Virus record (IMG/VR): IMGVR_UViG_3300021399_000103
Location: 96,001-160,000 of that record
Source: a virus
Taxonomy: Duplodnaviria; Caudoviricetes
Length of the DNA stretch: 64,000 bases
Direction: 5' to 3' (one strand)
Positions 1-64,000 of this stretch are shown here, piece after piece (positions within the stretch are counted from its first letter, which is position 1; every line of letters begins with the position of its first letter). Below the pieces are notes generated by a model. The model searched no databases and was not told the origin of the DNA. It saw only the letters and a program-made list of their open reading frames with translations. The translations under genes and the position numbers were made by a program.

Positions 1-8744: not shown

Positions 8745-11700
8745 ATTCTCCCTGCGCTCTTGTTGATTGAAGTTTTATTTCTGTTCCATCTTTACTAATT
8801 TCTGAAATTTTATATAACTGATGAGCCATTCCTGTATTGGTATATTTTTTAGGTAAGAATGTATCTTCCATTCTAATACCTTGAACAACTATCATATTTC
8901 CTCTATTAAACCAACTTTTTTCAATTACATGCTTAACTCCATCTGCGCCAAGTGCTGAAATCTGCTTATCAAATAACGCAAAATATTCTTTTCTAAATTT
9001 TACATCAACAACGCCATTAGTCGTTAATAAAGTAACAGTTGATCTAACTTTATCTTTTGCTATACAAGTTCCGCAAATTGTGTACAACTGAAATTTTTTC
9101 ATTATATGACCATTTTTTGTTTTAATAGAACTTGTTACTATTGGATAAGTTGGCAAATCATTAAAATTAGAATATCCATATTTTCGCATATCTAATTTTG
9201 CTAATTCATGTTCATGATAATAGAAACATAACACTTCCATTTCCCAAGAAGATAAATTGCCACTCGCATATTTATTCCAATCTTCTATAAAAATTTTATC
9301 ATTTAAGTTTTGTAAAATTTTATCTTTATTTTCAGAAATCCATTTTCTAAATATATCCATCCATTTCTGATAGACTTTATCCCAATCTTTAACTAAAATT
9401 TTATTTCCATCTACAATAAGATTTTCATAATTCATTTCAATTAAGAAATTCATTGCTCTATTGGTTACTTCATAATATGTTTTTGTTGAATTAATACATT
9501 CCTTTTTTAGATATCTATTAAATTCAAAAATTCTACGTGCGGTAACTTGTTCTTCGGTCTCTTCTGGCAATAATCCATGTTTAATTAATCCTGGCATATT
9601 TTGAAGAGTTAATCTTTTTTTCTTATCACAAGTTTCCCAAATATACCAAGCCATAACGAATTTTCTATCTTCCATTTGATCAAATGCTCCACCTTTAATC
9701 AAACTAATCATTGCTTGTTTATTTGGCTTAACTCTTAATAAGAAATCTTTCGGTGATGAATATGGACGATTTTTAATTGTATTTTCAATAACATCATCAC
9801 CAACATTCAACATACTCTTTAATCCAAACAAAATTTGATTATTTTCAATATCTGGTTCAAATCCAAGAGCGGATTTATTTATATCAACAAGACTAACTTT
9901 AATGCCTTCGTTCATAATATCGCCAAGAGCCTTTGCCATTTTTCTATAATCTGTTGAACCACCGCCAATAGAACCGCTATTAACTGTTAAACACGCTGTA
10001 TTCCAATATATCGGATTAAATCTTGTGCCAATATATGCGGTTTGATATCCAATAAATGAATATGCTAATGCATGAATAATACTAAAACTATATCCCATCT
10101 GCGGGCCGACGCCATATTGCCATACATATCGACCAAGCGCAGGAGATTTTGCTCTTTTTAATACCTCTTCTCTTAATGCGGGGATTTTACTCATTTGTTT
10201 CTTACCAACAATTTTTCTCGCACTATTTGCTTCCGCAAGACCAAAACCGCAAATGTTTTCATCCATTAACATTCTCATTAACTGCTCCTGGCTTGGTGGT
10301 ACTCCATAAGATGATAAGAAATATGGCTCTAATGTTTTTTGCTCTTCTGGAGTTAATCCAGCTTTGCGCATTTCCGCATACCATAAACTAATATCTTTTT
10401 TATAACGAACATATTTATCCATTGGCGTTTCCGCGCCACGTTCTGCTGTCATAAGACGCATCAATCCATTCGCATCGGCCAACTCAAGAATTGTCTTTGG
10501 CTGAATCTTTTTTGCGGCTTGCGCTCCAACCATTGAATCAAACTGAAAGATATTGATAACAGTTCCATTTTCAATCGCATCCCAAGCTGGTTTGTAATCT
10601 AATGGCAATACTTCTGGATGGAAATACTTATTATATATTTCTCTTAAACTTAAATCTGATTCAAGTTCACCATTTTCTTGTAACAAATTAATTGCTTCAA
10701 CTAATTTATCTTGAACATCGGTCACCAAGAAATCAAATTTTGTCATACCCATACTTTCGCACATATGAAGATCAAATTGAGTTATAATATCGCCGCCTGG
10801 TGTTTTCATAAAAGCACCGAACTCATATGGATCTTCATCAAAGAAAATTACACCAGAAGCATGAGAACCTCTTTGTTTAATTAATCCTTGGATACCTAAC
10901 ATAATATCAATTAAACCTGGATAATTATTTACTTCATTAACAAATTGAATAACTGGCTGACGTTCCTTCTCAGGATTTCCATACATAACATCCTCTAACG
11001 GCCACACAAAACCACGTTCAGAAGGCACTAATGAAGATAGATATTGTGCTTGATCTACATCAATACCAATTGGATATTCTTCTGAACGATAACCTCTACA
11101 AGCCGTTAAAATCGCACTTTTTGTTGATTCAGTTCCATATGTCGCAATTAACGTACATCCAAGATTTTTTCGAGCTAAATCATCAACATCTTTATTAAAA
11201 TGCTGACCTCTTTCTTCTTTAATTTTTTCAATAATCATTGGACGTTTTGATGGACATAAATCCAAATCAATATCACCTAATTCAATACGTTCTTTATTCA
11301 AATATCTGAAAAATGGAAGATTCCATTTAATTGGATCAAGTTGAGTTACTCCTAATAAGTAATGATTTAACCCTGAGCAAGATGAGCCACGGCCCGCACC
11401 TACCATACTTCCGCAATCCCAAAACATATTAATATAATGCTGAAGAGTTACTGGATAACAAAACATATTAGTTTCAAGTTTTTCACCAATAGTTTTTTTG
11501 ATATCTGCTTCTTCTTCAAGGCGCGCAAGATATACATCATTATATTTATTTAAAGATTGAAGTTTATCCAAACACTCTCTTACCCAGTATCTCTCATATT
11601 TATCGTCAGAAGCGCACATCTGTGATAAGACGGGGTATTTTGTTGAAAATGGTTCTTTACACTCATACTTTTCAAATAAAGGAACTTCTACTCTTGGAAT

Positions 11701-12612
11701 TTGCTGTTTATGTTGAATTGAATAATTTTCAATTTTATTATAAATTTCCATTGAGTTTTCGCATAAAAATTCATAATTTAATTGTGTTGGTTCTAAATGT
11801 TTTCTAATATCTTCTTCTGATTGAAGATAAGCATATTCATAGAATGATGCGACTTCTCTTTCACCATCTTTTGAATTAAGATATGCTTCATGAACATATC
11901 TATCTTCTTTTTTAAGATAATGAGCATCTGTTCCAATAACGATTTTCTTTCCATATGCTCTTGCTATTGAAATCATTCTATTATTTACCGCAATTTGTTC
12001 TGGCGACATGCCTGGCGCAATTTCACAATAAAAATCATCACCAAATAATCTGTGTGTAAAAGTCATAAAAGCATGGATTTTACCTTTTATTTCATTGATG
12101 TTTGTGGCATTTGCTTGTTCTGCTTTAATAAGCTCTAAAATCGTTGAAGATAATTCTCCCCCGATACAAGCACTTGTCGCAATTAAATGACCCTTACCAT
12201 ACTTATTAATTATATTTTCCAATTCAGAATAAAGAGTTGGAACTCTTTCCAATCCTCTATCCATATAACTTTGCATCCAAGAGGTAGATGACAATTCTCT
12301 TAACATGCGCCAACCAGTTTTATCTTTACTAATTAAAATAAAATGATAATACTTTTGATTTTTATCTCTTGTTCCTGTAAGATAAATCTCATTACCAATA
12401 GCAATCTTAAAATTTGGATTCGATTTTTGAATTTCTTGTGCATAAAGATTAATCTCTGGCGCTCCTGCTAATGTTTCATGATCCGTTAACGCGATGCCAG
12501 AAAGACCGAGCTCAATTGCTCGGTTAATCAAATCCTTTGGTTTATTAATACTATCAATAATTCTAAAATTACTATAATGACTATGACTATGAACTTCAAA
12601 ACGAGGAACCAT
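8728..12612 (-). CDS. dnaE: DNA polymerase III alpha subunit
   Basis: PHP motifs HSHSHYS and TDH, GRGS, DIDLD, KFDFL; open with TGG only. Confidence 0.95.
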   Translation of the reverse strand: MVPRFEVHSHSHYSNFRIIDSINKPKDLINRAIELGLSGIALTDHETLAGAPEINLYAQEIQKSNPNFKIAIGNEIYLTGTRDKNQKYYHFILISKDKTGWRMLRELSSTSWMQSYMDRGLERVPTLYSELENIINKYGKGHLIATSACIGGELSSTILELIKAEQANATNINEIKGKIHAFMTFTHRLFGDDFYCEIAPGMSPEQIAVNNRMISIARAYGKKIVIGTDAHYLKKEDRYVHEAYLNSKDGEREVASFYEYAYLQSEEDIRKHLEPTQLNYEFLCENSMEIYNKIENYSIQHKQQIPRVEVPLFEKYECKEPFSTKYPVLSQMCASDDKYERYWVRECLDKLQSLNKYNDVYLARLEEEADIKKTIGEKLETNMFCYPVTLQHYINMFWDCGSMVGAGRGSSCSGLNHYLLGVTQLDPIKWNLPFFRYLNKERIELGDIDLDLCPSKRPMIIEKIKEERGQHFNKDVDDLARKNLGCTLIATYGTESTKSAILTACRGYRSEEYPIGIDVDQAQYLSSLVPSERGFVWPLEDVMYGNPEKERQPVIQFVNEVNNYPGLIDIMLGIQGLIKQRGSHASGVIFFDEDPYEFGAFMKTPGGDIITQFDLHMCESMGMTKFDFLVTDVQDKLVEAINLLQENGELESDLSLREIYNKYFHPEVLPLDYKPAWDAIENGTVINIFQFDSMVGAQAAKKIQPKTILELADANGLMRLMTAERGAETPMDKYVRYKKDISLWYAEMRKAGLTPEEQKTLEPYFLSSYGVPPSQEQLMRMLMDENICGFGLAEANSARKIVGKKQMSKIPALREEVLKRAKSPALGRYVWQYGVGPQMGYSFSIIHALAYSFIGYQTAYIGTRFNPIYWNTACLTVNSGSIGGGSTDYRKMAKALGDIMNEGIKVSLVDINKSALGFEPDIENNQILFGLKSMLNVGDDVIENTIKNRPYSSPKDFLLRVKPNKQAMISLIKGGAFDQMEDRKFVMAWYIWETCDKKKRLTLQNMPGLIKHGLLPEETEEQVTARRIFEFNRYLKKECINSTKTYYEVTNRAMNFLIEMNYENLIVDGNKILVKDWDKVYQKWMDIFRKWISENKDKILQNLNDKIFIEDWNKYASGNLSSWEMEVLCFYYHEHELAKLDMRKYGYSNFNDLPTYPIVTSSIKTKNGHIMKKFQLYTICGTCIAKDKVRSTVTLLTTNGVVDVKFRKEYFALFDKQISALGADGVKHVIEKSWFNRGNMIVVQGIRMEDTFLPKKYTNTGMAHQLYKISEISKDGTEIKLQSTRAQGEYDEED

Positions 12613-12668
12613 ATTTCACCTCTTTCTTTATATTATTATATCATAATTTTATTATATAGTCAAGAGTG

Positions 12669-13877
12669 CTATTTCCGCACAATTACCAGCTTTTCTTTTG
12701 CCCTTGTTACGGCAGTATATAACCAGCGTTTATGCTCATCTCCTCTTGGAAAATCTTCTTCAAAAACCAGCACTTTGTCATATTCAGAGCCTTGAGATTT
12801 ATGTGCGGTAATCGCATATCCATAATCAAATTCATGCGGTTTTAAGTTTCTTGGTATTTTTTTGAAATTTTCTCTATTTACTGTTGGTTGCCATTCAGTA
12901 AATATCTTATAATCCATATTTATTTGATCAAATACACCATCACCATACAATACTTCATCAGAATCTTCAGCGTAATGATCTGGGATAAAATCCGCATACA
13001 TTAACATTGGCATTTGTTTTCTAATTTGCCAAGGAACATTACGATTTTCTTCATAAGATATATTACTTAAATATCCAGTTAAACCATTTACTAATACATC
13101 TCCGGCAGGAGTTATTGAATCCCAGTCATTCCGCAAACAAATGACTTTATCTCCTTCTAATGGAGTTTTAGGATGCTCACCATATATATAATCTCTCATT
13201 AAGTCATTGTAATAATGTCTTGTCGCATTTTTAGCGACAATTACCTGGTCTGCCCATTTTAACATTCCACTTACCAAATCAGATTTATCAATAATTTGGA
13301 CTTCTTTTCCAGAGAATTTTTGTAATTTTTTTCCAGCTCTAATATCCATAGAGACCTGAATAATCTCTGACTCTTGCGCCTGACGCATTATTTCATCAAG
13401 AAATACATGCGGTTTCTGTAAAACTCCATTATCATCTGTTAATGGGGGAAGCTGTCCAGGATCACCGAGCGCAATTACATATATTTTATGACTTAGCAAT
13501 AATTCCCACATTTCTTTTGGTAACATGGATACTTCATCAACTACAATAAGTTTATACGGATATTCAAGTGGACGTCTTGGCATATGGAAGAAAGAACCAT
13601 CAGCACGAGGATATGATTGATATAACAATTTATGTGCGGTCATAGCATTTAGATTGCCTTTTTCTTTTAATACAAGGGCAGCTTTACCTGTATATGCTAT
13701 AAAACAGACATCGTATGGAGCGATGCCTAATGCTTGAATTATAAATTTCACAAGTGTACTTTTCCCTGATCCCGCATATCCAGAAATTACAGTATATTGC
13801 TTATGCGTTCTATATCTATTTATTGCTATTTCAAGTCCTTTTTCTTGCTTTTCTGTTAAAATTATATTATCATTCAT
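12669..13877 (-). CDS. RecD/Dda-like SF1 helicase
   Basis: GYAGSGKS, DEVSM, GDPGQLPP, YAITAHKSQGSE, YTAVTRA. Confidence 0.92.
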   Translation of the reverse strand: MNDNIILTEKQEKGLEIAINRYRTHKQYTVISGYAGSGKSTLVKFIIQALGIAPYDVCFIAYTGKAALVLKEKGNLNAMTAHKLLYQSYPRADGSFFHMPRRPLEYPYKLIVVDEVSMLPKEMWELLLSHKIYVIALGDPGQLPPLTDDNGVLQKPHVFLDEIMRQAQESEIIQVSMDIRAGKKLQKFSGKEVQIIDKSDLVSGMLKWADQVIVAKNATRHYYNDLMRDYIYGEHPKTPLEGDKVICLRNDWDSITPAGDVLVNGLTGYLSNISYEENRNVPWQIRKQMPMLMYADFIPDHYAEDSDEVLYGDGVFDQINMDYKIFTEWQPTVNRENFKKIPRNLKPHEFDYGYAITAHKSQGSEYDKVLVFEEDFPRGDEHKRWLYTAVTRAKEKLVIVRK

Positions 13878-14127
13878 TCTTTATCCTTTCGGCACGATGA
13901 AAATGCCATTCCCCATTTTCATCGTGCCTTATACCTTCAGTATCTAAATCATACCATTCAATTTTATTATTAACATAATCTTTAATACATTTAAGACATT
14001 TTTTTTCTTCCCAAATACAATTCCATCCACATCCACCAAAAGGATCGCCAGTGGCAAGCAATCCTTTCTCTAATATTTCTTTTATAAAAGGTATTGATTC
14101 TTTATAACAAGTTATTCTCATTTCCAT
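13870..14127 (-). CDS. Hypothetical protein ending in TGA-TAA
   Basis: ORF track, GAGG RBS. Confidence 0.6.
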   Translation of the reverse strand: MEMRITCYKESIPFIKEILEKGLLATGDPFGGCGWNCIWEEKKCLKCIKDYVNNKIEWYDLDTEGIRHDENGEWHFHRAERIKNE

Positions 14128-14169
14128 TTTTTTGCCTCTCTTTCTTATATGTATATTATATCATATTAT

Positions 14170-14472
14170 TTATTTATTTTCAATATTATCATCATTTGAT
14201 CCACACATACAAGTACTTGTTGTATAATATGGTTCTGTCCACCATGGATAATATGGATAGACTGGTTGTGGAATATAATGAGTACAAAGTTCTCCTGTTT
14301 TGTCGCATCTTCCGCAGGGGAGATAATATTTACAACCTGCTAAACTGGAATAATTAATGGTAGTATTACTACTTGTTCCTGTTGTTGTAGTGAAATTATT
14401 TGGATTATCACCAATTTTAGTAGACTGCGTGTCTGTTGTAAATTTTAAATTAGTATTAGTTGTTTTCGCCAT
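14170..14472 (-). CDS. Hypothetical Thr/Cys-rich protein
   Basis: GGAGG RBS before MAKTT. Confidence 0.6.
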   Translation of the reverse strand: MAKTTNTNLKFTTDTQSTKIGDNPNNFTTTTGTSSNTTINYSSLAGCKYYLPCGRCDKTGELCTHYIPQPVYPYYPWWTEPYYTTSTCMCGSNDDNIENK

Positions 14473-14563
14473 ATTTACCTCCAAAATTTCCTAAAGGATT
14501 TTTTAATCAGGTTGTCGGCGCGCACATCCACTGCCGGCCGGTCCTGCTCTTTCAACTTTCAAA

Positions 14564-16303
14564 TTAGAAATAATACTCTTGTTTGCGCACGATATTATAA
14601 TCTTCCATAATGATTTGCGGCCCATTATCCCATCCAGTATTTCTCATACATCTACCAACAACATCAATAATTACACAACCTTCACCAGGGTAAAGCGCAT
14701 CAAACTCATCTTGGGAACTCTTAAACTTGACAATAGAAATATTTTCTGGTAGGCTAATTTTAAGAGTTGATCCAAATAAATTGATATTATCTTTTGTAAT
14801 TGAAACATTTTTAATAGCAACTAATGGTTCATCTACTCCTTGTCCCCAAATGTTTTCTGCGTCTGCTAATTCTAAAATATCGGCAGCATCAATTTTATTT
14901 GCCAGAAACTCAACATCAACATTATATGTCAATGAAAAATCACAATCTTTTAATAATCCATTACTATAAGCTAAAAATGCGTCTACATTAGAATCTGGGA
15001 TCGCTAATCCTAAAGCATTATCATGCCCCTGAGCCAGAGTAAAGTATCCACTATCCTGGGCTAATTGCTGTAATGATTCAACTCCGGCCGCAGGATTATT
15101 TCTACCAGAACCAGCCCAAGTTAATTCACCAGTTTCATCATCAAAAGTCTTATTTAATAACATAACGGGATGTCCATAAGCAGACATTAGCTTATTTGCT
15201 ATTAATCCAGTAATTGATTTACTATCTTCTGTTGGCTCTTCTAATTTAATAAATAAGATTTTATTATCCAAGAGATGATCTGATTTAATTTGGAAATCAA
15301 TATTTTCTACAAGAGCATCTCTTGTTTTATTTTGTCTATTTTTTACATTATTACATATGCGGCAAGCTTGTTCTACAACAGTTTCTGTATCTCCAACTTT
15401 ATGACCTCTTTTAGTAGAGGGAACAAGCGTATAAGCCTTATGATTTAGAAATGCTTCAAATAAGATTTCTTTTTCTTTTGCGGTGCCTACTCTTGTGACA
15501 GCATTAACCGCCGGTGCGATATACCAAGCGACACCAGTTGGAGTGACTTTTCCTTTCAAAGAATACTCATTTTTAGCTACCATTGCTTTAATAAAAGGAT
15601 TCTCAATGTTGCTTAAACCCTTATCAATTAAACGTCTTGTTTCATAATCTTTTAATTCCATTACATCGGCAATTATACCAAGCGCCGCAATATCTAACAT
15701 ATCAGTGGCATAAGTATTGTCACCTAATTTATCTAAATAAGAACAAAATTTATAAACCATTCCAACACCGCTTAAAGATTTAGTAGGATAATTTTCATCA
15801 AGTTGGTTATTGATAACAATAGCATCTTCTGAAAGGTAATCTGCGTTATGGTGATCAATAACAATTAAATCAATATTATGTTCTTTTAATGTCTTATGAT
15901 ATGCGTATTCATTACTACCAGCATCTGGACATATAACTAATTGCGGTTTTGCTGTTAAAATTTGATCCATTAACAATCCATGACCCTTATCTTTATGCAT
16001 CCCCCATGCGATATGCGCAGTAGAAAAACCTGGAAATGCAGAATATAAATAATTGATCATAAAAGCAGCACTTGTGTATCCATCACAATCGCTATCTACA
16101 TTTACAAATATGTCATGCTCTGCCGCAATATGAGTTATTAAACAGCGTGCGGCCGCACTTACATTTTGAATGGTTTCTGGTGGGATAATATCATTGTCTG
16201 TTGTATTCAAATAATGTTGAGGATCTGTAATTCCTCTATTTTTCAAAACTCTATATAAAGCAGAATCTTGTGTATTTTCTTCATTTATTAACTTATATTG
16301 CAT
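14564..16303 (-). CDS. recJ: RecJ-like ssDNA exonuclease (DHH family)
   Basis: DSDCDG, DHH, LSGVG, GSGR, GHDNA. Confidence 0.92.
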   Translation of the reverse strand: MQYKLINEENTQDSALYRVLKNRGITDPQHYLNTTDNDIIPPETIQNVSAAARCLITHIAAEHDIFVNVDSDCDGYTSAAFMINYLYSAFPGFSTAHIAWGMHKDKGHGLLMDQILTAKPQLVICPDAGSNEYAYHKTLKEHNIDLIVIDHHNADYLSEDAIVINNQLDENYPTKSLSGVGMVYKFCSYLDKLGDNTYATDMLDIAALGIIADVMELKDYETRRLIDKGLSNIENPFIKAMVAKNEYSLKGKVTPTGVAWYIAPAVNAVTRVGTAKEKEILFEAFLNHKAYTLVPSTKRGHKVGDTETVVEQACRICNNVKNRQNKTRDALVENIDFQIKSDHLLDNKILFIKLEEPTEDSKSITGLIANKLMSAYGHPVMLLNKTFDDETGELTWAGSGRNNPAAGVESLQQLAQDSGYFTLAQGHDNALGLAIPDSNVDAFLAYSNGLLKDCDFSLTYNVDVEFLANKIDAADILELADAENIWGQGVDEPLVAIKNVSITKDNINLFGSTLKISLPENISIVKFKSSQDEFDALYPGEGCVIIDVVGRCMRNTGWDNGPQIIMEDYNIVRKQEYYF

Positions 16304-17418
16304 TATAATATAATCCTTTCTTTAAATAACTGTAAAAACTTTTCCTTATTTTCATCTATTGGACTTGCTTTATATCCAGTTATCATATGTTTATCAAATA
16401 TAAAACTTATTTTTACATAATTTCCATATTTATTATACAATTTTTTCAAATTCTTAGTCAATTTTTTGAATTCATCATCACCTATATCTTGGAATTGTCT
16501 GTCTAATGCCACAACAATTTCTTTAACTCCTAATTCAGTTAAAAGATTCATCTGGTAACCAGAAATATTACTACCACAACAAGCTACAGAAATATCATTC
16601 TCATGACCAAAATAAGTTTGATATAAAAGACATGATTTTTCGCCTTCAAATATTATGGCACGACCTGCAGTCGCAATATTTTTAGCAGAATTATTTAAGT
16701 TATATAAGTTCATTCCAAGAGGGTGATTATACATTTTTTTATTTATAATTAAAGGGCGATATTTTCCATACATTTCCGCATCTTCTTTTGCTAAGGCGCG
16801 GCCACGGATACCAACTAAACGATTGTTTTTATCAAAATGCGGGATTGTTATTTGATTTCCTCCTGGAAAATAACCTATTTTATTATAATCTAAAACTTCT
16901 TGTGAAATATTTTCTTTTAACCATGGAAGTATTTTCAAATCATAATTAAATATATTTAATATATCTTTTTCATATGATTGAAGTTTTACATTATATTGTT
17001 TGATTTCAATTTGTTTAATTCGATCATAATTACTAAATATAGACCAATCTTCTAATTGCTTATCATCTTCATCTAAAACGAATGAGCCAGCGATGCCAAA
17101 TCTAAAAGCAATTAACCTAATAGCGTCATTTAATGTGATCTTTTGGTTTTTTTGAATTTCATAAACTTTAATACATAATTCAAATATATCAAATGAATCA
17201 TCTCCACCAGTATAAGATTTAAACAATCCACTATTTTCATAGAAATAGAGTTTGCGGCTCCCGACTCCAGGCGGATTGTGGTCTATTGTTTCTGCAAGAA
17301 TCCCAAAACTGGCATATTGCGGATCTCCTCCCCATTCAAGAAGGAGATCAAATATGTCGTTAATAGTTAAACTATCTCTAATTTCTTGTTTATCATAGTT
17401 AATCATCAAATGCTCCAC
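16303..17418 (-). CDS. Phage DNA primase (TOPRIM); start may be the internal Met of MINYD
   Basis: IFEGEKS, VALD; adjacent to the helicase. Confidence 0.85.
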   Translation of the reverse strand: MEHLMINYDKQEIRDSLTINDIFDLLLEWGGDPQYASFGILAETIDHNPPGVGSRKLYFYENSGLFKSYTGGDDSFDIFELCIKVYEIQKNQKITLNDAIRLIAFRFGIAGSFVLDEDDKQLEDWSIFSNYDRIKQIEIKQYNVKLQSYEKDILNIFNYDLKILPWLKENISQEVLDYNKIGYFPGGNQITIPHFDKNNRLVGIRGRALAKEDAEMYGKYRPLIINKKMYNHPLGMNLYNLNNSAKNIATAGRAIIFEGEKSCLLYQTYFGHENDISVACCGSNISGYQMNLLTELGVKEIVVALDRQFQDIGDDEFKKLTKNLKKLYNKYGNYVKISFIFDKHMITGYKASPIDENKEKFLQLFKERIIL

Positions 17419-18940
17419 GTTCTACTTTAATTTGATAATCATCCATTTCTATTAACTGATATCGCCAATCGGTAGCAAACATTGGATTGATTCTACAAGT
17501 ACCAAGATCTGCTTTACACCAAAGATAAATTCCTTTATATTGACCTCTACGGTTCTTATAAACAGATAATTTTAAGTCTGGTTTTTCATATATATTTTGC
17601 TTTAATAGATTTTCTAATGAATCCAAATCTTTTTGACCAACAGGTAATAAGATACTACCATAGTCAATTTTATCTGCAATCGCCTTAGCTCCACGAAGCA
17701 AGTTCTGATCAGGAGTTTCTGATTCTTGATAATCTGCATTTAACTGAGTTGCTGACTCAATAAAAATACCATATTTATTACATAAATCTTTTAATCTAAT
17801 TGATAACATAAATAATACATTATCTTCTCTTAGTTTAACACCACCAGAGCGACGAGTAACTTCTTCTAAAATCTTCATTGATGTATGAATATAATCATGG
17901 AAGATATATTTTACATTATGTTCTCTTATACCTTTTTTAATTCTATCTTCAACATCTTGAAGAGAAAAATCTGGCAGTTCTTCAACATATATTGGAGATC
18001 TTTTTAAGATCTCAGCAGCCTTTCTTACTCTTTCTATTTCATCGCCTTCATATTGATTATTGATAATATGCTCTTCATTTACTGAAGATAAGAAAGCTAG
18101 CATCATTGTCTGAATTTCTTCTAACTCTTGCTCTGTTGAAATATATAAACAAGGTTCTGCGATTCCATTACCGATCCAACCCAACATATCATCATAAATC
18201 ATATCTGCGCCAATATAACAGCAATCGGCAATCATTGAACGAGACTTACCTACGCCAGTAGGAGCAGAACGCAAATAAAACTTTTTAAGTCTTGCGCCAC
18301 GAGTGACTCTATTAATAAATTTGCCATATAAAGGAGAACCTACTTCTGGATATGTCATCAATCTATCTATTAAAGCATCAATACCTTCACCAGCTTGATG
18401 AGTATTTCCAAAAGTATCACTAACACACTCTAAACGAATTGCGTCTACAATAGCATCTACTTTATCAGCAATTTGAGTAAGACTCATATTATCTAACTGT
18501 TCTTCTTGAAGTTGTAATTTTTTAGTATCAATTTCATCTGGATTATAAATAAAATTAACATCAATACCATATGAATCATATGCTCTTAAAAGAGTCATTT
18601 TTTTCATTCTGTTATAATAAAAATCAAAAGCAGATGGAATAGCTTTTTCCGCAATAGTTTTTAACCATTCCTCACCTTTATTTACAGTAAAGATAGCCTC
18701 GCTTTTTGGTTTGGTAGATAAAAAATCGCAGATACTTTCTATTGAAATTGATTCTGCGCCAAGCTCATATACTTTATAAATTGCGCCAAATACAATTTTA
18801 TGAAAATCTGAAACAAAATCCTCTTCTGTAATTACATATTTATCAGTTTCATCAAGTAATTGCGGTTTTATAAATACGCTACCTATAACTTGAACTATTG
18901 CGACAGTGTCTAAATATTTTGAACTACCCATATTATTCAT
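17399..18940 (-). CDS. DnaB-like replicative helicase
   Basis: APTGVGKS, ISTE, HDY, ATQLN, KNR. Confidence 0.9.
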   Translation of the reverse strand: MNNMGSSKYLDTVAIVQVIGSVFIKPQLLDETDKYVITEEDFVSDFHKIVFGAIYKVYELGAESISIESICDFLSTKPKSEAIFTVNKGEEWLKTIAEKAIPSAFDFYYNRMKKMTLLRAYDSYGIDVNFIYNPDEIDTKKLQLQEEQLDNMSLTQIADKVDAIVDAIRLECVSDTFGNTHQAGEGIDALIDRLMTYPEVGSPLYGKFINRVTRGARLKKFYLRSAPTGVGKSRSMIADCCYIGADMIYDDMLGWIGNGIAEPCLYISTEQELEEIQTMMLAFLSSVNEEHIINNQYEGDEIERVRKAAEILKRSPIYVEELPDFSLQDVEDRIKKGIREHNVKYIFHDYIHTSMKILEEVTRRSGGVKLREDNVLFMLSIRLKDLCNKYGIFIESATQLNADYQESETPDQNLLRGAKAIADKIDYGSILLPVGQKDLDSLENLLKQNIYEKPDLKLSVYKNRRGQYKGIYLWCKADLGTCRINPMFATDWRYQLIEMDDYQIKVERGAFDD

Positions 18941-19571
18941 CCTCCTCTACAAATTTCCATTTTAGAGGTTCTTTTGTAATGGGATGTTTACCGGCAGAAA
19001 TTCTCTTTCCTCTACAAACTTGACCGATATTACTTAATGGTTTTAGACCACACCATTGCTCCGCTTCTGTTATACTATTAAATATTACACCGGTATTTAA
19101 ACAAATAACTTTTTTCTTCTTTTTTTCACTCATTTTTTGTTTTTCTTCTTCAGTATGTAATCTAAAATGTTTTCCTTTATTATTTAAACTACATTTTTGT
19201 TTTGACAACTCTGTTGGTTTATAACCTAAATGAGATTCTCTTAATTTTTGTTTTGTTTCTTCTGAAACGGGCGCATTATTTCCACCATAAGTTAAATTAT
19301 ATCCATTATTAACGGTATTATAATAATTTATATAATATGCTTCCCAATAGTTTGCTTCATCTAATGTTAAATGAGATTTTAAAATTTTGTGTTCAAAATT
19401 ATCCCATCCATACTTTTTAATTGCTTCAAAAAATTTTGGACTTCGTTTATATCCAAATCCATTTTGCCATCTTCTATCTAAAGGTTGAGATGTTTGACCA
19501 ACATATATTTTTCCGTTTATTTTATTTTTATGTGAATAAACTATATATTCTAATTTACTTGCCATCAACAT
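18933..19571 (-). mobile_element. Free-standing GIY-YIG homing endonuclease with NUMOD-type DNA-binding repeats
   Basis: VYSH..IYVGQT, GYN, SEETKQKL; inserted in the replication operon. Confidence 0.85.
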
Positions 19572-20085
19572 CCTCCTCGTCTAAAAATGTAAATACTTTG
19601 CGGCGGTGCATTTTTCGCACCGGTTCGGGGATTTTAATTTCTATAATCTTAGGCTCATATCGTTCTAAAATTTTGGCTTCATTATTTTGATTTGCTAACC
19701 AAATAGAATACCAATAATTATAAGCCTGATCATACATATATGGGACAATTCCAATAGAACCATTACCTTTTTCTATTGGTTCTTTTTTTATTTCATATAC
19801 ATATTTCATTGTTCTTTCTATACCAGAAAAAGAAAAACCATTCTTTTCATGATATGATTTTGCTAATTTTAATGTTTGACTATAATTAAATAATCTACCA
19901 TATAATTTGGCGCAATATTGCATTAAATGGTCTAAATCTTTTTCTTCTTGCGTTTTTGCGGCTTCTCGCTCATCATAGCACTTTTTATGCGCATACCAGG
20001 TTTTACCGTGCTTTTCAACGGGCTCTGTGTCTGCGTCAAAGCGTTCACCGCATATTCTACATTTTACATAATGAGCCATATACAC
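19555..20085 (-). CDS. Zn-finger replication-associated protein, possibly a helicase loader
   Basis: CxxC..HxxC; position upstream of the helicase. Confidence 0.55.
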   Translation of the reverse strand: MYMAHYVKCRICGERFDADTEPVEKHGKTWYAHKKCYDEREAAKTQEEKDLDHLMQYCAKLYGRLFNYSQTLKLAKSYHEKNGFSFSGIERTMKYVYEIKKEPIEKGNGSIGIVPYMYDQAYNYWYSIWLANQNNEAKILERYEPKIIEIKIPEPVRKMHRRKVFTFLDEEDVDGK

Positions 20086-20146
20086 AACTCCTTTATATTA
20101 TTATACCATAATAAAATAAAAAAGTCAAGCCTACGCTTGACCTTCT

Positions 20147-21118
20147 CTATTTAACTAAAGTATCTTTTATTTCTCCAACAATTAGATCAATAAATTCTGC
20201 CTGATCTCTTGTTGTTTCTGAAACTTTCTTTCCTTTACCAAGATATTTATCGACAATCTCTGTAATCTTAGGCCCATTGCTTGGATTTTTTCTCATCAAA
20301 TCGCCAGTAATTGTTTGGAATTCATTCATAAGTGCGTCATAATCATATGTTGGCGCAATTACATCAGAAACTCTTTCTTCTGTAACGAATTTATTATTCG
20401 TTTCAGCTGCTTCTCTATCAATCGCCTTATTAAGGGCATTAACCAAATCTTGATAACTAAATGGAATTTCTGGTTCAATATATTTAAATCTACAGCCAGT
20501 ATCTACGCTACCATCAAGAGAACGAAGAATTAATTTTCTTTCTCCATTCACAATATCCGCACATGCGAAGATATCAGCCATTCCCTTTACAATTTCATTA
20601 ACACTTCTTTGCGCTGTTGGAACCATCTGATTATATTCAGTTCCATCTTTACGCTTAAAGGTTTTATCGGCAGAGTGTGAGATAAAGCAAACCGCATATC
20701 CAAGTTGAGTAATTGTTCGGAAAGAATCCTCAAATTCTTTCTTATATTTAGACCAGCCATTTGTACTCCAACCGCCATCGCCAATATTCTCAATACCAAG
20801 CTGATTACAAATATATTTCTCACAAAGCGCAGCCGCAATATCAACCGTATCAATGATAATTGATTTATAAACTGCTTGTACTTCTGGTTTCTTTAATTCT
20901 CTTAATACCTGCTTAAATTCACCCCAAGTAGTAATATCCTGAGCCATTACCCCAGGTAGTGCGTTATAACCTCTTTCAAAAGCAAGGATTAGCGCGCCTG
21001 GGAATTGTGCTCCAAAGGTTGTTTTACCAACCTTTGGAATTCCATATACATAGGTAATATAGCCAGATAAATCTCGACTTACTTTATGAGGTTGCAAGTT
21101 TAACAAATTTATAGCCAT
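20147..21118 (-). CDS. AAA_24 / Sak4-like ATPase
   Basis: GIPKVGKT, IIDT, ISH. Confidence 0.8.
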   Translation of the reverse strand: MAINLLNLQPHKVSRDLSGYITYVYGIPKVGKTTFGAQFPGALILAFERGYNALPGVMAQDITTWGEFKQVLRELKKPEVQAVYKSIIIDTVDIAAALCEKYICNQLGIENIGDGGWSTNGWSKYKKEFEDSFRTITQLGYAVCFISHSADKTFKRKDGTEYNQMVPTAQRSVNEIVKGMADIFACADIVNGERKLILRSLDGSVDTGCRFKYIEPEIPFSYQDLVNALNKAIDREAAETNNKFVTEERVSDVIAPTYDYDALMNEFQTITGDLMRKNPSNGPKITEIVDKYLGKGKKVSETTRDQAEFIDLIVGEIKDTLVK

Positions 21119-21130
21119 ATTTACCTCCTA

Positions 21131-22105
21131 TTAGAAATTATATTCTTCATCTCTTGGCGCTGTCATAGTGCCTTTTGTAGAAGTGTTACCAATCGCATTG
21201 CCCTGAGATGCCTTATATTCATCTCTACGCTGCTTCAATTCAGCAAGTGTATTTTCACGAGCTTGAGCTGCTGCTTTAAGATCCGCAAATGTAATTGTTT
21301 CTTCAAGACCGAACTCATATGGTTCTGATGCTGCCCAAGTAACAACATAATCTTTATTTGAACTCTGAACTTCTCTTACAGAATCTTCTCCAAATGCAGA
21401 TTCTTCATGAATATATCTTGTAATCTGTTCTGAAACAATCTGACCTCTAACCTTTGTAAATACAGGATTCTTTGGAGACGCTTCAAGTCCTACAAAATAG
21501 TCAATAGCTTTTGGATTAATTGCTGAGAAAGTTACTGGCAACATTTCTTTTCTAAAATTAAAGATTCTACCATCAATAATTGCTTTTGCTGGTGAAGTTA
21601 CATTTCCATTATCATCTTCAACAGCTTCTTTTTCTCTTACTCCAACAATAACCACATCTGCTTCAAATGTGCTTCTCTGATTCTCATTTTCACTAATAGA
21701 CTGAGCTACATGAACAAATCCGCCCTCATTTCTCTTAACAGAAACAAGTTCTTCTGCTCCGCTTCTGTCAGAATAGAATTCATTCAAGCCAATAGCAGAA
21801 TCAACTCTAAGTTTTGCGGCATTATCTCCTACTTCTGGATTTGTATAACAACCAATTTTTCCATCAATGATATTCTTTAATGTTGTAAATGTTGCGTTTT
21901 CCTTGCCGCTTGCAGTAACCGCAGTAACATATGTAAAATGAACTGGAACGATATTTGTTTTCTTATCATTTGTCGCAATATCAATTGTTCCAGAAATAAA
22001 CTCTGTTCCTGGCTTTTTAGAGTTCGGACCCGATACCTTCAATTCAAGATTGTGCTGATACAAAATACCTTCAATTCTTGTTGAGTTTAATAATCTTGCT
22101 TTCAT
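21131..22105 (-). CDS. Putative single-stranded DNA-binding protein
   Basis: Next to the Sak4-like gene; acidic-aromatic C-terminus DEEYNF. Confidence 0.6.
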   Translation of the reverse strand: MKARLLNSTRIEGILYQHNLELKVSGPNSKKPGTEFISGTIDIATNDKKTNIVPVHFTYVTAVTASGKENATFTTLKNIIDGKIGCYTNPEVGDNAAKLRVDSAIGLNEFYSDRSGAEELVSVKRNEGGFVHVAQSISENENQRSTFEADVVIVGVREKEAVEDDNGNVTSPAKAIIDGRIFNFRKEMLPVTFSAINPKAIDYFVGLEASPKNPVFTKVRGQIVSEQITRYIHEESAFGEDSVREVQSSNKDYVVTWAASEPYEFGLEETITFADLKAAAQARENTLAELKQRRDEYKASQGNAIGNTSTKGTMTAPRDEEYNF

Positions 22106-22117
22106 CTTCTTTTCTCC

Positions 22118-22468
22118 TTAATCAATTTTATAATTTTTACCTTTTTCGCTTAATGTATATATAACAGGATCTTTACCAATTTTTTCAGCAAATCCATCAT
22201 TTACCAATTTTCTTAGCGTGCCAGATACCGCTCTTGAAGAAATACCCAATCCTTCTGCAATATCTTTAGATTTTGCCATTTTAATATCATTATCTTGCAT
22301 ATACTTTAAGACAACTTTTCCATTATCTGTAATTTCTGGTGCAGAACTATCTTTTCCAGATCGTAAGATTTCAAGGTACATCTTTACATCTTCTGTCATA
22401 ATACTTTTTGCATAATCTTCATTATGTGAAATTAAATCATCAATAAAACTTAAAAATTCATCTTTCAT
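22118..22468 (-). CDS. Winged HTH protein
   Basis: KSKDIAEGLGISSRAVSGTLRKLV. Confidence 0.8.
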   Translation of the reverse strand: MKDEFLSFIDDLISHNEDYAKSIMTEDVKMYLEILRSGKDSSAPEITDNGKVVLKYMQDNDIKMAKSKDIAEGLGISSRAVSGTLRKLVNDGFAEKIGKDPVIYTLSEKGKNYKID

Positions 22469-22513
22469 ATTTTTTTACCTTTCAATCATTGTAATTATAT
22501 TATAACATAATTT

Positions 22514-23401
22514 TTATTCAAAGGCAACTTTTTGATCAAATATAAATTGATCCGCATATGGTAGTGTATGCGCCCAATCAACAAATTGATGCCATTCTGT
22601 TAACTTATGATTTGCGCGCTGGGCACAAATGCTGCGTATATTCTCGTAATTCATTGTAATGGTTCTGGTTTGAAGCCATCCATTAGGCAACCAGCGCACC
22701 AATTCTTTCCAATATCGTTTATCTTTAGTTTCATTATATTTTAACCGAAGAGATTCCAAGAACCCGATAATTGTAGCTTCTGGCCAGTAGACATTATCTT
22801 CTTTTTCTCCAACAACATCCTTAATAGATATATGGTAATCAAATGGAGTGTCTCCTGTCTCGTCAATTCCTTCTTCAAAAATTATATTTGGTTCATAATC
22901 GTCAGTTTCAAAACAATCAATGGTAATTGGAGTTGAGGCTAATTTATGCATTGTTGATGTACTATTGGCTACCGTACCGACTTTGTAAGTATCAAATTCC
23001 TTGAAAAAATATAATGGTGCTGTAATATCAACACATACCTGAATTTGACGTAAAAATTTACGATGCTCTGGACCGGCTTTACAAAGTCGCATAGCTAAAT
23101 CCATATCATTTGGACCAATCCAAGCTGTTTCATAAAAATTACCTTGGCTAGATTCTTTAAGTATTCCATTCTTAAACAACCAGTTTAAACGCTTCTCTTC
23201 TTCATCACAGTATTCCTTACTTCCAAATTCTAAGTCGGGAAATAACTTATTGACCCATAAATCTGCTATTTCTAATGCGGTTAAACTACCATCTTCTTCA
23301 ATACCAAATGACGAATCAGATTTCTTCCAACTTGCAAGCGGATTACGCATTCCTCTTAATGCTCCTTCAAAATTTGATACATATGTATTCTCAAATTTCA
23401 T
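22514..23401 (-). CDS. Divergent ThyX-like protein
   Basis: HRKFLR, STSTMH, LPNG, R..HKL.EW. Confidence 0.65.
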   Translation of the reverse strand: MKFENTYVSNFEGALRGMRNPLASWKKSDSSFGIEEDGSLTALEIADLWVNKLFPDLEFGSKEYCDEEEKRLNWLFKNGILKESSQGNFYETAWIGPNDMDLAMRLCKAGPEHRKFLRQIQVCVDITAPLYFFKEFDTYKVGTVANSTSTMHKLASTPITIDCFETDDYEPNIIFEEGIDETGDTPFDYHISIKDVVGEKEDNVYWPEATIIGFLESLRLKYNETKDKRYWKELVRWLPNGWLQTRTITMNYENIRSICAQRANHKLTEWHQFVDWAHTLPYADQFIFDQKVAFE

Positions 23402-23667
23402 TATAAATTTCCTCCAAACCCTTTAACAAAACATCCTATAATTTCTAAAAATTCATCAATATCATCTAAGTAAGCATTATTTTGATTATAGTCAGATGTT
23501 TTTAGAAAATCATAATATGAAATTATATTGACATGATATCCATAAGCATGTGCTTTTACTAACATTGCTTCTGGATTTTTACATACTAATGTTGCGTTTT
23601 CGTCCTGGCAAAGAGCCATTAGTTGTTTTGTTTTACCTGAACCAGGTTCTCCAATAATCTTTTTCAT
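23401..23667 (-). CDS. Small P-loop protein
   Basis: GEPGSGKT..LDD. Confidence 0.6.
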   Translation of the reverse strand: MKKIIGEPGSGKTKQLMALCQDENATLVCKNPEAMLVKAHAYGYHVNIISYYDFLKTSDYNQNNAYLDDIDEFLEIIGCFVKGFGGNL

Positions 23668-24635
23668 TAATTCTTATTCCCCTGTGTACTATTATAACCC
23701 CAATCAGTGCTTTGATAAAAATCAATTCAATACTTCTCACGTTCATTAAGTTGAGATCTCTCGCATTTTTCAATAATTTCATACATAAATGATTCTGGCC
23801 CAATAGACTTCATTTCTGTATAAAATCTATTATTTGAAGAAGAAATACCAAGACCTGCTTTAATATGATCGCGTAATCTATTTCGTAAATCAACACTTTG
23901 ACCTATATAACACTGATTGGTTTTTAAGTTTGTAATTTTATATATTCCACAATGATTTTGTCCAGTAGGAGTTAATCTACCTAATAAATCCATTGTTGGT
24001 TTTTTATAATAAAGTTCCCATATTATTTTATTGATAGGTTCTGGATCTTTATTTAATTTTGTAGCGACTTCTTTTAATAATTGTATATCTTCTATATCTT
24101 GATCTGAAATTTTTAATTTATAATAATCTTTTTCAGATTCTTTAAGCATATTTCTTTTATCTAAATCAATTGCGGCTCTTACTTTTTCTTTTAATGTTTT
24201 TAATTCTTCATTTACAGTATTTAATTCTGCTTGTTTTGCAGCAATACTTTCTGTAAAAAGCTTGGCATTTTCTTCCATTATAGAAAGATATTCTTGTTTA
24301 TGCTTTTCTTCTGCTAATTGATATCTATATCCAGCTATCTCCGCAGACTGAGACATTCGTTCTTGCATTAAATCATATGATTTTTTATAGATTTCGTCTG
24401 CGGCCGCAGATGCCTGGGCGCTTATAGTTTCGATGTCTGCGTTAAGAGACGCCTTTCTTCGTTCTAATGCGCTAGTTTCTGTCTCAGCAGAAGCGATTTC
24501 CGCAGTTAATTTAGTTAAATTATTCTGTAATTCTTTATTCTTTTGGAGCACTTCTTCGTCTAATTTATGCTTTGGATATAAATATATTATTATACCAATC
24601 AATGCTCCAATAATTATCGCATAAATTCAAATCAT
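23667..24635 (-). CDS. Membrane-anchored coiled-coil GIY-YIG nuclease; 322 aa with 2 TGA=Trp
   Basis: GGAG RBS, MI[W]IYAIIIGAL TM helix; GIYKITN..YIGQS; readthrough restores LNEREKY[W]IDFYQS..GYN. Confidence 0.85.
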
Positions 24636-24707
24636 TATTTTCTCCTTAAAAAAGAAGGGGTAGATTAGTAATTACCTACCCCAGTATTTTTACAAAATTA
24701 ACTCAGA

Positions 24708-24970
24708 TTACTCAGCGTCAGCATCTGGGTCAAAGTCTAAGCCTTCCTTAGTAAGACTTAGAAGCTTGATTGCCTTATGAGAACCATCATCAAGTTCAAT
24801 TTCTGCAGGTGTTCTAACACCAAGTCCCTTACGCTGAATAGCAGAGGTAAAGATACCATCTACGCTTCTCTTTTCAAGTCCGAGTGCAGCAGCAACATCA
24901 GCAGCTGTCAAATCTTCACCATTGTGTTCCTTGAGATACATTAATACTTTCTTTGAATTTTCTTTCATCA
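24708..24970 (-). CDS. HTH DNA-binding protein
   Basis: AAGGAG RBS before MMKEN; TAADVAAALGLEKRSV. Confidence 0.7.
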
Positions 24971-25037
24971 TAATCTTTTTTCTCCTTATTTCTTTCTTTA
25001 TGTAAAAATTATACCACAAATGTTTTTATTAAGTCAA

Positions 25038-25232
25038 TTATTTTTTTAAAATTTTTTGAACCATATCATCTATATCCATCATATCTTCTAAACTTAAATT
25101 ATATTTAGATGTTAGATTTATGATTTCTTCTTCCGCAGATTCTATTGATTCTTTATTTCGACCATTTTGAATAATCCGCTCTGCTGCCGCTATTCTCCTA
25201 GCTATTTTCTTTTTTAATGACTCACTTGCCAT
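25038..25232 (-). CDS. Hypothetical protein
   Basis: ORF track, RBS. Confidence 0.6.
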   Translation of the reverse strand: MASESLKKKIARRIAAAERIIQNGRNKESIESAEEEIINLTSKYNLSLEDMMDIDDMVQKILKK

Positions 25233-25280
25233 ATATTTGTTCCTTAATTTTTACAATTATATTATACATAAAATTTTTCT

Positions 25281-27236
25281 TTAAAGCAAGAATTTCTGAA
25301 TAAATTCTTCCTCAGTAATAATCGGCACGCCCAATCTTTTCGCAGTAAGATTTTTGGATGAGGTGCTTGTGTTATCGTTATTGATTAGATAACTTGTTTT
25401 TGCAGAAACAGCACTTGAAACTCTACCACCCCTGGATTCAATTTCAGACTGAAGTGCCGCTCTGTTTTTATACTGTTTTAATGAACCAGTGATTACGACT
25501 ACAATATCTTTTAAATTATCTAAATTATCTTCTTTTGCGGACGCAGGCCACTTTTCTAATGCCGCACCAGCCAAAATAGCTTCACCATAATCAAAGTTTA
25601 GGATTGAGCCTACTCGTTCTGGGCCAAAACCATCAATAGCATAAAAATCAAAGTCAGACCCCTCTTCAGTTGCATGTACAAAAGATGGAAAATCTTTGAA
25701 ATGTTTAGCCAATTCTTTTGCCTGACTCAAACCAATTAATGGTATTCCAATGGCAGAAATATATCTTTCTAATGGAATATCTGAAGTTCTGATATTTTCA
25801 ATCGCTTCAAGAATATTGTCTACAGATTTAATCCCAAAACCAGGTTTTGAAACCCACTCATCTCTATGATATTTTAACTCAAAAATATCGTGAAATTCTT
25901 TTACCCAATCCCAATCAATTAATTTTTCAAGAGTTGCTTTAGAAAGACCTTTAATATCTAAGCCTTTCTTGCCGCAAAAATGATCTAAACGATTAATTAA
26001 TTTACCAGAACAATTTGGATTTTCACAAACTAAAGTAATAGAATCAGTTCCATGCTCGTATAATGGTTCTCCGCAAATAGGACAAACCCAAGGCTGGCTA
26101 ATGTATGATTTTGTATACTCATCATCTTCTTCCGCTGATAAAATTTGCGGAATTATCATATTCGCCTTAAAAATTTTAATTTTTTGACCAACCCAGCTAT
26201 TACCGTGTAAAACACTATGCATTATACTTAAATTATGTAGTGAAGCACGTTCAATTATAGATCCATCTAATTCAACAGGTTCAAATACCGCAACAGGAGT
26301 TAAAACTCCAGTTCTACCCATAGTCCATTGAATATCTTGTAGTTTTGTTTCAACAGTTTCTACTTCTGGTTTCCAAGCAATTCCATTTCTAAAATGGTGG
26401 GATGTTTGTCCTAAAGAATTTCCATATTCAGTATCATTAAATTTCCATACAACACCATCGCAAGGATATTCATCTTTAAAAGACATAATTATACTATTTG
26501 TTGATTTAATTTCATCAACTGGTATATCAGTAATAAAATAAACTGTTTCAAACCCATAAGACTGAACTTCAATTAATTTTTCACTTAACAGCTTATAGTC
26601 ACTACCAACAATAACATCCCAAGCAATAAAAGACAATTTTCTTTCTTCTACTAACTGAGTGTCAAGAACATTTAATGCTCCTGCTGCCGCATTTCTTGGA
26701 TTTTTAAACTCATTATTTTTATTGATTTCTTCAAAATCAGAAACTTTAATTATAGCCTCTCCATCAATAATGAATTCATTTTTATATGGAATTTCTAATG
26801 GAACGTTTTGGAATTGCTTAATATGCTCAGTAATATCAGTGCCTTCAACTCCATTACCGCGGGTGTTTGCGGAAATCAATTTACCATTATTATATTTGAT
26901 GCGGACTGATAAACCATCAAGCTTTATCATAGCAATCATTTCTTGACCATTCGCAAAATCCGCAACCTCCTCGTCGGAGTGGCACTTATCTAAACTAAGC
27001 ATTGGTTTTGGCGTAATAGGAATTTTTTTAAGGAAGGGTAAAGTTGCAGTTCCTACTTGTTGCGTTGGACTATTGGATAAAATTATATTATTTTTATTCT
27101 CAAATGCGGAAAGCTCCTCTAATTTTAAATCATATTCTTGATCACTCATTATAGGACTATCAGAATTATAATACGCATCAGAAGCTTTGTTTAATTGATT
27201 TATTAAATCTGAGTATTCTTGAATATTACGCAACAT
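25281..27236 (-). CDS. ligA: NAD-dependent DNA ligase
   Basis: KLDG, TRGNG, NPRNAAAG, GRTG, Zn finger, BRCT. Confidence 0.96.
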   Translation of the reverse strand: MLRNIQEYSDLINQLNKASDAYYNSDSPIMSDQEYDLKLEELSAFENKNNIILSNSPTQQVGTATLPFLKKIPITPKPMLSLDKCHSDEEVADFANGQEMIAMIKLDGLSVRIKYNNGKLISANTRGNGVEGTDITEHIKQFQNVPLEIPYKNEFIIDGEAIIKVSDFEEINKNNEFKNPRNAAAGALNVLDTQLVEERKLSFIAWDVIVGSDYKLLSEKLIEVQSYGFETVYFITDIPVDEIKSTNSIIMSFKDEYPCDGVVWKFNDTEYGNSLGQTSHHFRNGIAWKPEVETVETKLQDIQWTMGRTGVLTPVAVFEPVELDGSIIERASLHNLSIMHSVLHGNSWVGQKIKIFKANMIIPQILSAEEDDEYTKSYISQPWVCPICGEPLYEHGTDSITLVCENPNCSGKLINRLDHFCGKKGLDIKGLSKATLEKLIDWDWVKEFHDIFELKYHRDEWVSKPGFGIKSVDNILEAIENIRTSDIPLERYISAIGIPLIGLSQAKELAKHFKDFPSFVHATEEGSDFDFYAIDGFGPERVGSILNFDYGEAILAGAALEKWPASAKEDNLDNLKDIVVVITGSLKQYKNRAALQSEIESRGGRVSSAVSAKTSYLINNDNTSTSSKNLTAKRLGVPIITEEEFIQKFLL

Positions 27237-27287
27237 TTTTTCTATTCCTTTCTTACAACCAATTATATTATATCATAATTATTTTAT

Positions 27288-28430
27288 TTAATCAAATCAT
27301 TCTATTTTTGAACCATTAATTTGTGTTGATTTTCTTTTTTTCGCTTGATGAACAGCTTGTCTTGAAACCCCTAAATATCTACCAGCTTCTGAAAAAGAAT
27401 CAAACGGTATTTCATCTATAATACAGATAAATGGTACTTCTATTTCTTCTAATGGTTCATCTGTATAATACAAAAAGTATTTACTTTTATAACGAGTTTT
27501 TTCTCTTAAAGCCTTTTGGATTCCAGTGGTTTTGAATCCTTCTAATTGGATATCTTTTACTGTTTTATAAGTAGATTCCAATTCGCCGCCTGCGTTATAT
27601 ACAGCAATAAAACCTTTTGGATTTCCTATATACTCACCCCTTCGCTGAAGCGTTCTCAATGTAAATAACCGCTCATTTGGAGTGTAATAATACATAGGTG
27701 GTTTTTTATGTTCTATAGAATAGTTATTAAATACGTCATCATTTTGTTTATAAATTTTTATTTTTGTACATATTGGATATTCATTATTTGGTTTTGGATA
27801 TTCTAAAATATCAGAAGCAGGTGTTAAAGTTTTATCTAAACGTAATATATAAATAAATTGTTTAGTTCATGTTTTTCTAACATCTGAATATAAACTGCAT
27901 ATGCCTTCTGTAAATGGAATTGATTCAGGGCAATTATGCTTATATAAATACCATAAAGTTGTTAAGTGACGTTCTTGCCCATCCAATAGCCAAAATCCTT
28001 CAGAAATAAAATATCCTAAATATTCTCAATTTGTTGCTTGATAAATATATCCATAATTACCTTCTTTGCGGCCGGAGTAAGAAACTAGTAACCGCACATT
28101 TGGGCGGTATTTTTTTATTCATTTAATACCAAGAGAAATAGCTTGTGATTCTGAATTTTTCCCTTCTGAATCAGCCATACAAAATCTATTTAATTCAAGG
28201 TATTCTGATTTTTCTATTGGTTCTTTAACATATCTATCAAGTTTAATTTTTTCTTGAAAAGAACAACCTCATTGGAGTACTCCTACTAAAAGATTATCTT
28301 CTTTTCGGAATACTCCAAGATTAAGAATTGCTTTTTTAAATCCTACCCCAGAATAATGTCAAGCAGATGTAAATTGATATGCTTTTGACGAGTTTATCTG
28401 GTCTATAAAATATCTTTTATTTTCAATCAT
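27288..28430 (-). CDS. Mom-like (Mu adenine-modification, GNAT fold) protein fused to a C-terminal NUMOD/HTH domain; 380 aa with 6 TGA=Trp
   Basis: [W]HYS, LELNRF, NSESQAIS, LLVSYS, GYIYQATN[W]EYLG; ATG 2 nt after the gyrA stop; same frame as track ORF 27297..27695. Confidence 0.8.
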
Positions 28431-28432
28431 AA

Positions 28433-30754
28433 TTATACCTTTGATACTGATTGTATCTTATCTTTTAATGTGATATTACCTGCGGCGGTGCGTCCTAAAA
28501 GCGGAATATCTTTCGCTGAAATACAGATTGATTTAGAACTACCAACTACCAATACCTGGTCTTCATCGCTTAATAAAGCGGCTGCCGCAACTTCATCATT
28601 AGATTTATAACAAATAATACCTTTACCACCACGTTTCTGTAAGACAAGATCATTTGGTGAAATTTTCTTACTGAAACCTGATGTTGAAAATATGCCAAGT
28701 GTATCATTACTATCTCTAACGACCAATGTAGCAATTACTTCATCATCATCATTGAGATTTATACCTTTTACGCCAGAAGTAGTTCTTGAAGTTGCTGAAA
28801 TCTCTGTTGAATTGAACTTAATACACATACCTTTCTTAGTAATAAGAATTATTGGTTCATCTTTAATTAAAGATACGCTGGCTAAGTTATCACCTTCTCT
28901 TAATGTGATTGCGGCGATACCTGTTTTCTTTTTTGTCTTTGTGTATTCTTCTAATGAAGTTTTCTTTACTAACCCATTTTTTGTTGTAAACAAGACATAT
29001 TTTGCGTCAGTATCTCTATAAATTGAATAGATTACTGTTGGATTTTCGTTTGGTTGCATTTGAATTAGATTTTTAACAGAAATGCCTTTTGTTGTATTTG
29101 TTCCCCCAGGAATTGAATCTACAATTAAACGATACATGTTACCTTTATCTGAAAATACCATAAGAGAATCAACTGTATTTGTACGAATCACCGCATTTAC
29201 AATATCATCAGTTGTTTTAACTCCCTTGCCACCTCTGCGTTGTGTGCGGAATGAAGTTGCTGGAACTCGTTTAATCAAACCAGAATCAGTCATAATAACA
29301 ACAACCTTCTCTGGTTCAACAAATTGAATTTCTTTATCCTCTTTTTTAATTTCAATTTGTGTTAATTCAGTTCTACGAGCATCTCCATATTTTTTAACAA
29401 GTGAAGCTAATACAATTTTAACTGTTTTATATTGTGCTTCTGTATTATTTAACCAATTTGTAATTTCTTCAATATTTGAAATTAACTGTTTTTCTTCATC
29501 CTGTATTTCAACTTTTTCCAAGTTGGCTAAGCTACTTAATCTCATTGCGAGAATTGCTTTTGCTTGTTCCTCTGAAAAGTTATATTTTTTGATTAACTCT
29601 TCTTTAGCACTTGCCGCAGAAGCTGATTTTCTAATTAATGCAACAATATTGTCAATATCTTCAAGAGCTTTTAATAAACCTTCAACAATATGTAGTCTTG
29701 CTTTAGCTTTATTTAAATCAAATTCTTTTTCTCTTTTCAAACAATTTAAAGCATTGTTTACATAAATTTCACAGCAATCTTTAAGATTTAACTCTGTTGG
29801 AGTTTTACCTACAAGCGCAACTTGATTATATGAGAAACTTGATTGAAGGTTTGTTTTAGCGAATAGCTGATTGGCTATATAATCAGAATTTCTATCACAC
29901 TCAACTACAATTCTAACACCTTTTTTATTAGTTTCATCTCTTACATCAGTAATTCCTTCGATTTCTTCAGCAACTTCACCAATTTCCGCAATTAAAGATT
30001 CTACGTTTGTTCCATAAGGAATTTCATAAAATATAAGATTATTTTTTTCTTTCTTATACTTCGCCCTAATTTTAACTGAACCATGACCTGTTTTCATAAT
30101 GGCTGGAATATCGTTTTTATTGATGATAATTCCACCTGTTGGAAAGTCCGGGCCAGGTAATGTTGGCTCTTTACCATCAATATAATCGTTAATTGCTTGC
30201 GCAACTTCAATTAAATTATGCGGCGCCCAAGAGCAAGCTAAAGCTACACCAATTCCACTATTTGGATTACAAAGAAGATTTGGAAAATAAGATGGAAGAA
30301 CTACTGGTTCTTTATCTAATTCATCATATGTAGGGACAAAATCAACATTATTCTTCTTTAATCCTTGTAACAATCCATCTTCTGAAATTTTTGCAAGTCT
30401 TGCTTCTGTATAACGTGCGGCCGCAGGGCCATCTCCGACGATATTACCATTACTTCCATGCCAGTCAATAAGAGGATAACGCATAATCCAATCCTGAGAA
30501 AGTCGAGCCATTGCGCCATAAATTGAACTGTCACCATGCGGGTGTAATTTACCCATTACATCGCCTACAATACGAGCAGCTTTAACGTGCGGCTTTGAAT
30601 ACGTGCGCCCCTCCATAAGACAAGAATATAAAATACGTTTTGCTACTGGTTTTAACCCATCTACGGCACTGGGGATGGCACGATCGGAATTAACGGCATA
30701 CGCATATTCAATAAAATTAGTATGTAATTCATTATAAATATCGTTATTTTGCAT
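28433..30754 (-). CDS. gyrA: Type IIA topoisomerase subunit A
   Basis: DGLKP, HPHGD, AARYTEAR, GyrA box QRRGGKG. Confidence 0.95.
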   Translation of the reverse strand: MQNNDIYNELHTNFIEYAYAVNSDRAIPSAVDGLKPVAKRILYSCLMEGRTYSKPHVKAARIVGDVMGKLHPHGDSSIYGAMARLSQDWIMRYPLIDWHGSNGNIVGDGPAAARYTEARLAKISEDGLLQGLKKNNVDFVPTYDELDKEPVVLPSYFPNLLCNPNSGIGVALACSWAPHNLIEVAQAINDYIDGKEPTLPGPDFPTGGIIINKNDIPAIMKTGHGSVKIRAKYKKEKNNLIFYEIPYGTNVESLIAEIGEVAEEIEGITDVRDETNKKGVRIVVECDRNSDYIANQLFAKTNLQSSFSYNQVALVGKTPTELNLKDCCEIYVNNALNCLKREKEFDLNKAKARLHIVEGLLKALEDIDNIVALIRKSASAASAKEELIKKYNFSEEQAKAILAMRLSSLANLEKVEIQDEEKQLISNIEEITNWLNNTEAQYKTVKIVLASLVKKYGDARRTELTQIEIKKEDKEIQFVEPEKVVVIMTDSGLIKRVPATSFRTQRRGGKGVKTTDDIVNAVIRTNTVDSLMVFSDKGNMYRLIVDSIPGGTNTTKGISVKNLIQMQPNENPTVIYSIYRDTDAKYVLFTTKNGLVKKTSLEEYTKTKKKTGIAAITLREGDNLASVSLIKDEPIILITKKGMCIKFNSTEISATSRTTSGVKGINLNDDDEVIATLVVRDSNDTLGIFSTSGFSKKISPNDLVLQKRGGKGIICYKSNDEVAAAALLSDEDQVLVVGSSKSICISAKDIPLLGRTAAGNITLKDKIQSVSKV

Positions 30755-30992
30755 TAATTAACTCCTCTCCATTAATTATTAATAATTTAATTTGATTAGA
30801 ATAAAATTCTAAATAGGTATTGGGTTTATGATATTTTTCTAATAGTGAGATTCCTTTTTGAATATTGTTAATTCCAATATTGATATTACAAAAATCACAA
30901 TGAATATGCCAAGGCGTTCTACCCCATTCGTCTAAACAAATATAACATTCATTTCCACAATTTGGACAGACTATTATTTTTTTATTTTGCAT
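30744..30992 (-). CDS. Small Zn-ribbon protein
   Basis: CPNC..CDFC. Confidence 0.6.
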   Translation of the reverse strand: MQNKKIIVCPNCGNECYICLDEWGRTPWHIHCDFCNINIGINNIQKGISLLEKYHKPNTYLEFYSNQIKLLIINGEELINAK

Positions 30993-31212
30993 TAACTACC
31001 TCTAGTTTATCCCAGGTTGTGACATAAACTCTATTGTTCCATAATACTCTAACATAATATCCATAAAAATTGTAAAATTCATTTACATATTCTACAATTT
31101 CATGAGCGGGAATATTTGGATATTTTAATGCTGCTTGAGTCATAAAATCTTCGTCATATATTTCTCTCAATGTTCTTAATTTTACATTATTCATGCCATA
31201 CTTCCTCATCAT
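30982..31212 (-). CDS. Hypothetical protein
   Basis: ORF track, operon packing. Confidence 0.55.
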   Translation of the reverse strand: MMRKYGMNNVKLRTLREIYDEDFMTQAALKYPNIPAHEIVEYVNEFYNFYGYYVRVLWNNRVYVTTWDKLEVVNAK

Positions 31213-31486
31213 TATATATTGAATCTTTAAATCTATAATTTTTCCAATGATATAATTTCATTAAAGCTATATATCTGCCAAATATATTTCTATTTGAATA
31301 ATAATTTTTTAAATTATCCCAACAGAATTTTATATAAGGATAATCACCCAGTTTTAATAATGGAATAAAAGTATCTGGATTATTTTCATCAATTACCTGT
31401 TTTACAATTTTCTTTGGTAAATAAAAATCTCCATCTCTATCTTTGTACCAAGTTTCATTATTCGGCGTTATATAATCCCGCTTCAT
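31187..31486 (-). CDS. Hypothetical protein
   Basis: ORF track, AAGGAG RBS. Confidence 0.6.
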   Translation of the reverse strand: MKRDYITPNNETWYKDRDGDFYLPKKIVKQVIDENNPDTFIPLLKLGDYPYIKFCWDNLKNYYSNRNIFGRYIALMKLYHWKNYRFKDSIYNDEEVWHE

Positions 31487-33377
31487 TGCTATGCTCCTTA
31501 ATATATTCTTTTCTTAAACTTGCACTTTGGCCCATTAAAGTTTCAAATAGCTGATCTGTGGCTGTAATATCTTCAATAGTGATTTGCTTAATAATTCTAT
31601 TATTAGGGTCAGTTAAAGTTTCTTCCGTCTCTTCGACCGACATTTCACCAAGTCCTTTAAGTCTATTAACTAGATATTTTACACCCTTATTCTGGTTTCT
31701 AAATTCATCCAGAGCCGCATCATCTTTTAAATATTTATAACCCTTATTTCCAGGTAAAGTAATTTTATAAAGCGGCGGCACTCCCGCATAGACATATCCA
31801 TCCTCAATTAACTGTGGACAGAAGTTCCAGATAAATGTGTAGAACAGGTTTTTGATATGCGCACCATCAACATCAGCATCAGATTCAATAATAATTTTGC
31901 CATATCTCAAATCTTCTGGACGATATGTAATTTTCATTGTCTTAAGATCAATAGTCAATCCAAAAGCATCAATCATTGACATAATTTCTGCATTCTTTTG
32001 GATCTTATCTATTGTTGCTTTCTGAGTGTTAAGAATTTTACCTCTTACCGGCATAACAGCTTGGAATGAATTATCTCTTGCCATTTTTAAGTTAGCAGAT
32101 GCAGAATCACCCTCTGTAATATAAATTTCACAATCTTTTCTGGGTTTGCCTTTACAATCTGCTAATTTCTTATCAAACTTTAAGGCTTTTTCTTTCTTCT
32201 TTGTTTGTGCACGAGCATTATCACGAGCTTTTTTCGCAGCTTCTCTTGCCTTGCGGGCATTGATAGCCTTATCCGCAATTAACTTAACTTCTTTTTCATT
32301 GGCGTTCATCCATGCTTCAAGATTATCAATAATTGCTCTTGTAAAAGGCGTCATATCAATTTTAGTAATTCTTGATTTTACTTGAGCGTCATATGCTACT
32401 CCTGGCGCGGTAATGTTGAAGACGATGTATAAACCTTCTTGGATATCTTCACCAGTGAGGTTTTCATCCTTTTCTTTTAACCATTTTTTCTCCTTGAAGA
32501 ATTTATTAAATTCTCTTGTTAAAATAGTTTTAACTTGTGTAATATGTTGACCAGATTCGGTAAGACCAGTATTAACATATGGAACAATAATAGACCCATA
32601 TGCTGATGTATAAGTCATAACCATATCCATTTTATTCTTACCATTGGCAAAATTCATGTTAAATCTATTATCAATTAATTCTTTATTTTTTACTGCGGTA
32701 TCTACTAAATCGTTAATACCATTTTTAGAAAAGTATGTAGATTTATTACCATTATCATCAAGATTAATTGTTAAACCTGGACAAAGTGCCGTAATAGTCT
32801 TACAAAGATCTTTTACTTTAGAGATTTCAACTTCTGTATGGGTAAAAAACTCTTCAGATGGTTGCCATTGCACAGTTGTTCCATTTTTAAGATTAAAATT
32901 ATTTGGTTTAAATTTTTCTCTTTTTTCAAAAACTCCCTCTTTAAACCAAATATTTTCTCCATCTCCATCTCTTACAGTTCCAACATTTAACCAATGGGAT
33001 AAAAAAGTAGTGATTTTACTACCAATTCCAAAAGATCCTAATGAGGTTCCTTCATAAGTGCCATCTTCACGATATTTTCCAGAAGTGTTTAATACACTGA
33101 AAGCAGCTTCAAGAATTGTTTTTCCATCATCTCTAAATGAATTAGGAATAAAACCTTGTCCATTATCAGTTACCGTTACAATATCTTTATTAATATTAAT
33201 ATCAATCTGATTACCATGACCAAGTCTAAATTCATCAATAGAGTTAGATAAAATTTCGACCAAAAGCTGAGTTGAATATGTAGTATCGCCAGCATATACT
33301 CCTGGTCTTAGTCTTGTAAACTCTAATGGTGAAAGTGATTCAATAGATTGTTCATTATATAAAGTTTTATCTACCAT
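31458..33377 (-). CDS. gyrB: Type IIA topoisomerase subunit B
   Basis: EILSNSIDE, DNGQG, EGDSA, PVRGK, DADVDG, KGLGE. Confidence 0.95.
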   Translation of the reverse strand: MVDKTLYNEQSIESLSPLEFTRLRPGVYAGDTTYSTQLLVEILSNSIDEFRLGHGNQIDININKDIVTVTDNGQGFIPNSFRDDGKTILEAAFSVLNTSGKYREDGTYEGTSLGSFGIGSKITTFLSHWLNVGTVRDGDGENIWFKEGVFEKREKFKPNNFNLKNGTTVQWQPSEEFFTHTEVEISKVKDLCKTITALCPGLTINLDDNGNKSTYFSKNGINDLVDTAVKNKELIDNRFNMNFANGKNKMDMVMTYTSAYGSIIVPYVNTGLTESGQHITQVKTILTREFNKFFKEKKWLKEKDENLTGEDIQEGLYIVFNITAPGVAYDAQVKSRITKIDMTPFTRAIIDNLEAWMNANEKEVKLIADKAINARKAREAAKKARDNARAQTKKKEKALKFDKKLADCKGKPRKDCEIYITEGDSASANLKMARDNSFQAVMPVRGKILNTQKATIDKIQKNAEIMSMIDAFGLTIDLKTMKITYRPEDLRYGKIIIESDADVDGAHIKNLFYTFIWNFCPQLIEDGYVYAGVPPLYKITLPGNKGYKYLKDDAALDEFRNQNKGVKYLVNRLKGLGEMSVEETEETLTDPNNRIIKQITIEDITATDQLFETLMGQSASLRKEYIKEHSNEAGLYNAE

Positions 33378-33390
33378 TGTATAATCCTTT

Positions 33391-33570
33391 CTATTTTAAT
33401 ACTCCCCATGAACTACCAATAGGCTTAGTATCAAATCCGCACATTTTAAGCTGTTCTCTAATCCATTCAGCAACTTCTTCATTGGATTTTTCATTAAACC
33501 ATTCATTATTATGAATCATTAATCCAATTTCAAACATAATATCTATCAGTTTTTGTTCATTGCTTTTCAT
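33391..33570 (-). CDS. Hypothetical protein, 59 aa, probably leaderless
   Basis: MKSNEQKL.. directly after TGATATAAT; three TGG codons. Confidence 0.6.
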   Translation of the reverse strand: MKSNEQKLIDIMFEIGLMIHNNEWFNEKSNEEVAEWIREQLKMCGFDTKPIGSSWGVLK

Positions 33571-33625
33571 ATATTATTATTATATCATATTTAATTAAAA
33601 AAGTCAAGATTTTTTCTTTCTTGAC

Positions 33626-33904
33626 TTATTTCTCTTCATTTTTATTATTTTCTTTTTCTAATTGCTCAATCAGATTTTTCAGGAGTCTAATCGTATCTTC
33701 TCGCTCAGCGAAAGTTAAATCCATATAATTATTAGGTAAAATTATAACCATATTATTTGGAAATTTTTTAGATAATCCATTTTGTAATTCCTCTATTTCT
33801 TTTCTTGAAAAAGAAAGATGATCTATATAGCATATTACGACAAAATCTTTATCTTGTAATTTAATAAAAGTTTGTTTCAAAATTTTATTTTCCATATTTT
33901 GCAT
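33626..33904 (-). CDS. Hypothetical protein
   Basis: ORF track. Confidence 0.6.
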   Translation of the reverse strand: MQNMENKILKQTFIKLQDKDFVVICYIDHLSFSRKEIEELQNGLSKKFPNNMVIILPNNYMDLTFAEREDTIRLLKNLIEQLEKENNKNEEK

Positions 33905-34523
33905 ACCAGTCCATTAATTCTTGTGTAGGATGTATCCACCCATCTTCAATTCCAATTATCCAATAATGAGGATCATCTTTATATTTTGATTCTGCTTTCC
34001 AATTATTTTTACCTATAAAATATCCATAGTTGGGAATATTATTCTGTACATCGCTATAATACACCTCTTCCGCAGTAAGTGTACCAGTAGCCAATTTATC
34101 GGCTAATTCATTACCTTTAATCCCAGTGTGACCGCTACATTTCTCAATAATAATAAAATGATCGTTCCAATATAAATCATATATTTTTTTAATTAAATCT
34201 TGATTTTCTACTGGATTTCCTTTGCTATTAATCCAACCATTTCTACTCCATATGTCGCCCCATTCAGTAATACATTTCATAGCATATGCGGAATCAGTAT
34301 AAACCTTATTCGCTCCAAAAATACTATCTGAACCGTATCTTTCAATTACTTTATAAAGAGCCATTAATTCCATTCTATTATTTGTCGTATTTTGAATTTG
34401 TTCTGAATAAGCATCTATGATATATCCAGAGTTATCGTACACTACATAACCAAAACCGCCTATATTATTTGCTCCTTTTTGATTATTAATTCTTGTACTT
34501 CCATCACAATAAATTGTATACAT
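33885..34523 (-). CDS. rnhA: Ribonuclease HI with C-terminal extension
   Basis: YCDGS, TNNRMEL, TDS, GNELAD. Confidence 0.92.
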   Translation of the reverse strand: MYTIYCDGSTRINNQKGANNIGGFGYVVYDNSGYIIDAYSEQIQNTTNNRMELMALYKVIERYGSDSIFGANKVYTDSAYAMKCITEWGDIWSRNGWINSKGNPVENQDLIKKIYDLYWNDHFIIIEKCSGHTGIKGNELADKLATGTLTAEEVYYSDVQNNIPNYGYFIGKNNWKAESKYKDDPHYWIIGIEDGWIHPTQELMDWYAKYGK

Positions 34524-34577
34524 ATTTAAACCTTTCTTAACTTTTTTTAATTTCTAAGCGATTCTGACCTATATATA

Positions 34578-35174
34578 TTATGACAAAAATTTTTCTATTT
34601 GTCAATTTTTTAGAACTTCTTTTCCAGTTTTTGATTTTGGATGATGAATTCCAAAAATAATAGCTCTTATTAAAAGTATGCTAAATCCATGTTTTTCTAA
34701 TCAATAATTAGAATCTGGAAAATTAGATATTTCTGAATAATCAAATATAACTGTTTCATCTCAATTAAAATCTTTACATAAATCATCACATAAAGCTGCT
34801 AATTCAGCAAGGCAGTCTGCTAAATAATCTCTATCATTTAATTTATCTTCGCAAATACAAACATGGATATAGTTATCATTTCAAGTTTTTATATTCAATG
34901 GAAAAGTTTGTACAGTTATTACATTATTATTTTTATCTTTACCTATTCAATAGTGGAAATTATATAATGTATGAATATGATTTCAATCATTATGTTTATG
35001 ATTCTCGCCTAATTGAGCAATAATATCAATATAGTTTTTATTATCTTTACTTGGCTGTACATATTGTCGTAAATAGGGATTATTTCGACCAGAAGAATGA
35101 ATCACAATGCCCACTGGTTTTAATTCCCTATGATAAGCTCATTGAGTGCTGTTCGTCATCATGCAGTTTAGCAT
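34578..35174 (-). CDS. N-acetylmuramoyl-L-alanine amidase (Amidase_2)-like protein; 198 aa with 7 TGA=Trp
   Basis: GAGGG RBS; CMMTNST..GIVIHSSG..RQYVQP..ND[W]NH..HY[W]IGK..TVQTFP..ICED; absent from the ORF track. Confidence 0.72.
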
Positions 35175-35592
35175 ATTCTTCCCTCATTTTTCTAATTTTT
35201 TTATGATGTTCGTCTTTCATATTGATATATTCATACAAATCTAATTTTAGAACTGCTAATTGATGTTTAGCAATTTCTAAATCATTTTTAATCATTTTAA
35301 TTTGTCGATGTAGCATTATATTTTCATAACTTTTTGGATTAAATTGTTTACTATGTTTCATTGAATAATATAATTGATTTAAGGCAGATAGCTTTATTTT
35401 TAAGTCATCTCTATATGTTTTAGCTGCGGCAATGCGCGCTCGCATTTCTGCGATAGTAGATCCCATAATCATACTTTCAAAATCTTTATCTTCTTCTGCG
35501 CACCATGCTTCACCAATAAAGACTCGCCCCATATCATCTTCAGCAGTACATTTCGCATATCCATCTTTGTAGTAAAAAGTGGGTTCTTTCAT
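35128..35592 (-). CDS. Hypothetical coiled-coil phage protein
   Basis: ORF track, AAGGAG RBS. Confidence 0.7.
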   Translation of the reverse strand: MKEPTFYYKDGYAKCTAEDDMGRVFIGEAWCAEEDKDFESMIMGSTIAEMRARIAAAKTYRDDLKIKLSALNQLYYSMKHSKQFNPKSYENIMLHRQIKMIKNDLEIAKHQLAVLKLDLYEYINMKDEHHKKIRKMREEYAKLHDDEQHSMSLS

Positions 35593-35707
35593 AATTTCAA
35601 ATCTCCTTTATATTATTATATCAAAAAATAAATAAAATATCAAATATACGACGAAAAGAGCGGAAAATTTCCACTCTGAAAAGTACTAAACAATATTTAG
35701 TTTGATT

Positions 35708-35920
35708 TTACGATTTAGGCGGTGGTTGGCGGCCGGCTTGGCTATAGCGTTCCAAAATGCCGTCCAATTCATTATGTATAATATCCAATTTATTTTTTAG
35801 TTCCTCATTTTCTCTCTGTATCTTTTCGTTAATTCCAAGCAGGAGATAGCATCCGATCAACAGAAAAATTGATAAAATTATAAGTAAAATCATTAGCTGA
35901 TCAATAGTAATAGTAAGCAT
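35708..35920 (-). CDS. Small membrane/coiled-coil protein
   Basis: TM helix; TAATG coupling to the upstream gene. Confidence 0.6.
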   Translation of the reverse strand: MLTITIDQLMILLIILSIFLLIGCYLLLGINEKIQRENEELKNKLDIIHNELDGILERYSQAGRQPPPKS

Positions 35921-36465
35921 TATTGTTTCCTTTCTTTTATTTCTGAAATAATCTGTTCAATATTTACAGGGAACCCATTATGAGCATCCACTTCACAATG
36001 ATAAATAAGCCCTTTATCAAAATCCGCAAATGGGTCTGTTGTATGAGTATGACCGCAAAGATTAATTGTAGCAGTTCTTTTATAGTCATCATAGTTAGAG
36101 CATAATGTTGGATAATGTGATAGATAAAGATGATGCTTATGCACTTTAATTACATTAGCATATGTAATTTCCATTATATTTGTCGTATGATAAAGATAAG
36201 CATTAACTCTTCTATCGCTATCGTGATTTCCTCTAACAATAAAGATATTTCCATTTAATTGACGCAAGCAATTTATGCCATCATCTAAATCTCCAAGCGT
36301 AACATCACCAAGATGATATACGGTATCACCAGGAGAAACAACACTATTCCACTTCTGGATTAAATCTTTATTCATTTCTTCAACTGTGTTGTATCCACGC
36401 GCCGCATAGATAAAATCTTTATTATGGTTGAAATGAGTATCGGATATTACAAAAATATTATCCAT
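35920..36465 (-). CDS. Calcineurin-like metallophosphoesterase
   Basis: SDTH, LGD, GNHD, HYP, GHTH. Confidence 0.9.
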   Translation of the reverse strand: MDNIFVISDTHFNHNKDFIYAARGYNTVEEMNKDLIQKWNSVVSPGDTVYHLGDVTLGDLDDGINCLRQLNGNIFIVRGNHDSDRRVNAYLYHTTNIMEITYANVIKVHKHHLYLSHYPTLCSNYDDYKRTATINLCGHTHTTDPFADFDKGLIYHCEVDAHNGFPVNIEQIISEIKERKQ

Positions 36466-36931
36466 AGCTAATCACCTCGATTTTTACATTTTCAAGACTT
36501 AAAAAATCATTAACAGAAGGCCGGCGATATGAAGCCGCCATACTTCTAATTGAATCTTCTGGCACTCTTTTCATTTCTTCTCTTGGAGCATTTCTTTCTA
36601 AGCACACTTCAAGAGGTGTTTCGATAGCAACAAAATCAATTTCTTCAAAATCATTGCGGTTAATATTATAGAGCAATTTCCATCTTGAAGAGTTGTTAAG
36701 ATGGGTAGCATCTGCCCAAATTACATCATATTTTCCAATTCCGTTGTTAATTCTATTACAGAACTCATTGAATACTTCTTTTTCTTTTGAGAAGTAAGGA
36801 ATGCCAGGAGTAATCATTGAAAAACGAATTTTATCGCGTGATACTATAAGATCTTCTGGATTCGCATGTTCTTTAATATAACTGGATTTGCCTGATGCCG
36901 GAACTCCGCACATTACTTTTAGTATTGTCAT
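36458..36931 (-). CDS. Polynucleotide-kinase-like P-loop protein (AAA_33)
   Basis: GVPASGKS, SRD, DAT, RNAPR; GGAG RBS before MTILK. Confidence 0.8.
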   Translation of the reverse strand: MTILKVMCGVPASGKSSYIKEHANPEDLIVSRDKIRFSMITPGIPYFSKEKEVFNEFCNRINNGIGKYDVIWADATHLNNSSRWKLLYNINRNDFEEIDFVAIETPLEVCLERNAPREEMKRVPEDSIRSMAASYRRPSVNDFLSLENVKIEVISYG

Positions 36932-37142
36932 TTTCAAAATCTCCATTCTCAAATTTTCTCTTAAATTTTTCTACATCTTGTTGTGAATAACATTCATAAT
37001 GATTTACTTCATCTTTGCAGTGAATACACCAGAGCTTCTTTAAGTGCCCCTTACCTCGTTGTGAAGCTGTGTTTCTAAAAACTGGAAGTCCTTCATTACC
37101 GCACTTCGTACAAAAAAACCTGTGTTGTTCTAATTTTGCCAT
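36873..37142 (-). CDS. Zn-ribbon phage protein
   Basis: CTKC..HLK..CIHC. Confidence 0.65.
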   Translation of the reverse strand: MAKLEQHRFFCTKCGNEGLPVFRNTASQRGKGHLKKLWCIHCKDEVNHYECYSQQDVEKFKRKFENGDFENDNTKSNVRSSGIRQIQLY

Positions 37143-37269
37143 TCAAATATAATCACCTCTTTACCTTTCTATATATATTATAACATATTTTTATTATTTT
37201 TTCAATTAAAATGTAAGCGATTTGCGGCCGGGGCTACGCCGATCGTATTAACCGCCAGCCGCAAACTTC

Positions 37270-37476
37270 TTATCTAACGCACAAAGAGCATATTGAAACT
37301 TCTTGTGTCCGCCCTCCAGTGGCTGGAATAACAATACTATTTGTAGTATATGCCATACATCCTTTTCCTATACAATCTTCAAATTCTTCATGTTGTTCAG
37401 TAATAATAGTAGTATCTTTCCAAGCGGAAGTCGTATTATCAACATATATTCTTTTTCTAAATGGACATTTTTTCAT
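37270..37476 (-). CDS. Small Cys-rich protein
   Basis: CPF..C...C; RBS. Confidence 0.55.
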   Translation of the reverse strand: MKKCPFRKRIYVDNTTSAWKDTTIITEQHEEFEDCIGKGCMAYTTNSIVIPATGGRTQEVSICSLCVR

Positions 37477-37488
37477 ATAAAAGTTCCT

Positions 37489-38625
37489 TTATTTTAAGAA
37501 ATCTGGTAATTCATAATCTGGTAACAATTTGATAATTCTACTCAATTCAGCACCAGAATGAATGAAATCATCGGCATTTAATTTATTTCCAAGAGACTTA
37601 AATCCAAAATATGCTAATTTATGATCTTTAATTGCTTGTGCTACTGGTTTACGCTCGTGAGAGTATTCTTCATATAAACTTCTTACCATAACTAAGAAAC
37701 GATCAATCTCCCATTTAAGAGTTTCAATTTGATATTGATAAAATCTAATTTGAGCGCCATAAGCATGATTACTAATATCAACTCTATCCCAGGTATTATC
37801 TAAAGCAAGTGAAACTGCGGTATCTTTAGATAACAAATAAGAGCCATTATTCCAGTCATGATGCGCTGCTAAATACTCTGGTGATTTGATTTTAATACGA
37901 TGCCAATTTTTATCCACAACAACAAAGCCTTCAGCATCAACATGAGAGGCGCAATTATTTAGAGCAGCGGCTGCCTTAATAGCATCTTCAAAAGTTGAAA
38001 TTGAATATTCTTTTGGTTTCTGAACACCAATATTAAGATTATATTCGTTGCCAGTAATATTGTTACGAGTTCCAGTATGATATAATTTAATTTCTGGATA
38101 TTCAACCACAATTTTATTATATGGTGAAACTAATTCAAAAATATAAGTATAATCATGAGTTAATGCTTCAAAAGGAATATCTTTATAGTTTTTAGCAGAA
38201 ACAATTATATCATAAAAAGTTTTATTAAAACCTTGAACATCGGCATTACGAGCATCAATAACTCCATTAGTTGCCCAGATCCATTCATCATTAAACCAAT
38301 AGAGTTTAACAATAGAACCATCTACTTTTTCTTGAACTCGTGCAGATGCCCAATCAATGTTATCAACATATGATTCATTATGATTACCGAATTTGCGGAA
38401 AGGCCAGCAGACAACATCTAAAGTATCAAGATTGATAATAATACCTCTTGCTTCTTGAACTATTGGATCAGAAAAATCGCAATCAATACTATAATTAAAA
38501 ATAGCACGATAATCATTAGGAGCAAACTTGATTTTGATATTTTTTGCTTCAAGTAATTCTTTCCAATCATTTGGATGATTTCTTATGAATTGTACAATTA
38601 AAGATTTTTCATTCATTTTTATCAC
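37489..38625 (-). CDS. RNA ligase, T4 Rnl1 family
   Basis: EARG, PF.KF.N, KVDGS, FEL, EGFVV, KIKS.EY. Confidence 0.9.
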   Translation of the reverse strand: MIKMNEKSLIVQFIRNHPNDWKELLEAKNIKIKFAPNDYRAIFNYSIDCDFSDPIVQEARGIIINLDTLDVVCWPFRKFGNHNESYVDNIDWASARVQEKVDGSIVKLYWFNDEWIWATNGVIDARNADVQGFNKTFYDIIVSAKNYKDIPFEALTHDYTYIFELVSPYNKIVVEYPEIKLYHTGTRNNITGNEYNLNIGVQKPKEYSISTFEDAIKAAAALNNCASHVDAEGFVVVDKNWHRIKIKSPEYLAAHHDWNNGSYLLSKDTAVSLALDNTWDRVDISNHAYGAQIRFYQYQIETLKWEIDRFLVMVRSLYEEYSHERKPVAQAIKDHKLAYFGFKSLGNKLNADDFIHSGAELSRIIKLLPDYELPDFLK

Positions 38626-38697
38626 CTCTTTTCCTTTATATAAATATTATATCATATTTTTTATAAAAAATAAAAAAAGGATGGTTTATCACCATCC

Positions 38698-39741
38698 TTA
38701 ATAATCCATAATTTGTTCTTTCAGCTGATTGGCACGAAGTGGATTTCTTAATTTCTGCATTGCCTTTGCTTCAATTTGACGGGCACGTTCTCTTGTAACA
38801 CCAAGAACTTTGCCAATCTCATCTAAAGTATGTCCAGTTCCATCTTCAAGCCCAAATCGCATTTGAACAACAAGTTTTTCTCTATCAGAAAGAGTTCCGA
38901 GTATATCATTAATAGCCTGTTTTGTGGCATCTCGTCTGACTTTTTCTTCTGGAGTTTCCTGATTTAAGTCTGGAACAATATCTGTCATATCAACATCATC
39001 ATCTTCCGCAACTGGTTTATCAATAGACAGGGGGTTTTTAGATGCGGCAAGGTACATTGCTACTTTCTCAGCGGTTAAACCAGTAGCAGCTCCAATTTCT
39101 TCTTCTGTTGGTTCATGTCCAAGAGTCTGAAGTAATTCGGCTCTTGCTTTAGAAATTTTAGACAATGATTCTACGACATGAACTGGAGTACGAATTGTTC
39201 TGCCCTGGTCAGCAATGGCTCTACTAATCGCCTGGCGCACCCAATATGTAGCATATGTAGAAAACTTAAATCCTTTTGTGTAATCATATTTATCAGCAGC
39301 TTTGTATAAACCAAGGTTACCTTCTTGAACAAGGTCTAAAAAGCTCAGATTACATTTGCCAACATATTTTCTTGCGATAGAAGCTACTAAGCGAAGATTT
39401 GATTCAACTAATTTATTTTTTGCTTCAGTATCCCCATCGACTACTCGTTTCGCAAGATATAATTCTTGTTCTGGACTAAGTAACGGAATAGTGTGAATTT
39501 GACGCATATAAATTTTAGCTGAATTGCTTACTGAATTAAATTTTAAATCATCATTACTTTCTTCATCAAAATCTGGCAACACAACTTGAATATTAGCTTC
39601 ATAAAGAGCGTCATATGCTTTTTCTAATTCTTCATCATCAGAGAAGATTTTTTCAATTTCAGCTTCATCAATTGTGTTATCTTTTGCTTTAGCAATTAAT
39701 GCTTGAATCTTTTGTTCGAATGTCATATTCAACACCTCCAT
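38698..39741 (-). CDS. RpoD/SigA-like sigma factor
   Basis: [20 protein letters not shown], region 4 TRERARQIE. Confidence 0.92.
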
Positions 39742-39784
39742 TTTTTCTTTTCTTTTCTTTATATATATATTATATCATATTTTT

Positions 39785-40579
39785 TTAATTATTCAAAAAA
39801 GAATCTTTTTGATAATCATTTATTGAATATCCAAAAGGAATAGCTAAATGATATAACATGGTTGCGTTTTCTGGTATATCCCGATCATCGTGATAATGTC
39901 CCCAATACCAGTGCTGCCAAGAAGTACTTGCCGCAATTTTATTCAAGAAATCTTCCATACTATAATCAATTTGTGATTGATCTATTGAAGATAAGAATAA
40001 ATCATTTATATATTGATGCCATATATGTGGACAAGTGTGAGATAAAATATAATCATAATGCGGTTTCAAATTATTTAATATATCTATTTGTTCTTTTTCG
40101 TTCAACTGCTCTTCTGGAAACCAAGACCAATGATTTTGTATCCTGTACCATTTATCAACTGAATATGCTCCAGGTATTACCAATACAGACTTTCCAGCAA
40201 TTTCATATTCTCCGCCTTGATCTAATGCGTATAAAATCCTTGGATGTTTATCTTCATTCCAAACAGTATTGCCAAAGAATTTCTCTTTATGCCAGTCTGA
40301 TGGGTAATTTTTAGCTAATACAGAAGGACGTTCTTCATGATTCCCCCTAATTACAAAATAAGTTAATGGATAATACTCTATTTTATCTTTAAACTTATCA
40401 TCTTTTTTATTTAAATAAAAATTTCCACCAAAATCTCCAAGTATTATTAAAATATTTTCCCTAAAATCTTTAGAGAGTTCATTTTTATGATACATATAGA
40501 AATTCCGAATTGGAAGCCAATCGCCATGGACATCTCCCATTATCCATATGTTTTTTATTACTTTTTCTCTATCTAACAT
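39785..40579 (-). CDS. Metallophosphoesterase
   Basis: GDVHG, LGD, GNHE, SHTCP, GHYH. Confidence 0.88.
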   Translation of the reverse strand: MLDREKVIKNIWIMGDVHGDWLPIRNFYMYHKNELSKDFRENILIILGDFGGNFYLNKKDDKFKDKIEYYPLTYFVIRGNHEERPSVLAKNYPSDWHKEKFFGNTVWNEDKHPRILYALDQGGEYEIAGKSVLVIPGAYSVDKWYRIQNHWSWFPEEQLNEKEQIDILNNLKPHYDYILSHTCPHIWHQYINDLFLSSIDQSQIDYSMEDFLNKIAASTSWQHWYWGHYHDDRDIPENATMLYHLAIPFGYSINDYQKDSFLNN

Positions 40580-41367
40580 TATATCACCTCTTTCAGTGAA
40601 AGTTGACTTATTAAGGCTGTATCTATAAAATCTTTACAGCAATCATGCAATAATATCTCAACTTCTTCATTTGGTTCTTCTACATCAATACGTTTAGTAT
40701 AAGCGTCAATTAATACTTTAATTGTTTCGATTGAATGATCTGCAATACATTGAAGTGCATTCGCTCCAATTTCATGATTGCGGATTTGCATAATATAATT
40801 GCGATCTTCTCCCTGCGGCCGCAAACATTGCTCATAAGGAAGGTTATTTATATAATTTTTAAGATAGTATTCATATCGCACTAAATTTGCGACTTGTTTA
40901 CAACTAATCTCTCCTTCTGGAGTATATAATCTATCATAAGCATTTAGTGCCATACCCTTAACTGTTTTTACCGCAGTCATTTTATCATAACGAACAATAT
41001 CTTCTTTATATTTTTCTAATTCATTCCAAATATTTTTATATCCAGGATTGATAATTTTATAATCTGTATAAAGAATTTCGAGCATATTAAGATTTTGCTT
41101 TTTTAATTCAGATAAAGCAACTCGAATATCTTTTATGCTTATTTGTTCTTTTGAATCTGGTAATTTAGAAGTAGAACTATCTCCTTTTTTATTTTTGTAA
41201 ATGTCTTCTAAACTTGGTACAATTAACAGTTTTGTATCAACATCAGAAGTTTCTAAGGCAGTTCCATAATTTTGACTGCCAGCCAAAAATATACCAATAA
41301 TTCTATCTTCATCAACTTTGGTTTTTGCGTGTTGATAATGTGCGTTTAAGCGTTCCACCACGGACAT
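40579..41367 (-). CDS. Pol-beta-family nucleotidyltransferase (RlaP/YcgL-like)
   Basis: GSQNYG..SDVD..K.N.N..E. Confidence 0.8.
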   Translation of the reverse strand: MSVVERLNAHYQHAKTKVDEDRIIGIFLAGSQNYGTALETSDVDTKLLIVPSLEDIYKNKKGDSSTSKLPDSKEQISIKDIRVALSELKKQNLNMLEILYTDYKIINPGYKNIWNELEKYKEDIVRYDKMTAVKTVKGMALNAYDRLYTPEGEISCKQVANLVRYEYYLKNYINNLPYEQCLRPQGEDRNYIMQIRNHEIGANALQCIADHSIETIKVLIDAYTKRIDVEEPNEEVEILLHDCCKDFIDTALISQLSLKEVI

Positions 41368-41645
41368 CTTGGATCATCTCCTCCCGATACTTCAATTTCA
41401 GCATTTTTAATTGCTTTTGCATATAAATCTTTTGAATATATAATTTCAGTTCTATAATGAATATAAGAGCTAATTGGATTTTTATATAATAACATAACTG
41501 AATACGCATATTCTTTTGGAATATCTTCTTCCTTTATTTTCCCCTCTTGTTTCAAAAAATAAAAAGAAGTTATATTATAGCATTTTTCATAATCTAAATC
41601 ATATTTTTCAGATGCTAATAAAGCAATTTCTTTGACTTTATCCAT
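41346..41645 (-). CDS. Hypothetical protein
   Basis: ORF track, RBS, promoter. Confidence 0.6.
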   Translation of the reverse strand: MDKVKEIALLASEKYDLDYEKCYNITSFYFLKQEGKIKEEDIPKEYAYSVMLLYKNPISSYIHYRTEIIYSKDLYAKAIKNAEIEVSGGDDPRCPWWNA

Positions 41646-41727
41646 AATACCTCTCCTTTCTTTTATATATTATATCATATTTTTTATATAAAATAAAAAA
41701 ATCCCTGATTTAACCAGGGATTTTTTA

Positions 41728-42105
41728 TTATACATTTACTTCTTCTGGATTTGTTAGATTCCTAACAATATTTTCTAATTCAATAATTCTGCCTTCTAAT
41801 GAATCCACTTTATTTTGAAGAGCATCAATAATTGCGCTTGGGCTAATTGCGTCAGTAATGACATAGATTTGAGGTTCTGTATCTACTCTAATTTCCATGC
41901 TGCGCAATAGTGTATAATTAGAAAAATCTCCAAGTTTTAAATCATCTTCATAAATAGCTACTGGCCCAGTTTGAATATCTGTTTTTAATTTATTTAAATC
42001 GTAAGAAGTATTTTCATTGTTAATGAATAAATGTAAACGTCCATTTTGTTCCGTGTAGTAGCTATTTAAAATATATTCAGTTTCATTAATAATCGCTTTA
42101 CGCAT
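41728..42105 (-). CDS. Hypothetical protein with C-terminal coiled coil
   Basis: AAGGAG RBS; terminator at about 41697-41727. Confidence 0.65.
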   Translation of the reverse strand: MRKAIINETEYILNSYYTEQNGRLHLFINNENTSYDLNKLKTDIQTGPVAIYEDDLKLGDFSNYTLLRSMEIRVDTEPQIYVITDAISPSAIIDALQNKVDSLEGRIIELENIVRNLTNPEEVNV

Positions 42106-42197
42106 ATTTTTATCTCCTTCGCATTTTTATTTATGTTTTGCCATAAAATTATTTAAAATAATATTAAATAATTTTATTAAAATTGTCCAAAATTATA

Positions 42198-43736
42198 TTA
42201 TTTTACTATTTCATATCGTGGAGAGTCAAGCTTCGCCATCATCAAGTCATAGCCAGTCTTGCCAGTAGCAATTGTCTGATAGATAGATGGACTCATGCCA
42301 GAGACAAATGAAGCACCTTCTCCAATCATTGGGATATTATTTTGACGAGCATCTACGTTCCAGAATACAAGGTTTGGAATCTTATATCCATACTTTTCCC
42401 ATTCAATAGCAATCTTTTCAAGCTCCGTATTAATAGTTGCTTTTGAGAAAGTAGGAAACTCTGTTTTTGAGTATGAATACCAACCAGGCCGAGCGCAACT
42501 ATCAAATTCCATATCACTAATGATAATGATATTTTCTGGGATATCTGCTTGAGCACAGTTATTCTTAATAGCAGTATTAAGAATAAGGTCAAAGACACCT
42601 TTAATATTAGTGTTTTCACAAATATTCTTAGAGTAAATTCTCTTAACCTTATCAACAAAGTCAACACCTTCAATCTCAATCAACTGTGGATCATGAGAGA
42701 AAGTAATGAAGTGATTATGATAAGGGCCTTTTGCTTTTTCCGCACAGCACAAACCAAGAGAAATAGCGATGTTCATTGGCTGATTTTTGTCTCCATAATG
42801 AAGCATTGAAGCGGAAGTATCTACAACTGCGATACCATTAAACTTAAAATCATCAAATGATTCCAAATAATTATCCCAATACTTATTAACTATAGTACGG
42901 TCAAAGGTATCAGCCTTATTATATGAGTATTTGGTAATATTAATGGCTTCACCAACAATCTCATATGGATAAAGGTCTTTTGCGTTTACTCTCTTGGTTT
43001 CATCCTGGATAAATTCCTTATAAGACTGGATATTCTTATTCTGCATCATGCGCTCAACATCATGACGAGCAAACGCATTTTTGTAGATAAAACCAGCTTT
43101 CGAAGGGATTTTATCAAATTCAATTTCGCTCCAACGACCAGCAGACATAAGTCTTTCAAGAACATTGATGCGCTCACGAAGGATAGATAATGTCTTACGA
43201 TACTGACGTGGAGTCATATGCATCTGGACTCTTGTATGTCTACCCAGGCGCTTACTTTCCTTTGATGAAGTATTTTCTGATTTCATCCACTTTGCTAAAA
43301 GTGAAGGAGTTTTAGACTGAGTGTCAAGAACAAGCTGATGCTTCATAAACTTCCACATATCATCTTCAACTTGAGTCCCAATAAGTGCGTAAAGGTCGTC
43401 CCAGCGTCCATATTCAGGAATGTTCTTGATATTTCTACGCATTGCTTCTGGATCCTGCTTAGCGAGATCAGTTAAGCAAAGGCGGAAGAAGCGTCTTTCT
43501 CCCTGGCCGCCACGAATGTCGCGGATATAGAAAAGACACTTTAAGGCATAAGTAGGATTTTCCACATATGCCTTACGGAACATTAAAATAACATCTTCGT
43601 CAGAGCGATTACGCATTGCCGCCCCCATAGCAAACATATCTAAAAGATCACTTTTGGTTGTCTTATGAGTGATGCCACCATTTTCGGTATAAGTGAAATT
43701 GGTTTCATCTTTAAGGGCATTTAAAAATGTAGTCAT
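42198..43736 (-). CDS. DUF2828-family protein (TROVE/Ro60-like helical domain plus vWA)
   Basis: TENG, RDIRGGQGER, YGRWDDL, LAKW; vWA DTSASM, ISDMEFD, FWNV. Confidence 0.85.
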   Translation of the reverse strand: MTTFLNALKDETNFTYTENGGITHKTTKSDLLDMFAMGAAMRNRSDEDVILMFRKAYVENPTYALKCLFYIRDIRGGQGERRFFRLCLTDLAKQDPEAMRRNIKNIPEYGRWDDLYALIGTQVEDDMWKFMKHQLVLDTQSKTPSLLAKWMKSENTSSKESKRLGRHTRVQMHMTPRQYRKTLSILRERINVLERLMSAGRWSEIEFDKIPSKAGFIYKNAFARHDVERMMQNKNIQSYKEFIQDETKRVNAKDLYPYEIVGEAINITKYSYNKADTFDRTIVNKYWDNYLESFDDFKFNGIAVVDTSASMLHYGDKNQPMNIAISLGLCCAEKAKGPYHNHFITFSHDPQLIEIEGVDFVDKVKRIYSKNICENTNIKGVFDLILNTAIKNNCAQADIPENIIIISDMEFDSCARPGWYSYSKTEFPTFSKATINTELEKIAIEWEKYGYKIPNLVFWNVDARQNNIPMIGEGASFVSGMSPSIYQTIATGKTGYDLMMAKLDSPRYEIVK

Positions 43737-43753
43737 TTCCTTTTTCTCCTTTC

Positions 43754-43819
43754 AAGACCCTAAGTCTATTATTGAAAAAATGGCACAATCCATAAACTAG
43801 AAATTGCTGTTAGGGTCTT
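43754..43819 (-). promoter_or_regulatory. Stem-CAGCAA RNA motif copy A in the DUF2828 5' leader, abutting the RBS
   Basis: AAGACCCTAA-CAGCAA...TTAGGGTCTT-GAAAGGAG, just after a TGATATAAT promoter. Confidence 0.7.
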
Positions 43820-43852
43820 TTTTATTACATTATTATTATATCATAATTTTTA

Positions 43853-44287
43853 TTATTTTTCAAGTATTTGTAAATATTTGTAAATAGTACTTCTACTACA
43901 ATTTAGCTTTCTTGCAGCTTCAGTTTTTGTTATTTCATTGTTTTTTATTTTATTAAGATAATCAAAAAATTGATCTGGAATATCTTCTAAAGTAGTTTTC
44001 TTTCTTCCGCCTGTATAAGTACCTGATTCTTTTTGTTTCTTTATTGCTGCTTTTATTAGTTCTGAATGAGAAATATGATTGTCTTCACTTATTCCATGAT
44101 GTAGTATATTATGACATTCTGTACATATAGGAACTATATTTGTAATAATATCTTTACCCCCTAAACTAATAGGTACTATATGGTGATATATTATTAAATC
44201 ATGACATTCTTTTCCGCAATTACAACATTTTGTTCCAAGTTGATCAATTAATATTGTTCTATTAATTTGTGAACTTTTTCTGCTCAT
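43853..44287 (-). CDS. HNH endonuclease with C-terminal HTH
   Basis: CCNC..HHIVP..N..CTECH..H. Confidence 0.85.
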   Translation of the reverse strand: MSRKSSQINRTILIDQLGTKCCNCGKECHDLIIYHHIVPISLGGKDIITNIVPICTECHNILHHGISEDNHISHSELIKAAIKKQKESGTYTGGRKKTTLEDIPDQFFDYLNKIKNNEITKTEAARKLNCSRSTIYKYLQILEK

Positions 44288-44406
44288 TTAAAGATACTCT
44301 CCTTTTTATTTTTATTTCTAAGCTTATAATTTTTATCAAAAATTTTCCATATGCGATTCTTTGGCGGCAACGGCCGTTCGCGTGGGTTACCAGCAAAACT
44401 TTCCCC

Positions 44407-44814
44407 TTATGCGCGAGTTAAAATTAACCAGTGAAGTTTATTTATAAAGATTTTTTTATCATCCACAGAAAACTCCGCATAATCATTTTTTATATTACTA
44501 ATGCTAATTGTAGTTCCATAGAAAATAAATAAAGGTTCATCCGCACAAGAAGATATTAAAAGTATTTTTTTATTTTCTTTATAGTATGATTGAATCCAAG
44601 ATTTAGCAAAATTAAAATCATCTGTATTTGCGGTAACTCGCCCCACTTCAGTATCATAAGCAATAAATGAATTGCCGCAAATGGTAAGTGTTTGTTTTGC
44701 CGCATTAATAGTAATCCAGTAGGGTTCTCTTTGAGCGACATTAAACTTAGGTTCATTAAAATTAAATTCTAATAATTTTTCATTTTTATTTGTAAATGTT
44801 TCTAATCTAATCAT
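44407..44814 (-). CDS. Hypothetical protein
   Basis: ORF track, follows a promoter. Confidence 0.6.
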   Translation of the reverse strand: MIRLETFTNKNEKLLEFNFNEPKFNVAQREPYWITINAAKQTLTICGNSFIAYDTEVGRVTANTDDFNFAKSWIQSYYKENKKILLISSCADEPLFIFYGTTISISNIKNDYAEFSVDDKKIFINKLHWLILTRA

Positions 44815-45114
44815 AATTATATTATAACATATTTTTTAAAAAAAGAAAAGGCGAAGTAAAAACTTCGCCTTGGTGTTGGTGGTGATGCTCTACTTTCAAG
44901 TATCGGGACTGCCCATTATTTTATACCGCGGGCACAGCACGGACTCCGGAGAACCACCATGTCCGGTAGGTTTATACCCTTTTTGAATAGAGATTCAAGA
45001 AATACCTTCTAGTTAATAAAGAAATTTCAGGTTGGGCATCACGCCCCTTATCATATAAGTTTGACCTAGGAATTCTTATATGATCGCAGTTATTCGTCTA
45101 TTCTCTGCGCGTCG

Positions 45115-45185
45115 TGCCGGATGACGGAATCGAACCGCCCTCAGAGGTTTACAAGACCACTGTAATACCGATATACTAATCCGGC
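45115..45185 (-). tRNA. tRNA-Thr(TGT)
   Basis: Cloverleaf, loop CT-TGT-AA. Confidence 0.85.
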
Positions 45186-45192
45186 AGAAATC

Positions 45193-45309
45193 AAGACACC
45201 TTTTACTGTGCTTTACCATTTAGCTACTCCCCCATAACAGTGGGGGAGACAAGATTCGAACTTGTAATCTCAGGGTCCAAAACCGAGAGTTAATTGCTGA
45301 AAGTGTCTT
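45193..45309 (-). ncRNA. Stem-CAGCAA RNA copy B containing a circularly permuted tRNA mimic (YrlA-like topology)
   Basis: AAGACACTTT-CAGCAA..T arm ACAAG-TTCGAAT-CTTGT, closed acceptor CTCCCCCA/TGGGGGAG, D arm, AAGGTGTCTT. Confidence 0.75.
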
Positions 45310-45313
45310 TAAG

Positions 45314-45387
45314 TGACGATACGGAGATTCGAACTCACGATTTCCACCTTGAGAGGGTAGCGAACTAAACCATTATTCGATATCGCC
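45314..45387 (-). tRNA. tRNA-Glu(CTC)
   Basis: Cloverleaf, CT-CTC-AA. Confidence 0.85.
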
Positions 45388-45392
45388 AGAAG

Positions 45393-45465
45393 TACTGCCA
45401 ACGGGACTCGAACCCGTATTGCAACCTTGAAAGGGTTGTGAACTAACCTCTTATTCGATGACAGC
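45393..45465 (-). tRNA. tRNA-Glu(TTC)
   Basis: Cloverleaf, CT-TTC-AA. Confidence 0.88.
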
Positions 45466-45472
45466 ATATTTC

Positions 45473-45576
45473 AAGTCGCTTTTGTTTTGGAGTGGAATTG
45501 AACCACCAATAGACAGTTTGGAATACTGTTGCCTTAACCTTTTGGCTACCATCAGATTTTTTGCTGTAAGCGACTT
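45473..45576 (-). ncRNA. Stem-CAGCAA RNA copy C enclosing D, anticodon and T arms in normal order, without a proper acceptor stem
   Basis: AAGTCGCTTA-CAGCAA..ACAGT-ATTCCAA-ACTGT..GGTGG-TTCAATT-CCACT..AAGCGACTT. Confidence 0.7.
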
Positions 45577-45579
45577 AAG

Positions 45580-45653
45580 CGGTCCCGACGGGATTCGAAC
45601 CCGCAACCCTCGCCGTGACAGGGCGATACGCTAACCAGTTGCGCCACGAGACC
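45580..45653 (-). tRNA. tRNA-Asp(GTC)
   Basis: Cloverleaf, CT-GTC-AC. Confidence 0.92.
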
Positions 45654-45658
45654 ATAAC

Positions 45659-45734
45659 AAGACAGATATTTTTTATATGATTTTAGTTCAAAAGTCTAAT
45701 CCAGTATAATTTTCAATATTGCTGTATCTGTCTT
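45659..45734 (-). ncRNA. Stem-CAGCAA RNA copy D (short)
   Basis: AAGACAGATA-CAGCAA...TATCTGTCTT. Confidence 0.7.
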
Positions 45735-45738
45735 TAAG

Positions 45739-45812
45739 TGCGAATGGAGTGATTCGAACACTCGACCCCAGCGTTATCAGCACTGTGCTCTAGCCTACTG
45801 AGCTACACTCGC
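45739..45812 (-). tRNA. tRNA-Ile(GAT)
   Basis: Cloverleaf, CT-GAT-AA. Confidence 0.9.
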
Positions 45813-45918
45813 ATATATCGGCATCCATTGCCATTATATAGAAAGTTTCATCGTCAATGTAATCCTCATCAATTAAAATACCTTCATCCATTAAGTATTG
45901 ATATAATGCTTCACACAT
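45790..45918 (-). CDS. Small acidic peptide, 42 aa, running into tRNA-Ile
   Basis: Promoter plus AAAGGAG RBS; MCEALYQYLMDEG.. Confidence 0.45.
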   Translation of the reverse strand: MCEALYQYLMDEGILIDEDYIDDETFYIMAMDADICECSSVG

Positions 45919-46175
45919 AATTTTTACTCCTTTCTTTATTTACATATATATTATAACATTTATTTTTTAATTTTTCAAATAAAGATTATCGAGTGGGTTG
46001 CAACGATGTTTTATTAATGGAGGTTCTCTCCTCTCAGTGTCCCAACTTCTTATTATCTTCTTCGATAATCACTACGAAGCACAACCTCCGCGCGCAGAGT
46101 GTCTTACCCTGGAGTTCCCTCGCTTTGCCGGCTATCCACCAATTATTACTTGGTTCGAGGTGGTGGGATTAAATC

Positions 46176-46772
46176 TTACGGCCACTCGACCAAGTGGAGG
46201 CCAAACTGTTTACCATTGTTTAGCTCTGATCCTATTTCTGTACAATATGCAACCTGACCACCAACAGATGTAAGATCTCTAAATAAGTCACCAGCAATAT
46301 CCTGATAAAGAGTACTGATAATGCCATGTGCATCATTAAGGTTATCATTAAAGAACTGAACAACTTCCTTCTTGAAAACAACATAGGTAAAATCAATATA
46401 TCTATATCCTTCCTGCGCAGGAGCTACACAATAGCAGAATGCGGGGTTTCCTTTAAAAGCAGTTTCGAATAATTCTTTGTTAGAAGCAAAAGCCAAGTTA
46501 GGAAGCTTTTTTCCACATTCTACACCAATTTCTAGATCAACATTACCATAATTAATCTTTTCTGGGAGCAACTTACGAATAGCTACAGCCTTTTCTGGAT
46601 TGTTAGTAGAAAGTACGATAGATGGTTCGCCTGTCCAAGTTATATTACAAGCGATTTGAGGATCTCCGTCAAACATTGCCCGGATTTCATTAATGCAAGT
46701 AATCCAAGGAGGTGAAATCTTAAGTCTTACACCAGTCGAACTGTTTACATTGGATAAAAAAATTCTTGTCAT
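46176..46772 (-). CDS. Hypothetical protein
   Basis: ORF track, AAGGAG RBS. Confidence 0.7.
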   Translation of the reverse strand: MTRIFLSNVNSSTGVRLKISPPWITCINEIRAMFDGDPQIACNITWTGEPSIVLSTNNPEKAVAIRKLLPEKINYGNVDLEIGVECGKKLPNLAFASNKELFETAFKGNPAFCYCVAPAQEGYRYIDFTYVVFKKEVVQFFNDNLNDAHGIISTLYQDIAGDLFRDLTSVGGQVAYCTEIGSELNNGKQFGLHLVEWP

Positions 46773-46832
46773 TTATCTTTTCTCCTTATTTTTTACATAT
46801 ATATTATAACATTTATTTTTTTGAAAATCAAT

Positions 46833-47345
46833 TTATTTTGAGTATTTATCGGCAATTGTAGAAGCAGCATATGAGTTAGGTTTGATTTCATAATCATATC
46901 CCACTGCGCGCACCCATCCTTCTAACTCTTGGATATATTTACTTGTTGGGCCATTTTTACCAACATCCATATGAATTGATAAATGGATATGAGAGTTTTC
47001 TTTTTGAATATCAAGACCTTTATTTTTCAATTTTTCAATTAAGATTTCCGCAGCATCTAAAGAAGCTTGAGTTTCTTCATATAACTTTTGGTGTAATTGA
47101 TTATTTTTATACGCCTTATGATATTTAGAATGTAAGAAGAAAATACCACCATTATACAATCTATGAAGTGTAATAGATAAAACTACCTTGGTTTCAGAAC
47201 AAGTTTGAGAATCTGTTCCAATGGCTAAAATATAATCTTTTTCTGGATCTTTATCTATATAATCTATAATTTTATCCGCAACCATATCAAAAGTGATATC
47301 TCCTTGTGATAGATTGCGGAATAAGATATCTTCTGTTATATTCAT
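46833..47345 (-). CDS. RNase H-like YkuK (DUF458) protein
   Basis: IGTDSQ, GG.F, IHMDVG, IKP.S.AA...AD. Confidence 0.85.
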   Translation of the reverse strand: MNITEDILFRNLSQGDITFDMVADKIIDYIDKDPEKDYILAIGTDSQTCSETKVVLSITLHRLYNGGIFFLHSKYHKAYKNNQLHQKLYEETQASLDAAEILIEKLKNKGLDIQKENSHIHLSIHMDVGKNGPTSKYIQELEGWVRAVGYDYEIKPNSYAASTIADKYSK

Positions 47346-47370
47346 ATCAAACTCCTTTTCATATAAAAAG

Positions 47371-47446
47371 CCTCCTCTATAGGATTCGAACCTATGCGAA
47401 ACCTGGTTTCGTAGACCAGTGCTCTGTCCATCTGAGCTAAGAGGAG
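47371..47446 (-). tRNA. tRNA-Arg(ACG)
   Basis: Cloverleaf, CT-ACG-AA. Confidence 0.88.
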
Positions 47447-47451
47447 AAAAG

Positions 47452-47523
47452 TCGTCCCAGTAGGATTCGAACCTACAGCCTTGACTTTGTAAGAGTCACA
47501 ATCTCCCGTTGATATATGGGACG
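47452..47523 (-). tRNA. tRNA-Val(TAC)
   Basis: Cloverleaf, CT-TAC-AA. Confidence 0.8.
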
Positions 47524-47528
47524 ATAAG

Positions 47529-47602
47529 TAGCAGAAGTGGGAGTCGAACCCACACTCTATCGGGTATGAACCGATTGCTTTTGCCAGTTAAGCTATTCTG
47601 CT
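47529..47602 (-). tRNA. tRNA with CAT anticodon (Met or Ile2)
   Basis: Cloverleaf, TT-CAT-AC. Confidence 0.85.
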
Positions 47603-47981
47603 AACGAAACATAATTTTCCAAGTAATAATAATTTGAATTAAATGGAAAAGTTGATCTTGCCATAAATTAATTTTGAACTTATTTGCTTTTAGATCATCT
47701 ATGAGCGCATGAATAATGGTGTTAATTAATACCATTATTACAATAGTAATATGCCAATCTGTATTTGTAAATAAACACCAAGCTAACATTGGCATTAACA
47801 TCATACAAGACCATTCAAAAGCGTGTTCAATTAATGCGGGAATGTAATCATATTTATAAAGTGGATTTGTTGTATTTTCCTCCCACCACTTTTTCTGCTT
47901 CATTGAAGCCAAAATACCTTGCATTCCATAATCTTCTATAATGTGGCAAAAAATCATTCCTAATAATATAATATATTTCAT
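47601..47981 (-). CDS. DUF3307-like membrane protein
   Basis: H...DY..Q, H, IH..ID, DQ..H. Confidence 0.75.
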   Translation of the reverse strand: MKYIILLGMIFCHIIEDYGMQGILASMKQKKWWEENTTNPLYKYDYIPALIEHAFEWSCMMLMPMLAWCLFTNTDWHITIVIMVLINTIIHALIDDLKANKFKINLWQDQLFHLIQIIITWKIMFR

Positions 47982-47983
47982 AG

Positions 47984-48056
47984 CACCCAGGCAAGGAGTC
48001 GAACCCTTTGACGATAGATTTGGAGTCTATTGGAGGCCCGGCCTCCTTTAAGTCTA
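47984..48056 (-). tRNA. tRNA-Trp(CCA), atypical or degenerate
   Basis: Good anticodon arm ATAGA-CTCCAAA-TCTAT and T loop; poorly paired acceptor stem; odd D loop. Confidence 0.55.
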
Positions 48057-48163
48057 CCCAGATATATTTATGTCTGTTTACCCCAACTCCAACAGACCGC
48101 ATCAGTCGCCCAAAAATTACCACCGCCATATAGACGGGCTGATGTCCCCAACTATGATTTACG

Positions 48164-48237
48164 TGCGGCGGGCGGGATTCGAACCCGCAAAACTCTGGGT
48201 TTGAGCCAGATATGTATGCCAGTTCCATCACCGCCAC
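48164..48237 (-). tRNA. tRNA-Leu(CAA) with a short variable loop
   Basis: Cloverleaf, CT-CAA-AC. Confidence 0.8.
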
Positions 48238-48243
48238 AAATCA

Positions 48244-48316
48244 GGTTGACCTATCAGAATTGAACTGATATAACTGGAGCCACAATCCAGGGCACTACCA
48301 TTGTGCTAAGGCCAAC
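48244..48316 (-). tRNA. tRNA-His(GTG)
   Basis: Cloverleaf, G-1:C73. Confidence 0.88.
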
Positions 48317-48322
48317 ATAAAG

Positions 48323-48394
48323 AGGACCAGGTCGGATGCGCGCCGACGATCGGGGTGTTGCAGACCCCTGCCTTAACTCCTTGGCTACAGGTCC
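48323..48394 (-). tRNA. tRNA-Cys(GCA) with a non-canonical T loop
   Basis: CT-GCA-AC, U73, T loop CGCGCAT. Confidence 0.75.
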
Positions 48395-48585
48395 ATTCTG
48401 TTCATTAACTTATCTATTCCTTCTGGAGAATAACCAGCAACTTTTAATGCTTTAAACCAAGCATACATTGCTTCTTCATAAGTAGCACCTTCATTAACTT
48501 CAATCTCACAATATAAGGCATATTGTGAATCGTATCCAATATCCTTATCTTCAAAAGCTTTTTCTGTAACAATAATTTTCAACAT
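48385..48585 (-). CDS. Hypothetical protein
   Basis: GAGG RBS, promoter. Confidence 0.6.
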   Translation of the reverse strand: MLKIIVTEKAFEDKDIGYDSQYALYCEIEVNEGATYEEAMYAWFKALKVAGYSPEGIDKLMNRMDL

Positions 48586-48644
48586 ATTTATTACCTCTTT
48601 CTTTATATATATATTATATCATATTTTTTTTATTTTTCAAATTT

Positions 48645-49079
48645 CTATTTTTTATCAAACAGCTTTGTATAACTATCAGTAGCGTCACAGAATAATACTA
48701 CCTCTTTATTTATAGGAATATAATTTACTTCATATTTAACAAATGGAATTGGTTTAACTTCTTCCCAATCGTAACATTCGCTATCATAACAATTATCAGT
48801 ATAATAATACGCAAAATATCTGTCTTTAACTTTAATAATTAAAGTTCTATATGCACAACTTTTATAAGTATCATATTCATCTAAAACGTCATCAAAAATG
48901 AAGTTATTACCTAGTTCTGTTAATAATCTCCAAGATTCATCATCTCCTACAAGAGAACCATGATCTTCCCAATTAAGTAACATTGCTTCAGCAAGAGTAT
49001 CATCATCGACCTTATCAGAATAATATAATTTTTCAATAGAAATAGGCTCTAAGATTAATTGCATTTGTTCAAATTTCAT
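48645..49079 (-). CDS. Hypothetical acidic protein
   Basis: ORF track, RBS. Confidence 0.65.
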   Translation of the reverse strand: MKFEQMQLILEPISIEKLYYSDKVDDDTLAEAMLLNWEDHGSLVGDDESWRLLTELGNNFIFDDVLDEYDTYKSCAYRTLIIKVKDRYFAYYYTDNCYDSECYDWEEVKPIPFVKYEVNYIPINKEVVLFCDATDSYTKLFDKK

Positions 49080-49200
49080 CTTCTTTTCCTTTCTTTATAC
49101 AATAATTATATTATATATTTTTTAATTTTTCAGCTAAAGAAAAATACTGTAAGATTTTTCTTACAGTATTATTATATAATAATTTTATTATTTTTTCAAA

Positions 49201-50478
49201 TTAGTTTTTATGAGGTAAGATTAAATTAGTAATAATTCCAAGAATTAAAGCACAAGCTACTGAAGTTAAAGTAATTGCGCCAATAGATAAGGTTAAACCA
49301 CCAATTCCAGTTATTAAAATAATTGAAATAATCATAACATTATTTATATCTTCAAAATCAACATTCTTAAACATTTTCAAACCAGAAGAAGCAATATAAC
49401 CATATAATAGCATTGTAACTCCACCCATTACACATGCGGGAATACTTGACAAGATTGTCGCAATTGGGCCAATAAAGGAAATGATTAAACACTCTAATGC
49501 CGCAACCGCAATTACAAATGTTGAAGCTGATTTAGTAAAAGCTGTTGTAGCAATGGATTCGCCATATGTTGTATTAGGACAACCTCCGAATATTGCTCCA
49601 CCAATAGATCCAATACCATCACCAAGTAATGTTCTATGTAAACCCGGATCTTTAAGTAGATCTTGGTTTACTATTGTAGAAAGATTGCGGTGGTCGGCTA
49701 AGTGTTCCGCAAAGACGACGAATGCTACCGGAACATAAGCAACGGCAATTGTTCCAATATATCCTGGAGTTAATTCAGAAAAAGCACCGAGCGCAGAAAT
49801 GAATACAAAATTTGGAATGGAAAATAAGTGTATATTAGAGAAAATAGTTAAATTAATAATTGGGATACCGGCACAAGATATTGCTAAAGCGGCAATATAT
49901 CCTGTAAAAATACCGAAGATAAATGGAATCATTTTTACTCTTGGAGAGCCATATGCGGAAGCAAGCATTGTTGTAAATAAAGCAATCATACCGCATAGAA
50001 TACCCCAATAACCACCAGTAGTAAGATTAGTGATTGCGCTGCCTGCTAAGCCGAGCCCTATAATCGCCACTGTTGGACCGATTACAACGGGAGGCATCAA
50101 TTTTTCAATCCAGTTAGTTCCGACCGCTTTAACGACAGCCGCAATAATCACATATATAAGACCCGCAAAAATTGCGCCAATAATGAGACCAAGATATCCA
50201 AGTCCTATTGTTGCGGCTCCTGCGAATGCCGCAGTCATTGAGCCAATAAAAGCAAAACTTGAACCAAGAAATACTGGACTTCTCATTTTAGTAAAAAAAA
50301 GGTAAATAAAAGTTCCAATACCAGCTCCGAAAATTGCGGCAGAAGGATCAAGACCATTACCAATAATCATTGGTACTGTAATTGTAGCTGCCATAATTGC
50401 CAAAACCTGTTGGAACGCAAGAATAATAGCCTCTTTAATTGGAGGTTTTTCATTAATCTGATAAATTAAACTATTCAT
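49201..50478 (-). CDS. NCS2-family uracil/xanthine permease
   Basis: GSSFAF, PPVVIGP, EHLAD, GDG, PNTTYGE; many TM helices. Confidence 0.92.
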   Translation of the reverse strand: MNSLIYQINEKPPIKEAIILAFQQVLAIMAATITVPMIIGNGLDPSAAIFGAGIGTFIYLFFTKMRSPVFLGSSFAFIGSMTAAFAGAATIGLGYLGLIIGAIFAGLIYVIIAAVVKAVGTNWIEKLMPPVVIGPTVAIIGLGLAGSAITNLTTGGYWGILCGMIALFTTMLASAYGSPRVKMIPFIFGIFTGYIAALAISCAGIPIINLTIFSNIHLFSIPNFVFISALGAFSELTPGYIGTIAVAYVPVAFVVFAEHLADHRNLSTIVNQDLLKDPGLHRTLLGDGIGSIGGAIFGGCPNTTYGESIATTAFTKSASTFVIAVAALECLIISFIGPIATILSSIPACVMGGVTMLLYGYIASSGLKMFKNVDFEDINNVMIISIILITGIGGLTLSIGAITLTSVACALILGIITNLILPHKN

Positions 50479-50543
50479 ATCTTTTTCTCCTTACTTTTTA
50501 TTATACCAAAAAATAAAAAGTAAGTCAAAAAAGAGTGGTATTT

Positions 50544-50834
50544 CTACCACTCTATATGTCGAGGAAGTACTTTCATATTCATCTCGTTTTCATCTAATGA
50601 ATATTGTAATGATTCTAATTTTTTCAAATCAGAAATCTTATAACCATTACGGTTAGTTTTTGCGGAGCATATAGGACATGAACAATGAATTTTATTTTTG
50701 CTTAAACGATGTTTTTGTTTTTCCCAAAAATCTTTATACCATCCTTCATCTTCCCAAACGTGTCTAATAATATTTGCCTTTTTATGGATTTTTCTCCAAT
50801 CATTATGGCGACGTTCTGCTTTTGTTCTACGCAT
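50544..50834 (-). CDS. Basic hypothetical protein with HCSCPIC
   Basis: AGGAGG RBS. Confidence 0.7.
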   Translation of the reverse strand: MRRTKAERRHNDWRKIHKKANIIRHVWEDEGWYKDFWEKQKHRLSKNKIHCSCPICSAKTNRNGYKISDLKKLESLQYSLDENEMNMKVLPRHIEW

Positions 50835-50979
50835 AAAATACCTCCTAATTATTAGGCTAGGCCTCCGAGAGCAGGACGCTTAACCCTGCATCTTCCTTAC
50901 CGCGGCGGATATGCTATCTTGGAAACGATTTTGCACCATCTCGTTCTTTTAATTTTTCCTATTTCCTCCTAATAAAAAG

Positions 50980-51052
50980 CGGCTCCAGATGGACTTGCAC
51001 CATCCACACCGACATTTTCAGTGTCGTGCTCTACTGTCTGAGCTACAGAGCC
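50980..51052 (-). tRNA. tRNA-Phe(GAA)
   Basis: Cloverleaf, CT-GAA-AA. Confidence 0.85.
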
Positions 51053-51160
51053 AATTATTATATCAACCAAGCCTTCTACCAACAGTTGATATGTATCTGA
51101 CACCACACGTTATTTACAGCCACGCGTTACGGCTTTGGCTAGGTCAGATGTCCCTTTTAG

Positions 51161-51227
51161 TGGAGCCCTAGGGATTTGAACCCTCGTTTCTGGTGACGAA
51201 CCAGCCTCTTGCCATTGGACATACTCA
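51161..51227 (-). pseudogene. Degenerate tRNA-like sequence (CGT loop, possibly Thr)
   Basis: T arm and anticodon-like arm present; acceptor and D arms defective. Confidence 0.4.
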
Positions 51228-51276
51228 CAATGTTGTCATCGTTGCCCCTTTGTCTCCCGAAGATGGCCCCATATAG

Positions 51277-51625
51277 TGGAGCTGCGGGGAGTCGAACCCC
51301 GGTCTTGTTCAGTATACTATCGCAATTCTCTTTATCCACAGCTTACTCAAATATTAACTTAGCAAACATATTATTTGAGAACTTTTGTTTGCGGCAGCCC
51401 GCATATGAGATCGGATTAAGCGGCGAGCGCACCTATTCCGTTTGCTTTAATTTATACTCTAACTAGCAAGCTAAAGCTACTTGATAGGAAGGAGCAAAGA
51501 AATTCTTGATCTTTGCGAATGTGCTTTTAATAAAGTTTGCGTTTAATTTTTAATTTAGTGGTTAGAGTCACTACCTCGCTGCGAATTTTGACCTCAACTG
51601 CCAATCGATTTCCATTTACAACCCC
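51277..51625 (-). ncRNA. ssrA: tmRNA; tag ANFIKSTFAKIKNFFAPSYQVALAC
   Basis: GGGGTTG/CAGCTCC-A acceptor with G3.U70, T arm, tag frame 51540-51463. Confidence 0.9.
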
Positions 51626-51630
51626 ATATA

Positions 51631-51743
51631 TCTTGGGTAAGGATTTGCACCTTACATAGTTTTCGCCTTGGTCGTCATAAGCTGTCACCTCCGCTAAACC
51701 TCGTATCCTATTAACTCAGCGTCTACCTATTTCGCCACCAAGA
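51631..51743 (-). ncRNA. tRNA-like RNA with D and T arms but a long insert replacing the anticodon arm
   Basis: TCTTGG/CCAAGA, GGCGAAATAGGTAGACGC, GTAAGG-TGCAAAT-CCTTAC. Confidence 0.6.
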
Positions 51744-51748
51744 TAATT

Positions 51749-52093
51749 TTAATCTAATTCCCACCAAAAGTCAAAGGATTTGTTATAAGTTGAATCATAA
51801 ACATTCATTTTCTTATTTCTTCTGGCGTAACGATGCCCATATGTTTTTAGATACTTACTGCGATGGCCGCGCCATCTTCTCTGAATGTAAGCTCCTTCGG
51901 CAGGAATGCCACGCATTGTATTCCAATCCCAATCATAGTCACTCCATCCTACAGGCCACGGATACCAATGGTCACCGCCAATATCAATTAAATGTTTAAG
52001 TTTTCTTTTTTCTTTGCGGAGGTGCGCATGACGCATACTTTTGGACTTACCTGAATAAGGATCTTTATATCTATGTGCCATATATACCTCCAT
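51749..52093 (-). CDS. Basic Trp-rich hypothetical protein (all TGG)
   Basis: ORF track; probable start MAHRY after GGAGG. Confidence 0.65.
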   Translation of the reverse strand: MEVYMAHRYKDPYSGKSKSMRHAHLRKEKRKLKHLIDIGGDHWYPWPVGWSDYDWDWNTMRGIPAEGAYIQRRWRGHRSKYLKTYGHRYARRNKKMNVYDSTYNKSFDFWWELD

Positions 52094-52095
52094 AG

Positions 52096-52167
52096 TCCGG
52101 ATGGGAGGAATTGAACCTCCACTCTTGCCCTTATAAGGAGCCCGCTTTACCTTTAAGCTACACCCGG
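52096..52167 (-). tRNA. tRNA-Ile(TAT)
   Basis: Cloverleaf, loop CT-TAT-AA, A73. Confidence 0.75.
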
Positions 52168-52389
52168 TTATTCTTCGTCACCAGTCCAGATACGTTCAAC
52201 CCAATCTTGCCAACTGATTTCTGGATAAAAATCTGAAAATACCCAAGTATATAATATATCACCAACTGCGTTCCAATTTTCAATCGTATTTTCACAATTT
52301 TTATATTTAGCTAAATCTAATCTTAGTCCTTGATTATCTATTGGAATATGATCTAATAAATCAATAATTACTTCTGATAATTCTCTCAT
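52168..52389 (-). CDS. Hypothetical protein
   Basis: AGGAG RBS. Confidence 0.65.
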   Translation of the reverse strand: MRELSEVIIDLLDHIPIDNQGLRLDLAKYKNCENTIENWNAVGDILYTWVFSDFYPEISWQDWVERIWTGDEE

Positions 52390-52406
52390 ATATATCTCCT
52401 AAAAAG

Positions 52407-52479
52407 TGACCCCGGAGAGGCTCGAACTCTCGCTCCCGTGATTAAAAGTCACGTGCTTTACCAACTAAGCTACGGGATC
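52407..52479 (-). tRNA. tRNA-Lys(TTT)
   Basis: Cloverleaf. Confidence 0.92.
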
Positions 52480-52485
52480 AAATAA

Positions 52486-52559
52486 CACCCTCAGCTGGAT
52501 TTGAACCAGCGACCTACGGTTTAGAAGACCGTTGCTCTATCCAGTTGAGCTATAAGGGC
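52486..52559 (-). tRNA. tRNA-Arg(TCT)
   Basis: Cloverleaf. Confidence 0.92.
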
Positions 52560-52561
52560 AT

Positions 52562-52610
52562 GAAGTTCTATCCTATTTAAAGACCAGGATTGAACGAGTA
52601 GAGGTCTTAG
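52562..52610 (-). ncRNA. Inter-tRNA H-type pseudoknot, copy 1
   Basis: AAGACC/GGTCTT stem; loop GTTC-A-ATCCT pairs with downstream AGGAT-A-GAAC. Confidence 0.55.
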
Positions 52611-52684
52611 TCGGGATAGCAGGATTCGAACCTGTGACCTCATCGTCCCAAGCGACGCGCTCTACCAAACTGAGCTATATCCCG
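52611..52684 (-). tRNA. tRNA-Pro(TGG)
   Basis: Cloverleaf. Confidence 0.92.
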
Positions 52685-52695
52685 ATAAAAGGTGG

Positions 52696-53178
52696 CTATT
52701 TTACCACTCTTTTTATAACAGCTAAACCAATAATCATGGTAATAGTATCAATAGCAAATGCCACCATACTTTTTATAATTTTTACTTCAAATGGAATACT
52801 GTATAAGAAGCATTCAATTCCAGTTTTTGCAACAAGAATACCGAGGGCTACAAAGAAAATAATTGCAACAATTCTTTTCCAAGTTTTTTCAGTATGCTTA
52901 AACACAAATCCACATCCTAATCCAATAATTAAGTTAGCAACGAACCAACCAATACTGAATCCATATGGAGAGAATAAAATACTCTCAATACCACATCCTA
53001 CCGCTCCGATAAAAGCACCCCACATACCAAACATCGCACATCCTACCGTCAAGGCTATATAGCCAAGATCCAAAGAGATAGCTCCAATAAGTGGGATTTT
53101 CATCATAGCACTAAGCACTACATAAAGTGAAGTTAAAATCGCAATACCACTAATTTTTCTTACTGTTGGTTTATTCAT
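52696..53178 (-). CDS. ECF transporter S component
   Basis: About 5 TM helices, LDLG..FG..GA.IG pattern. Confidence 0.8.
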   Translation of the reverse strand: MNKPTVRKISGIAILTSLYVVLSAMMKIPLIGAISLDLGYIALTVGCAMFGMWGAFIGAVGCGIESILFSPYGFSIGWFVANLIIGLGCGFVFKHTEKTWKRIVAIIFFVALGILVAKTGIECFLYSIPFEVKIIKSMVAFAIDTITMIIGLAVIKRVVK

Positions 53179-53304
53179 AATTTTCTCCTTTCGTATTTGA
53201 ATAAACCAAAAATACTAAGGATAGTATTTTTGGGGATAGTTTAACGACATAATTTGCGACAAATACAAACATCTTGGTCGAACCTTTATAGTTGGTTAAA
53301 CTAA

Positions 53305-53380
53305 TGGACCGTATGGGAGTCGAACCCATCTGATATTCTGCTTGCAAGGCAGATGACCACCCCTGGCAGTCCCACAGCCC
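53305..53380 (-). tRNA. tRNA-Ala(TGC)
   Basis: G3.U70, CT-TGC-AA. Confidence 0.85.
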
Positions 53381-53382
53381 AA

Positions 53383-53431
53383 GAAGACTCTACTTTATTT
53401 AAAGACTGAAGTTGAGTCGGTATAGTCTTAG
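53383..53431 (-). ncRNA. Inter-tRNA H-type pseudoknot, copy 2
   Basis: AAGACT/AGTCTT stem; loop GACTC-A-ACTT pairs with AAGT-A-GAGTC. Confidence 0.55.
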
Positions 53432-53505
53432 CTGAGGTGGAGGGACTTGAACCCCCGAATGACCGAGTCAAAGTCGGTTGCGTTTACCAGCTTCGCCACA
53501 CCCCA
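53432..53505 (-). tRNA. tRNA-Gln(TTG)
   Basis: Cloverleaf, U1-A72. Confidence 0.92.
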
Positions 53506-53543
53506 ATAGCTAGCTCCATATTACAATGGAGCAGTTTTAATTT

Positions 53544-54125
53544 TTACATCCAAGTAAAAGCGTATCCTAATGTTGCTTCAGTTTTATCTTCAAACACATC
53601 AGAAACAAATACTCTATGTGTCATCTGATTTACAGCTACAAGAGCAACAGAAACATCGTCGTCAGGTCCTGCAGAGATCGTTTTTGCCATAAAGATATGA
53701 TTTAAACCTTTTGTCATCTTTGTTCCAAGGTAAGCGAATGGCTCAAATCTTAGTCCTATATAAATCTCAAAAGCATCATCCCAAGTTGCTTTTGCGTTTT
53801 CATCCATATCGAAAGTGTCATTAATTGTTACGCCACCAAGACCTGTTCCGCTATCTAAAATATGCTCAATATTTACAAGAGTTGCGGTCATATCTCCTGG
53901 TTTTTCATTAAAGATTAACATTACAATGTTAGTTGTATCTTTACCAGTTAGAACAGTCTGTTTTGCCAAAACCGCATGGTTTGTACCATTTACCACTTGA
54001 GAGCCGAGATATGCAATTTCTTTATATTCAGCTCCAGTCATAACTTCATTTAGATTTGCCATTGTCGTAGCAACTTTCTGCGGCAATTTACTAACCTGTA
54101 CATCAATGTTCCAATTTCCCGTCAT
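53544..54125 (-). CDS. Hypothetical protein with an internal two-fold repeat (YLGSQVVNGTNH / YLGTKMTKGLNH)
   Basis: ORF track, RBS. Confidence 0.7.
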   Translation of the reverse strand: MTGNWNIDVQVSKLPQKVATTMANLNEVMTGAEYKEIAYLGSQVVNGTNHAVLAKQTVLTGKDTTNIVMLIFNEKPGDMTATLVNIEHILDSGTGLGGVTINDTFDMDENAKATWDDAFEIYIGLRFEPFAYLGTKMTKGLNHIFMAKTISAGPDDDVSVALVAVNQMTHRVFVSDVFEDKTEATLGYAFTWM

Positions 54126-54150
54126 TTATTCTGTCCTTTCTTTCTAAAAG

Positions 54151-54235
54151 TGGGTTGGGTAGGAATCGAACCTACGGTGTATCTTACGTAACGGGTTTAC
54201 AGCCCGCCCCAATCGCCATCTATGGATACCAACCC
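54151..54235 (-). tRNA. tRNA-Tyr(GTA)
   Basis: Cloverleaf with variable arm. Confidence 0.88.
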
Positions 54236-54446
54236 AAATGAGTGAGGTTTTCTCCCTTTTATGGGTGCGGGATAACCTCAAACCTGAGAGCACTTTACTT
54301 CGCTTCTTTATATAGCGTTTTCCGCTGTAGCCACATATCACTGACCCGCATATCTCTAAGGACGCCGAGGTTGAGTGCCGGTGGTAGTTTAAGTGCTAAA
54401 TCCGTGTTAACGCTCTGCCCGGACTAACGCGGAACCGGGAGCTAAG

Positions 54447-54527
54447 TCGAGATGGTCGGACTCGAACCGACACGCACAAGGCACCAGTTTCTAAGACTGG
54501 CATGGCTACCAGTTACATCACATCCCG
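54447..54527 (-). tRNA. tRNA-Leu(TAG)
   Basis: Cloverleaf with variable arm. Confidence 0.88.
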
Positions 54528-54530
54528 ATA

Positions 54531-54605
54531 TGGAGTCCTGAACGGGAATCGAACCCGTATATTCGCCTTGGCAAGGCGACGCACTAACCATTGTACTACC
54601 AAGAC
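54531..54605 (-). tRNA. tRNA-Gly(GCC) with encoded CCA
   Basis: Cloverleaf. Confidence 0.88.
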
Positions 54606-54609
54606 ATAA

Positions 54610-54693
54610 TCCCCAGAGCCGGATTCGAACCGGCACGACCTTTCGATCACGGGATTTTAAGTCCCGGGCGGCTACCCGTTACGCCATCTGGGG
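54610..54693 (-). tRNA. tRNA-Leu(TAA)
   Basis: Cloverleaf with variable arm. Confidence 0.9.
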
Positions 54694-55160
54694 TTAATTG
54701 TCACTACTTTTGGACTTCTTCAGCACGGCCGGCTCTTCTATTCCGTGCGATTCCTAGGTACCGGTGCTACTTATCCTCAGCGTTTTTATTTTGAGGCACT
54801 TCCTGAGAGAATGTTGTCCATCTTTCTTTCCTACTTTGCAACGCAAGAGAGAATTCGCCTTGTAATGACTTTTTACATATATATTATATCATATTTTTTT
54901 AATTTTTTCAAATAAATTAAGAAAGGTTTAAGCTACTTTCTACGACTTCCTCTACTTTCTATGGTCGAAATTCCGAAGATCATGACTCCTTCTAACCAGA
55001 GGTACTGTTGTATCGCTTCTTCCTTCAGCGACCTCGGACTTGAGGCTGGCTACTCAGGTGGTACCATTTCCTGTTATTTATTACCTTTCCTTAACTTACA
55101 TATATATTATATCATTTATTTTTTAATTTTTCAACTTTTGGATTTTACAATCAGAATTAA

Positions 55161-55361
55161 TTAAGAGTTTTTATTTATAACATATAAAAGAACAATAATA
55201 GTTATTACAAATTCAATAATGAATGGAGATAAGATTACCCACCAACTATAATCAATAACCCCACAAAGTTTCATAGTAATAAGAGATATCTCTAAAGCAT
55301 CAATAAAATTTAAACCTCTATTATTACTATTATTTTCCGATGTGACTTTCCATTTGCTCAT
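55161..55361 (-). CDS. Small membrane protein
   Basis: LKLCGVIDYSWWVILSP-type motif (MKLCG here); GGAG RBS before MSKW. Confidence 0.65.
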   Translation of the reverse strand: MSKWKVTSENNSNNRGLNFIDALEISLITMKLCGVIDYSWWVILSPFIIEFVITIIVLLYVINKNS

Positions 55362-55857
55362 AATTAAATTCTCCAATCTCAATATTTTCATTTAATACTT
55401 TTATAGCTAAATCAGCTTTTTCCGCAGTCAACCCAAGATTATACCAATCAGTTTTTACTAAATGCTTATCAATATCACATTCCTTAAAATCTGGAAAATA
55501 CTCATCATCTAAAACGACCCAGGCTTCTGGTTTATATTTTTGAACAGAAGATTTAATTCCATGACCTCTATAATATAAATCATTTTCCCAAGTGCGATTT
55601 AAGATAGAAAGTCCAACAGCAGAAAATCTTTTATCAATCTCATTGCCAAAATCATCTTGAAAATCTTTATCTAATGGATCTTTAAACCAACGAGTTTTCC
55701 AAGTTGATGTTAAAATAATTTCTGCATTAGTCTCATCAATAATTCGTTTTAATTGTTGAAGTTTATCCTCATCTATACCAACATAAACATCATATATATA
55801 TATTGGAGAGGAATCACAATTTAAAACGCCATCTATATCTAAATAAACTATTTTCAT
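55330..55857 (-). CDS. HAD-family phosphatase (Swiss Army Knife RNA-repair-like)
   Basis: LDIDGVLN, TSTW, VLDD, GL. Confidence 0.8.
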   Translation of the reverse strand: MKIVYLDIDGVLNCDSSPIYIYDVYVGIDEDKLQQLKRIIDETNAEIILTSTWKTRWFKDPLDKDFQDDFGNEIDKRFSAVGLSILNRTWENDLYYRGHGIKSSVQKYKPEAWVVLDDEYFPDFKECDIDKHLVKTDWYNLGLTAEKADLAIKVLNENIEIGEFNYEQMESHIGK

Positions 55858-56102
55858 TCCTATCACCTCTCTTTGTATATATATTATAACATATTTTTTT
55901 ATAAAAATAAAAAAAACTCCTTTCAACAAAAGTGAAAGGAGTTTTATAATTACGCTCTATATTATTAACAATATTAGCTATCACTAATAATAATGATTTT
56001 TTAATTTATTAGTATCTTTTTCAAAACCCAGTTTTCCATATAACAAAATAGGATTTACTTTAATAAACTTCGCCGCATCCCAAATATAGGCATTATTTTT
56101 AT

Positions 56103-56366
56103 CTATTGTGGAGTATCACTAGGAATTGTGTCGCCTGGCTCTTCATTGCTATTATTGCCAGATTCTGAACTTGAACCACCTTCAGCATTTTTTACAGCAA
56201 TTCATTTGCCTTCTCCATTTAAGATATAATTAGCATCTTCTTCTATGATAAAACAAGTGCTTCCCATTCGAGTTGTACGAAGATCAATTTTAGAAAGTTC
56301 GTCTGATTTATCACAAACATAGCGTTTAATTCCTATCTGCTGTTCATTCTTTACAACTGCAATCAT
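56103..56366 (-). CDS. Hypothetical phage protein, 87 aa with 1 TGA=Trp
   Basis: AAAGGAG RBS; GSTCFIIE..YILNGEGK[W]IAV. Confidence 0.6.
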
Positions 56367-56449
56367 TAACTTTCTCCTTTCTTCACTTCAAGTATAATAA
56401 AAAAAAGGACAAATTAATTATCTTAATTTGTCCTAGAAAGAGAGGTAAA

Positions 56450-56521
56450 AGCGCCATAAGGGAGTCGAACCCTTGTTTCCAGCTTGGAAGGCTGAAGTAT
56501 TAGCCATTATACGAATGGCGC
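56450..56521 (-). tRNA. tRNA-Gly(TCC)
   Basis: Cloverleaf. Confidence 0.9.
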
Positions 56522-56552
56522 AGAAATAAGTCCTATTGGACTTAAAACTTAA

Positions 56553-57505
56553 TAGGCTGAGAGAATTGACCTTTTATACCTGCGTCTTATGCGGTTGGCC
56601 GCACGTTCTCACACTCAACTTTTCAGCGAGTAACAGGCATGGACTCTGATCTTGCGAAGACCAGTAGAATCTTACATAGTTCATTATAGCGTTCCTTTTA
56701 TTGCCCAACCTCTTGGAAGAGTTCAATACGTCCCCGCATTTATTGACGACAATTACTTGTACTTACTCACTCTATAACTTGCGGCTTAGTGGTGTCTCCA
56801 TATTTCAGGAGGATAAGTCCATTTTTCTGAAACTATGTCCAGCACACTTTTGCTTTGTATACTTAATCTGTAAAATTGATTTTCCACTGTCAATTTATTA
56901 TTCAAAAGTGTTGTTCCGATTTACTGCGCGATGAGGTGCTGGTTTGGGGTCCGTGCCTTTTGAGCATAGCCCGCCCATCACCGTGCTGCTTTCATGCCAC
57001 TTACTTGCTTCAATGTCGGCGCATGGCGTTTCGTCTAACACGCCGGCGCATTGATTATCCCAGCACTAACCTTTGGCGATGTTCGTACCAGGTAACATAT
57101 CATATTATCATTATTTTCATAACTTATTCCCATCCCAATCTTTCTCGAAGGCATAGGACTGCCGCATACATTCCCTCGTCTGCACGTTGAGAGAAGCGGA
57201 CACAATATTATATGGCTTTCTGTGGAGTCAGTTTTCTAACCGCAGACTACGTTACTTCCTGCTTTAGCCCATCGCTGGGTTATCCTAAGGTGCCGAAGCC
57301 GCACCGAAACATTAGTTGGTTATCCAGGGTCGCCACGTGGAGGCTGTTTCTTGACCCCATTGCCCTCAATGTAAGCTGAGGGCGCATATATGCTAACGTC
57401 TTGACCCCGACGACAGGGAGTAATTTTTACCGAGCTTATTACTATCTGCATCGAACCAACGCCTAGAAGTTGGATAAAAGTTAATATTTCCCATATGGAT
57501 TAACT
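56553..57505 (-). ncRNA. Large ornate ncRNA, GOLLD-like (boundaries approximate)
   Basis: About 950 nt, GC-elevated, no credible ORF, own TTGACA promoter, many hairpins, within a tRNA array; family call rests on recalled resemblance only. Confidence 0.55.
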
Positions 57506-57631
57506 TTTTCAGCTTACTTATATATTTTAACAAATTTTTTTATTTTTGTCAAAATATATTTTAGTGGTTTTATCCCTTTTCGTTATAACCACTTTACTCT
57601 ACGGCATCTCGCTTAGTGGGAATAGAGTTAG

Positions 57632-57704
57632 TTCCGGGTGCGGGAGTTGAACCCGCCTTTTCGGGATATGAGCCCGACCTGGGACCGATCCAGTGTAACC
57701 CGGG
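57632..57704 (-). tRNA. Initiator-type tRNA-fMet(CAT)
   Basis: C1.A72 mismatch, three G-C pairs at the base of the anticodon stem. Confidence 0.75.
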
Positions 57705-58092
57705 ATAAGAATTTGAACTATTGGTAGCTATCCAGTTTAGGTTTACGTAGACCGACTCCCTGGGCCTAGCTAAGCCTACACACCACGTCAAGGTTGTTCA
57801 ATTTGTGTAGGTGTCAAGCCTTCTGCAAAGGAGACCAATCCTCATCTATCGTCGTGGATGTTTCACCACTAAGATGGCTACTGACTTGACAGGTCAATAT
57901 GTGCCATACATTCCGGGTTAGACACGTTGCCCGTAGACTTATTGATTAAAGTCCCGGTCTAGTCAGGACAGAGAACGAATAGCCGTTATCTCTATTCACG
58001 CACTATTCTAAATGGTTTTCCTAAGTACAGTTTCCTTGCCATCCCGATGCATTTATATACCGAGCCAGGACAGACGCGGTTTGCGTACGCAG

Positions 58093-58178
58093 ATAAGATA
58101 ATTAAGCCTTTGTCCTCTTGGCTACCCGGCCCTTTCGGGCCAGGGTGGGATTCGAACCCACGATATTAACTATCTTAT
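58093..58178 (-). ncRNA. Circularly permuted tRNA mimic without the CAGCAA motif
   Basis: 13 bp closing stem, T arm GTGGG-TTCGAAT-CCCAC, acceptor CCTGGCCC-GAAA-GGGCCGGG, then D arm. Confidence 0.75.
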
Positions 58179-58241
58179 TATTTATAAGGCAGATTTTTAT
58201 CTCTTTCCTTACTTTACATATATATTATATAATAATTTTTT

Positions 58242-58562
58242 TTATTTTTCAACTAATTCGTAATCTTTTTTAATAGCTTCTTCAACAAAGTATCGTCTTA
58301 AATCACCAGTAGTCCAGTTATCAATAAGATATTCACGCAATTCGTTATCATCTACTGGATCTCTATTGTATTTATCTCTAAACTCTTTTACCATTGAATT
58401 AAAATCTTCTATGTGATCTAAAACCCAATTTTTTTCTTCTATATTATCTGGATCAAAATATTCCCAGTTATCAATTCCAGCAGATTCTAAATCTGCTAAA
58501 TGCAATTCTTGTAATAATAGTGATTTTAATCTTGCTTCTCTAACTAAGTAATATTTTGTCAT
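58242..58562 (-). CDS. Hypothetical protein (GIDNWE motif)
   Basis: ORF track. Confidence 0.7.
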   Translation of the reverse strand: MTKYYLVREARLKSLLLQELHLADLESAGIDNWEYFDPDNIEEKNWVLDHIEDFNSMVKEFRDKYNRDPVDDNELREYLIDNWTTGDLRRYFVEEAIKKDYELVEK

Positions 58563-58564
58563 AT

Positions 58565-58873
58565 TTAATCCTCATGCTGGATACCAGTTAAAATAAAATA
58601 TGCCTTTTTGTTATTCTCAATTAAATCAAATTTATCTATAATTTTCACGGTACTAATTTTAACATTTTCTCTTTTGGGGATTTCATAATTCCAAGTATCA
58701 CCAATTACTACAGCCGTACCATTTATTTCAACTACAGTACCTGGAAATGCTTTAATTTTTATTTCATCAAATTCAGCGCCTTTTAAGAAAGATCCTGTAA
58801 TTAAAGATTCTTTGGTTAAATCTTCTGGCGAATGATTATTTTCATCATAATACTTAAATTGTTTTACAACCAT
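58565..58873 (-). CDS. Hypothetical protein
   Basis: GAGG RBS before MVVKQ; the track's longer start overlaps tRNA-Ser. Confidence 0.65.
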   Translation of the reverse strand: MVVKQFKYYDENNHSPEDLTKESLITGSFLKGAEFDEIKIKAFPGTVVEINGTAVVIGDTWNYEIPKRENVKISTVKIIDKFDLIENNKKAYFILTGIQHED

Positions 58874-58888
58874 AATTACCTCTCTCAG

Positions 58889-58975
58889 CGCCCGCAGAAG
58901 GATTCGAACCTTCGCACCAGTCACCCGATCTAGTTCCTTAGCAGGGAACCCTCTTCACCACTTGAGTATGCGGGC
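58889..58975 (-). tRNA. tRNA-Ser(GCT)
   Basis: Cloverleaf with long variable arm. Confidence 0.92.
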
Positions 58976-59033
58976 ATTTCTTAAATAAATTAAGAAAGTA
59001 ATTAAAATACTTTAATTACTTTGACCAATTTAG

Positions 59034-59115
59034 CGCCGGCCACAGGATTCGAACCTGCAAATCGTTTCCGATCAATGGTTTTCAAGACCACGCCCTCACC
59101 GCCCGGACAGCCGGC
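59034..59115 (-). tRNA. tRNA-Ser(TGA)
   Basis: Cloverleaf with long variable arm. Confidence 0.88.
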
Positions 59116-59184
59116 AAAATTAGAAAACCGGGATATTTATAGAGAGTTACCGGTGTTCTCTTGGTTTAGTTTGTTGTGGAACAG

Positions 59185-59255
59185 CGGCCCGTGCTGGAAT
59201 CGAACCAGCCTTGTGCGGTTAACAGCCGCGAGTTCTACCGATGAACTAACGGGCC
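59185..59255 (-). tRNA. tRNA-Asn(GTT)
   Basis: Cloverleaf. Confidence 0.88.
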
Positions 59256-59261
59256 ATATTC

Positions 59262-59372
59262 AAGGCACTTTATCTTGCTTTAACCATTTAGCTACTCATC
59301 AAAATTTTTGGCTGATAAGACAGGAATCGAACCTGCATATAAGAATAATCTTATGTTTGCTGTATGTGCCTT
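59262..59372 (-). ncRNA. Stem-CAGCAA RNA copy E containing a circularly permuted tRNA mimic
   Basis: AAGGCACATA-CAGCAA..GCAGG-TTCGATT-CCTGT, CTTATCA(GCCA)..TGATGAG, D arm, GTGCCTT. Confidence 0.75.
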
Positions 59373-59406
59373 TCTTTATTTTACATAAATATTATAACAA
59401 AATTTT

Positions 59407-59580
59407 TTATTTTTGTCCAATGATTGTAAAGATATCTGTCGATGGGACAACCGCTAAGCCGCCCCACGAACCGTGAAGTTGCCCCATATCGTCGATGCTT
59501 CTAACGACACCTTCTCTGCCCGTATATTGAGGCTCACCATCCATATATTCAATTCTAATTGTATCTCCAATTTTTACCAT
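59407..59580 (-). CDS. DUF4314-like protein, 57 aa
   Basis: GDTIRI.YM.GE..G.V..IDDMGQLHGSWG; TAATG coupling. Confidence 0.75.
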   Translation of the reverse strand: MVKIGDTIRIEYMDGEPQYTGREGVVRSIDDMGQLHGSWGGLAVVPSTDIFTIIGQK

Positions 59581-59891
59581 TATAGTCCCATCCTTTGCAT
59601 TAATTTCCGCACATTCTCTCGTTCTTTATCTGAAATCTCTACTTTTTCAGGAGCCACCGCAATCGTATCATCATTAGTAAAATCTCTACCTGTATTATAA
59701 TTTAATTCACTTGTGTTAATAGTTTCAATCATTACTTTTGGACATGTCATTGATAGAGCGATTTGAACTCGTTCACCCCCATCATCAGCCCAAACATAAA
59801 GTTTTTTATCGACTTCTCCAACAAAATCTGCTCCAAAAGCAGCTTTAATTTTTTCAGCTACTTTTTCTTTTGCAATACTTCCTCTTGCCAT
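59580..59891 (-). CDS. Hypothetical phage protein
   Basis: AAGGAG RBS. Confidence 0.75.
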   Translation of the reverse strand: MARGSIAKEKVAEKIKAAFGADFVGEVDKKLYVWADDGGERVQIALSMTCPKVMIETINTSELNYNTGRDFTNDDTIAVAPEKVEISDKERENVRKLMQRMGL

Positions 59892-59911
59892 TTTATCTCC
59901 TTATATTATTA

Positions 59912-61273
59912 TTATAACATATTTTTTTCTCTATAGCAATCTTCGCAATAATAACGGTCTCTTTCTTCATCCCATATAAGATCATCTACATGATATATCA
60001 TATTGCAATTAATACATCTATCATAATAATGACTGTAGCAATCAATACATATCGGATGATCTTCTGCGCGACCAGTCCAATAGACCATATCTTCTGGAAC
60101 AATTTCTCCACAATCTGCGCAATGAATAAAACCATTAGGTTCTAAACATTGAGAGCAAACCATTGAATCTGTATCCGTTAAATAATTATCGCCGCATATC
60201 AGACATGGGACTTGCGCACCGATATGAAATTTTATTGGCGCTGGAGATATTTTATTCCAACAGTAATAAGGAATATAAAAATTTGACTCTAATAAATCAT
60301 TAAAGTGTAATTTAGATTGGTCTTTAACCAATGCCCTCATTGAATATATTTTATCTCTTATAGGAACATATCTATCGTTAGTAGAAAAATCATCTAAAGA
60401 TGACCATTTTTTTAATTGTATCTGTTGAAAATAGTCATCATGCCAATGACTCCAAGCATTTGAAGCACCCCAAATGGCTCTCTCAATACCCGGCGTTGCC
60501 TTTTCAGCCCAGCGTTCACGTACTACTTCCATGATATTTTCAGAAAAGAATGGATAATGGCGTCCAGCAAAAACCGCATTCCAATTATCAGATACAAAAA
60601 GTAACATTCTCCATTTTTTACTATTCCAAGGAATAGATTCTGGAAAACGAGGTAATTTTTCTTTTCTATCATTACAAATATAACAAACTATCGTGCTACT
60701 ATCAAGCATATAAGATAAATTACCTGCACGGTATTCTCCATCTAAAGCATGACAGCTACGCCAGTTATTATTATTTTCACTACTGGATAAATAATCTAAT
60801 GGATGGACAGACAAACAAAGGTATCCTGTAATTTTATTTTCTTGAATTAAACGACTTGCTGCAGTTTGGATTCTATCTAAATCATATTCGTTATTAACAA
60901 ATTCTTTATACGCTTTTGTTAATTTCATTCCAGAAGCAATATTAAAACCATGTCTATTATATGATGAGGACATTTTATTATCAAAAAAATCATTTTGATA
61001 ATAATCAATAAAATCAATTAATTCTGGATAATTATAATTAGAATTAATCATATCAATAAATTTCTGAAGTTTTGAAATTTGTTGATCTCTATCTAATTCA
61101 AAGGTAACAGGTTCTTTAGTCTTATAAATTAATTCTCCATCAAAAGCTTCTATAAAATCTCTTTTTGCTTCAAGCCATTTTTCAATTAATAAATCTGTAT
61201 TAACATTTGAAAGTGATTGAGAATATTCAATTACAGCCTTTACTTGTTTTTTTAATTCATCTTTATTAATCAT
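59912..61273 (-). CDS. Conserved phage protein with C-terminal Zn fingers
   Basis: LSVHPLDYL..WRSCH..G.Y..G; CxxC repeats. Confidence 0.7.
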   Translation of the reverse strand: MINKDELKKQVKAVIEYSQSLSNVNTDLLIEKWLEAKRDFIEAFDGELIYKTKEPVTFELDRDQQISKLQKFIDMINSNYNYPELIDFIDYYQNDFFDNKMSSSYNRHGFNIASGMKLTKAYKEFVNNEYDLDRIQTAASRLIQENKITGYLCLSVHPLDYLSSSENNNNWRSCHALDGEYRAGNLSYMLDSSTIVCYICNDRKEKLPRFPESIPWNSKKWRMLLFVSDNWNAVFAGRHYPFFSENIMEVVRERWAEKATPGIERAIWGASNAWSHWHDDYFQQIQLKKWSSLDDFSTNDRYVPIRDKIYSMRALVKDQSKLHFNDLLESNFYIPYYCWNKISPAPIKFHIGAQVPCLICGDNYLTDTDSMVCSQCLEPNGFIHCADCGEIVPEDMVYWTGRAEDHPICIDCYSHYYDRCINCNMIYHVDDLIWDEERDRYYCEDCYREKNML

Positions 61274-61274
61274 A

Positions 61275-62303
61275 TTACCTCTGCTTCTTTTTTATCTTTT
61301 TAGCACAGTCTTTACAAAATTGACTATATGGATGTTTTGGATCTATTTCAAAACATTCTCCGCAACTTTTGCACCATTCAACATTATTTGAGTTAAGGCA
61401 ATCAATACAATAATATCCTTTACCGCCTCTAATTAATTTAACATCAAGAACTTCATCTCTATCATAATCATTACCACAATTATGACATTTGTATTTAATT
61501 GAATCTGCGGATGGGAAAGGATCAATAGGATAATCATCTTCATAATCGTATCCATAATTATAATATGAAGCTGGATAATGCCAATTATAATATGCGCCTG
61601 GTGCTGGAATATATTTAAATTCTGGAATATTTTCAACAGATAACATCTTTTTTACTTTTTCAATAGTAGATAACATTTGTCCAACAAATAAGACTTCTGA
61701 TGTAGTATGCTCATCTTTATATCCAATAGAAAGGTTTACTCCTGCGATACCCCATTGCGGGCATAGTTCGCAAATATCAGTAAAACTCCCCCAAGCAGTA
61801 ATGAATCCAAAAGATTCAATATATTTTTCAAAATCTTCATTATCGCAATCATAAAAAACGCAATCATTACTATTTCTACGATCCAACTGAATAATATAAC
61901 GAAGATCTTTAAATGGACAAGGAAAATAAGATAATTCTTCTGCCCCAATACAGCCTATTTCTTCATCTGTTGTAAAGATAATATGTGGACGATAACCTGC
62001 TTTTATGATCTGAATAATAGCAAATACTCCAGCTCGATCATCTGCTCCCATACCAGTAGGAGACCACATTACATTCTTTTTACGATCATAGAAAATTTCT
62101 TTTGGCGGAGTCTTAAACACAGTATCCATATGCGCAACAAGCGCAATTGGAATATTACCTTCTGCCAATAGAAAATCTTCGTGATATGTAGCTTCTTTAT
62201 AATTCTGTTTTAAAAATTTATATAATACATGTTTAAGTGTTTCTTGCGAAACTTCGCAAAGATCTTCCATTAAAGTAACTTCACTTTTTGTCAGTATTTT
62301 CAT
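61275..62303 (-). CDS. M20/M28 Zn-peptidase-like protein with C-terminal Zn fingers
   Basis: AHMDT, GADDRAG, DEEIG, QLDR, H. Confidence 0.8.
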   Translation of the reverse strand: MKILTKSEVTLMEDLCEVSQETLKHVLYKFLKQNYKEATYHEDFLLAEGNIPIALVAHMDTVFKTPPKEIFYDRKKNVMWSPTGMGADDRAGVFAIIQIIKAGYRPHIIFTTDEEIGCIGAEELSYFPCPFKDLRYIIQLDRRNSNDCVFYDCDNEDFEKYIESFGFITAWGSFTDICELCPQWGIAGVNLSIGYKDEHTTSEVLFVGQMLSTIEKVKKMLSVENIPEFKYIPAPGAYYNWHYPASYYNYGYDYEDDYPIDPFPSADSIKYKCHNCGNDYDRDEVLDVKLIRGGKGYYCIDCLNSNNVEWCKSCGECFEIDPKHPYSQFCKDCAKKIKKKQR

Positions 62304-62344
62304 TCCATATAACCTCTCACATATATATTATATAATATTTTTTA

Positions 62345-63118
62345 TTATTTTTCAACAATAGAATCTTTTGGTTTTGGCAAAAAATCAGGATCAGCCAGTT
62401 TCAATGCGGTATAGCACATATGGCATCTACCGCCTGATTTACAATTTTGACGACATTTTAATCGAGTTTCAATTACTTCTGGCATAATCATTCTGTTAAT
62501 TGCGGGAGAACCTAAATCTTCAACTAAAATATCTAATCTTGTGCGCCATTCTTTATCTTGAGAATATACCTTAAATAAAGTTTGTTCTCTTACGATGTCA
62601 CAAGGTTCAAACTCTAATACTTGTATATAGTCTTCATATTCTTCTACATCTTCTGGTCTAATCCACTGGCCGCAAACGCCATCGTTATGCGGTAATGTAT
62701 GATTATATGCTACTGTTGGAATAGCTCTAATTTGAATATCGAAATCTAATGTATGCTCTAAATCAAAAAATAATGGAATACCAACATAAGCATATTTAGC
62801 ACCTAAGTTTTGTAATCCTTCTAACTCCCAATAAGATGTTGCTTCTGTATTAAGCATAAACTTTATTTTATTTTCTTTCGCATATTGAACTAATTCTAAA
62901 TTACTAAGATTTAATATAAGATTAGAGTTACAAAGTAGATCATATTGTCTCATTTCAGCCCAATCATATTCTGATATGTCTCCTGGAAATAAAATAATAG
63001 GTTTTCCATATTTATGGTATAAATCTGGGATAGATTTTCTATCTCTAAATTGAACTTTTATTTCATCAGCTTCTCTTAAAAAACGGGGAGCTAATCTACT
63101 ACTTAAACAATATTTCAT
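62345..63118 (-). CDS. Hypothetical protein, possibly U32-like, with a C-terminal Cys cluster
   Basis: GAGG RBS before MKYCL; IRPED; CRQNC..CHMC. Confidence 0.55.
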   Translation of the reverse strand: MKYCLSSRLAPRFLREADEIKVQFRDRKSIPDLYHKYGKPIILFPGDISEYDWAEMRQYDLLCNSNLILNLSNLELVQYAKENKIKFMLNTEATSYWELEGLQNLGAKYAYVGIPLFFDLEHTLDFDIQIRAIPTVAYNHTLPHNDGVCGQWIRPEDVEEYEDYIQVLEFEPCDIVREQTLFKVYSQDKEWRTRLDILVEDLGSPAINRMIMPEVIETRLKCRQNCKSGGRCHMCYTALKLADPDFLPKPKDSIVEK

Positions 63119-63255
63119 ATAAAACACCTCTTTTATATATTTTACCATATAATTTTCTAAAAGGCAATTTTATTTGCGGTTTCGGTGCGGGCGTCCGGCG
63201 GCGCGGCGAGCAAACCTCCAACTTTCAAAAAAAAGAGAACTTTATGTCCTCTTCC

Positions 63256-63645
63256 TTACGCTACTGTATATGCTACAAGCTTTCTTGCTCTACCGCCTTC
63301 TTCAGCTGCGACAGTAACTTCTGTCTTTACAGCTCTTCCAGCCTTAGCCAGAGCGTTTGTTCTATATGCGATCTTGTTAACTGTAGCTTCCTCGTCAGCG
63401 ATTGCAGCCAGAATGTCAGCATTTGTCATAGGTTCATCTGTCAGAACAGCAGCGATTGCGTCCATCAAAGCGTCGCCTTCAGCTGCCTTTGCCGCAGCTC
63501 TCTCCTTTGCCTTAACTGCCTTGTGATCAATTGCCGCAATCTCCTTTTCACAGAATGCAACTACATCTGCGTTGTCAGCCATAGCGTCCTTAATCATGTT
63601 GTAGAAATCCTTCTTTGTCATCTTTTTGTCTGTCATTTTGTTCAC
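63256..63645 (-). CDS. Putative HTH protein
   Basis: Coiled coil followed by MTNADILAAI helix motif. Confidence 0.65.
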   Translation of the reverse strand: MNKMTDKKMTKKDFYNMIKDAMADNADVVAFCEKEIAAIDHKAVKAKERAAAKAAEGDALMDAIAAVLTDEPMTNADILAAIADEEATVNKIAYRTNALAKAGRAVKTEVTVAAEEGGRARKLVAYTVA

Positions 63646-63835
63646 CTTTTTTTAACCTTTCCTTATTTACATATATATTATACTATTTATTTTTTATTTT
63701 TTCAAATGTAAGGTAAGTGCGGCGCGATGGTGTTCCGCGCATTTCCGTTTATTGTCACTTCGCAATGCCTTCGTCAAGGTTTTTCCCTTACCTTACATAT
63801 ATATTATATTATATTTTTTTATAAAAATCAATTAG

Positions 63836-64000
63836 TTAATCATAATATCCACTAATAGATTTTTCAATAATATCAATTACTTTATCAGAAAGCTCTGTTT
63901 TAACAACATAGTCATATCTTTTATTAAACTCATAATTCCAAATGGTGTTAACTACCTTAAAAACAATTTTATGAATAGGATTATTTTCTCTGTTGTAATT
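63836..64000 (-). CDS. Partial hypothetical protein, 5' end outside the window
   Basis: Frame open from the window end to TAA. Confidence 0.5.
   Translation of the reverse strand, partial: NYNRENNPIHKIVFKVVNTIWNYEFNKRYDYVVKTELSDKVIDIIEKSISGYYD

What the first reader, a model, noticed from the sequence alone, without database searches (positions are those of the whole stretch)
27288..28430. Hidden Mom-like DNA-modification enzyme fused to a NUMOD/HTH domain and locked by six TGAs
Seen: the gap between gyrA and ligA is one 380-codon frame with Mom-type motifs, continuing into a homing-endonuclease-like DNA-binding tail. Established: Mu Mom hypermodifies adenine, is toxic, and is held to late expression partly by translational control (Com). 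Inference: recoding substitutes for that control, and the virion DNA may be modified against restriction. The fusion looks unusual.
Basis: partly seen in the sequence, partly recalled or inferred. Interest (0 to 1): 0.7.

Follow-up and report, generated by a model that had tools for sequence, protein, structure and literature searches.

The report
Stop-codon-gated phage DNA-modifying enzyme
A gut-type phage hides a DNA-protecting enzyme among its replication genes and writes it with stop codons that only its own suppressor tRNA should read, and relatives do the same with a different stop codon or a different enzyme, which suggests a code-switch timer for DNA modification.

Summary
Confirmed. 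Window 27288-28430 (-) is a real 380-aa gene of a 176-kb TGA=Trp phage: a Mom-family GNAT (Pfam E=1.8e-39; fold matches Mu Mom 8BV8) plus a NUMOD1 and HTH tail without nuclease. The fusion is a clade-wide family under purifying selection, not a one-off. Six of its 8 Trp codons are TGA, against 2 of 143 in the surrounding replication genes (p=5e-8), the late-gene level. Mom carries TGA or TAG in 12 of 13 independently recoded clusters (this phage included), while gyrA/gyrB/ligA hold 4 such codons in 19,928. The stops are biased to the 5' end, which points to selection for an early block. An unrelated methyltransferase with the same tail fills the same slot in other relatives and is TAG-rich too. 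A UCA tRNA-Trp split by a group I intron (747-1015; an earlier scan note, tested here) is the likely key. Caveats: standard-code relatives carry the gene unlocked, so recoding does not simply replace Com; Mu's D149 is Gly in all 120 homologues examined, so the chemistry may differ. No activity or timing was measured. The scan noted single-stop mom genes in two other genomes, not this pattern.

The parts
27288..28430 (-). mom-like gene, 380 aa under code 4 (TGA=Trp)
   Evidence: dN/dS 0.04-0.17 against close relatives
27792..28412 (-). Mom (GNAT) domain, residues 7-213; keeps H25/Y26, R82, S95, Y130 (Mu H58/Y59, R111, S124, Y159); Mu D149 is G120, Mu R151 is K122 beside invariant R121 and E123
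   Evidence: Pfam PF25680 E=1.8e-39; alignment to 8BV8; Foldseek E=4.5e-14; conservation; Mu residues from PMC13219725
27462..27617 (-). NUMOD1-type DNA-binding module, about residues 272-323
   Evidence: PF07453 in 12/38 homologues; homologue model matches I-HmuI 1u3e Z 6.5, rmsd 2.3, 55 aligned; boundaries from the model
27291..27428 (-). C-terminal helix-turn-helix, about residues 335-380; no nuclease domain found
   Evidence: HTH Pfam hits in homologues; I-TevI DNA-binding domain 1t2t Z 4.7, rmsd 2.6, 42 aligned
28359..28361 (-). TGA codon 24, the first block; leaves a 23-aa peptide in the standard code; Tyr in most homologues
28269..28271 (-). TGA codon 54 (QWG motif); TGA in all TGA-recoded lineages seen
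28119..28121 (-). TGA codon 104, invariant Trp
28026..28028 (-). TGA codon 135, invariant Trp (YQATNW)
27867..27869 (-). TGA codon 188
27297..27299 (-). TGA codon 378, conserved Trp of the HTH
28433..30754 (-). gyrA, no TGA; its stop lies 2 nt before the mom ATG and it holds the AAAGGT ribosome site of mom
31458..33377 (-). gyrB, no TGA; a promoter-like site (11/12 sigma-70 match) lies upstream at 33607-33579
27267..27295 (-). promoter-like site (10/12, extended -10) overlapping the mom stop, in front of ligA
   Evidence: consensus match only
25281..27236 (-). NAD-dependent DNA ligase, 10 TGG and no TGA
747..1015 (+). tRNA-Trp with UCA anticodon, split after U34 by a group I-like intron (781-976); likely decoder of the TGAs
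   Evidence: removing 781-976 (U before, G at the end) gives a clean cloverleaf called tRNA-Trp(tca); Rfam Intron_gpI E=0.0014, 22.7 bits, below its cut-off of 50; lead from e1-5687486

Best explanation
The gene encodes a post-replicative DNA base-modifying enzyme of the Mom family whose synthesis is held back until the phage switches the genetic code. Steps: (1) mom is probably transcribed with gyrB-gyrA as their last cistron, 2 nt behind gyrA [layout shown; co-transcription inferred]. (2) In the standard-code host, RF2 ends translation at TGA 24, before any catalytic residue, while gyrase and ligase are made in full [shown by codon content; timing inferred]. (3) Once the phage tRNA-Trp(UCA) has been spliced and has built up, the six TGAs are read as Trp, together with the virion and lysis genes [tRNA shown in sequence; splicing and readthrough inferred]. 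(4) The Mom domain then acylates bases of progeny DNA, most likely adenine N6 from an aminoacyl-tRNA as in Mu, and the NUMOD1-HTH tail holds it on DNA; packaged DNA resists host restriction [inferred from homology; the D149-to-Gly change leaves donor and target open]. The position works as an exchangeable slot: a methyltransferase with the same tail replaces Mom in other relatives and is gated the same way.
For: Family and fold. Five of the seven active-site residues named in PMC13219725 are invariant in 120 homologues, a sixth is conservative (R151 to K). Purifying selection on both domains. Codon signature: 6/8 vs 2/143 in 28 neighbouring genes, p=5e-8; equal to the late arm, 240/362, p=0.72. 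Relatives in 36 clusters at 80% identity: TGA 18/30 in mom vs 0/34 in gyrA/gyrB/ligA; TAG 95/202 vs 4/417. With recoding judged only from other genes, 12/13 clusters have a stop in mom. The stops are 5'-biased: mean rank 0.37 vs 0.50 (p<1e-4); first Gln/Trp recoded in 19/26 vs 11.7 expected; 6/7 vs 1.0 in lightly recoded copies; it holds with one copy per lineage and without site 11; 25/26 first stops precede R82. No such bias in this genome's late genes (p=0.22) or in the neighbouring recoded GIY-YIG gene (p=0.58). A methyltransferase with the same tail sits between gyrA and ligA with 13-20 TAG while the flanks have none (L160-L162; L158 has 11 TAG and ligA behind it), also 5'-biased (n=5, p=0.002). 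Mu Mom is lethal when overexpressed and limited to late infection (PMC7261163). Suppressor tRNA.
Against: Standard-code relatives hold the same gene in the same place without stops, and L085 (TAG phage) has none in mom, so the lock is dispensable. In this genome alone the TGA share is no higher than in late genes, and TGA/TAG levels fit AT-driven drift once stops are tolerated. D149, whose Ala mutant strongly reduces Mu Mom activity (PMC13219725; D139A in PMC7261163), is Gly in 120/120; W48 and W181 are not kept either. Clusters are related, so p-values overstate independence. A late promoter inside gyrA is not excluded.
Confidence: 0.6

Rival explanations
1. Tolerance, not a lock. Mom is simply not needed before the code switch (perhaps it has its own late promoter inside gyrA), so TGA and TAG drift in under AT pressure as in any late gene and do no regulatory work.
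For: TGA share 75% vs 66% in late genes, p=0.72; TAG roughly equals CAA in TAG phages (158 vs 141, CAG 23), as mutation balance predicts; unlocked copies in standard-code phages and in L085.
Against: Drift does not predict a 5' bias; it is seen in mom and the methyltransferase but not in late genes or the GIY-YIG neighbour, and it holds for TAG vs CAA, which have equal AT content (p=1e-4). This rival still makes Mom a late product.
Confidence: 0.22
2. The protein is late-gated but does not do Mu's chemistry: the D149-to-Gly site uses another aminoacyl or acyl donor or another target (another base, RNA or a protein such as gyrase), or the tail makes it mainly a DNA-binding regulator, as the I-TevI domain is at its operator.
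For: SY[AS]GRKE replaces S[YF][AS]D in 120/120 clade members while 75/76 distant Mom loci keep Asp; constant place beside gyrase genes; tail resembles the I-TevI operator-binding domain.
Against: R111, S124, H58, Y59 and Y159 are invariant; the gene is exchangeable with a DNA amino-methyltransferase carrying the same tail, which points to DNA as target. A different DNA adduct is compatible with the best explanation.
Confidence: 0.13
3. Pseudogene or selfish homing-endonuclease remnant broken by nonsense mutations.
For: The tail derives from homing-endonuclease modules; other scan notes describe mom genes knocked out by single stops (e1-3427255, not tested here).
Against: All six stops are TGA, five at conserved Trp; no TAA, TAG or frameshift; dN/dS 0.04-0.17; genome-wide code 4 raises coding density from 0.66 to 0.85; no nuclease domain in the tail.
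Confidence: 0.03

Closest known systems
Bacteriophage Mu Mom (Pfam PF25680, PHROG 1384, PDB 8BV8; PMC13219725, PMC7261163)
   Same: GNAT fold (Foldseek E=4.5e-14, TM 0.76 by target), H58, Y59, R111, S124, Y159 kept, insertion after the GNAT core, restriction to late expression predicted.
   Different: About 150 extra residues (NUMOD1 + HTH); D149 is Gly, R151 is Lys, W48 and W181 not kept; lies in a replication operon of a large lytic-type Firmicutes-like phage; no Com gene found and no stable hairpin on the start site; gated by recoded stop codons.
Stop-codon-recoded gut phages, Agate clade (Borges et al., bioRxiv 10.1101/2021.08.26.457843); Phass-1 (OQ749652, PMC10607447)
   Same: Recoded structural and lysis arm, standard-code replication arm, three codes in one clade, GC-skew flip, suppressor tRNA; that paper also reports a recoded intron endonuclease inside an early gene.
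   Different: Neither paper mentions Mom, methyltransferases or DNA modification as recoded targets; no 5' bias of stops or exchangeable enzyme slot is described; here the suppressor tRNA is intron-split.
NUMOD1/HTH DNA-binding modules of homing endonucleases I-HmuI (1U3E) and I-TevI (1T2T)
   Same: Fold of the two tail modules (Z 6.5 and 4.7, moderate).
   Different: No HNH or GIY-YIG catalytic domain; attached to base-modifying enzymes.
Mom-REase fusions of jumbo phages (Iyer et al., PMC7824862)
   Same: Mom domain fused to a second DNA-acting domain in a large phage.
   Different: Their partner is a restriction-type nuclease; here it is a non-catalytic DNA-binding tail.

Membership tests
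Mom family (PF25680) | Profile match above the curated cut-off | tested here: met
   135.9 bits vs cut-off 27.1, model positions 2-202 of 202; PHROG 1384 E=7e-38
Mom family (PF25680) | GNAT fold closest to Mu Mom | tested here: met
   model pLDDT 85.8; top Foldseek hits 8bv8_B/A, E 5e-14 and 7e-14, next GNAT E 1e-5
Mom family (PF25680) | Essential R111 and S124, with H58, Y59, Y159 | tested here: met
   R82, S95, H25, Y26, Y130 invariant in 120 homologues
Mu-type Mom activity (6-NcmdA) | D149 and R151 in the S-F-A-D-E-R motif | tested here: not met
   G120 in 120/120; K122 in 117/120, with R121 in 119/120 one position earlier
Mu-type Mom activity (6-NcmdA) | Glycyl transfer from Gly-tRNA(Gly) to adenine N6 in dsDNA; restriction protection | not testable with these tools
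   needs in vitro assay and LC-MS
Mu com-mom control | Com zinc-ribbon gene and a hairpin hiding the mom start | tested here: inconclusive
   PF10122 not found but the control rang nowhere; start region folds weakly, z=-0.98; the upstream gene is gyrA
Code-4 (TGA=Trp) recoded phage | Coding density gain under code 4, TGA at conserved Trp, suppressor tRNA | tested here: met
   0.655 to 0.849; spliced tRNA-Trp(UCA)
Agate clade | Placement in the terminase tree of Borges et al. | not tested
   reference sequences not held; size, three codes in the clade and skew flip fit
Homing endonuclease (HNH or GIY-YIG) | Catalytic nuclease domain | tested here: not met
   no nuclease family hit in 38 members; the model assigns residues 1-228 to the Mom fold and the rest to a linker, NUMOD1 and HTH
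NUMOD1 domain | Profile or fold match | tested here: met
   12/38 homologues, best E 1.3e-5; I-HmuI Z 6.5; weak in this protein alone

The most novel reading that the evidence does not exclude
This phage clade keeps an exchangeable DNA-modification slot in its gyrase operon (Mom or a methyltransferase on a shared NUMOD1-HTH tail) that is switched on late by a selected early stop codon, opened by an intron-split suppressor tRNA, and the clade's Mom, lacking D149, installs a base modification other than Mu's 6-NcmdA.
Probability: 0.2. Interest if true: 0.82.

Novelty: new variant of a known kind. Interest (0 to 1): 0.62.

Why it matters
Whether phage stop-codon recoding is selected as a timing switch or only drifts into late genes is an open question. 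A single gene embedded in a stop-free operon, recoded in two different codes in many lineages, with stops pushed to the 5' end and with an unrelated enzyme in the same slot behaving alike, is a clean natural test case, and one that can be assayed in E. coli with and without the suppressor. It extends recoding control from lysis and structure to DNA modification. The clade's Mom is invisible to standard gene calling in recoded genomes and has a fixed active-site change, so it is a candidate for new tRNA-dependent DNA chemistry.

Tried and rejected
Sequencing error or pseudogene: rejected. Tail made alone from the internal ATG at 27695 (132-aa ORF in code 11): no clear ribosome site and the Met is not conserved. 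Com-like control: no stable hairpin; Pfam search uninformative. Phage release factor: none found in a genome estimated 94% complete. DNA pattern scans for relatives of two tRNAs found nothing. Repeats around the gene: only chance-level pairs. K-mer scan gave no target motif; palindromes are mildly avoided, O/E 0.83. No full-length relative among GenBank phages. Literature searches found no paper joining Mom with recoding; the library is incomplete.

Full report
Observation. The gap between gyrA (28433-30754) and the NAD-dependent ligase gene (25281-27236), both on the minus strand, holds only a 132-aa ORF in code 11 but one 380-aa ORF in code 4, 28430 to 27288, with TGA at codons 24, 54, 104, 135, 188 and 378. 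The chance of such a frame without TAA or TAG is about 2e-12. Five TGAs fall on conserved Trp; codon 24 is Tyr in 114 of 120 homologues. Separate contigs at 96-97% and 88% identity carry TGA at the same sites.

The genome. The window is 96001-160000 of a 176,419-bp virus record. Code 4 lifts coding density from 0.655 to 0.849, almost all in the plus-strand structural and lysis arm. GC skew flips near 16 kb and 98 kb. This fits the recoded Agate phages of Borges et al.; I did not test clade membership. The best named match of a probable capsid protein is Phass-1 at 49%. No plain UCA tRNA and no release factor were found. An earlier scan note (e1-5687486) pointed to an intron-split tRNA. Tested here: removing window 781-976, which follows a U and ends in G as group I introns do (own knowledge), yields a clean tRNA-Trp(UCA) at 747-1015, and the insert has a weak, full-length Rfam group I match (E=0.0014, below cut-off). 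Splicing is inferred.

The protein. Residues 7-213 match Pfam Mom at 135.9 bits, PHROG 1384 and Mu Mom 8BV8 by sequence (E=2e-17) and by fold (E=4.5e-14). Silva et al. (PMC13219725) show that Mu Mom moves glycine from Gly-tRNA(Gly) to adenine N6 and name H58, Y59, R111, S124, D149, R151 and Y159 as active-site residues. By the alignment these are H25, Y26, R82, S95, G120, K122 and Y130. Five are invariant in 120 homologues; D149 is Gly in all 120, whereas 75 of 76 distant Mom loci (not de-duplicated) keep Asp. The protein is a Mom family member, but a defining residue of the Mu enzyme is not met, so donor and product are open. dN/dS is 0.04-0.08 for the Mom domain and 0.04-0.17 for the tail.

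The tail. It scores weakly alone, but NUMOD1 is hit in 12 of 38 homologues and HTH families in several. A model of a homologue's tail (pLDDT 89) matches the DNA-binding parts of I-HmuI (Z 6.5, rmsd 2.3, 55 aligned) and I-TevI (Z 4.7, rmsd 2.6, 42 aligned); these are moderate scores that agree with the profiles. No nuclease domain is present. The fusion is not rare: 331 homologues of similar length, in the same neighbourhood, mostly gyrA-mom-ligA, sometimes before gyrB or gyrA. None is in GenBank phages at full length. A profile of the tail also finds a family of about 500-aa DNA amino-methyltransferase-like proteins.

The lock, within the genome. In 28 replication-arm genes Trp is TGA 2 times and TGG 141 times; mom has 6 and 2 (Fisher p=5e-8), like the late arm, 240 and 122 (p=0.72). 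The mom ATG lies 2 nt behind the gyrA stop with its ribosome site inside gyrA; 2-4 nt spacing recurs in several relatives. Sigma-70-like sites lie upstream of gyrB and between mom and ligA (matches only). So mom is probably on the gyrase message, and the first TGA would end translation after 23 residues. No strong hairpin covers the start.

The lock, across relatives. A Trp- and Gln-free DNA pattern gave 59 loci, joined by look-ups. In 36 clusters at 80% identity, 4 are TGA-recoded, 20 TAG-recoded and 12 unrecoded or unclear. Against gyrA, gyrB and ligA of the same loci: TGA 18 of 30 Trp vs 0 of 34; TAG 95 of 202 Gln vs 4 of 417. To avoid circularity, recoding was also judged from other genes only: mom has at least one stop in 12 of 13 clusters (this phage is one of them), the three flanking genes 4 in 19,928 codons. 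Codes are interleaved on the tree (at least 5 changes for TAG on well-supported branches). The exception is L085, a TAG phage with no TAG in mom.

Selection or drift. Overall levels fit drift: TAG about equals CAA. Position does not. Recoded codons have mean rank 0.37 among Gln or Trp codons against 0.50 expected (p<1e-4); the first such codon is recoded in 19 of 26 against 11.7; in copies with 1-3 stops, 6 of 7 against 1.0. The rank bias remains without site 11, without sites 11 and 54, and with one copy for each of 14 lineages, and for TAG against CAA alone. Controls show none: this genome's late genes (p=0.22), the recoded GIY-YIG neighbour (p=0.58), Lys and Glu codons of mom; CAA against CAG shows a slight one (0.48, p=0.02). 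The window's own Tyr-to-Trp(TGA) change at codon 24 moves the first stop forward, which fits. Shared ancestry inflates these p-values and a tree-aware test is still needed.

A second enzyme in the slot. The methyltransferase with the same tail lies between gyrA and ligA in L160-L162 (and just before ligA in L158) with 11-20 TAG codons while gyrA, gyrB and ligA have none; in L159 its single TAG is the first Gln; in L163-L165 it lies between rnhA and gyrB, Mom's other position, without stops. Its stops are also 5'-biased (n=5, p=0.002). That two unrelated catalytic domains share tail, place and gating supports DNA as target and late timing as the need.

Mechanism and limits. Most likely (0.6): late-gated, post-replicative modification of progeny DNA against restriction. 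Mu limits its lethal Mom to late infection (PMC7261163), and consuming charged tRNA or modifying replicating DNA gives a reason to wait (PMC13219725). Shown: gene, family, fold, codon pattern, 5' bias, slot, suppressor gene. Inferred: co-transcription, splicing, timing, activity, protection. Standard-code relatives keep the gene unlocked (L002, L156, L157), so recoding adds to, rather than replaces, whatever control the ancestor used. Rivals: tolerance without function (0.22), other chemistry or target (0.13), pseudogene (0.03).

Novelty. Mom, recoded phages and NUMOD tails are each known. The two recoding papers read do not mention Mom or methyltransferases, and searches found no paper joining them. 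Jumbo-phage Mom fusions described are to nucleases. Verdict: new variant of a known kind, interest 0.62.

Noticed in passing
window 747-1015 (+): tRNA-Trp(UCA) split in the anticodon by a group I-like intron (781-976), just behind the lysis genes; missed by standard tRNA callers, which may explain why many recoded phages seem to lack suppressors. Lead from e1-5687486.
   Followed up: partly
window 47983-48053 (-): Atypical tRNA-Trp(CCA) with an enlarged, GC-rich D-arm hairpin and several G-U acceptor pairs; found only at relaxed ARAGORN threshold.
   Followed up: partly
window 45483-45555 (-): tRNA-like gene (Rfam 46 bits) with UCC anticodon and three mismatches in the acceptor stem, one base from UCA; pseudo-tRNA or decayed suppressor.
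   Followed up: partly
window 56554-56986 (-): GOLLD-like large RNA (Rfam E=7e-21, 84 bits, below cut-off 150) among the tRNA genes; tmRNA at 51274-51625; initiator-type tRNA(CAU) at 57632-57704 missed by ARAGORN.
   Followed up: no
window 34578-35171 (-): Amidase_2 gene in the replication arm with 7 TGA and no TGG: a second recoded island.
   Followed up: partly
window 23667-24635 (-): N-terminal membrane anchor, coiled coil and GIY-YIG nuclease; TGA at codons 3 and 303; conserved in place and recoded in most TAG relatives (36% of Gln/Trp), even where mom is not (L085).
   Followed up: partly
window 1507-2088 and 2143-2670 (-): Two genes with 4 TGA each; the second is RuvC-like (E=1.8e-6), plausibly a late resolvase for packaging.
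   Followed up: no
window 38698-39741 (-): Full sigma-70-type factor in standard code.
   Followed up: no
L158:121-1644, L160-L165, proteins P0155, P0163, P0182, P0196: Unnamed family of about 500-aa amino-methyltransferase-like proteins with the NUMOD1-HTH tail, occupying Mom's slot; P0208 adds an N-terminal GNAT.
   Followed up: yes
L084:3252-9998 and L153:4079-9997: gyrB and gyrA are interrupted by GIY-YIG-carrying inserts (probable introns) in a near-identical relative and in L153, but not in the window.
   Followed up: no
L008-L012: Sister Mom group without the tail, motif SFSDGKE (keeps Asp), from other viruses; P0138 is a phosphoesterase-Mom-NUMOD1 fusion.
   Followed up: no
L085:1-4902: Nucleotide-sugar and glycosyltransferase cluster upstream of gyrB in the TAG phage whose mom has no TAG.
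   Followed up: no

What the first reader, a model, noticed from the sequence alone, without database searches (positions are those of the whole stretch)
43737..43865. The same RNA motif sits against the RBS of the DUF2828 gene, suggesting autoregulation
Seen: promoter (TTGAAA..TGATATAAT), then motif copy A, whose 3' strand runs straight into GAAAGGAG and the start codon. This is the best internal link between the motif and the protein. Inference: free protein binds its own leader and represses translation when the trans RNAs are saturated.
Basis: partly seen in the sequence, partly recalled or inferred. Interest (0 to 1): 0.7.

Follow-up and report, generated by a model that had tools for sequence, protein, structure and literature searches.

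The report
Partner-RNA copy in Ro-like gene leader
A gut phage keeps, one base before the ribosome-binding site of its Ro60-like RNA-binding protein gene, a conserved short copy of the RNA 'handle' found on that protein's presumed partner RNAs, so the protein probably senses and limits its own production, although binding has not been shown.

Summary
Observation confirmed. A strong sigma-70 promoter is followed by a 67-nt element (a helix joining its ends, plus unpaired ACAGCAA) that ends 1 nt before the Shine-Dalgarno (SD) sequence of a DUF2828 gene. The predicted protein fold is Ro60-like (helical ring plus vWA). Four more copies lie in the tRNA array; two are YrlA-type tRNA mimics.

The unit is kept in 19/19 leaders of the gene's own clade (65-93% protein identity), with a covarying helix 1-3 nt from the SD. 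In loci found by motif alone, copies precede DUF2828 far more often than tRNAs do (14/23 versus 2/52). Most sister phages instead carry a covarying GUCC-loop hairpin, almost exclusive to this leader.

Limits: the helix does not hide the SD; distant phages space it 0-30 nt; some copies precede other genes; no binding or expression data were obtained.

Best reading: a cis site for the protein in its own mRNA, probably repressive (0.5). Main rival: a co-transcribed partner RNA or 5' stabiliser (0.3). It is not a canonical Y RNA, and it closely resembles Dictyostelium Class I RNA. The scan reported this family and leader copy before in other genomes.

The parts
43835..43863 (-). sigma-70 promoter with extended -10 (TTGAAA-17-TATAAT); predicted start near 43828
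   Evidence: 11/12; a TATAAT lies 12-20 nt before the helix in 18 of 19 clade leaders, the 19th being cut by its contig end
43753..43819 (-). leader copy of the handle RNA: terminal helix (43819-43811 with 43762-43754), unpaired ACAGCAA (43810-43804), 41-nt variable interior without tRNA-like cargo
   Evidence: 7-bp core 98% paired with a covarying position in 17 clade leaders
43746..43752 (-). Shine-Dalgarno AAAGGAG; its AAGGAG core begins 1 nt after the element and ends 9 nt before the ATG
42198..43736 (-). DUF2828+DUF7788 gene, 512 aa, Ro60-like fold (helical ring plus vWA with DxSxS MIDAS motif)
   Evidence: Pfam, PHROG 850 RNA-binding protein, Foldseek top 13 hits all Ro60/TROVE, VIA Z 16.1
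45658..45734 (-). handle RNA copy without obvious cargo, between tRNA-Ile and tRNA-Asp
45472..45576 (-). handle RNA copy enclosing a tRNA body (CCA in the anticodon loop); the handle stands where the acceptor stem would be
   Evidence: Rfam tRNA 46 bits, not called by ARAGORN
45192..45309 (-). handle RNA copy with permuted tRNA-like domain (T arm, acceptor-like stem, D arm), YrlA-type
   Evidence: Rfam YrlA 29.3 bits, E 0.0012, below gathering 69
59261..59372 (-). handle RNA copy with permuted tRNA-like domain, directly after its own promoter-like site and followed by tRNA-Asn

Best explanation
The element is a cis-acting site for the Ro60-like protein in that protein's own mRNA. Shown: it is a conserved, covarying copy of the handle shared by four RNAs of the tRNA array; it lies between a dedicated promoter and the SD at a fixed 1-3 nt; the handle family is tied to the DUF2828 gene; the protein has a predicted Ro60 fold. 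Inferred: the ring protein binds the helix+ACAGCAA handle. While partner RNAs are in excess they take up the protein. Surplus protein binds the leader, and a 60-kDa ring on a helix that ends 17 nt before the AUG hinders 30S loading. This would match protein to RNA supply by steric repression, not by an SD-hiding switch.
For: 19/19 clade leaders keep the unit while the interior (26-53 nt) and the upstream genes (HNH, methylase, GIY-YIG) change. The 7-bp core is 98% paired, with four pair types at one position; slid registers fall to about 50% or less. A motif+SD search blind to the protein gave 9 loci: 8 directly before DUF2828 genes, five of them only 37-42% identical, and 1 before a nucleotidase-like gene that DUF2828 directly follows. 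In motif-found loci the next ORF is DUF2828 for 14/23 handles versus 2/52 tRNAs (Fisher p 1e-7, loci not independent). 37/39 motif-bearing contigs encode DUF2828, 23/23 of the near-complete ones. Sister phages keep a different covarying hairpin, too short to be a free RNA, which precedes DUF2828 in at least 40 of 45 cases; this leader is therefore a habitual control point. A cut at the helix end would leave an mRNA that begins at its SD.
Against: The SD is not paired to the helix. In distant phages the handle-to-SD gap before DUF2828 is 0-30 nt and resembles the gap before other ORFs (7-26 nt). The same promoter-handle-SD layout precedes a 37-aa ORF in L047, whose DUF2828 gene has the GUCC hairpin, and a nucleotidase-like gene in L045. 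38/229 handle copies follow a promoter directly, so being first in a transcript is common. Known Y RNA genes lie next to Ro60 genes without being operators (PMC4201824). The close-abutting clade is a single evolutionary event. No binding or expression data.
Confidence: 0.5

Rival explanations
1. The leader copy is one more partner-RNA gene placed first in the Ro-like operon so that RNA and protein are made together. It is cut off, or it protects the mRNA 5' end when bound (positive coupling), and it does not repress translation.
For: Tandem handle copies sit just upstream or just downstream of the gene in Bacillus, Listeria, Enterococcus, Campylobacter, Staphylococcus, Mycobacterium and Felixounavirus phages; downstream copies cannot be operators. 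Spacing to the SD varies in distant lineages. YrlA RNAs lie within 4 kb of Ro60 on the same strand (PMC4201824). A cargo-less copy also exists in the tRNA array (45734-45658).
Against: The gap is fixed at 1-3 nt in 19/19 clade members, with almost no spacer for processing. Sister clades hold a gene-specific hairpin at this place that cannot be a free RNA.
Confidence: 0.3
2. The helix acts without the Ro-like protein, as a 5' stabiliser, processing signal, or site for another phage or host factor that acts on many transcripts of the tRNA region.
For: 9/23 handle-ORF junctions involve other genes. Handles often open transcripts (38/229) or precede tRNAs (81 cases). Other hairpins replace it in relatives.
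Against: The unpaired ACAGCAA is invariant, the family co-occurs with DUF2828 in 37/39 contigs, and it is strongly enriched before this one gene.
Confidence: 0.14
3. The placement is a neutral relic: a partner RNA gene came next to the RBS by deletion and is no longer functional there.
For: Four relatives have a full YrlA-like handle RNA about 190 nt upstream followed by the GUCC hairpin, a possible precursor layout. The interior is not conserved.
Against: Helix and ACAGCAA are kept with compensatory changes across proteins that have diverged to 65% identity.
Confidence: 0.06

Closest known systems
Ro60/Rsr with YrlA-type Y RNAs (Chen et al. 2014, PMC4201824; Rfam RF02553); phage phiLo Ro60 with Yrl1/Yrl2 (PMC12135203)
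   Same: Ring-plus-vWA fold; small RNAs with paired ends encoded beside the gene on the same strand; two genome copies carry the permuted T-acceptor-D tRNA mimic.
   Different: The protein is DUF2828, with no TROVE Pfam hit and 11-14% identity to solved Ro60s. The handle is ACAGCAA, not GNCGAA/CGAA. The leader copy has no tRNA-like domain and is part of an mRNA leader. My searches found no report of Ro60 autoregulation.
Dictyostelium Class I RNAs (Kjellin et al. 2021, PMC7919456; Rfam RF01414)
   Same: Start AAG, short stem joining both ends, adjacent unpaired 11-nt motif (10/11 identical to the Rfam consensus CCUUACAGCAA), variable interior, similar length. The Rfam model aligns end to end on 43753-43818.
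   Different: 19.7 bits against gathering 41.5 (E 0.16); ends CUUG rather than CUGU; embedded in a phage mRNA. Class I RNAs are reported as dictyostelid-only, and their known binder is the RRM protein Rnp1A. Common ancestry is not shown.
Translational autoregulation by target mimicry (ribosomal protein operons, E. coli thrS, T4 gp32 and RegA, MS2 coat operator; from my own knowledge, not checked here)
   Same: An RNA-binding protein whose leader carries a copy of its main RNA target next to the initiation region.
   Different: Here the protein is Ro-like, the primary targets are presumed, and neither binding nor repression is measured.
Bas63 gp130 (bioRxiv 10.1101/2024.10.10.617714)
   Same: Ro60-like gene directly upstream of a tRNA array; a Felixounavirus homologue of this protein has that layout with handle RNAs among its tRNAs. 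The paper shows gp130 counters the Ppl defence system.
   Different: I did not compare gp130 itself. The paper only speculates on Y RNAs and describes neither the handle nor a leader site.

Membership tests
Ro60/TROVE proteins | Helical-repeat ring closed by a vWA domain | tested here: met
   Model pLDDT 74, pTM 0.69. Foldseek top 13 hits all Ro60, TM 0.45-0.59. VIA Z 16.1, rmsd 4.7 over 380 residues to 1yvp.
Ro60/TROVE proteins | MIDAS motif in the vWA domain | tested here: met
   D306-T-S308-x-S310, T376 and D408 invariant in 30 homologues
Ro60/TROVE proteins | Sequence match to the TROVE Pfam model or to solved Ro60s | tested here: not met
   Pfam gives only DUF2828 and DUF7788; phmmer finds no Ro60 in PDB at E<=1
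Ro60/TROVE proteins | Binds a Y-type RNA | not testable with these tools
   No binding assay; the complex predictor takes no RNA
YrlA-type Y RNA | GNCGAA(N)G Ro-binding motif near the 5' end | tested here: not met
   The leader copy has no CGAA; the conserved motif is ACAGCAA
YrlA-type Y RNA | tRNA-like domain (T arm, acceptor-like stem, D arm) | tested here: not met
   Absent from the leader copy; present in copies 45309-45192 and 59372-59261 (Rfam YrlA 29.3 bits, below 69)
YrlA-type Y RNA | Encoded within 4 kb of the Ro gene on the same strand | tested here: met
   Four of five copies lie within 2 kb upstream; the same adjacency holds in eight cultured phages
Dictyostelium Class I RNA | Terminal stem plus adjacent 11-nt motif, start AAG, variable interior | tested here: met
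   10/11 motif identity and full-length model alignment
Dictyostelium Class I RNA | Rfam gathering score 41.5, CUGU end, 42-65 nt | tested here: not met
   19.7 bits; best other phage copy 26.2 bits; the end is CUUG; length 67 nt
Autoregulatory translational operator | Conserved copy of the protein's RNA target at its own initiation region | tested here: met
   19/19 in the clade; enrichment over tRNAs. The target itself is presumed.
Autoregulatory translational operator | SD or start codon paired within the element | tested here: not met
   The SD lies outside the helix; SD pairing with the coding region is not conserved (unpaired probability 0.2-0.97). Not required for steric operators.
Autoregulatory translational operator | Protein-dependent repression | not testable with these tools
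   Needs a reporter assay or toeprint

The most novel reading that the evidence does not exclude
DUF2828 proteins are a second, widespread branch of Ro60 with their own RNA handle (terminal helix plus ACAGCAA). The branch meters itself by binding a handle copy in its own leader, and sister lineages have swapped in a GUCC hairpin for the same job. The orphan Class I RNAs of social amoebae would be the eukaryotic members of this RNA family, which predicts a DUF2828 partner for them.
Probability: 0.25. Interest if true: 0.85.

Novelty: new variant of a known kind. Interest (0 to 1): 0.6.

Why it matters
The protein family occurs in about 700 cultured phage records, and a Ro60-like protein of phage Bas63 counters a bacterial defence system, yet the RNA ligand of this family is undefined in the papers I could search. 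A 67-nt natural leader gives a minimal candidate binding site and a simple reporter read-out in laboratory phage-host pairs. It would be the first case I could find of a Ro60-type protein controlling its own synthesis. It also offers a route to test whether Dictyostelium Class I RNAs are Y-RNA-like.

Tried and rejected
Expression: only two RNA runs held about 5% of the words. The single read-laying run was stopped by a filter and counted, so no reads were laid; this is no evidence either way.

Rfam at gathering threshold finds nothing on the leader.

SD sequestration by the helix was rejected. The SD-to-CDS pairing in the window's MFE is not conserved.

A loose motif+SD pattern gave mostly unrelated matches without the helix. 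Only L030, L041, L045, L047, L056 and L057 were real.

Two pair counts were run in the wrong register by my error and were redone.

The tree is the quick fallback with midpoint root, so it does not give the order in which the handle and the GUCC hairpin replaced each other.

The likeness of the GUCC hairpin to the vertebrate GGUCCGA Ro site, and of one subclade's hairpin arms to the handle helix, is suggestive only; most arms do not match.

Paper searches for DUF2828, CAGCAA, Ro-like, TROVE, YrlA and Ro60 autoregulation found no description of the handle; the library is incomplete. One review was not held. I did not test whether dictyostelids encode DUF2828; the Atlas taxa were uninformative.

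Full report
Setting. The window is part of a 176-kb phage contig, 94% complete, with 26 tRNA genes and a tmRNA called on the minus strand. The finding covers the leader of ORF 43736-42198. Downstream are a nucleotidyltransferase, a metallophosphoesterase and a T4 Rnl1-type ligase; upstream is an HNH gene.

Observation. The promoter matches 11 of 12 consensus bases with an extended -10. The element at 43819-43753 folds into a terminal helix with ACAGCAA unpaired on its 5' side. The SD core starts 1 nt after it and the ATG 16 nt after it. Five such elements exist in the genome, all on one strand within 16 kb, against 0.47 in shuffles. The other four sit among the tRNAs. Two hold a permuted tRNA-like domain in the YrlA order, one wraps a tRNA body, and one has no cargo.

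The protein. Pfam calls it DUF2828 plus DUF7788, PHROGs an RNA-binding protein, and several mycobacteriophage records name homologues Ro-like. A model built on 30 homologues matches only Ro60/TROVE structures at E<0.001, with VIA Z 16.1 to Xenopus Ro60 and other vWA proteins at Z 10 or less. The MIDAS residues are invariant. Sequence alone does not reach Ro60. It is Ro60-like by fold and a separate family by sequence.

Homologue leaders. Of about 80 distinct leaders from the protein searches, those with the handle beside the SD form one clade with the window (10 rows, support 99). Eight more clade members fetched independently all had it, giving 19/19. In these, the helix ends 1-3 nt before the SD, a TATAAT lies 12-20 nt upstream in 18, the interior varies from 26 to 53 nt, and the upstream gene differs. 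In 17 aligned leaders the 7-bp core is 98% paired, one position shows CG, UA, AU and GC pairs, and slid registers fall to about 50% or less.

Protein-blind tests. A handle+SD pattern in IMG/VR gave nine loci. Eight are directly upstream of DUF2828 genes, five of them only 37-42% identical; the ninth heads an operon whose second gene is DUF2828. A handle-only pattern let me use tRNAs of the same loci as control: when an ORF follows within 60 nt it is DUF2828 for 14 of 23 handles and 2 of 52 tRNAs (related loci inflate the p of 1e-7). 37 of 39 handle-bearing contigs encode the protein; I picked these mainly for length and stem, and some already showed the gene. Eight cultured phages of Bacillus, Listeria, Enterococcus, Mycobacterium, Escherichia, Staphylococcus and Campylobacter all have handle copies beside the gene, upstream or downstream.

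A second leader element. 61 sister leaders lack the handle at the RBS and carry a 7-8 bp hairpin with a GUCC-type loop 10-15 nt before the SD, with several pair types at five of seven positions. In five large records (89-100% complete) the 10-nt core occurs once or twice each, including once at this leader in every record. In a blind search it precedes DUF2828 in at least 40 of 45 extended hairpins. At least 12 of 18 such loci still hold handle RNAs upstream. Four relatives have both a YrlA-like handle RNA and the hairpin. This gene's initiation region therefore carries a dedicated structure in nearly all relatives, which favours a cis role. It also shows that the handle is not needed there.

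What limits the claim. The gap from handle to SD is 0-30 nt before distant DUF2828 genes and 7-26 nt before other ORFs. L047 has the window's exact layout before a 37-aa ORF. 38 of 229 copies follow a promoter. Copies downstream of the gene cannot be operators. Canonical Y RNA genes also lie next to Ro60 genes (PMC4201824). No reads could be laid.

Mechanism. Most likely (0.5): surplus protein binds the leader handle and sterically hinders 30S entry, and the array RNAs titrate it. Conservation, position and gene linkage are shown; binding, sign of regulation and titration are inferred. Rivals: a co-transcribed partner RNA or positive 5' protection (0.3), a protein-independent or other-factor element (0.14), a relic (0.06).

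Comparison. It works like Ro60 with YrlA RNAs (PMC4201824, PMC12135203) but fails the GNCGAA test, and the leader copy has no tRNA-like domain, so I do not file it as a Y RNA. The closest RNA look-alike is Dictyostelium Class I RNA: start AAG, terminal stem and 10 of 11 motif bases match, but the score is below gathering and ancestry is untested. This hit was already; an earlier scan note (e1-141106) made me examine it. I found no paper describing the handle or Ro60 autoregulation.

Verdict. A real, conserved feature and a new variant of a known kind. Earlier agents of this scan reported the same family and leader copies in other genomes; I treated these as leads, not support. Added here: the tRNA-controlled enrichment test, the clade-level fixed spacing, the counter-examples, and the alternative GUCC hairpin. 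Interest 0.6.

Noticed in passing
L003-L029, L069-L141, L328-L440, about 36-42 nt before the DUF2828 start: Covarying 7-8 bp hairpin with a GUCC-type tetraloop, 10-15 nt before the SD, almost exclusive to DUF2828 leaders. A candidate second operator family; no Rfam or literature check was made on it, and a word search of earlier scan notes found nothing.
   Followed up: partly
L017, L018, L029, L104, L105, L113 leaders: In one subclade the GUCC hairpin arms (AAGGC/AAGAC ... GCCTT/GTCTT) match the handle helix without ACAGCAA, as if the whole interior had been deleted.
   Followed up: no
window 45472-45576 (-): A tRNA body with CCA in the anticodon loop whose acceptor stem is replaced by the handle helix; similar copies in L001, L025, L145 and L146 have other loops. 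Possible anticodon-nuclease decoys.
   Followed up: partly
window 43853-44287 (-): Free-standing HNH gene whose last codons contain the -35 box of the DUF2828 promoter; relatives have methylase, GIY-YIG or other genes at this spot.
   Followed up: partly
L068, L133, L326 leaders: A second ACAGCAA sits in the interior loop of the leader element.
   Followed up: no
L047 5735-5663 (-) and L045 2012-1946 (-): Promoter-handle-SD units in front of a 37-aa acidic ORF and of a nucleotidase-like gene: a possible small regulon of the Ro-like protein.
   Followed up: partly
G022:C1 133860-136453 (-) and G030:C1 73500-75820 (+): DUF2828 genes found in two pieces separated by about 0.8-1.1 kb, possibly introns or insertions.
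   Followed up: no
window 35920-41367 (-) and 51276-51625 (-): RNA end-repair cluster (phosphoesterases, kinase-like ORF, Rnl1-type ligase, nucleotidyltransferase) downstream of the gene, and a phage tmRNA in the tRNA array.
   Followed up: no
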